Positions 1 to 32,000 of a stretch of 32,000 bases of DNA are shown here, piece by piece. The first letter of the stretch is position 1, and each line of letters opens with the position of its first letter. The stretch is from an uncultured Opitutales bacterium (GTDB taxonomy: Bacteria > Verrucomicrobiota > Verrucomicrobiia > Opitutales > Intestinicryptomonadaceae). The notes under the pieces are model-generated. The model was given only the letters and a program-made list of their open reading frames with translations. It ran no database searches and had not been told where the DNA came from. A program made the translations under genes and the position numbers. The stretch covers positions 150,001 through 182,000 of the forward strand of contig CAKUIA010000002.1 in NCBI GenBank assembly GCA_934660865.1, read 5' to 3'.

Positions 1-861
1 ACATTCACCTTCTTTGCAACGGCAGGCAGCGTGTGGCGCGCGGGGGCAAAACCCGTTTTTGTAGACATAGACCCCGTTTCTTTCAACATCAACTGCGACC
101 TAATCGAAGAGAAAATCACCGAAAGGACAAAGGCTATTATACCCGTGCACCTTTTCGGGCAATGCGCAGACATGTATAAAATTATGGCAATCGCCAAAAA
201 GCACAACTTAAAGGTGGTTGAAGACGCGTGCCAGTCGATAGGCACAATGCAAAACGGCAAGAAGGCGGGCGCTTTCGGCGACGCGGGCTGCTTTAGCTTT
301 TTCCCGAGCAAAAATTTGGGCGGCTTTGGCGACGGCGGCATGGTTGTCTGCAACGACGATTCCCTTGCCGAAAAGCTAAGGCAGGTGCGCAACCACGGCA
401 TGGAGCCGCGCTACTACCACAAATGGGTGGGAGGCAACTTTAGGCTGGACAGCCTGCAGGCGGCGGGGCTAACCGTTAAGATGAAGTACCTTGAAAGCTG
501 GCACAAAGCCCGCGCCGAGCATGCCGAATTTTACGCGCAAGAGCTTAAAGACGTATCCGAAATTGCGCTTCCGCAAACAATGGCGGGCAACAGGCACATA
601 TACAACCAGTTTGTAATTTTAACCGACAGGCGCGACGCGCTTATGTCGTACCTGCGCGAAAACGAAATAGGCTGCGAAATATACTACCCCGTTCCCCTGC
701 ACTTGCAGGAATGTTTTAAGCCGTTGGGCTACAAGGCCGGCGACATGCCCGTTGCCGAAAACGTTGCAAAAAGGTGCCTGGCGCTGCCCGTATACCCCGA
801 CCTTACAAGAGAACAGCTTAAGTATACAACCGACACGATAAAAAAATTCTTCGCCAAGTAG
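1..861 (+). CDS. DegT/DnrJ/EryC1/StrS-family PLP-dependent sugar aminotransferase, 5'-truncated by the window edge
   Basis: Frame 1 is open from nt 1 (TFTFFATAGS...) upstream of the listed 31..861 ORF. Family-typical motifs are present: HLFGQ, VVEDACQSIG and FSFFPSKNLGGFGDGG (PLP-lysine context). Confidence 0.85.
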   Translation, partial: TFTFFATAGSVWRAGAKPVFVDIDPVSFNINCDLIEEKITERTKAIIPVHLFGQCADMYKIMAIAKKHNLKVVEDACQSIGTMQNGKKAGAFGDAGCFSFFPSKNLGGFGDGGMVVCNDDSLAEKLRQVRNHGMEPRYYHKWVGGNFRLDSLQAAGLTVKMKYLESWHKARAEHAEFYAQELKDVSEIALPQTMAGNRHIYNQFVILTDRRDALMSYLRENEIGCEIYYPVPLHLQECFKPLGYKAGDMPVAENVAKRCLALPVYPDLTREQLKYTTDTIKKFFAK

Positions 862-909
862 AAAAACTGCTTGATAAACGCCCAGGCCAAAGGGTAGGAT
901 TTAGGCAAT

Positions 910-2424
910 ATGAAACCGATTTTAAAAATTGCCACCCTTTCGCTTGCGGCGTTTTTTTTGTGCTCGTGCGACAAACCCGAAAAAACATCGGCAAACGAGC
1001 TTTATGTAAACGCGTCGCTTAGGCTAAACAGGGCGGCGTCCCAATTCGAAAAGGGGCATTTTAACGACGCATTGGCATTGTGCGAACTTTCGCATGCCGA
1101 CGCCGAAAGGATTTTAAAGGAGTTTCCCTCGTCGGAAATTGCCGTGCAGATGGTGTCGAACCCGTCCCTTACAATGGGTGCGGTAAAATATGCCGACTTC
1201 GAAAACAAAATTCTGCCAAAACTAAGACGGGCAAAAGAAAACAAAAACGGTTTTTTTTGCGAAATTTTGGGAACACCCGCGCTGGAGCATTTAAGGGCGC
1301 GCATTACACCGTCTTTTAGCGAAAGGCAGAAAGAACAGCCAGCCGCAAAAAAAAGAAAGAACATAGACATAAACGAATACGCAAAGTACCTGAAAATGCA
1401 GCGCTCGCTTATAGTCTACGAAATGGACGCCGTAAAAAACATTTTCGAAAAATCGAAAGACTTGCAGACAAACCCGGAGTTGGCCGACCTGTTTTTGGAA
1501 ACGGCGATTTCGGCGAACGAAAACATAAAGAAAATAAGCGTGGATTTCCGCCGCTACGAGGCAATGGCGTATTTGGCTAAAATATACGCAAATTTGGGCG
1601 CATTTGAGGGGGCATTGCGTCTTTGCAACGAAATAGAAAACGCAAACGCAAAGAACGACGCCACGCAATATTTGGCGAAGTGCGCCGCAAATTCGGGCGA
1701 CATAAACAGGGTAAAAAAGCTTTTGGCAAGCCTGCCAAACGGCCCGCAAAAAGACGCATTTTTGGCAAAACTTGCGCAGGAATGTGCATATACCGCCCCC
1801 GAAAAGGCATTCGAAACGGCAATGCTTTGCCAGGACAAAGCCGTGCGCGACCGCGCCTTTGCAAAAATTGCGGCAATATCCTCGTCGGAAAAGAATTTTG
1901 CGCAACTCTGCAAAAAGCTGCACATTGTAAACCCCGACAGCCTTTCAAACGACGGCGTTTTTGAGTTGGCGCAAGCATGGGGATTTGACCGTCAATCCTC
2001 CCCGCAGGCATACTTGGAGGCGCTCTGCCACATAGCCGAATGTGCGTATTTAGCCGACAAAGCTTTGGCATACAATTTTCTCGGCAAAGCCTACGAAGTT
2101 GTAGCCAACGAAAAAAGCGACAATTTCGAAACCTTTGCGGGAATTTTCATAGATACGGCATTTGCGACAGACTCCATAGACAGCGTATTGCCCATGCTGA
2201 AAATTTGGGCGGACAAAATACAGATAAATTCCGACGCAAAGAACAAGCTTTTGCTGCATTTAATGGAATCTAAAAAAACGCCCGAAAGCGAAATTGCAAC
2301 CCTGGCCCGACAGATGGACAACACGCCGCTATTGGCATACGCCCTAAAAAAGAGGGGCGAAAGCGACGAAACTATTTTTGAATTTGTACATAAAAGCATT
2401 CCGAAATTCGACGAATTAAACTAA
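910..2424 (+). CDS. Putative lipoprotein, alpha-helical (TPR-like) repeat protein of unknown function
   Basis: ATG start. The N-terminus MKPILKIATLSLAAFFLCSCDK has a signal peptide followed by a lipobox-like LCSC. The remainder is Ala/Leu/Lys-rich and looks helical. No catalytic motif was recognised. Confidence 0.55.
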   Translation: MKPILKIATLSLAAFFLCSCDKPEKTSANELYVNASLRLNRAASQFEKGHFNDALALCELSHADAERILKEFPSSEIAVQMVSNPSLTMGAVKYADFENKILPKLRRAKENKNGFFCEILGTPALEHLRARITPSFSERQKEQPAAKKRKNIDINEYAKYLKMQRSLIVYEMDAVKNIFEKSKDLQTNPELADLFLETAISANENIKKISVDFRRYEAMAYLAKIYANLGAFEGALRLCNEIENANAKNDATQYLAKCAANSGDINRVKKLLASLPNGPQKDAFLAKLAQECAYTAPEKAFETAMLCQDKAVRDRAFAKIAAISSSEKNFAQLCKKLHIVNPDSLSNDGVFELAQAWGFDRQSSPQAYLEALCHIAECAYLADKALAYNFLGKAYEVVANEKSDNFETFAGIFIDTAFATDSIDSVLPMLKIWADKIQINSDAKNKLLLHLMESKKTPESEIATLARQMDNTPLLAYALKKRGESDETIFEFVHKSIPKFDELN

Positions 2425-2438
2425 AAAAGGAAAGCGCC

Positions 2439-3527
2439 ATGGGGGGAGTTTTCGCAACAAAAACCTTGCAGTTCTACAAAGACGTTTACGAAATATCCCT
2501 AAGCGAAAGGGTGCAAACCCCCGCGCAGGCCGGCTTAGTTTTCGACTTTGCGCTAAATACCGCAAAAAGGGAGAATGCAAAGGTTTTATTTGCCGAAATT
2601 TTCGGCGGCGAATTTCTTAAAAAGCCCCTGCTTGAGTTTAAGCAAAAAGTAGGGCACATTTTCCCCGTAAACTACATTTTGCCGCTAAACGAAAACGCAA
2701 AGCCCGTTTTGGCGTCGATACACATTGTTTTGGGCAGGGCCGAAAAAATATCGTTCGGGCAAAGCGAAAGCGGCAACTGCGTTGTGTACGGCAACGGCGA
2801 ATTCGAGTGCCTGCGCGCTTTCGGCGTAAACGGCGATTTGCCCAACCGCACACCAAAAGAGCGCACAGCGCACAATTTAAACTGCCTAAACAATATCCTA
2901 ACCGAAAACGGCTTTTGCTTTAACGACGTTATACGCACCTGGTTTTACAACCTAAATATTTTGGATTGGTACGGCGCCTTTAACGAGGCTAGAACCGAAT
3001 TTTTTAACGCCCACAATGTCTTTAAGGGGCTTTTGCCCGCCAGCACGGGAATAGGAGCTGCAAACACAAAAAATTCCCTGATAGAAAGCGGGCTAATTGC
3101 CCTAAAAGGCTCAAAAAAGAATATAAGCTGGAGTGTGCGCGAAATTCCGTCGCCCCTGCAAAACTCGGCAAAAGACTACGGCTCGTCGTTTTCCAGGGCG
3201 GTAATGGTTTGCACAAACACGGGCAGGCGCATTTTCGTTTCGGGAACGGCCTCGATTTTCGCAAATGGCCAATCCGCATACATAGGCGATGTTCAAGAGC
3301 AGTCGCGCCTTACGGGCAATGTAATTTCGGAAATTTTAAAAAGGCAGAATATGTCGTTTAAAGACTGCATAAACGCCGTTGCCTATTGCGCAAAACCCGA
3401 ATATTACGAAACTTTTGAAAAACATTTAAACGCCCGCGGCAAGATTGCCGTTTGCCCCGCATACAGCACGGTGTGCCGCGACAACCTGCTTGTAGAGTGC
3501 GAGCTTGAGGCCTTTTGCGCCGAATAA
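2439..3527 (+). CDS. FkbO/Hyg5/XanB2-like chorismatase (RidA/YjgF-fold) family protein
   Basis: Motifs recalled for this family are present: [50 protein letters not shown] and FVSGTASI..G....GDVQEQ. The AAGGAAA upstream of the ATG is SD-like. Confidence 0.55.
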
Positions 3528-3624
3528 ATTTAGCAAATTTTTATCGACAATTTTTTGCGCCGAAATTATAAAAGACGCATATAAATTTTATAAGAAACAA
3601 GAACAATATATTACGGTAAAAATT

Positions 3625-4680
3625 ATGGCAAAAAAGAACGATTCTGTACAGGCTGCAACCCCAAACAGGGCTTTGGATATGGCTCTTAGCGCGGTAAACA
3701 AACAATTCGGCGAAGGCTCGCTTATAAGGCTGGGCGATGCGGTTAAAATGCAGGTTGAGACAATCAGCACGGGCTCCATTGCAATAGACTTGGCATTGGG
3801 CGTAAGGGGGCTTCCGCGCGGCAGAATTTGCGAAATCTACGGCCCTGAATCTTCGGGTAAAACAACGCTGTGTCTTTCGGTTATTGCACAGGCGCAAAAA
3901 ATGGGCGGAAACGCCGTGTTTATAGACGTAGAACACGCCCTGGACCCGCGCTATGCAAAAGTTGTCGGCGTAGACTTAAACAACCTTATGGTTTCGCAGC
4001 CCGAATGCGGCGAAGACGCCCTTAACATTGCCGAAACTTTAATACGCTCGGGCGAGATAGACGTTATTGTAATCGACTCGGTTGCCGCCCTCGTTTCCAA
4101 ACAGGAATTAGACGGCCAGTTCGGCGACAGCACGGTCGGCTTGCAGGCCAGAATGATGAGCCAGGCAATGCGCAGGCTTACGGCCGCCATCAGCAAAACA
4201 AAGTGCGTTTGCATTTTCACAAACCAAATAAGGGAAAAAATCGGCGTAATGTTCGGCAGCCCCGAAACAACCCCCGGCGGCCGCGCGTTAAAATTCTTTG
4301 CCTCGGTAAGAATGGACATTCGCAGAATAGGCCAAATCAAAGACCCGTCGGGCAAGGTTATAGGCAACAGGACAAAGGTTAAAGTTGTCAAGAACAAGGT
4401 TGCAGCCCCATTTACCGAATGCGAATTCGACATTATGTATAACGAGGGCATTTCGCAGACGGGCAGCCTTATAGACCTGGGCATAGAGCACAAGATTCTG
4501 GAAAAGAAGGGAGCCTGGATTTCCCTTAACGGCGAGCTAATCGGCCAGGGCAGGGAAGCCGCAAAAGCCTATTTGGCGCAAAACGCGGAAGTTGCCGAAA
4601 GCATTAAAAACCAGATTCTCGAAAAGGTACAGGTTGTCGGCGGCATGACTTTGGCCGAAGACCAATCGGCGCAGGCCTAA
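3625..4680 (+). CDS. recA: Recombinase RecA
   Basis: Canonical RecA sequence: Walker [20 protein letters not shown] and [32 protein letters not shown]. The start is moved to the internal ATG at 3625 (MAKKNDS...), because the 40-codon extension from 3505 overlaps the upstream gene and is not RecA-like. Confidence 0.97.
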
Positions 4681-4686
4681 GCCTTT

Positions 4687-7600
4687 ATGGCCGACTCGTT
4701 CGTACATTTGCATGTCCACACCGACTACTCGGTGCTGGACGGCTGCGCCCGTTTACCCGTGCTGCTTGACAGGGTAAAAGAGCTTGGCATGCCCGCGGTT
4801 GCAATGACCGACCACGGCAATATGTGCGGGGCCATAGACTTTTACCAGGCGGCGCAAAAGGCGGGCGTTAAGCCCATAATAGGCATGGAGGCCTATTTCA
4901 TAAACGACCACAATATGGGCGACGATGTCCGCGCGCTAAAGGCAAAAATGCCCACCGAAGAAAAGTCGGACGACATCGACGCCATCGAGGGCGACGTTTC
5001 GGCGCTGCGCCCCTCCGACTTTCCGCGCTTTTTGATACACCACAAAACCCTTTTGGCGAAAAACTACGAGGGCTTTTTGAATTTGGCAAAGCTTACAAGC
5101 GAATCGTACGAGCGCGGCTTTTACCGCAAACCGCGCATAGACTACGAAACGCTTGCAAAATATTCTAAGGGGCTTATAGCCCTTAGCGGCTGCATAAACG
5201 GCGTGGCCTCGCAATACCTGCTTTATTCCGACTACGAAAACGCAAAGCGCGCAACGGCAAAGTTTGTGGATATTTTCGGCAGGGAAAACTACTACATAGA
5301 AATACAAAACCACTTTCTGCCCGCCGACAAAAAGGTTATCCCCGGGCTTATAAGGCTGGCAAAAGAGTTCGACCTAAAGCTGGTGGCCACAAACGACAGC
5401 CACTATGTGTACAAAAAAGACGCCGAAGCGCACGACGCAATGCTTTGCATAAACACGGGGGCCCTGCTTGCCGACGAAAACCGCATGCGCTACCCCAACA
5501 ACGAGTTTTACATTAAAACCCGCGAGGAAATGGCGGAGTTGTTCCCCGACAACATAGACGCGATAGACAACACGCTTGAAGTCGCCGAAAAAGTCGACAT
5601 TAAAATCCCCATGGGGGAAAACCACTACCCCAAATACGAAAAGCCCGCCGAGATTGTATACGACAAAGACGAGGAAAATTTCAACCGCATTCTGGATTTG
5701 TATGTCGCAAAAAAGAACGAGGTTTTAAGGCAGAACAAAAAGCCCGACGATTTTTCGCTTTCGCCCGAAAGGCGCAAAGAGCTTATGAAAAACGGCCTTT
5801 TGCTTTTCGATTTGGCGAAAAAGGGAATGGTTAAGCGCTATAATGTAGACTATAACCACCCCGAAAAATACGTCCCCAAAGAGGGCGAAAGCCCCGACAG
5901 GGCGAAAATGCTGTGCGACAAGCTCGACTACGAGCTTTCGATTATAGTGGGAGCGGGCTTTGTAGACTACTTTCTTATTGTATACGACTTTATAAACTGG
6001 GCCAGAACCCAGGGCATACCCGTAGGCCCCGGCCGAGGCAGCGGCGCGGGCTGTATGATTGCGTATTTGATAAAAATTACCGACATAGAGCCCATAAGGT
6101 TTCATTTGCTTTTTGAAAGAATGTTGTCGCTAGAGCGCGTTTCGCCGCCCGACTTCGACGTAGACTTTTGCGAACGCCGCCGCCCGCTTGTTATAGACTA
6201 TGTAAGGCGCAAATACGGCACCGACCACGTTGCAAACATTGCCACCTACGGCAAGCTTGGCGCAAAGGCGGTTGTGCGCGATTTGGCCCGCGTAAACGGC
6301 ATTCCCTACGACAGGGCAAACGCCCTTGCAAAGCTTGTCCCCGACGAGCTAAAAATGACGCTTAAAAAGGCGCTTGAAATGTCGGCCGAGCTTAGGGCCG
6401 AAGTTCAAACAAAGCCCGACGTAAAAAAGGTTTTCGAGCAGGGCGAAGTTTTAGAAGGCATGATACGCCAGCTTGGCAAGCACGCCTGCGGCATTATTAT
6501 CGGCGACCAAAGGCTGGACAATATCGTGCCCATGATGACGCAGGAAGGCGCGCTTACAACCCAGTTTGCAAAAACGCCCGACGAGGAACTTGGCCTTTTA
6601 AAGGCCGACTTTTTGGGGCTAAAAACCCTAACCGTTATTTCCGACGCGCAGGACAACGTAAGGCTTGCCCGCAAAAACCCCGGTTTCGACATAGAGGAAG
6701 TTGCCCTGGAAGACCCCGCCACTTTCAAACTGCTTAACAGCGGCACAACGGTTGGGGTGTTTCAGCTTGAAAGCGAGGGCATGCGCAATTTGTGCCGCAG
6801 AATTGGCCTTAGCGTTTTCGAGGAAATCATAGCCTTAATTGCGCTTTATAGACCGGGCCCCATGCAGTTTATCGACCAATTCATAGAGGCCAAGCACGAC
6901 CCCTCAAAACTGCAGGTGCCCCACCCTTTGCTTAAAGACCTTGTTCAGGAAACCTACGGCGTTTTGGTTTACCAGGAACAGGTTATGATGGCCGCGCGAA
7001 TAATCGCCGGCTATACGCTCGGCGAAGCCGACATTTTGCGAAGGGCAATGGGCAAGAAAAAGCCCGAGGTTATGGCGCAGCAAAAATCCATATTCGTTGC
7101 AAAGGCCAAAGAATTTAACAACATAGAGCCGGCTGAAGCAGAAAGGATTTTCGGCGTGCTCGAAAAGTTTGCCCAATACGGCTTTAACAAATCGCACTCG
7201 GCGGCCTACGCAATGCTCAGCTACAGAACCGCCTACCTAAAGGCGAACTACCCCGCCGAATTTATGGCGGCTATGCTGTCCAGCGAAATGGGCAACCACG
7301 ACAAGGTCGAAAAATTTATCGACGCTTGCGAAGACATAAATATCCACGTTTTGGGGCCCGACGTTAACGAATCGCGCCAGTCGTTCTTCCCCATTATAGA
7401 CAAAAATTGGGACCCCCTTGCCGAGCACCCATTCGAAAAGAGCGCAGGCTCCATAAGATATGCGCTTTCGGCGGTAAAGGGCATTGGCGACGGCCCCGCA
7501 AACGCCATTGTAAGCGAGCGCGACAAAAACGGCAACTTTAAGGACATGGCCGACTTTATGAAAAGGGTCGGGCTTTCGGGCATAAACAAAAGGGTGCTGC

Positions 7601-8502
7601 AAAATCTTATTTTGTCGGGCGCGTTCGACTCGTTCAACATAGACAGGGGCATTTTAAACGCCTCGCTAGACGCCATTGTAGCTTCGGCAGCCGAAAGGGA
7701 AAAAGACAGGGCAACGGGGCAAACAAGCCTTTTCGACCTTATGGATATGGGAAGCGAAAACGCGGAATTGGCCGACGTTATAGACATGACAAAGCCGCCC
7801 ATGCCGCTTTCCGAAAAGCTTTCGCACGAAAAGGAGCTTTTGGGCTTCTACATTTCGGGGCACCCGATGAACGAATTTGCCCCCTTCGACGCCCTTCTTA
7901 AAATTATGCCCGACTTGGACAAGGTGCGCCGCATAAAGAAAGCCCCGTTTAGGGTTTGCGGGGTAATTTCGGGTGTAAAGCGCCGCTTTACAAAAAAAGA
8001 CAAAAAGCCGTGGGCGTCCTTCCTGCTTTCGACAAGAGACGGCGAATCGTATTCGTTTAACATGTTCCCTACCGCCTACGAAAGCTATAAAGACGTGCTC
8101 GGCGAAAACGTTTGCCTTTGCATTTCGGGCGACATTCGCTACGACAACGGCGAAATACGCTACAATGTGGAAAGCGCGGCGCCTATGGCCGAAACCGTGG
8201 CCGGACAGGCAACCGACGTAACGTGGGTTATAGACGCCTACAACGACGCCGAAAATTTCGTGCGCAGGCTTTCGCACTGCATACACGACGGCGAGCAGGA
8301 CCGCAGCATTATGCACCACGTTTTAATTAGGGTAAACGAAACCGACTACATGTCGGTAGACCTGGATTTTAAAAGCGCCTTCGACAAAGACAAGTTTGCC
8401 GATTTAAAAAAGGAAAGCGCCTTTTTAAAACTCGACGCAAAAATAAAGGCGTTTGAACCGAAAACAAGAAAGTTCGAGTTTAGGCGCAGAACAACAAATT
8501 AA
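4687..8502 (+). CDS. dnaE: DNA polymerase III alpha subunit
   Basis: PHP domain start FVHLHVHTDYSVLDG. Polymerase core motifs GPGRGSGAG, DFD.DF and FNKSHSAAYA, plus an OB-fold region. At 1271 aa it has an acidic insertion in the PHP region and a C-terminal extension relative to E. coli DnaE. Confidence 0.97.
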   Translation: MADSFVHLHVHTDYSVLDGCARLPVLLDRVKELGMPAVAMTDHGNMCGAIDFYQAAQKAGVKPIIGMEAYFINDHNMGDDVRALKAKMPTEEKSDDIDAIEGDVSALRPSDFPRFLIHHKTLLAKNYEGFLNLAKLTSESYERGFYRKPRIDYETLAKYSKGLIALSGCINGVASQYLLYSDYENAKRATAKFVDIFGRENYYIEIQNHFLPADKKVIPGLIRLAKEFDLKLVATNDSHYVYKKDAEAHDAMLCINTGALLADENRMRYPNNEFYIKTREEMAELFPDNIDAIDNTLEVAEKVDIKIPMGENHYPKYEKPAEIVYDKDEENFNRILDLYVAKKNEVLRQNKKPDDFSLSPERRKELMKNGLLLFDLAKKGMVKRYNVDYNHPEKYVPKEGESPDRAKMLCDKLDYELSIIVGAGFVDYFLIVYDFINWARTQGIPVGPGRGSGAGCMIAYLIKITDIEPIRFHLLFERMLSLERVSPPDFDVDFCERRRPLVIDYVRRKYGTDHVANIATYGKLGAKAVVRDLARVNGIPYDRANALAKLVPDELKMTLKKALEMSAELRAEVQTKPDVKKVFEQGEVLEGMIRQLGKHACGIIIGDQRLDNIVPMMTQEGALTTQFAKTPDEELGLLKADFLGLKTLTVISDAQDNVRLARKNPGFDIEEVALEDPATFKLLNSGTTVGVFQLESEGMRNLCRRIGLSVFEEIIALIALYRPGPMQFIDQFIEAKHDPSKLQVPHPLLKDLVQETYGVLVYQEQVMMAARIIAGYTLGEADILRRAMGKKKPEVMAQQKSIFVAKAKEFNNIEPAEAERIFGVLEKFAQYGFNKSHSAAYAMLSYRTAYLKANYPAEFMAAMLSSEMGNHDKVEKFIDACEDINIHVLGPDVNESRQSFFPIIDKNWDPLAEHPFEKSAGSIRYALSAVKGIGDGPANAIVSERDKNGNFKDMADFMKRVGLSGINKRVLQNLILSGAFDSFNIDRGILNASLDAIVASAAEREKDRATGQTSLFDLMDMGSENAELADVIDMTKPPMPLSEKLSHEKELLGFYISGHPMNEFAPFDALLKIMPDLDKVRRIKKAPFRVCGVISGVKRRFTKKDKKPWASFLLSTRDGESYSFNMFPTAYESYKDVLGENVCLCISGDIRYDNGEIRYNVESAAPMAETVAGQATDVTWVIDAYNDAENFVRRLSHCIHDGEQDRSIMHHVLIRVNETDYMSVDLDFKSAFDKDKFADLKKESAFLKLDAKIKAFEPKTRKFEFRRRTTN

Positions 8503-8512
8503 AATTTGCAAA

Positions 8513-10258
8513 ATGAAATTCGTTAAATTCGGGTGCTCGTCGTGCCTAGTTTTAGTATTGGCGTTTTTTGCGTTTCTTGCGCTGGGAATGGGCGCGGCAA
8601 AATACCTGAAAGCCGAAAAAGGCGAAAGCATTGTCTCTATAAACCTTGCAATGCCCGTGCCCAACCTACCCTTTTCGGCAAATTCGCCGTTTCTTAGCGA
8701 GGGCAAATACGGCAGGCTAAACGAAAGGGAAATTGCAAACGCCATTGCAAAGGCGGCCTACGACAACTCTGTTTTGGGCATTTTGCTTTATGCGGAAGGA
8801 CCGACGCAAATGTCGCTTGCGCAGGCATGCGAAATAAGAAACGCCCTTTTAAGCTTTAGGGAAAGCGGCAAAAAGGTATATGCGGCGGCCGACTATGCCG
8901 ACAAAAAAGCCTACTATATTTTTAGCGCCTCCGACGAAATTTTTATGGACGAAATGGGCGAGATAGACCTTTCGGGGCTGGCCTTTGAGGGCGTGTTTTT
9001 CGGAAACGCATTCGAAAAATACGGCATTTCGGCAAACGTTGTAAAGTGCGGCAAATACAAGGATTTTGGCGATATGTTCACAAAAAGCGGCTTTTCGCCC
9101 GAAGCAAAGGCGCAGCTTACAAACATAGCCAAAAGCCTTTGGCAAAATATGCTAAACGCCGTCTGCACGGCAAGGGCGATAAACCGCAAAACCCTTGAAA
9201 ACGAAACGGCAAACACGCCCGTTTTCGGGGCGAAAGAGGCCGTAAAATTGCGCCTTGCAGACAAAATAGCCGACAAGGCGAAAATCAAAAAAACGCTTTT
9301 TAAAGACGACGAAATAAACGAAATTCCCGTCGAAAAATACGCCGACACAACCCCCGATATAGGCGCGTTTGCGCCCAACAAAACCGCGCTTGTATACATG
9401 TCGGGCGACATTGTATCGGAAGACGACCCCTCCGATATTTTCGGCGAAAAAAGCACGATTTCGGCAAAGCTGTATACGTCCATTTTCGACGAGATTGCAA
9501 AAGACGGCGCAATATCGGCCGTTGTAGTGCGCATAAACAGCGGAGGCGGTTCGGCGCAGGCAAGCGAGCAAATACGCAGATCTTTGCAAAATCTGGCGCA
9601 AAAAAAGCCCGTGTTTGTTTCGGTTTCGTCGATGTGCGCAAGCGGGGCGTATTGGATTTCGTCGGCGGCGCACAAAATTTTCGCCCAAGAGCAGAGCCTT
9701 ATAGGCTCTATAGGCGTATTTTCCATAAACTTCGGCATAGAAAAATTGGCCGACAGCTACGGAATTAATTTCGACACGGCAAAAAGCGGCAAGTTTGCCG
9801 ATATGCTTAGCCCCTTTAGGCAAAGCACGCCCGAAGAAAACGCCGTTATACAAAGCCGCATAGATTTTGTGTACGACAAGTTTGTAAACCTGGTTGCAAA
9901 TTCGCGCAAAATAGACAAGGCCTCGGCAAAAAATCTGGCAACGGGCGAAGTTTGGACGGCGCAAACGGCAAAGGCCTTAAAATTGGTAGACGCAAGCAAT
10001 ATGACGCTTTCCGACACGATTGCCTTTGCATTGCAAGCGCAAGAGGAAGCCTCGCAAATAGAGGTGTTCCCAAAAAAGCCGTCTTTTGAGGAATTTTTAA
10101 ACGCGTTTTTAGGCGGGGCTACAAGCACATTTTTAAAGGCAGCCCGCCCCGAATCGCTCGAGCAAAAAAAGGCAAATGCCCTAAAACAAATAAAGGGCAT
10201 TGCCCCAAACGAGGGCATATTGCTTTACACGCCCTATAAGCTTGAAAACTTAAAATAG
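8513..10258 (+). CDS. sppA: Signal peptide peptidase SppA, 67K (two-domain) type
   Basis: An N-terminal TM segment is followed by two ClpP/crotonase-like halves. Second-domain motifs are VVRINSGGGSAQAS and SMCASGAYWISSAA. The start is moved to the ATG at 8513 (MKFVKFG...), which avoids overlap with dnaE. Confidence 0.85.
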   Translation: MKFVKFGCSSCLVLVLAFFAFLALGMGAAKYLKAEKGESIVSINLAMPVPNLPFSANSPFLSEGKYGRLNEREIANAIAKAAYDNSVLGILLYAEGPTQMSLAQACEIRNALLSFRESGKKVYAAADYADKKAYYIFSASDEIFMDEMGEIDLSGLAFEGVFFGNAFEKYGISANVVKCGKYKDFGDMFTKSGFSPEAKAQLTNIAKSLWQNMLNAVCTARAINRKTLENETANTPVFGAKEAVKLRLADKIADKAKIKKTLFKDDEINEIPVEKYADTTPDIGAFAPNKTALVYMSGDIVSEDDPSDIFGEKSTISAKLYTSIFDEIAKDGAISAVVVRINSGGGSAQASEQIRRSLQNLAQKKPVFVSVSSMCASGAYWISSAAHKIFAQEQSLIGSIGVFSINFGIEKLADSYGINFDTAKSGKFADMLSPFRQSTPEENAVIQSRIDFVYDKFVNLVANSRKIDKASAKNLATGEVWTAQTAKALKLVDASNMTLSDTIAFALQAQEEASQIEVFPKKPSFEEFLNAFLGGATSTFLKAARPESLEQKKANALKQIKGIAPNEGILLYTPYKLENLK

Positions 10259-10273
10259 GCCTTGCCATTGCGC

Positions 10274-10318
10274 AAAAAAAAACGGCTTTCGGACGGAATT
10301 TCCCGAAAGCCGTTTTTT
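10274..10318. terminator. Bidirectional rho-independent terminator between convergent sppA and the deoR-family gene
   Basis: Stem AACGGCTTTCGG (10281-10292) pairs with CCGAAAGCCGTT (10303-10314). It is flanked by an A9 run upstream and a T6 run downstream. Confidence 0.65.
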
Positions 10319-10333
10319 GCTTTATAAATTCTG

Positions 10334-11086
10334 CTAGACTATTTTAAGCCCCGCCGATTCGAAAGGCTGCAAGGCTTCGGGGCTGGCGGCCGAATCGGTA
10401 ACGAGAACGTCTATTTTGTCTAAGGGCGCAAAATAGCTTATCGAGCGCGCGTTAAGTTTCGAAGAATCGCACAACAAAACTTTTTTCGAGCAAAACGGCA
10501 ATACGTTTTCCTTAAACTCGGCGTGCATTTCGGCGGCTTCGCTTGCGCCCCTGTCTATGTCTACGCCGTTGCACGAAAAGAAAAACAAGTCTACCGAATA
10601 GCGCTTAACCGCCTGCCACGACGCAAAGCCGCCAAAGCTGTGGCTTTCGCGGTCTAGCCTGCCGCCGGTTAGAATAACCGTAATATTCGACTTGTCCATA
10701 ACCGCCAAAACGATGTCGTGCGCGTTGGTTATAACCGTAAGCCTTATGTCGGGCAGCATTTCGGCCAAAACAAGAGCCGTAGAGCTTGCGTCGAACAAAA
10801 GAGTGTCGTTTTCCTTAATCATTTCGAGAGCCTTTTTGGCAATCTCGCACTTAAGGTTGTGGTTTTGCAGCAGGCGTTTGTTAAGGGGCAAATTGCCGGT
10901 ACCCTTTTCTATTCTTATGCAGCCGCCGTGGGTGCGGATAAGCTTTTTTTCCTCGTCAAGTTGCTCTAAATCGCGGCGTATGGTTTCGTCGGTAACTTCG
11001 AAATATTTGGCAAGCTCTATTGTTCTAAGGCTTGCCTGGCTCGAAAGCATATTTAGTATTATTCTGTGTCTTTGCCTTGCTAACAT
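10334..11086 (-). CDS. DeoR-family transcriptional regulator (sugar-phosphate sensing type)
   Basis: N-terminal HTH ...ELAKYFEVTDETIRRDLEQLDEEKKLIRTHGG with a DeoR C-terminal sensor domain. The listed ORF start at 11104 is a TTG, so the ATG at 11086 (MLARQRH...) is preferred. Confidence 0.85.
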   Translation of the reverse strand: MLARQRHRIILNMLSSQASLRTIELAKYFEVTDETIRRDLEQLDEEKKLIRTHGGCIRIEKGTGNLPLNKRLLQNHNLKCEIAKKALEMIKENDTLLFDASSTALVLAEMLPDIRLTVITNAHDIVLAVMDKSNITVILTGGRLDRESHSFGGFASWQAVKRYSVDLFFFSCNGVDIDRGASEAAEMHAEFKENVLPFCSKKVLLCDSSKLNARSISYFAPLDKIDVLVTDSAASPEALQPFESAGLKIV

Positions 11087-11192
11087 ACGCCAAAAATCGC
11101 GCAAATATTGCGTATAGTCAAGATTTATAACATCTTAAAAGCAAACATACGCCGATTTTTTGCTTGAAGTTTTTTGATTTTTTGGTTTTTTG

Positions 11193-11221
11193 TTGATTGC
11201 GAACAAAATAAATTGTTTAAT
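11193..11221 (+). promoter_or_regulatory. Candidate sigma70-like promoter for the aldolase/rhamnulokinase pair
   Basis: TTGATT (11193-11198), a 17-nt spacer, then TTTAAT (11216-11221), 22 nt upstream of the ATG at 11243. Four T6G tracts precede it. This is pattern matching only. Confidence 0.25.
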
Positions 11222-11242
11222 TTTGAGTATATTTTTTAGATT

Positions 11243-12106
11243 ATGAAAAGCACCGCAAAGAAATCCGCAAAAAAACAAAAGGAATTTATCATTAAAAGCT
11301 CGGAATTTTTCTGGGACGAAAAAAGCGACAAGGCGGCTTGGAAAGATTTGGACAAGTTTTTTAACTCGCCGAAAATAAACAAGCTAAAAGAGCTTATTTG
11401 CGATTTGGGCAGGCGCTGCTACTCGCGCCACTACAACGACGGCAACGGCGGCAACCTGTCGGTTAGGGTGGGTTCTAACCTGGTGCTTTGCACGCCTACA
11501 ATGATAAGCAAAGGCTCTATGAAGCCCGAAGACCTTTGCCTTGTAGATTTAGACGGCAACCAGCTTTGCGGCACAAGGAAGCGCACAAGCGAAATTTTGG
11601 CGCATTTGGCCATAATGAAAACCCAGCCAAAGGCAAAGGCCTGCTGCCACGCGCACCCGCCCTATGCCACCGCTTTTGCGCTGGCGGGCCGCACCCCCGC
11701 CAGATTCATAAACCCCGAGGCCGAAATTTTTGTGGGGCAAATCGGTTTGGCCGAATATAAAACGCCGGGAACGAAGGAAGTTTCGGAGGCCATAGGCGCG
11801 CAAAGCAAAGAGCACGACTGCATTTTTATGCTTAACCACGGCGTGATAACCTGGGCAAAAGACATAGAGGTGGCCTACTGGAAAATGGAAAACATAGAGG
11901 CCCTAAGCCAGTGCGCGTATTTGTCGATGTTTATCGGCAAAGGCCCCATGCATGTAAACAAGGCGCAGCGCAAAGATTTAGACACAATTAGAACGGCTTT
12001 GGGCAGCCCCGTTCCCGAAGTGGACCTTTCGTACGAATACAATTTCTCGTGGGACGATTTAATCGAAAAAATCGCCGACAAAGTGGTTAAAAAATTAAAG
12101 AAATAG
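11243..12106 (+). CDS. Class II (metal-dependent) aldolase/adducin-domain protein, FucA/RhaD-like
   Basis: GNGGNLSVR, TSE...H and CHAHPPYATAF (His metal ligands), and NHGVITW. It has a roughly 50-aa Lys-rich N-terminal extension. Its stop lies 5 nt upstream of rhamnulokinase. Confidence 0.75.
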   Translation: MKSTAKKSAKKQKEFIIKSSEFFWDEKSDKAAWKDLDKFFNSPKINKLKELICDLGRRCYSRHYNDGNGGNLSVRVGSNLVLCTPTMISKGSMKPEDLCLVDLDGNQLCGTRKRTSEILAHLAIMKTQPKAKACCHAHPPYATAFALAGRTPARFINPEAEIFVGQIGLAEYKTPGTKEVSEAIGAQSKEHDCIFMLNHGVITWAKDIEVAYWKMENIEALSQCAYLSMFIGKGPMHVNKAQRKDLDTIRTALGSPVPEVDLSYEYNFSWDDLIEKIADKVVKKLKK

Positions 12107-12111
12107 TTTTT

Positions 12112-13587
12112 ATGGAAAAAGTTTATCTGGCGGTAGATTTGGGAGCGGGCAGCGGCCGCGTTATGGCGGCGGTGTTCGACGGCAAAAAAATTGTTTTAGA
12201 CGAAATTTCGCGCTTCGACAATTCGCCCGTAGACATGCCCGACGGCCTGCACTGGAACATTACAAACCTGTGCAAAAATATGTACGACGGCATTTACGCC
12301 GCCGACCGCAAGTACGGCAAGAAGATTGTTTCTGTCGGCATCGACACATGGGGTGTAGACTACGCTTTGATAGACAAAAACGGTCAGCTTTTGGGGCTGC
12401 CTTTCATATACAGAGACGCGAGAACATCGGGCTGTATGGAAAGGGTTTTCGCAAAAACGGGCAGGGAAAACCTTTACAACAACACGGGCATTCAGTTTCT
12501 TTTCTTCAACAGCATTTACCAGCTTTTTGCGCATTTTAAGAATTCCAAAGAGCTGCTTAAAAACGCAGATTCCCTGCTGTTTATACCCGACTATTTGTCG
12601 TACGCGCTTACCGGCAAAAAGGTTATCGAGGAAAGCATTGCAAGCACTTCGCAACTTTACAACACGGCAAAACACTGCTGGGCAAGCTCGATAATCTCCA
12701 AATTGGGCTTCAAAAAAAGCCTGTTTAAAAAGGCGGTGGCCGCCCCCAAAAATTTGGGAAAGATAAGGAAGAGCCTGTCGGCCAATATGGCAAGCAACCC
12801 CAATGTTATATGCGTGGCGGGCCACGACACGGGGTCTGCGGTGGCCGCAGTTCCCAGTGCCGAAAAATCCCCCTTTTGGCTTAGCAGCGGAACTTGGTCT
12901 ATTATGGGCATAGAGCTTAACCGTGCCGTTATAAACGCCGACGCCTATAAATATTCTTTTACAAACGAGCTTGGCCTTTGCAAAACGGTAAGGTTTTCGA
13001 AAAACATTTGCGGGCTTTGGCTTATGCAGGAATGCAAGCGCGCATGGACGCAAGCGGGCGAAAAAATCGGCTACGAAGACATGCTGCGCCTGGCCAAAAA
13101 TTCCACGCCCTTTAAATATTTTATAGATCCCGACGCCGCAGAATTTGCAATGCCGTGCGATATGCCCAAAAAGATTGCCGACGCGATAAAAAGGCGCTAC
13201 AAGAAAGCCCCCAAAGACAAGGGCGAAATTTTAAGGTGCATATACGATTCGCTTTCGCTTAAATATGCGTATGTATTCGAAAAGCTAAGCAAACTTTCAA
13301 ATACAAAACCCCATGCGCTGCACATTATTGGCGGCGGCAGCAAAGACGATTTGCTATGCCAGTTTACCGCAAACGCCCTTAACATGCAGGTTTTGGCCGG
13401 TCCCGCCGAAGCGACATCTCTCGGCAATGTGGCGGCGCAAATGATTGCCGACAAAACCGTAAAAGACCTTAAAGGCGCGCGCGCCATAATTTCCGCCTCG
13501 GTAAAGCCCAAGCTTTACAAGCCGCAAAACGCGCAGGATTTTGCAAAAGCGTATATCGAGTATAAAAAGCAGCTAAAGCTAAGCTAA
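12112..13587 (+). CDS. rhaB: Rhamnulokinase (FGGY family)
   Basis: Colinear with my recollection of E. coli RhaB: AVDLGAGSGRVM, GIDTWGVDY, YRDARTSG, GHDTGSAV, SSGTWS.MG, GLWL.QEC, HI.GGGS and AGP.EAT.LGN. Confidence 0.88.
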   Translation: MEKVYLAVDLGAGSGRVMAAVFDGKKIVLDEISRFDNSPVDMPDGLHWNITNLCKNMYDGIYAADRKYGKKIVSVGIDTWGVDYALIDKNGQLLGLPFIYRDARTSGCMERVFAKTGRENLYNNTGIQFLFFNSIYQLFAHFKNSKELLKNADSLLFIPDYLSYALTGKKVIEESIASTSQLYNTAKHCWASSIISKLGFKKSLFKKAVAAPKNLGKIRKSLSANMASNPNVICVAGHDTGSAVAAVPSAEKSPFWLSSGTWSIMGIELNRAVINADAYKYSFTNELGLCKTVRFSKNICGLWLMQECKRAWTQAGEKIGYEDMLRLAKNSTPFKYFIDPDAAEFAMPCDMPKKIADAIKRRYKKAPKDKGEILRCIYDSLSLKYAYVFEKLSKLSNTKPHALHIIGGGSKDDLLCQFTANALNMQVLAGPAEATSLGNVAAQMIADKTVKDLKGARAIISASVKPKLYKPQNAQDFAKAYIEYKKQLKLS

Positions 13588-13604
13588 ATGGCTTTGCAGA
13601 AAAC

Positions 13605-13653
13605 ATAAAAAAAATCCGCAACCGAAATGCCCGGTTGCGGATTTTTGTTTTTT
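13605..13653. terminator. Bidirectional rho-independent terminator between convergent rhaB and proA
   Basis: Stem ATCCGCAACCG (13614-13624) pairs with CGGTTGCGGAT (13632-13642) around a 7-nt loop. An A-run lies upstream and a T-rich run downstream. Confidence 0.7.
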
Positions 13654-13662
13654 ATAGGCTTA

Positions 13663-14931
13663 TTATCTTGTCTGCCCCGTGCCGAAAATCTTGTATTTAT
13701 ACGAGCACAATTCGTTAAGCCCCATGGGCCCGCGCGCATGCAGCCTGTCGGTGCTAATGCCGATTTCCGCCCCCAAGCCGAATTCGTAGCCGTCGGTAAA
13801 TCTGGTAGAGGCATTCCAATATACGCAGGCGGAATCTACATTGTTTAGGAACTCTTCGGCGGCCTGCTCATTTTCGCTTACAATCGCGTCGCTATGCCCC
13901 GAGCTGTGCACGTTTATAAAGCGGCAGGCGTCTTTTACGCCGTCTACTGTGGCAACCGAAATTATATAGTCGGTATATTCGGTGTAAAAATCATCTTCGG
14001 TGGCCTCTTTTGCGGGTATTGCCGCCTTTTGCAGAATATCCAAGGCCAGCCCCTTTGCCCTGATTTCCACATTCTTTTCAAGCAAGGCCCTGCATATTTC
14101 GGGCAAAAAGCTTTCGGCAATAGAACTGTCTACCAAAAGGTTTTCGGCCGCATTGCAGGCGCTCGGCCTCTGGCACTTGGCGTTGACGGCAATGCTTTTT
14201 GCCATCTCCAAATTTGCGGATTTTTCTATATACAAATTGCAAACGCCCTTATAGTGCTTAATTACGGGTATTGTGGAATTTTCGCAAACAAAGCGTATCA
14301 GCTTTTCGCCGCCGCGGGGAATTATGCACTGTATTTGCGAATCGAGCTTTAAAAGCGTGTTTAGCGCGGTTCTGTCGGCCGTTGGTATAAACTGCACGGC
14401 ATTCGGGCACACTCCCGTTTCGGTTAGCGCGTCTCTTATGCACTTGGCCAAAATTTGGTTCGACAAAAAGGCTTCTTTGCCGCCCCTTAAAATGCAGGCG
14501 TTAGAGCTTTTAAGGCACAGCACCGCGCAGTCGACCGTAACATTCGGGCGGCTTTCGTATATTATGCCTATAACGCCTATGGGAACCGACACTTTTTTAA
14601 TAACCAAGCCGTTCGGCCTTTTTGTTTCCGACAAGATTCTGCCCGTGGGGTTTTCCAAGCTTGCAACCTGCTCTACGCCCTCGGCGATGGAGTTTATAAG
14701 CTTTTCGCTAAGGGTTAGCCTGTCTACCATGGCGCTGCTTAATCCGTTTTGCTTTGCAGCTTCAACATCTTGGGCGTTTGCCTTTAAAATTTCGGCCGTA
14801 TTTTGCCTTAGGTGTTTTGCAATGCAAAGCAGCGCCGCATTCTTCCTTTCGCCCGACAAGTTTGCAATGTCTAGCGCCGCCTTTCTTGCGGCCAGGGCCA
14901 TATCCTTTACGGTTTGTTCGATATTTTCCAT
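13663..14931 (-). CDS. proA: Glutamate-5-semialdehyde dehydrogenase (gamma-glutamyl phosphate reductase)
   Basis: Full-length ProA-like sequence: IGIIYESRPNVT, catalytic Cys context CNAAE, and a C-terminal STRFTDGYEFGLGAEIGIST.RLHARGPMGL. An AGGAG SD lies 7 nt upstream of the ATG. Confidence 0.95.
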   Translation of the reverse strand: MENIEQTVKDMALAARKAALDIANLSGERKNAALLCIAKHLRQNTAEILKANAQDVEAAKQNGLSSAMVDRLTLSEKLINSIAEGVEQVASLENPTGRILSETKRPNGLVIKKVSVPIGVIGIIYESRPNVTVDCAVLCLKSSNACILRGGKEAFLSNQILAKCIRDALTETGVCPNAVQFIPTADRTALNTLLKLDSQIQCIIPRGGEKLIRFVCENSTIPVIKHYKGVCNLYIEKSANLEMAKSIAVNAKCQRPSACNAAENLLVDSSIAESFLPEICRALLEKNVEIRAKGLALDILQKAAIPAKEATEDDFYTEYTDYIISVATVDGVKDACRFINVHSSGHSDAIVSENEQAAEEFLNNVDSACVYWNASTRFTDGYEFGLGAEIGISTDRLHARGPMGLNELCSYKYKIFGTGQTR

Positions 14932-14940
14932 GGCAAGCTC

Positions 14941-15852
14941 CTATACGGTTGTAATTTCGCGCAAAAATGCTGTTCTTTTCTCGACTTCGGCAAAGCCCGA
15001 TTTTTCGAGCTTGTCGCACGAAAAGTCCTCTACCGTAAGCGAGGCGACGGCGGCGGCATAAAGCATTGCGTTTTTCATGGACTTAAAGGAAAAGTCGTTG
15101 TCGCCCGCCATTTTGCCGATTAAGGCTCCGGCATACGAATCGCCGGCGCCCGTGGGGTCTCTTAACTCGGCTACGGGATAGGCGGGGGCTATGAACATTC
15201 CGTCTTTGTGGAACAGCACCGAACCGTGCTCGCCCTTCTTTATAAGAACGTTTTTTGCCCCCAGCTTTTTCATTTCGTCGGCGGCCTTAAAGATGTTGTC
15301 GCAGCCGGTCAACTCGGCCGATTCCGAATCGTTTAAAATAAACAAGTCGGCTTTTGGAATAAGCTTTAGCAAGTCTTGTTTGGCAATGTTTATCCACAAA
15401 TCCATTGTGTCGACTAGCACAAACTTGGGGCTTTTTATTTTTTCCAAAACCGCAAGCTGGTGTTCGGGGTTGATGTTGCCGAGCATAACGCATTGGCAGG
15501 TCGAAAGGCTTTCGGGAAGCTGCGGCTTGTAGTGCTCGAACACGTTTATTTTAACGTCCAATGTTTCGCGCTTGTTAAAGTCGTCGAAATATTTGCCGCG
15601 CCAAAAAAAGGTGTCGCCCGTATTGTCTATCTGCAGGCCCGAAATGTCTATGTTGCGGTTTTTAAGGCGCTGTATGTCGCTTTGTTTAAAATCTTTGCCC
15701 ACAACGCCGGCCATGTGCGTGTCGGCAAAATACGAGCACGCCAGCGACGCATACGACGCCGACCCGCCCAAGATGTAGTCTCTTTTTGCGTAGACCGTTT
15801 CAATGCAGTCGTACGCAACCGAACCGAATACCAAAACTTCGTTTTTTTCCAT
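14941..15852 (-). CDS. PfkB-family carbohydrate/nucleoside kinase
   Basis: GSASYA near the N-terminus and DPTGAGDSYAGA (PfkB signature 2). The start is moved to the ATG at 15852 (MEKNEVLVFG...). Its stop lies 9 nt upstream of the proA start, so the two are probably co-transcribed. Confidence 0.8.
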   Translation of the reverse strand: MEKNEVLVFGSVAYDCIETVYAKRDYILGGSASYASLACSYFADTHMAGVVGKDFKQSDIQRLKNRNIDISGLQIDNTGDTFFWRGKYFDDFNKRETLDVKINVFEHYKPQLPESLSTCQCVMLGNINPEHQLAVLEKIKSPKFVLVDTMDLWINIAKQDLLKLIPKADLFILNDSESAELTGCDNIFKAADEMKKLGAKNVLIKKGEHGSVLFHKDGMFIAPAYPVAELRDPTGAGDSYAGALIGKMAGDNDFSFKSMKNAMLYAAAVASLTVEDFSCDKLEKSGFAEVEKRTAFLREITTV

Positions 15853-15958
15853 ATTAGGCGAAAAGCTAAAGCATTTATCCGATTTTAGAAAGAAAAAAAC
15901 GCGCATATGCGCTAATTTGAACTTGCAAAAATCCGGCGCCAATCAAAGCTATAACTCT

Positions 15959-17191
15959 ATGAGTTGGTGGTTGTACATAGCCTATAAACAGCTTTTCCCG
16001 ACGGGCAAAAAAATATCGTTTTTTGCCGCGGTTTCGATTTTGGGAGTAGCGCTGGGCGTGCTTGCCCTTTTGGGCACGCAAAGCGTAATGAACGGCTTTC
16101 ACGAGCAGATAGGGCAAAAGCTAAAGGATACTACCGGCGACGTTTCGGTTTCGCGCATAGGCAGAAATTTGCACAACACAAAAGAGCTAAAAAAACGCCT
16201 TTCGAAAATGGACGGCGTTTTGCGCGCCGAAGAGGTAGTTCAGGGCCCGGTGATGATGATTTTCAGAAACTCGCCGCTGTTTCCCGCGTTCAGAAGTTTC
16301 GACACGATTTCGAAAGACTGCGCGCTGCCCATTGCGGAAAACGATTTTGTTATGTACAACACAATAGACGCCCTTGACGACGACGGCGTAATTTTGGGCT
16401 CGCGCATGGCGTATAATGCGGGGATTTCGGTGGGCGATTTCGTTACGGTTTACTCGCCGGCAATGATAGACAAATTAAACGACAACGAAGTGCCCATGCC
16501 CGTGCGCCTTAAGGTTGTGGGCCTGCTTAACACGGGCTTTTCGCAGGTAGATTCGAACACGGGGCTTGTTTCGCTGCGCAGAATGCGCGAGCTGTACAAT
16601 TTCGATTCGAACGGCGCGCAAAACATTTCGCTAAAGCTAAAAGACGGCTTCGACTGCAAAAAATTCGCAAAAAAACTCAACGGCGAGCTTGACAGGGAAG
16701 GCCTTAGGGCAAAATCGTGGACCGACAACAACGAGGCCTTTTTAAGGGTGATTTATATGGAAAAGACAATGATGTCGCTTATAATTATGCTGGTTATTTT
16801 GGTGGCGTCGTTTTCGATTTGCATTTCGCTTTACACTTCGGTTGTAAGAAAAACCCGCGAAATAGGCCTTATGGCGGCAATGGGCGCAAGAAGCTACCAA
16901 ACGGTTTTATGCTATTGCGCGCAGGGGCTTTTTATAGGCATATTGGGGTCGGCGGTGGGCTTGGCGCTAACTTTCGGCATTTTGCATTTTAGGCAGCAAA
17001 TTGTAGACTTTACCTTGGGCAACGAAACGATTAGCGAATTTTACTTCCTTACAAGGCTGCCCGTTGCCTACAAGATGTCGGATATAATTTCAACCTCGGC
17101 GTTTGCGGTTGTTTTGTGCACGCTTGCGGGCATTATACCCGCCTGCGTGGCCGCCCGCCTTAAAGCCTCGAAAGCGATGCGAAATGAATAG
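15959..17191 (+). CDS. Lipoprotein-release ABC permease, LolC/LolE (FtsX/MacB-type) family
   Basis: N-terminal TM segment, a periplasmic MacB-like domain, and a C-terminal FtsX domain (..SLIIMLVILVASFSI..TREIGLMAAMGA..). The start is moved to the ATG at 15959 (MSWWLYIAYKQLFP...). Only one permease gene is present. Confidence 0.85.
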   Translation: MSWWLYIAYKQLFPTGKKISFFAAVSILGVALGVLALLGTQSVMNGFHEQIGQKLKDTTGDVSVSRIGRNLHNTKELKKRLSKMDGVLRAEEVVQGPVMMIFRNSPLFPAFRSFDTISKDCALPIAENDFVMYNTIDALDDDGVILGSRMAYNAGISVGDFVTVYSPAMIDKLNDNEVPMPVRLKVVGLLNTGFSQVDSNTGLVSLRRMRELYNFDSNGAQNISLKLKDGFDCKKFAKKLNGELDREGLRAKSWTDNNEAFLRVIYMEKTMMSLIIMLVILVASFSICISLYTSVVRKTREIGLMAAMGARSYQTVLCYCAQGLFIGILGSAVGLALTFGILHFRQQIVDFTLGNETISEFYFLTRLPVAYKMSDIISTSAFAVVLCTLAGIIPACVAARLKASKAMRNE

Positions 17192-17867
17192 CTTTGTACT
17201 AGAATGTTCGGACATACGAAAATCCTTTAAAAGCCCCGACAAGTCGAACATAGAGGTTTTAAGGGGTATAAACTTTGCAATACGACAGGGCGAAAGCGTA
17301 AGCCTAAGGGGCGAAAGCGGAGCGGGCAAAACCACGCTTTTAAACATTGCCGCCGCCCTGGAACAGCCCACAAGCGGCGCCGTTATGTGGAACGGGCAAA
17401 GAATAGACAATTTGGGCAACTCCAAACAAAGCGCGCTGCGAAGCCGCTTTATGGCCTTTGTGTTCCAGTCGTACTGCCTTATTCCCGAGCTAAACGCGCT
17501 TGAAAACGTGCTTATTGCCCCGAGAATTGCGAATCTCTACAACAAGCATTCAAAAGAAAGGGCCTTGGCTCTTTTGGAAAAAGTTGGGCTTAAAGACAGA
17601 ATCAGGCACACGCCCGCAATGCTTTCGGGCGGCGAAAGGCAAAGGGTTGCCATTGCCCGCGCCCTTATGAACGCCCCAAAGCTTATCATGGCCGACGAGC
17701 CTACGGGCAACCTCGACGAAAAAACGGCGGCAATCATAAACGAAATGTTTTTGGAATTGTGCAAAAACGACAATGTTTCGCTTTTGCTTATAACGCACAA
17801 TTCCGCGTTCGCAAAAATGGCCGACAAACAGCTGCTGTTAAAAGACGGCACAATTTGCAATGGATAG
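17184..17867 (+). CDS. lolD: Lipoprotein-release ABC transporter ATP-binding protein
   Basis: Walker [10 protein letters not shown], signature [15 protein letters not shown] and Walker [12 protein letters not shown]. The ATG at 17184 overlaps the permease stop by 8 nt. Confidence 0.85.
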
Positions 17868-19992
17868 CGCGCAAAGCAGAATACTGGAGCTTAGAAAGCT
17901 GCTCGAAAAATACGAGAGGGCCTACCGCATAGACAACGCGCCCCTTATAAGCGACATAGAATACGACGCGCTTATGCACGAGCTTGTAAGGCTCGAAAAG
18001 GTTTTCCCGCAATACGACTCGCCGGATTCCATAAGCAAGCGGGTTGGCAGCGACTTGGGCGACGATTTCGAAAAGGTAAAGCACCTTTCGCCAATGCTTA
18101 GCCTGGACAATGTATTTAACATTCAGGAATTGCGCGAATTCGACAGCCGCCTGAAAAAGGCGCTGCAAATAGACGAAACCAAAGAGCTTGAATATAACAT
18201 AGAGCCAAAGATAGACGGGGCGGGAATTTCGCTTGTATACAAAGACGGCGTTTTGCTTAGGGCGCTTACGCGCGGCGACGGCGAAACGGGCGAAGACATA
18301 ACCGAAAACATAGGCATTATAAGGGGCATAACCGAGGTTTTAAACACGCCCACCCCGCCACGGCTTTTGGAAATAAGGGGCGAAGTTTACATGACCCGCG
18401 CCGAATTTGAAAGGCTTTGCGCCGAAAAGGAGGCTAAAAACGCGGCAAAAAAGCAAAAGGCGCAAAGCGACCTTTTCGGCCAGCAGCTAGACAATGCCGC
18501 TGCGGAAAAACCGCAAAAACGGGCCTATGCAAACCCGCGCAACCTTGCTGCGGGCACAATGAAGCTGCTCGACAAAACGCAGCTTGAAAAACGCGAGCTG
18601 CAATCGGTTTTCTACTTTATAGCCAAATCCGACGGCTTTGAGCTGGACTGCCAAAGCTCGCTGGCGGGCACGTTGAAAGGCTGGGGCTTAAGCCCCCTTT
18701 TGTGGAGCCAAAAGGCGACGGGCGTAGACGCGGCCTACCAAGCCATAATGCAGCTCGACGAAATAAGGGCAAAATTCCCCTTCGATACGGACGGCGCTGT
18801 TATAAAGCTTAACGACTGCTCTTTGTGGCAAAAGGCGGGCTTTACGGCAAAGTCGCCCCGCTGGGCAACCGCGTGGAAATATAAAAGCCAAAGGGCCATA
18901 ACGACTTTAAAAAAGATAACATTGCAAGTCGGCAGAACGGGCGCAATTACGCCGGTTGCCGAGCTTGAAAGCGTGTTCCTTTCGGGAAGCACGGTTTCGA
19001 GGGCTACGCTGCACAATGCCGACGAGCTTGCCAGAAAAGACATACGCGAGGGCGACAAGGTTTTAATAGAAAAGGCGGGCGAAATTATACCCGCTGTAAT
19101 AGAGGTTGTAGACAAAAATTTGCGCGGCGCAAATTCGCGGCCCTTCAAGTTCCCCGAATACTGCCCCGTGTGCAACACAAAGCTTGTGCGCGACCAGGGA
19201 CAGGCGGTGTGGCGCTGCCCCAATTTCTTTTGCCCCGACAGGATAAAGCGCGCGCTGGAGCACTTTGCCTCGCGCGATTGCATGGATATAGAGGGCCTTG
19301 GCGGCGCCGTTGTAGAAAAGCTGGTTTCCGCCGACTTGGTAAAGTTTCCCTCCGACATTTATTCGCTTAAAAAAAGCGACCTGCTCGGGCTGGACAACAT
19401 AAAGGAAAAGAGCGCGCAAAACCTTATAAACGCAATAGAGCAAAGCAAAAACAGGGATCTGCCGCGCCTGCTTTTCGCCATAGGCATTTTCAATATCGGC
19501 GAAAAAACCGCAAAAGATTTGGCGGCAAAATTCGGCTCGCTGGACAACATAAAAAACGCCACAAAGGAAGAGCTTTTGGCTGTCGACGGCGTAGGCGAAG
19601 TTCTTGTAGATTCGATTACCGCGTTTTTTGCCGACCCGCACAATTTGGAGCAGATAGAAAAGCTGCGGACGGCGAACGTAAACTTTTTAAACCGCACAAA
19701 GCCCGTTTTAGACACCTTTAAGGGAAGCACTTTTGTGCTTACGGGAACACTGCAAAGCATGCAGCGAAGCAGGGCAAAAGCCCTTATAGAAAGTTTGGGG
19801 GGCAAAGTTTCGGCAAGCGTTTCGGCAAAAACTTCGTATGTGGTTTGCGGCGAAAATTCGGGCTCCAAAAAAACCGAAGCGGAAAAACTGGGAGTAAAAA
19901 TTCTAGGCGAGGCAGAATTCCTTAAAATGGCCGATTTCGATCCCGAAAAAGAAAGCCCCGACAACAACCAACAAATGCTTTTCGACCTATGA
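17860..19992 (+). CDS. ligA: NAD-dependent DNA ligase
   Basis: Adenylation motif EPKIDG, a four-Cys Zn finger (CPVC...CPNFFCP), an HhH region and a C-terminal BRCT (FVLTGTL....[22 protein letters not shown]). The ATG overlaps the lolD stop by 8 nt. Confidence 0.97.
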
Positions 19993-21779
19993 AGCCCCCC
20001 GAAATAAGGAAGCTGGACAGCGTTTTAATAAGCAAAATCGCGGCGGGCGAGGTTGTAGAAAGACCCGCTTCGGCGGTAAAAGAGCTTGTGGAAAACGCCA
20101 TAGACGCAAAGGCGACAAAAATAGACATAGATTTTAAAAGCGGCGGCAAAGCCTACATAAGGGTTGCCGACAACGGCTGCGGAATGACAAAAGAGCAGGC
20201 TTTAATGAGCCTTGAGCAGCACGCGACAAGCAAAATTTTTACCGCGCAGGACCTAAACGAAATAAAAAGCTACGGATTTAGGGGCGAGGCCGTTCCCTCC
20301 ATTGCCGCGGTTTCGCAATTTACAATAAAAACGCGCCCCGAAAATTCGGTGGCGGGCACCGAAATTTTCGTAAACGGAGGCAAGCTTGAATATTGCAGGG
20401 AATGCGGAACGTCTTTCGGCACCGAAATTACCGCGGCAAACCTGTTTTGCTCGGTTCCCGCCCGCCGCAAATTCCTTAAAAGCGACAACACCGAGGCAAT
20501 GCAAATTGTAAGGCTGTGCAAAAGCTACGCGCTGGCTTTGCCCGAAATTTCGTTTACGCTTAGGGAAAACGCAAAAACGGTTTTTAAATCGTCAAAGGGC
20601 TTCGGCCTTATAGACGCAGTCGAAAAAATATACGGGCGCGAGCTTTCCGAAAAATTAACCGAACTCCCCCCCGAACAAAGGGGAGCTTTGAAAATATACG
20701 GGGCGATTTCGAAGCCCGAATTTTCGTTTGCAACAAGCCGCAACATATACGCCTTTATAAACAACCGCCCCGTAGAGTCTAAAACGGTGTTTTTCGCGCT
20801 AAAAGAGGCGTATGCGCCGTTTATACCGCAGGGCAAATATGCGGGCGGCTTTTTGTTTATAGAAATAGACCCAAAGCTTGTAGACGTAAACGTGCACCCC
20901 GCAAAGCGCGAAGTGCGCTTTAACGACGAGCGCCTTGTGCGCGACTTTCTGTGCGAATGTGTCTCTAAAAAAATAGAGTTGCTGGCAAACCCCTTTGCCG
21001 GAAAAAAAGAGGAAAGCGCCGCGTTAAGGCCCGAAATTTTCCCCGCAATTTTCCCGTCGCGCGAAGGGCCCAAAAACATCGAATATGTGCGCCCGTTGCA
21101 GGTAAACGACTGCGTTGCAGCCAAAATTTTGCCCGCAAAAGCCGAAGTTTTAGGCGGCGACAACAACGCCGCTTCGCAAAAATCGACCGCGCCCGAAAGC
21201 GCGCAAAGCGCCCTGCCCGACTGGCAGTTTATGGGCTCTTTCGAAAACTATGTATTTTTTAAGGCGGGCGATTCGGTAAAAATTTTAGACGCTGTAGGTG
21301 CCAAAAAACGCATTGTTTTCGACAGCATTATAGATTCGCTTGAAAGCGGGGCAAAGCGCCCCGCGCAAACGCTTTTGCTGCCTCTTTGCCTGCAGCTTGA
21401 CAGACTCGATTCGGAAATTTTACGGAACAACCTCGGGCAATTTTCGGCCTGCGGCTTCGAGATAGAGGAATTCGGCAAAAACTTTTTCAGGATTTTAACG
21501 CTGCCGCAGTGGGCGGAAATTTCGCAGGCCGAAGGCTTTGTAAAAGACTTTTTGGAGCTGAAAAAAACTTCGGCGCCGGCAAGGGCGGCCGATATAAACT
21601 ACGCCTTTGCAATGTCGGCGGCCCAGGCAGTGCGCGGCGCAAAAACTCCCGATTGCGCCGAAAGCGCAACGCAACTTTTAAGCGAACTTTTTAAATGCCA
21701 AAACGCTGCAAACGCCCCCGACGGCGCGTATATAATAAAGTCGGCCGACAAAAACTTTTTGGCGCGCCTTTTTAAGTAG
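19989..21779 (+). CDS. mutL: DNA mismatch repair protein MutL (C-terminal endonuclease motifs degenerate)
   Basis: GHKL ATPase N-terminus IAAGEVVERPASAVKELVENAIDA...DNGCGM with a MutL transducer and a C-terminal dimerisation domain. The ATGA overlaps the ligA stop. Confidence 0.93.
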   Translation: MKPPEIRKLDSVLISKIAAGEVVERPASAVKELVENAIDAKATKIDIDFKSGGKAYIRVADNGCGMTKEQALMSLEQHATSKIFTAQDLNEIKSYGFRGEAVPSIAAVSQFTIKTRPENSVAGTEIFVNGGKLEYCRECGTSFGTEITAANLFCSVPARRKFLKSDNTEAMQIVRLCKSYALALPEISFTLRENAKTVFKSSKGFGLIDAVEKIYGRELSEKLTELPPEQRGALKIYGAISKPEFSFATSRNIYAFINNRPVESKTVFFALKEAYAPFIPQGKYAGGFLFIEIDPKLVDVNVHPAKREVRFNDERLVRDFLCECVSKKIELLANPFAGKKEESAALRPEIFPAIFPSREGPKNIEYVRPLQVNDCVAAKILPAKAEVLGGDNNAASQKSTAPESAQSALPDWQFMGSFENYVFFKAGDSVKILDAVGAKKRIVFDSIIDSLESGAKRPAQTLLLPLCLQLDRLDSEILRNNLGQFSACGFEIEEFGKNFFRILTLPQWAEISQAEGFVKDFLELKKTSAPARAADINYAFAMSAAQAVRGAKTPDCAESATQLLSELFKCQNAANAPDGAYIIKSADKNFLARLFK

Positions 21780-21883
21780 CAAATCCTTCGGGCTTTGCGC
21801 GCAGGCAACCGCATTTTACGGCTAAAAAAACATTTGCCTTAAATGCCAAGACGTTTAATAATGGCCTAAATTTTTATTTAATA

Positions 21884-23440
21884 ATGAACGAAGACCACAA
21901 CAAAACAATTCAAGAAAACAGCCACGACCTTTTTGCCGTACGCAAGGCAAAGCTAGACGCAATGCGCGCCCGCGGCGAAGACCCATTTAGGAACGAATGG
22001 CCGCAAACGCACACCTCCGAGCAGGCGCTGGCGTTGTTTAACGAAGAAACCCAAAGCGGCCCCGAAGTTTCGCTTGCCGGGCGCATTATGCTTTTCAGGC
22101 TTATGGGTAAAGCCAGCTTCATTAAAATTCAAGACCGCAAGGGAATAATACAGCTGTATTTCTCGCGCGACAACCTGCCCGAAGGCAAGTATAACGACCA
22201 GTTTAAAAAAGACATAGACGTAGGCGACATCATAGGCGTAAAGGGCGAATTGTTTAAGACAAAGACGGGCGAAATTACCGTTAGGGTGCACGACTATAAA
22301 ATGCTCAGCAAAGCATTGCGCCCCCTGCCCGAAAAATGGCACGGCCTTACCGACGACGACCAAATATACCGCCAGCGCTACCTAGACCTTATCACTAACC
22401 AGGAGTCGAAACTAAGGTTTATGCTGCGCTCGAAAATAATCAAGGAAATAAGGCAGTTTTTGTGGGAGAGGGATTTCTGCGAAGTTGAAACCCCAATTTT
22501 GCACTCGGTTGCCGGCGGGGCTGCGGCAAAGCCTTTTGTAACGTATATGAACGCGCTAGACTCTTTGTTCTTCCTTAGAATTGCGCCCGAGCTTTATCTA
22601 AAAAGAATGCTTGTAGGCGGTTTTGAAAGGGTATTCGAACTTAGCAGGGTATTCCGCAACGAAGGCGTAGACCGCAAACACAACCCCGAATTTACAATGC
22701 TGGAAGTCTACCAGGCCTACTCCAACCACGAGGGCATGATGGAACTTTTTAAGTCCATGATTCAGCGCATATGCAAAAACATTTTGGGCACAACTTCCAT
22801 AAAGCGCCCCGACGGCCAAGTTATAGAGCTTGGCGGCGAATGGCGCCAGGCCGACTATAAAGACCTTATTATTGAAACTACAAAAGACCCGAACTGGTTT
22901 TCGAGAACAAGGGAGGAAAAACTTGCCTATTGCGACGCGCAAAAAATAGAGATTAAAAACCGCGACAACGCCGAAGACTACGAAGTTACAAACGCAGTTT
23001 ACAGCAAGCAAATAGAGCCTTTCCTGGTTCAGCCTACTTTTGTTATGCACATTCAAAAAGAGCTTTGCCCGCTGGCCAAAATCAACCAGAAAGACACGGG
23101 CGTGCTCGACGTTTTCGAGCTTTGCATAAACGGACAGGAAATTGCCCCCGCCTACTCCGAGCAAAACGACTCTATTATACAGCGTCAAATGCTCGAAGCG
23201 CAAATAGGCGAAGAAGTGCAAAAGCTGGACGAAGACTTTTTGGTTGCAATGGAGCACGGCATGCCCCCCGCGGGCGGCATGGGCGTGGGCATAGACAGGC
23301 TTGTAATGCTGCTTACCAGCGCCGAAAACATACGCGACACCGTATTGTTCCCAAGCCTTAAGAATATGACGAAAGACGCCGAAGACTCAAAAGAGGGCGT
23401 TCTTTTAAAGTCTTTCCAAAACTATTCTAAAGAGCAGTAG
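21884..23440 (+). CDS. lysS: Lysine--tRNA ligase, class II
   Basis: OB anticodon-binding domain followed by a class II core: FCEVETP, FELSRVFRNEG.D..HNPEFT.LE and GMPP.GG.G.GIDRLVM. Confidence 0.97.
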   Translation: MNEDHNKTIQENSHDLFAVRKAKLDAMRARGEDPFRNEWPQTHTSEQALALFNEETQSGPEVSLAGRIMLFRLMGKASFIKIQDRKGIIQLYFSRDNLPEGKYNDQFKKDIDVGDIIGVKGELFKTKTGEITVRVHDYKMLSKALRPLPEKWHGLTDDDQIYRQRYLDLITNQESKLRFMLRSKIIKEIRQFLWERDFCEVETPILHSVAGGAAAKPFVTYMNALDSLFFLRIAPELYLKRMLVGGFERVFELSRVFRNEGVDRKHNPEFTMLEVYQAYSNHEGMMELFKSMIQRICKNILGTTSIKRPDGQVIELGGEWRQADYKDLIIETTKDPNWFSRTREEKLAYCDAQKIEIKNRDNAEDYEVTNAVYSKQIEPFLVQPTFVMHIQKELCPLAKINQKDTGVLDVFELCINGQEIAPAYSEQNDSIIQRQMLEAQIGEEVQKLDEDFLVAMEHGMPPAGGMGVGIDRLVMLLTSAENIRDTVLFPSLKNMTKDAEDSKEGVLLKSFQNYSKEQ

Positions 23441-23462
23441 CATAACATTCTGCAAAAAACGC

Positions 23463-23494
23463 AAAAAACTTCGGCATTTGTCCGAAGTTTTTTT
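23463..23494. terminator. Bidirectional rho-independent terminator between convergent lysS and the porin gene
   Basis: AAAAAACTTCGG (23463-23474) pairs with CCGAAGTTTTTT (23482-23493) around a 7-nt loop. A second small palindrome, CCCGAAATTTCGGG, lies at 23498-23511. Confidence 0.55.
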
Positions 23495-23530
23495 GTGCCC
23501 GAAATTTCGGGAATAAAAATTTATTTTCGC

Positions 23531-24841
23531 CTAAAACATTACCTGCAGCTGGCCTATAACTATGTCCGACGACGCCGAGCCTTTGTCTACCCCCAGCGGC
23601 GAGTCTTGGAAATCCAAATGCTCTATGCCCATTGCATATTTTAGGTATCTGCCGCGTATGTACCAATTTACGCCCGCATAATACGCATGGGCTTTGTTGA
23701 ACAAACCGCCGGCATTCGGCGATTTGTAGAAAACGTCGCATTCCCTAACGCCTTTGCCGTCGGTATTTAAGTAGGTATATCTAAAAATAGGTTCCAGTTT
23801 GCCAAGCTTGCCTAAATCGAATAACTTGTAGGCAACCATTGCGCTAAAGCCGTGAGGGTCGGCATACCCCGAGGCGGTTGTATAGGTGGGGACTAAGTCG
23901 GACTTTGTTTTGCCGTATTGAACTTTTGCCATCATATATTCAAGCTGCACGGTAAGCTTTTCGGTTGCCAACCTAAAATAGGGGTCTATGCCGTAAAGGT
24001 CGCCGCAATCTACAATATCGCTCGGCAACGACGCCCCGCCCGCTATTGCCGAAACGCTTTTTGTCGAATAGCCGAAGTTGCTGCCGAATTTTACGGTAAA
24101 ATCTTCAAACTTCTTTTCGTAGCCGAGCATAAGCCAAACAATAACACCGTTGTCGCGCCTGATATCTATGGCGTCGGTTTTCGAATTTGAAAGGCCAAGC
24201 TGATACACATATTCCTTGTGCGTAGGCAAATAGCCGTCGAAATATATGCCCGGGTGGCTGCCCGAAAAGCCGAGCGACGTTCCGTAGGCCGTTTTGCGGT
24301 AGCCGTCTATGCCGCCGTCGCCCCCGCCGAAATACAGGCACAAAATGTTTCTGTCGGGCGTAAAAAGGTTTGTACAGCTGTCGGGCTCTTCCATCGAAAA
24401 GTTCGGCCCCAAAAAGCCCGCCTTAAAAGTTCCGCAAACATATTCGCTTTCCAAATTGTAGGTTGCAAAAGCGCTGTTTATGGGCATGTCGCTGGGCAAA
24501 TATACGGCCACAAACACGCTGGTATTTTCGGTTGGGTTTGCAATAAAAACAGGCAGCAGCCTTCGTATGTCGAAGCGCGACTGGCTTGAATTTGCCGCGT
24601 TAAAATAGGTGTGCTGCGCGTAGGTATAGCGGTTTTGCAGAATAAGAAAGGTTCTAAGGCGCGGCTCGGACTGCGGCAACAATAGCTCTATAGACGAGCT
24701 TTCCTTCTTCACGGCGTCGGCGTCCATCTTCGAAATTACGCCCGTTTCCGACAGGGCGTCTAAAAAGCGTGCGTTAATGGCTCCCTTTGCAAACGCCAAA
24801 GGGCAAACCATTAAAAAAACTACCGCAAAAAAGCCGCGCAT
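23531..24841 (-). CDS. Putative outer-membrane beta-barrel porin
   Basis: Signal peptide MRGFFAVVFLMVCPLAFA|KG. The body is Gly/Tyr/Asn-rich with alternating beta-strand character, and the C-terminus is ...GQLQVMF, an OMP-type terminal Phe. The family was not identified. Confidence 0.5.
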   Translation of the reverse strand: MRGFFAVVFLMVCPLAFAKGAINARFLDALSETGVISKMDADAVKKESSSIELLLPQSEPRLRTFLILQNRYTYAQHTYFNAANSSQSRFDIRRLLPVFIANPTENTSVFVAVYLPSDMPINSAFATYNLESEYVCGTFKAGFLGPNFSMEEPDSCTNLFTPDRNILCLYFGGGDGGIDGYRKTAYGTSLGFSGSHPGIYFDGYLPTHKEYVYQLGLSNSKTDAIDIRRDNGVIVWLMLGYEKKFEDFTVKFGSNFGYSTKSVSAIAGGASLPSDIVDCGDLYGIDPYFRLATEKLTVQLEYMMAKVQYGKTKSDLVPTYTTASGYADPHGFSAMVAYKLFDLGKLGKLEPIFRYTYLNTDGKGVRECDVFYKSPNAGGLFNKAHAYYAGVNWYIRGRYLKYAMGIEHLDFQDSPLGVDKGSASSDIVIGQLQVMF

Positions 24842-24849
24842 TCAAAATA

Positions 24850-26292
24850 TTATTTCAACTGGCTATTGTTGAAAAATACCGGCGCTTTGCAATCTTTAAG
24901 AGATATAAATTCTTTAAAACCCGCGGGCTTGTAGGTGCTGTTTATTATGCGCAGGTTCGAAACGTTGTCGGCAACAAAGGGGCTTCGAATGTCGTTGCCG
25001 TTCCAATAGCCAATGCAAACGTTGTTAAAGGTAATGTTGTTGGCGTTTCTTACATAAAACGCGCTGGAAGGCAATATGCAGCCGAACACCCTCGGCCCGG
25101 GAAAGCCCTTTTCGGGGTCTTTTACATCGCGGGATTGCTCTTTTTGCAGCTTTTCCAGCGGCGCGCCGCCCTTGGCTTGAAGCGTAAAATCGCTTATGGA
25201 AATGTTTTCCAAAATATGCCCCGGCGTTGCGGTAATCGAATTGCTAATCCAGCTTTCGGCCTTTGCGGTTATGCCCGAAATTTTCACGTTTCGTATGGCG
25301 CTTTTCGGGTTGCCCTTAACGCCGCGGTTGCGGTGCCCCACCCTTATGCAAAGCGGAACGTGCATATCCATAACAACCAGGTTCGAAATATTTACGTTTT
25401 CTATAACGGCCCCGTCTACCGAAGAAATGTTTATGCCGCAACCGCCGTTTATGCCCTCCGAAACGCCAAAAGTTTTTGGCCAGTGCTTGCGCGACTCGTA
25501 AACAATGGCTCTTTCGGCGCATTTTTTAATTATGCAGTTGCTTATTGTTATGTTTTTAAAATTGCCCAATGTTTCGGTGCCCGTTTTTACCGAGCTTGCG
25601 CACGACGATATAAGGCAGTTTGTTATTGTAACGTTTTCTACAACCGAGTCGGCATTAAGTGTTTTTAGCACAATGGCGTCGTCGAAAGTATCTATAACGC
25701 AGTCGGAAATCACCACATTTTCGGATTCTATGTCTATGCCGTCGTTATTGTAATTTGCATGGGCGTAGATATTTAGCTTGCTTATCTTAACGCCGTTGCA
25801 CTGCAAAAGGTAGAATGTCCAATAGGCGGGGCTAGTAAGGCGCACATTTTCCACCAAAACGTTTTTGCATTTTTTAAGCAAAATAAGGCGCGGTCGGTTT
25901 GGGGCTTCGTCGCCTATTTCAAATTCGCCGCCCGAACCGTCTATTGTGCCAAGCCCCGTTATGCCTATGTTGCTTGCGTTTTCGCCCCTGATAAGGGCCA
26001 CATTGTATTCGCTGCTTTTATGGCCTTTTAAAACTACGCCGCGCGGCAGATTAAGCATTACATTGTCTTTTAAAAATATGCTTTGCGTGCGGTATGTGCC
26101 AAGCTTGTCGAACAACACTTCGCCGCCGCCCGTTGCACTGCATTTGTCTATTGCGTCTTGTATCTGCTTGGTGTTTATAAACTTGCCGTCGCCAACCGCA
26201 CCAAAGTCCGAAACTTTTACATTGTCTGCCCAAGCCACATTTGCCAAAAGTGCGGCAAAAACCGCGCTAAATATAAATCTTATCTTTCCCAT
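24850..26292 (-). CDS. Secreted right-handed beta-helix glycoside hydrolase, GH28 (polygalacturonase/rhamnogalacturonase)-like
   Basis: Signal peptide ...LLANVAWA|DN. The N-terminus VSDFGAVGDGK..NT..IQ.AID.C is typical of this fold, as are NNDGIDIES and DTFDDAIVLK (the Asp-rich catalytic region). The stop lies 8 nt upstream of the porin start. Confidence 0.7.
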   Translation of the reverse strand: MGKIRFIFSAVFAALLANVAWADNVKVSDFGAVGDGKFINTKQIQDAIDKCSATGGGEVLFDKLGTYRTQSIFLKDNVMLNLPRGVVLKGHKSSEYNVALIRGENASNIGITGLGTIDGSGGEFEIGDEAPNRPRLILLKKCKNVLVENVRLTSPAYWTFYLLQCNGVKISKLNIYAHANYNNDGIDIESENVVISDCVIDTFDDAIVLKTLNADSVVENVTITNCLISSCASSVKTGTETLGNFKNITISNCIIKKCAERAIVYESRKHWPKTFGVSEGINGGCGINISSVDGAVIENVNISNLVVMDMHVPLCIRVGHRNRGVKGNPKSAIRNVKISGITAKAESWISNSITATPGHILENISISDFTLQAKGGAPLEKLQKEQSRDVKDPEKGFPGPRVFGCILPSSAFYVRNANNITFNNVCIGYWNGNDIRSPFVADNVSNLRIINSTYKPAGFKEFISLKDCKAPVFFNNSQLK

Positions 26293-26366
26293 TCTTTGCT
26301 ATATTAATGTTAATGTATTCGTTGGCATATTTGCAAGCCGCCTGTTTTTAGGCAAGCAAAAATTGC

Positions 26367-27368
26367 CTAGTTGAAAAACTTTTCGGCTTCAAAGCGCGAA
26401 ATGTTGCGCATATTAACATAGCGGCTTTTTAAAAGCATTTGGTTGCTGTGCCCCATATTTAGCTGCAGACGCGGCAGGTCTTTAAAGCGCTTGGCAAAAA
26501 AGCTGGCAAACGTGTGCCTAAGCACATCGGCTTGCCACGGCAATGCGTTGCGGCTAAAACCGCTGCTTTGCCTTATGTTTTGCCAACGGCGCTCCCAGTT
26601 TTTTGGGCATATTTTGCCCGAACCTATTGTTTTGCTTAAAATGCGCTTTAGCTGCGGCATAATTTCCACTTGGCGCACCCCGCCTGTTTTAGAACACAGC
26701 GAGCGCACAGTTATTGTGTTTTCCTGCAAATCAATATCTTGCCAAGTTAGCCGCCTAACTTCGCGCGGGCGTATTCCCGCATATATCAAAAGGGCAACGG
26801 CTGGCAGGCAAATGCCACCGCACTCGCTTTTTGCAACTTCTATAAGCCGCCTTATTTGGCTTAGTTTTAGCGGCAAAATTTCCTTTTCAATAACGCGCCG
26901 TTTTTCGATGTGCTTTATGGGGTTTTTGTCGCACCAGTTGTAGCGCACTGCAAATTCAAATAGGGCGTGCAGCATACTCCTTGCCTTGTTTTGCTGGCTT
27001 GGTGTGCTAAAGGCGCAGCTTAGCCACGCTTCGCATTCCGACACACTAAGTTGCGAAAAATTGCGATTGGCAAGTTCGGAGTTGGCTTTAATCAGCCTAT
27101 TGCCTATGCAGCGAATGTCTCGCAAAGAGTCTTTGCGCAAGTGCTTTTTGCTTTCGTAATAAATTGCAAAACCCCGGTTAAAAGGCATTTCGTTTGCCCT
27201 TATGTTGCGAAGGCCAACTTCAATAACTTTTAAAACAAATTGCGCGTCGGTTAAATTGCAGTTTTTGGGCTTCGCGTCTAAAATATTTCTGACAAATCTT
27301 GCCGCGTCTAACGCAGAAACATTTGCACCGTTTAACACCTCTTTTATCAATAGTTCCATTTTGTCCAT
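26367..27368 (-). CDS. Tyrosine site-specific recombinase (phage-integrase family)
   Basis: SAM-like N-domain (ARSMLHALFEFAVRYNWCDKNPI). Catalytic region: AGIRPREV (Arg I), VLRHTFASF (Arg II; the usual His three residues before it is Asp here), MGHSN (His) and SRYVNM (Tyr nucleophile). Confidence 0.85.
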   Translation of the reverse strand: MDKMELLIKEVLNGANVSALDAARFVRNILDAKPKNCNLTDAQFVLKVIEVGLRNIRANEMPFNRGFAIYYESKKHLRKDSLRDIRCIGNRLIKANSELANRNFSQLSVSECEAWLSCAFSTPSQQNKARSMLHALFEFAVRYNWCDKNPIKHIEKRRVIEKEILPLKLSQIRRLIEVAKSECGGICLPAVALLIYAGIRPREVRRLTWQDIDLQENTITVRSLCSKTGGVRQVEIMPQLKRILSKTIGSGKICPKNWERRWQNIRQSSGFSRNALPWQADVLRHTFASFFAKRFKDLPRLQLNMGHSNQMLLKSRYVNMRNISRFEAEKFFN

Positions 27369-27384
27369 CGTATTTAAAATACGA
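27368..27384. repeat. Site L: perfect 17-bp palindrome TCGTATTTAAAATACGA, a candidate recombinase core site or operator
   Basis: Read directly from the sequence. Its left edge overlaps the recombinase start codon (CAT at 27366-27368). 27367-27382 is the exact reverse complement of 27545-27560. Confidence 0.6.
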
Positions 27385-27538
27385 ATGTCAAATATAAATT
27401 CAAAAGATTGTTTGAATTATTTGCATAAAATAACTTACGCAAAATCAGCTGAACGGTTGGAACAGATTTTAAAACAATTTCTTTGCAACGCAAAATATAT
27501 AATATTGTGTTTTTCAAAAGCTTGCAACAAAGCAAATG

Positions 27539-27563
27539 CCTATAGTATTTTAAATACGATAGG
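27539..27563. repeat. Site R: 25-bp palindrome CCTATAGTATTTTAAATACGATAGG (11 of 12 pairs), partner of site L
   Basis: Read directly from the sequence. It lies 23 nt upstream of the ATG at 27586. Its 7-bp A/T core TTTTAAA is the reverse complement of the site L core TTTAAAA. Confidence 0.6.
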
Positions 27564-27585
27564 CTTCCCTTAAATTTTAATCGTA

Positions 27586-28350
27586 ATGACGTATGGCGTT
27601 TTTTTAGAGGAAGTGAATTCTATGCTTTCAAAATTTCCCGAAAGCAAGTTGCTTGTCCCCACATTGGGAGGGAGATCTTTGTTCTTGATTTATGTGGAAA
27701 ATGGCAAGTTAAAGATAGTAAATTCGAAAGGCAAAACATACGCTTTCACCGATAAGGAATACAATGCCATACAAAAGCGGTTTGTAGAATCGCCCGCTTT
27801 TGTCGCATTTAAAACTTGCAACTATACAAAAACAACAAATGCGGGGTGTATCGGCTGGACAACCCAAAACGGCAATAAAAATTGGATTTATTGGGGTTAT
27901 TTGCCCGCTGTATTTCGCGAATTATATGCGCGCAATGAAATGTGCATAGGCAATTCTTATTTATACAACTCCCCCGATATGCGCTCGTATACGGCTGTTG
28001 AGTGGAAAGACTTTCTCTCCTACATAAAAATTAGAGATATAATAAGCTCTATCTCGTATAACGATATTAATTTCGACAAAAAAGTTGAACTTTCGTCTTT
28101 TTTAAACGCCAAAAAAAAGGTTTGTGATTTTTTTGTAGGCAATAATTGGGGCATACATTGTGTCCTTTGGAGCAATATTGCAGACACCGTTGAGGACGAA
28201 ACTTTGCGCTATATAGTTTTAATTATTTTAAAATGGCTTAGGAAAGAAATCATTAAGTGTTTTAAAAAATGGAAAGACAAAAAAGGAAAAAATAAGTACC
28301 CGCGCCGCAACTGCAACAAATGCCCGCGCAACAAAAATTATAAACATTAA
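27586..28350 (+). CDS. Hypothetical protein, 254 aa, no recognised domain, Lys/Arg-rich C-terminal tail
   Basis: Long ORF in a very AT-rich region with no signal peptide. The tail is ...KKWKDKKGKNKYPRRNCNKCPRNKNYKH. Its stop lies 12 nt upstream of the next ATG. An alternative start at 27622 is preceded by GAGGA. Confidence 0.6.
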   Translation: MTYGVFLEEVNSMLSKFPESKLLVPTLGGRSLFLIYVENGKLKIVNSKGKTYAFTDKEYNAIQKRFVESPAFVAFKTCNYTKTTNAGCIGWTTQNGNKNWIYWGYLPAVFRELYARNEMCIGNSYLYNSPDMRSYTAVEWKDFLSYIKIRDIISSISYNDINFDKKVELSSFLNAKKKVCDFFVGNNWGIHCVLWSNIADTVEDETLRYIVLIILKWLRKEIIKCFKKWKDKKGKNKYPRRNCNKCPRNKNYKH

Positions 28351-28362
28351 AATTTTGTATTT

Positions 28363-30837
28363 ATGAAAAAATATATATTAACATTATCTTTCTTGGCGGC
28401 AGGAGTAATCTTTGCCGACAACGACATTCATACCGGCGAACTTAGCGGAAACTATTCGGGGGCTAGCCACGTTGATTCCGTTTGGGAAAATACCTACGTT
28501 AAAGATGGAGAAAAGGTTATTTTTTCAACTCCCATAAAAAAAACAGACTATACTCGTGCAAATTTTGCAGACGCGAATCTAACCTCAGCGGCTTTTGATG
28601 GCGCAACATTGACAAATACAGATTTTACTAATGCAAACCTTTCCTCTGTGTCTTTTGGAGATGCAGTACTAAGAAATGCAAATTTTACAAGGGCAAATCT
28701 AACCTCGGCATCCTTTTTTTATGTATTAATGGATGAAGATAATGACATAGAACGTGGTGCGACATTGGAGAATGCGAATTTCACAGATGCGATAGTCAAA
28801 AAGACCGATTTTTCGATGACCGTATCATGCGGATTTACAGAAGCACAGTTGAAATCCACGAAGAGCTATAAAGAAAAAGATTTAAGTGAAATATCTCTTG
28901 GTAATAACGATTTGAGTGGATGGGATTTTAGTGAACAGAATCTAACCTCGGCGGGGTTTTGGTGGTCAACATTGACAAATGCGAATTTTGCGGGGGCGAA
29001 TCTAACCTCGGCGAGTTTTTCCGGTTCATTGACAAATGCGAATTTTACGAATGCTACAATTAAAGATGCAGGCTTTTCTGGTACTGTATCACATGGATTT
29101 ACAGAAGCGCAGTTGAAATCCACGAAGAGCTATAAAGAAAAAGATTTAAGTGGAATATCTCTTGGTAGTAACGATTTAAGTGGATGGGATTTTAATGAAC
29201 AGAATTTAACCTCGGCGGAGTTTGCCGGTTCAACATTGACAAATACGAATTTTACGAATGCTACAGTTAAAGAGGTTAATTTTATTGGGACCGTATCATG
29301 CGGATTTACAGAAGCACAGTTGAAATCCACGAAGAGCTATAAAGAAAAAGATTTAGGTGGAATACATCTTGATAGTAACGATTTAAGTGAGTGGGATTTT
29401 AGCGGTCAGAACCTAACCTCGGCGGGGTTTGAATTTGCGACATTGACAAACGCGAATTTTGCGGGGGCGAATTTAACCTCGGTGAATTTTTTCTCTTCAA
29501 CATTGACAAATGCGAATTTTACGGGTGCTACGATTAAAGGCGCACGCTTTCAGCATGCTGTATCACGCGGATTTACGGAATCGCAGTTGAAATCCACGAA
29601 GAGCTATAAAGAAAAAGATTTAAGTGGAATAGATCTTAGCAGTAGCGATTTGAGTGGATGGGATTTTAATGAACAGAATTTAACCTCGGCGAGTTTTTGC
29701 TTTTCAACATTGACAAATGCGAATTTTGCGGGGGCGAATTTAACCTCGGTGAATTTCGTAGATACGATAGTCAAAAAGGCCGATTTTTCGATGACTGTAT
29801 CACGCGGATTTACAGAAGCGCAGTTGAAATCCACGAAGAGCTATAAAGAAAAAGATTTAAGTGGAATAGATCTTAGCAATAGCGATTTGAGTGGATGGGA
29901 TTTTAATGAACAGAATTTAACCTCGGCGAGTTTTTGCTTTTCAACATTGACAAATGCGAATTTTGCGGGGGCGAATTTAACCTCGGTGAATTTCGTAGAT
30001 ACGATAGTCAAAAAGGCCGATTTTTCGATGACTGTATCACGCGGATTTACAGAAGCGCAGTTGAAAACCACAACGAGCTATAAAGAAAAAGATTTAAGTG
30101 GAATAAATCTTAGTAGTAACGATTTGAGCGGATGGGATTTTAGTGAACAGAATCTAACCTCGGCGAATTTTTACGATACCACATTGACGAACGCGGATTT
30201 TACTAGCACAGACCTGCGCGGGGCTACACTTACCAACATAGACGGCACGCCGATTTACAAAAACACCATTATGACAGACGGTGTCATAAAAAACTTTTCG
30301 ATAACTTCGGCGGCAGATAACCTTACAATTCACAAATACACACCTGCAACTAGCGGCGGAGAAATTATTAGCGCAAAAGTTTCCGAAAGCCACGCAACGG
30401 TTTCGGGAGGAGCAACACTTAAGTTAGATACAGGAGCGCAACTAGATATTGTAAACAAAAAGATGCTTATCATAGCCCAAGACGGCGCGCTTATTATTGA
30501 CACCTCTATAAGCGATCCAACGCAAATTTATGTAGAATCTTTGGCGGGATTATTGGTTATAGGCAGCAATTTTACCGTAAACATAACCGAAAGTCTTTTA
30601 GACAACGTTGAATACAAGTTCGACTTAATTTCGTTTGAAGACGGCGCTAATATAGACATTCCCGAAGAATGTGTATCGCTTACCGTAATGGGCGAAACTT
30701 TTAACGGAACTTGGAGTTGTGTTAAGGGCGAAAACACATTCAGCATAATTGCAACGCAAGTTCCGGAGCCCGCAACTGTTGCCGCAATCTTCGGCGCGCT
30801 TGCGTTGGCATTGGCGGTTTACAAACGCAAAAAATAA
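28363..30837 (+). CDS. Secreted pentapeptide-repeat protein with a C-terminal PEP-CTERM sorting domain
   Basis: Signal peptide MKKYILTLSFLAAGVIFA|DN. Long runs of A(N/D)LxS/F-type pentapeptides (ANFADANLTSAAFDGATLTNTDFTNANLSS...). A beta-rich C-terminal region is followed by VPEPATVAAIFGALALALAVYKRKK (30760-30834), which has the PEP motif, a TM helix and a basic tail. Confidence 0.85.
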   Translation: MKKYILTLSFLAAGVIFADNDIHTGELSGNYSGASHVDSVWENTYVKDGEKVIFSTPIKKTDYTRANFADANLTSAAFDGATLTNTDFTNANLSSVSFGDAVLRNANFTRANLTSASFFYVLMDEDNDIERGATLENANFTDAIVKKTDFSMTVSCGFTEAQLKSTKSYKEKDLSEISLGNNDLSGWDFSEQNLTSAGFWWSTLTNANFAGANLTSASFSGSLTNANFTNATIKDAGFSGTVSHGFTEAQLKSTKSYKEKDLSGISLGSNDLSGWDFNEQNLTSAEFAGSTLTNTNFTNATVKEVNFIGTVSCGFTEAQLKSTKSYKEKDLGGIHLDSNDLSEWDFSGQNLTSAGFEFATLTNANFAGANLTSVNFFSSTLTNANFTGATIKGARFQHAVSRGFTESQLKSTKSYKEKDLSGIDLSSSDLSGWDFNEQNLTSASFCFSTLTNANFAGANLTSVNFVDTIVKKADFSMTVSRGFTEAQLKSTKSYKEKDLSGIDLSNSDLSGWDFNEQNLTSASFCFSTLTNANFAGANLTSVNFVDTIVKKADFSMTVSRGFTEAQLKTTTSYKEKDLSGINLSSNDLSGWDFSEQNLTSANFYDTTLTNADFTSTDLRGATLTNIDGTPIYKNTIMTDGVIKNFSITSAADNLTIHKYTPATSGGEIISAKVSESHATVSGGATLKLDTGAQLDIVNKKMLIIAQDGALIIDTSISDPTQIYVESLAGLLVIGSNFTVNITESLLDNVEYKFDLISFEDGANIDIPEECVSLTVMGETFNGTWSCVKGENTFSIIATQVPEPATVAAIFGALALALAVYKRKK
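28831..30165 (+). repeat. Six in-frame coding modules sharing a conserved anchor (GFTEAQLKSTKSYKEKDLSGI.L.SNDLSGWDF.EQNLTSA)
   Basis: The anchor GGATTTAC(A/G)GAA... begins at 28831, 29095, 29302, 29569, 29806 and 30043. The spacings are 264, 207, 267, 237 and 237 nt, all multiples of 3. Confidence 0.9.
29584..30057 (+). repeat. Near-perfect tandem duplication, 2 x 237 bp
   Basis: By direct comparison, 29584-29820 and 29821-30057 differ at a single base (G at 29642 against A at 29879, Ser to Asn). Confidence 0.92.
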
Positions 30838-30856
30838 ACAAGTTAAATAACGGCCA

Positions 30857-31654
30857 ATGCCAAAAAGCTACAAAGTGTTTGTTATAAATCTCGACAGGTC
30901 GGCTGACCGCTGGGAGAACATGCACACGCAGCTTGATAAGCTTGGCCTGCCCTACGAACGCTTTGCCGCAATAGACGGCAAGAAGTGTTCCGACGCCTTT
31001 TTGGGCGGTTATTATTCGGCATTTTTAAACAAAAAGCGCTATTTTGCAGACTTAAGCCGCGGCGAAATTGCCTGCTACATTAGCCACTTAAAAGTGTGCC
31101 AAAAAATTGTAGATTTAAATCTCGACTACGGCATTGTTTTGGAAGACGACATCGAATTAAGCCCCCTTTTTTATGCGGTTCCCTTTGCATTAAATGCAAT
31201 TAAGCGCAAATGGAGCTACATTAAATTGATTGCGCCTTTTAAGCCGAAAAAAGTACGTTCGCGCACGCCGTTTGCGGTAGAAATTCCCGCAACTTGCACA
31301 ACCGAAAAGTTCGACGGCAAAACACCGCAAAAAAGCGAAAAACAAATTTTGGCCCCCTTTGTTTTTGAATTGGTAAGTTGGAACAAGCCGCCATGCGGCA
31401 CGCAGGCCTACGCCATAACAAAAGAGGGCGCAAAAGAATTTTTGGCAAAACGCTCGCGTTTTTTCCGCCCCATAGATGTAGACTTGCAATATACTTGGGA
31501 AACTTTGCTAACCATAGAGGGCCTATGCCCGTTTTTATGCAAAATTAAGGAACAACATTCCGAAATTGCACGCGCAAAAAAATACCACTACCCCTTTGCA
31601 CGCTTAATTTACAAAATTAGGCGCGCAATTTGTAAAAAGCACAACGCCGCGTAA
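30857..31654 (+). CDS. Glycosyltransferase family 25 (LPS/LOS beta-1,4-galactosyltransferase-like)
   Basis: The N-terminus KVFVINLDRSADRWENM...L...GL.YERF.AIDG and GEIACYISHLK....I......GIVLEDDIEL are typical of GT25. Confidence 0.8.
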   Translation: MPKSYKVFVINLDRSADRWENMHTQLDKLGLPYERFAAIDGKKCSDAFLGGYYSAFLNKKRYFADLSRGEIACYISHLKVCQKIVDLNLDYGIVLEDDIELSPLFYAVPFALNAIKRKWSYIKLIAPFKPKKVRSRTPFAVEIPATCTTEKFDGKTPQKSEKQILAPFVFELVSWNKPPCGTQAYAITKEGAKEFLAKRSRFFRPIDVDLQYTWETLLTIEGLCPFLCKIKEQHSEIARAKKYHYPFARLIYKIRRAICKKHNAA

Positions 31655-32000
31655 TGAAAAACTTAAGACACAAGATTTTCGTAATAAACATGGCGCAAAG
31701 CACACAAAGGTGGAAACAAATTTCCGCACAGCTCGACAAATTGGGTCTAGTTTACGAACGGGTAGAGGGCATAGACGCCTCGAAATTGTCTGCACAGGAA
31801 ATGGCTGCCTACTATTCGTTCGAAAAAAATAGAACGCAATACCCGCGCCCCTTGAAAACGGGCGAAATAGGCTGCTACATTTCGCACATAAAATGCTGGC
31901 AAAAAATTGAAGAGGAAAACCTCGATTTTGGCGTTGTTTTGGAAGACGACATTGTTTTGTCCGACAAGTTTTCGGCAGCGATAGATTTTTTGAAAACGCA
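31654..32000 (+). CDS. Second GT25 glycosyltransferase paralog, 3'-truncated by the window edge (absent from the supplied ORF track)
   Basis: I translated frame 1 from the ATG at 31654 (TAATG overlap with the upstream stop). It reads MKNLRHKIFVINMAQSTQRWKQISAQLDKLGLVYERVEGIDASKL...GEIGCYISHIKCWQKIEEENLDFGVVLEDDIVLSDKF... with no stop before nt 32000. Confidence 0.8.
   Translation, partial: MKNLRHKIFVINMAQSTQRWKQISAQLDKLGLVYERVEGIDASKLSAQEMAAYYSFEKNRTQYPRPLKTGEIGCYISHIKCWQKIEEENLDFGVVLEDDIVLSDKFSAAIDFLKT

Follow-up and report, generated by a model that had tools for sequence, protein, structure and literature searches.

The region between a tyrosine recombinase gene and a divergently oriented operon for a PEP-CTERM surface protein in an uncultured human-gut Opitutales bacterium appears to be an invertible regulatory switch driven by the recombinase, a reading to which we assign a probability of roughly 0.8. 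That the locus is an inversion switch is close to certain, given the repeats, the natural inversions at orthologous and related loci and the covariation across the family described below, and the locus is a further example of a well-known kind of switch. Within the window, that is, the whole 32,000-nucleotide stretch of DNA analyzed here, the genes and repeats are arranged as follows.

26367..27368, minus strand: tyrosine recombinase, 333 aa, presumed invertase; its ATG lies one base past the inner 13-bp core
27366-27368, minus strand: recombinase start codon, CAT
27367..27382: recombinase-proximal inverted repeat, 16 nt, with the 13-bp core GTATTTAAAATAC at 27370-27382
27368-27384: Site L palindrome TCGTATTTAAAATACGA, 17 bp, 8-bp arms and a central A, overlapping the recombinase start codon
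27383..27544: invertible interior of 162 bp, comprising all of the regulatory DNA that separates the divergent genes
27539-27563: Site R palindrome CCTATAGTATTTTAAATACGATAGG, 25 bp with one mismatched pair
27545..27560: cargo-proximal inverted repeat, 16 nt, with the core GTATTTTAAATAC at 27545-27557
27586..28350, plus strand: orphan protein, 254 aa, first cargo gene, no named domain
28363..30837, plus strand: pentapeptide-repeat surface protein, 824 aa, with a PEP-CTERM anchor, second cargo gene (PF00805, 9.9e-60)
30857..31654, plus strand: GT25 LPS/LOS glycosyltransferase (PF01755, 2e-34)

Both sites are copies of one motif, GTATT-NNN-AATAC, with palindromic arms of about 8-11 bp around a short asymmetric centre, and they match exactly only as inverted repeats. 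The coordinates and sequences given for the locus in the preliminary description, made from the window sequence, are all correct, and the 16/16 inverted match that it reported between 27367-27382 and 27545-27560 was recovered independently by a repeat search. This match is above chance: no perfect inverted repeat in 27200-27750 exceeds these 16 nt, and 300 dinucleotide shuffles gave at most 13, and GTATTNNNAATAC has only two copies in the 32 kb, namely, the two sites, where 0.02 are expected. The further contention that the sites are identical in inverted but not in direct orientation holds less firmly within the window, where it depends on one central and one arm base, with the 23-mers matching at 19/23 positions either way; it becomes solid only once the central triplets of related loci are compared.

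The same two-repeat layout was found in about 75 related loci, mainly from human-gut metagenome assemblies, Hadza included. The central triplets of the two sites of a locus are inverse-identical in 64 of 65 non-redundant gut Opitutales loci and direct-identical in none; L070 has a mismatched core. The triplet comes in 14 types across these loci, and a repeat search made without bias toward the motif led to the same result. In all of the approximately 75 loci, the recombinase-side 13-bp core ends one base before the recombinase ATG, and the interior length varies within 140-176 bp. A recombinase gene, its start codon overlapped by the repeat, adjoins the repeat pair everywhere except in a lone, recombinase-less inverton (L004:9861-10027), which has the same core triplet as the switch of another locus (L007). 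Scattered single operators, the pattern that the preliminary description had set against its own proposal, were not seen, the motif being confined to pairs that adjoin a recombinase and this one lone pair.

The inversion of the ~160-bp segment between the sites, predicted earlier from the orientation of the cores, is directly supported by natural variants in both orientations. Two metagenome contigs (L015 and L016) that carry an ortholog of the window locus, with recombinases identical to each other and 91% identical to that of the window, differ over 7002 bp by 1 SNP and by the exact reverse complementation of the 161-bp interior, and the endpoints of this inversion are the 16-bp repeats. The segment also lies in opposite orientations in the window and in its 91% ortholog L004, and both orientations are represented at a second locus family (L104/L105 versus L106). 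For the strain of the window itself, exact-protein look-ups gave the same orientation only, and neither a flipped copy nor read-level heterogeneity was found in these look-ups or in the Logan contig (L003); this contig breaks off 13 nt into the segment rather than where the core ends, and was therefore rejected as evidence of a flip. Orientation calls by alignment to the window interior are unusable for most loci because their interiors are too diverged, and all-against-all clustering of interiors recovered both orientations only within the group of the window. A conserved TTGACA block near one end of the interior was then used as the orientation marker across loci: of 88 loci, 84, the window among them, have it next to the recombinase, and the other 4 have it next to the cargo. 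This 84:4 bias among assembled consensus sequences may mean that flipping is rare or that some copies are locked, and there are indeed copies with truncated recombinases and intact cargo that are stuck in the orientation of the window.

The recombinase matches PF00589 with 51.2 bits (Pfam cutoff 27.1), which places it in the tyrosine recombinase superfamily, and its best solved relative is XerA (5hxy, E 2.7e-10). Residues R200, K227, R284, H307, and Y317 are invariant in 27 homologs, as is D281, which replaces the usual first histidine (His-II). The protein falls below every NCBIfam equivalog cutoff (best 56.7 bits against a cutoff of 220) and is not single-copy, one MAG holding no fewer than four full-length copies along with two partial matches, each beside its own repeat pair, so that assignment to the Xer chromosome-dimer resolvases (XerC/XerD/XerA) was rejected. 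Membership in the FimB/FimE family was rejected as well: hhalign gives a 34% probability over 58 columns and BLASTP aligns 33 residues at E 2e-4, so that the likeness, confined to one stretch of ~33-58 residues around box I, is at the level of the superfamily. About 90 residues of the protein are N-terminal to the Xer-like match. The AF2 model is poor (pLDDT 60, pTM 0.37) because the alignment consists of close relatives only. Judging from the position of the gene and its mostly conserved catalytic residues, and with D281 counting against it, it is highly probable that this recombinase performs the flip.

The cargo begins with an orphan for which no Pfam, NCBIfam, or PADLOC hit was obtained; its 10 homologs are all unnamed, and its AF2 model (pLDDT 72.9) has no fold match in the PDB. 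The cargo most often seen across the family is a small protein followed by a large PEP-CTERM protein. The GT25 glycosyltransferase probably belongs to the switched operon; in L002, further glycosyltransferases follow. Some family members carry cargo with matches to TIR (E 2e-4 to 5e-3) and PDC-S02/Mrr domains that are weak throughout, which is a hint of defense-like proteins, not a finding.

Several promoter-like elements lie in or next to the segment.

27376..27402, minus strand: putative promoter TTGAAT (27402..27397), 16 nt, TATTTT (27381..27376, within the repeat); score 7.4
27383..27432, minus strand: module A, an A/T-rich tract followed by TTGACA (27391..27386), facing the recombinase in the window
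27499..27527, minus strand: sigma-70-like TTGCAA-N17-TATTAT, toward the recombinase in the window orientation; score 10.8
27522..27551, plus strand: module B, a candidate promoter toward the operon, TTGCAA (27522-27527), 18 nt, TATTTT (27546-27551, within the cargo-side repeat)
27560..27565, plus strand: -10-like TAGGCT in the fixed cargo flank, 18 nt past TTGACA after inversion; candidate part of a split promoter

In the window, the recombinase ATG is one base from one repeat and the operon starts 28 nt from the other, leaving no promoter space outside the segment on either side. It is plausible, on sequence grounds, that a promoter within the segment serves the operon or the recombinase, depending on how the segment is oriented. 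The preliminary description, which made the same suggestion, could not define a convincing -35/-10 pair, and a sigma-70 scan likewise yielded no promoter above chance: TTGCAA-N17-TATTAT is the sole hit in 27200-27750, which is no more than shuffled sequences give, under rules from which those of Opitutales may differ, and its TATTAT is not conserved in other subgroups. The short elements listed earlier, namely, TATAAT (27498-27503), ACGCAAAAT (27437 and 27488), and TTGCAAC (27483 and 27522), are all present; TATAAT has no -35 partner and was rejected as a promoter -10, and sigma-54 and Bacteroidetes-type motifs, compared by eye, do not fit the conserved block.

That block is TTGACA. In the window, it lies 3 nt from the repeat core, a linker length seen in 55 of 57 cases, and among 47 distinct module A sequences, TT[GA] occurs at -9 from the core in 96%, with TTGACA as the anchored consensus. 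On the other side of the cargo-proximal core, 69% of 58 cargo flanks have a hexamer with A2 and T6 at offset 0 or 2, compared with about 10% at control offsets (Mann-Whitney p 7e-16 for the enrichment), and the recombinase flank is without such hexamers. The mean -10 score is 2.2 for the cargo flank, -1.1 for the inner flank, whose palindromic arm is identical, and -4.0 on the recombinase side; the xATA of the cargo flank is partly explained by the palindromic outer arm, and the TAGGCT of the window is a weak -10. The lone inverton would present TTGACA-N16-TATATA to its gene only if flipped. Many cargo ATGs are located 15-24 nt past the repeat and have no Shine-Dalgarno sequence, which fits a transcription start site just upstream.

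These patterns suggest the following mechanism. The recombinase would bind both GTATT-NNN-AATAC sites and exchange strands within the short asymmetric centre, flipping the 162-bp segment 27383-27544. TTGACA would act as a -35 element that, when facing the operon, pairs across the 13-bp repeat, with a spacer of 16-18 nt, with the -10-like TAGGCT of the flank (27560-27565), switching the operon strongly ON. In the window orientation, TTGACA faces the recombinase start codon, where there is no -10 to pair with it, and the operon would be OFF or low. We lean, if only slightly, toward the existence of this split promoter and an OFF or low state of the window. The recombinase, in turn, may be translated from a leaderless mRNA: the start predicted from TTGAAT/TATTTT falls on the A of its ATG. 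With the -10 of this putative promoter inside the repeat, expression of the recombinase would therefore depend on the state of the switch. In the present orientation of the window, each of the two genes also has a plausible promoter with the TATTTT of a repeat as its -10, so that the switch may set levels rather than toggle between ON and OFF.

This last consideration leads to the alternative that the inversion is real but its logic is reversed or level-setting, with the operon ON in the window orientation via TTGCAA-18 nt-TATTTT, and the TTGACA block serving as an accessory or arm-type site for a host factor or for the N-terminal region of the recombinase, where the ~90 residues preceding the Xer-like match could find a role. 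As a binding site, TTGACA would break the equivalence of the two sites and favor flipping in one direction, an effect that the flanking half-sites have in fimS. We consider this alternative doubtful, albeit not negligible. It draws on the placement of TT[GA], which 84% of the 56 distinct module B sequences have at -23 or -22 relative to the cargo-side core, the right distance (17-18 nt) from the TATTNT hexamer inside the repeat, and on the outward central base, which is T in 48 of 61 loci and supplies T6 of that hexamer; the copies with truncated recombinases, locked in the window orientation with their cargo intact, point the same way. On this view, the 84:4 bias would reflect cargo that is predominantly ON in the gut, a state also reported for the cps1 inverton of Akkermansia (PMC13343947). 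However, TTGACA, which follows an A/T-rich tract, matches the sigma-70 -35 perfectly and shows much higher conservation than the weaker TTGnnn of module B; the -10-like enrichment falls exactly 16-18 nt beyond TTGACA, on the cargo flank only; and the recombinase-less inverton, as presently oriented, has no -35 at -23 directed toward its gene. The number of switches per genome, judged by the recombinase copies in the single MAG mentioned above, also argues against a mostly ON state. In genomes with many switches of a surface family, most of them OFF is the usual pattern.

Three further explanations concern the repeats themselves. They could be primarily junctions of a mobile or cassette-capturing module that docks on operons and swaps cargo, with inversion as a by-product. 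The homology between the window and one related locus (L017), 98% over 1580 bp, extends precisely to the outer limit of the cargo-side core, beyond which the cargo is unrelated; among 97 locus pairs with similar interiors, homology is lost 0-21 nt from the core in 68 (within 7 nt in 65 of these), and 29 pairs share cargo; and in one pair (L050/L051), the interiors are identical whereas core triplets, recombinase 5' ends, and cargo differ. Nevertheless, the recombinase-side context (GH28, porin) is conserved in the window, L004, and L016, interior-only inversions were found repeatedly, and the interior holds conserved asymmetric promoter-like blocks; cargo swapping can coexist with switch function without taking its place, so that we deem this explanation improbable. 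The preliminary description had itself raised the caveat that the palindromes, 175 bp apart, might be operators of a looping dimeric regulator, the recombinase being unrelated. Both window sites are nearly palindromic and flank both start regions, as such operators would, but most paralogous sites have asymmetric centres (TAG, CAG, AAG, GAT, and others) that covary to inverse identity, and neither this covariation nor the physical presence of the segment in both orientations is explained by operators, nor does the motif occur as scattered singles; the caveat is not borne out, and we rejected this class as very improbable. Finally, the two orientations in public contigs could be assembly artefacts, given that metagenome assemblies can misjoin at repeats and that many contigs with related recombinases are short. 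The chance of this is practically nil: the 16-nt repeats are shorter than the usual de Bruijn k (MEGAHIT-style 'k141_' names point to 141 as the final k), each contig runs from flank through repeat, interior, and repeat into the other flank, so that reads must span the junctions, and the flips come from different samples, assemblers, and loci. Artefacts were rejected on these grounds.

Returning to the recombinase-driven switch, a broader reading of the family, which we offer tentatively and regard, as a whole, as less likely than not, is that gut Opitutales harbor a large undescribed family of self-contained recombinase and switch modules with four joint properties. The 13-bp core would double as promoter DNA, acting both as the spacer of the split promoter and as the -10 of the leaderless recombinase, such that recombinase synthesis flips with the switch; the variable triplet, the same in both sites, would mark the identity of each module; the cargo-side core would also be a junction for cargo exchange between modules; and the cargo would include, besides PEP-CTERM proteins and LPS enzymes, small TIR-like, Mrr-like, and P-loop proteins, which, if true, would make defense-like genes phase-variable. 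If the recombinase-driven switch is as proposed, uncultured Opitutales of the human gut would vary the phase of PEP-CTERM proteins, LPS-modifying enzymes, and some defense-like genes via many separate switches, a form of bet-hedging that Akkermansia and Bacteroides also practice. Orthogonal sets of switches and split promoters are design ideas suggested by the variable triplet and by the way in which site and promoter overlap, and metagenomes can be searched for such switches simply with GTATT-NNN-AATAC plus N-ATG. A literature search retrieved no paper naming both Opitutales and invertible elements, and DeepInverton makes no mention of Verrucomicrobiota.

The closest parallels are the invertons of Akkermansia, a member of the same phylum as the host of the window, including 'inverton group 138' (PMC11892184) and the cps1 inverton (PMC13343947). 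The inverted repeat of Akkermansia muciniphila, CGGATT..AATCCG in the motif as excerpted from Jiang et al. 2019, has the same shape as the one described here, CG-G/T-ATT ... AAT-C/A-CG when set against that published motif, with the arm one base off (GTATT here, in CGTATT-NNN-AATACG, versus GGATT). The sizes agree, with 16-17-nt repeats and a ~158-bp interior in Akkermansia (for example, 2092093-2092109-2092267-2092283) and 16 nt and 162 bp here, as does the company of surface-protein genes: Akkermansia invertons are enriched near genes for PEP-CTERM and other surface proteins, and PEP-CTERM cargo is found in the window and at many related loci, so that the window locus has both the size and the neighbors of an inverton of the Akkermansia type. 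Akkermansia genomes also contain many invertons each, present in both orientations in gut samples. Unlike in Akkermansia, where no invertase group was linked to the inverton group by proximity, every switch here except one has its own recombinase gene, with the start codon overlapping the repeat, and the central triplet is variable, differing from one paralogous switch to the next. No invertase is named in the two papers on Akkermansia invertons (PMC11892184, PMC13343947), and the modules described here, each switch having its own recombinase, therefore provide a candidate enzyme class and a ~190-bp minimal substrate for the invertons of Verrucomicrobiota.

The layout, with the recombinase gene divergent from the operon and the element between them, is that of mrpI. 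In mrp of Proteus mirabilis (MrpI) and fimS of E. coli (FimB/FimE), an invertible element of ~250-314 bp carries the promoter of a surface operon and is flipped by tyrosine recombinases encoded alongside; in the case of fimE, the output of the recombinase depends on the orientation of the switch, which is known as orientational control. The present system, by contrast, lacks fimbrial genes and has a repeat that runs into the start codon of the recombinase; this protein is 333 aa long with an N-terminal extension rather than ~200 aa as in FimB/FimE, and the system has been multiplied into many paralogous modules. Multiplicity is a feature of the mpl family of Mycoplasma penetrans, in which many invertible promoter cassettes of ~135 bp with ~12-bp repeats, one per surface-protein gene, produce combinatorial ON/OFF patterns. 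There, however, one or two shared recombinases serve all cassettes, in contrast to one per cassette here, the cargo consists of lipoproteins rather than PEP-CTERM proteins, and the repeats are unrelated.

Promoters in Bacteroides belong to the TAnnTTTG type, and the invertible element contains them entirely. Bacteroides fragilis, like the host of the window, is a gut commensal with a tyrosine recombinase encoded beside an invertible promoter for surface or extracellular products, and is set apart, by description, in phylum and inverted-repeat motifs. Its BF2766/Tsr19 acts on both IVp-I and IVp-II, showing that one enzyme can act at a distant site (PMC4747536), to which the recombinase-less inverton that shares its triplet with L007 may be compared.

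The sites themselves resemble those of lox, FRT, and dif in having inverted arms around a short asymmetric centre. In these systems, the centre gives the site its polarity and partners need identical centres, spacer variants such as lox511 and lox2272 being mutually incompatible; in the sites described here, by contrast, the variable part is only 3 nt, within a partly symmetric TT-NNN-AA.

Contigs of uncultured Opitutales (Verrucomicrobiota) from human-gut metagenomes carry the segment between the recombinase gene and the cargo operon in both orientations, and we put the probability that this locus is an inversion switch at roughly 95%.

Recombinase, switch and cargo in the window
26367-27368, minus strand: gene for a 333-aa tyrosine recombinase (PF00589)
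27368-27384: site L, palindrome with 8-bp arms and a central A, overlapping the start codon of the minus-strand gene 26367-27368
27383-27544: interior, 162 bp
27539-27563: site R, 25-bp palindrome with one mismatched pair; the ATG at 27586 is 22 nt further on
Plus strand, beyond site R: cargo, namely a 254-aa orphan, an 824-aa pentapeptide-repeat PEP-CTERM protein and a GT25 glycosyltransferase

In L004, an orthologous locus from a Hadza MAG (recombinase 91% identical, GH28 and porin neighbours in common with the window), both repeats are the same as in the window and the interior is reverse-complemented. L015 and L016, loci from different samples that encode an identical recombinase protein, differ over 7002 bp in two ways, one SNP and a 161-bp interior that is exactly reverse-complemented; the 16-nt repeats are the edges of the invertible unit. 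Among L104, L105 and L106, which all have a homolog of the window's orphan (P0125), the interior of L106 is opposite in orientation to the other two, with one mismatch. Misassembly as the source of both orientations is rejected because the repeats are shorter than the usual de Bruijn k-mers and each contig crosses both junctions; the 'k141_' contig names presumably point to MEGAHIT, with a final k of 141.

Re-reading the window reproduced the sequences and palindromes of both sites, and a repeat finder recovered the 16/16 inverted match between 27367-27382 and 27545-27560, as in the preliminary description. The longest perfect inverted repeat in 300 dinucleotide shuffles of 27200-27750 was 13 nt, and the core GTATTNNNAATAC occurs twice in 32 kb, both times at these sites, against an expectation of 0.02. 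The further claim, that the sites are inverted and not direct, has a weak basis in the window locus by itself because both sites are near-palindromic (as 23-mers they match at 19/23 positions, direct or inverted alike) and only the central base and one arm base discriminate; it is the related loci that bear it out. We fetched 80 further loci from gut metagenomes, and an unbiased search showed that nearly every locus with sufficient sequence has an inverted pair directly upstream of its recombinase. The site consensus is (AT)[C/G]GTATT-NNN-AATAC[G/C](AT), with interiors of 140-176 bp, and the central triplet takes 14 values (reading inward: TAA, AAG, TAG, CAG, GAG, GAT, ACA, ATA, TAT, CGG, AAA, TGA, CAT, ACG). 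In the 65 non-redundant loci whose partner core lies at a distance of 110-220 bp, the two triplets relate as follows.

Relation of the central triplets of paired cores
Inverse-identical: 64/65 loci
Direct-identical: 0/65 loci
Neither: 1/65 loci (L070)

Such covariation is the pattern expected of tyrosine recombinase crossover sites, and together with the natural flips it upholds the view of the sites as recombinase cores in inverted orientation. The caveat originally attached to that view, namely that the palindromes are paired operators of a dimeric regulator, is rejected on the same 64 loci: operators would not give triplet covariation. In the sole exceptional locus, L070 (core at about 3987), TGT stands against GCA, one base off, and this switch may be decaying or locked.

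The adjacent recombinase is very probably the enzyme that flips the segment. Its nearest solved structure is XerA; it scores under every cutoff of the NCBIfam equivalogs, and its similarity to FimB/FimE is confined to one box-I stretch. R200, K227, R284, H307 and Y317 are unchanged across 27 homologs, as is D281 (codon at about 26526-26528 of the window, minus strand), where Asp takes the place of the His in the usual H-x-x-R motif (DVLRH here vs HVLRH in XerA). The protein collection holds >1300 relatives, the best 120 of which are each at least 62% identical, and one MAG has at least 4 full-length copies plus two partial matches (residues 240-333 only). On the L004 contig, a lone inverted pair at 9861-10027, GTATTTATAATAC / GTATTATAAATAC, encloses a 141-bp interior and has no adjacent recombinase; it is flanked by the end of the porin gene and by a gene for a 471-aa protein whose start resembles a signal peptide. 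The pair has the core triplet of the L007 switch, which belongs to the same MAG, and so seems to be acted on in trans.

The interiors fall into about 35 diverged sequence groups, yet two end blocks recur. Module A consists of an A/T-rich tract (…TTCCAAAGTATTTTAGATTTTT…) and then TTGACA; the TT[GA] that opens this hexamer begins at position -9 relative to the core in 96% of 47 distinct sequences, and the linker is 3 nt in 55/57. At the opposite end, Module B places TTG/TTA at -23 or -22 from the core (84% of 56 distinct sequences), that is, 17-18 nt upstream of the core's own TATTNT hexamer. Module A adjoins the recombinase in 84/88 loci, including the window (TGTCAA at 27386-27391), and therefore one switch state is strongly favoured in the assembled consensus; it adjoins the cargo in L004, L015, L090 and L092 (4/88), and likewise in L106.

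Neither gene has promoter room outside the segment; exactly one base separates the inner core from the recombinase ATG, and the other core is typically 15-60 nt from the cargo ATG, which in many cases has no Shine-Dalgarno sequence. We took TTGACA as a -35 element, with linker and core as a 16-18 nt spacer, and scored the fixed flanks for a -10; all promoter readings here come from sequence patterns, and little is known of promoter rules in this phylum.

Split-promoter test: mean best -10 score
Cargo outer flank: 2.2; 69% of 58 flanks have an A2+T6 hexamer at offset 0 or 2
Control offsets, same cargo flanks: -1.6; such hexamers in about 10% (Mann-Whitney p 7e-16)
Inner flank, same site and same palindromic arm: -1.1
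Recombinase flank (xATGxx): -4.0; no flank scores as high as 2

We lean modestly towards a split promoter, in which the -35 would lie in the invertible DNA and the -10 in the fixed cargo flank, with the window in an OFF or low state; after inversion, TTGACA would pair with the flank hexamer TAGGCT (27560-27565), 18 nt away. At the lone L004 pair, the TTGACA block now points away from its gene, and TTGACA-N16-TATATA toward the gene would arise only on flipping. Alternatively, the switch could set a level rather than ON/OFF, or the common state could be ON, because TTGCAA of Module B (27522-27527) and the TATTNT hexamer of the cargo-side core could drive the operon in the present orientation. 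This TTGCAA is its own reverse complement and stands at a workable -35 distance from -10-like partners in both directions (TATTTT 27546-27551, plus strand; TATTAT 27504-27499, minus strand). On the recombinase side, the outward-read core has T as its central base in 48/61 loci, giving TATTNT, and the ATG begins 8 nt after this hexamer (in the window, TTGAAT-N16-TATTTT-N7-ATG). By its spacing this is the geometry of a putative leaderless transcript, such that the recombinase mRNA would be leaderless with the core hexamer as its -10.

A tyrosine recombinase that flips an invertible promoter next to its own gene is a classical arrangement, as in fimS/FimB-FimE and mrp/MrpI. Bacteroides Tsr19/BF2766 has the same arrangement (PMC4747536). 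In Akkermansia muciniphila, of the same phylum, many invertons with the IR motif CGGATT..AATCCG are described (PMC13343947); 'group 138', with 32 copies in ATCC BAA-835, is enriched beside PEP-CTERM genes, proximity linked no invertase group to it, and a published example has about 16-nt repeats with 158 bp between (PMC11892184). Because the Opitutales sites, CGTATT-NNN-AATACG, are the same in shape and size, the switch appears to belong to this known Verrucomicrobiota inverton kind, likened through published descriptions. The Opitutales systems differ in their 1:1 ratio of recombinase to switch, the start codon inside the repeat, a centre diversified among paralogous switches and an apparently exchangeable module. 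The searched literature yielded no paper that treats Opitutales and invertible elements together.

From strain to strain, near-identical recombinase and switch modules sit next to unrelated cargo. The window and L017, a related locus, are 98% identical over 1580 bp, and the match breaks off precisely where the cargo-side core has its outer edge (window 27557/27558, L017:422), with unrelated cargo beyond. Among 97 locus pairs with similar interiors, 68 lose homology 0-21 nt from this core, 65 of these 68 cargo-differing pairs within 0-7 nt, and L050 and L051 have identical interiors with different triplets, recombinase 5' ends and cargo. Because homology breaks in this way, and given the L050/L051 mixture, the sites may also mediate exchange between modules, the cargo-side site being a candidate cargo/module junction. 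Interiors 97-100% identical with both cores changed occur in L050 vs L051 (ACA vs TAA), L068/L076 vs L097 (AAG vs AAA) and L038 vs L086 (AAG vs TAG); either cores and interiors seem to be reassorted, or both cores seem to change in concert faster than the interior mutates. L005 and L006, about 250 kb apart on one contig (CAKTSY010000001), share their 19-nt repeats (core TAG) and have recombinase genes with near-identical 5' ends; the interiors are similar and the cargo differs. They are chromosomally co-oriented, and a crossover between the two would remove 250 kb. Not every copy still has its recombinase. In L098, L099, L100 and L102 it is shortened to 113 aa (for example L098:1935-2276 and 746-1813), homology to the intact L101 stops near position 2024, and next comes a PEP-CTERM gene (355 aa); switch and cargo are retained in the common orientation, and such a copy may be locked or depend on a paralog.

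In the commonest cargo of the family, a large PEP-CTERM protein comes second, behind a small, variable protein that appears to be cytoplasmic, and the window's operon is typical; in L002, further glycosyltransferase genes come after GT25. Alternative cargo includes giant secreted proteins, GT25, WavE and acyltransferase. Homologs, a structure model and a fold search gave no function for the 254-aa orphan. Small first genes belong to many unrelated families, among them weak CAP12/Pycsar-TIR matches, an Mrr-type nuclease domain, DUF6979 and small P-loop proteins; by these weak matches, defence-like genes are possibly under phase variation. First genes at L004:4841-5788, L085:2949-3776, L049:2831-3796, L053:2291-3319 and L007:5311-5766 include weak TIR matches, an Mrr-like domain (PADLOC PDC-S02) and 150-160-aa P-loop proteins, with a large PEP-CTERM protein usually next. 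Within the window's PEP-CTERM gene (28363-30837), a 237-bp (79-aa) unit is repeated in tandem at 29558-30201 (2.7 copies, 94% identity); the L001/L002 allele, from the contig with identical recombinase and orphan, encodes 745 aa vs 824 aa, one unit fewer, and therefore the predicted surface protein varies also in repeat copy number.
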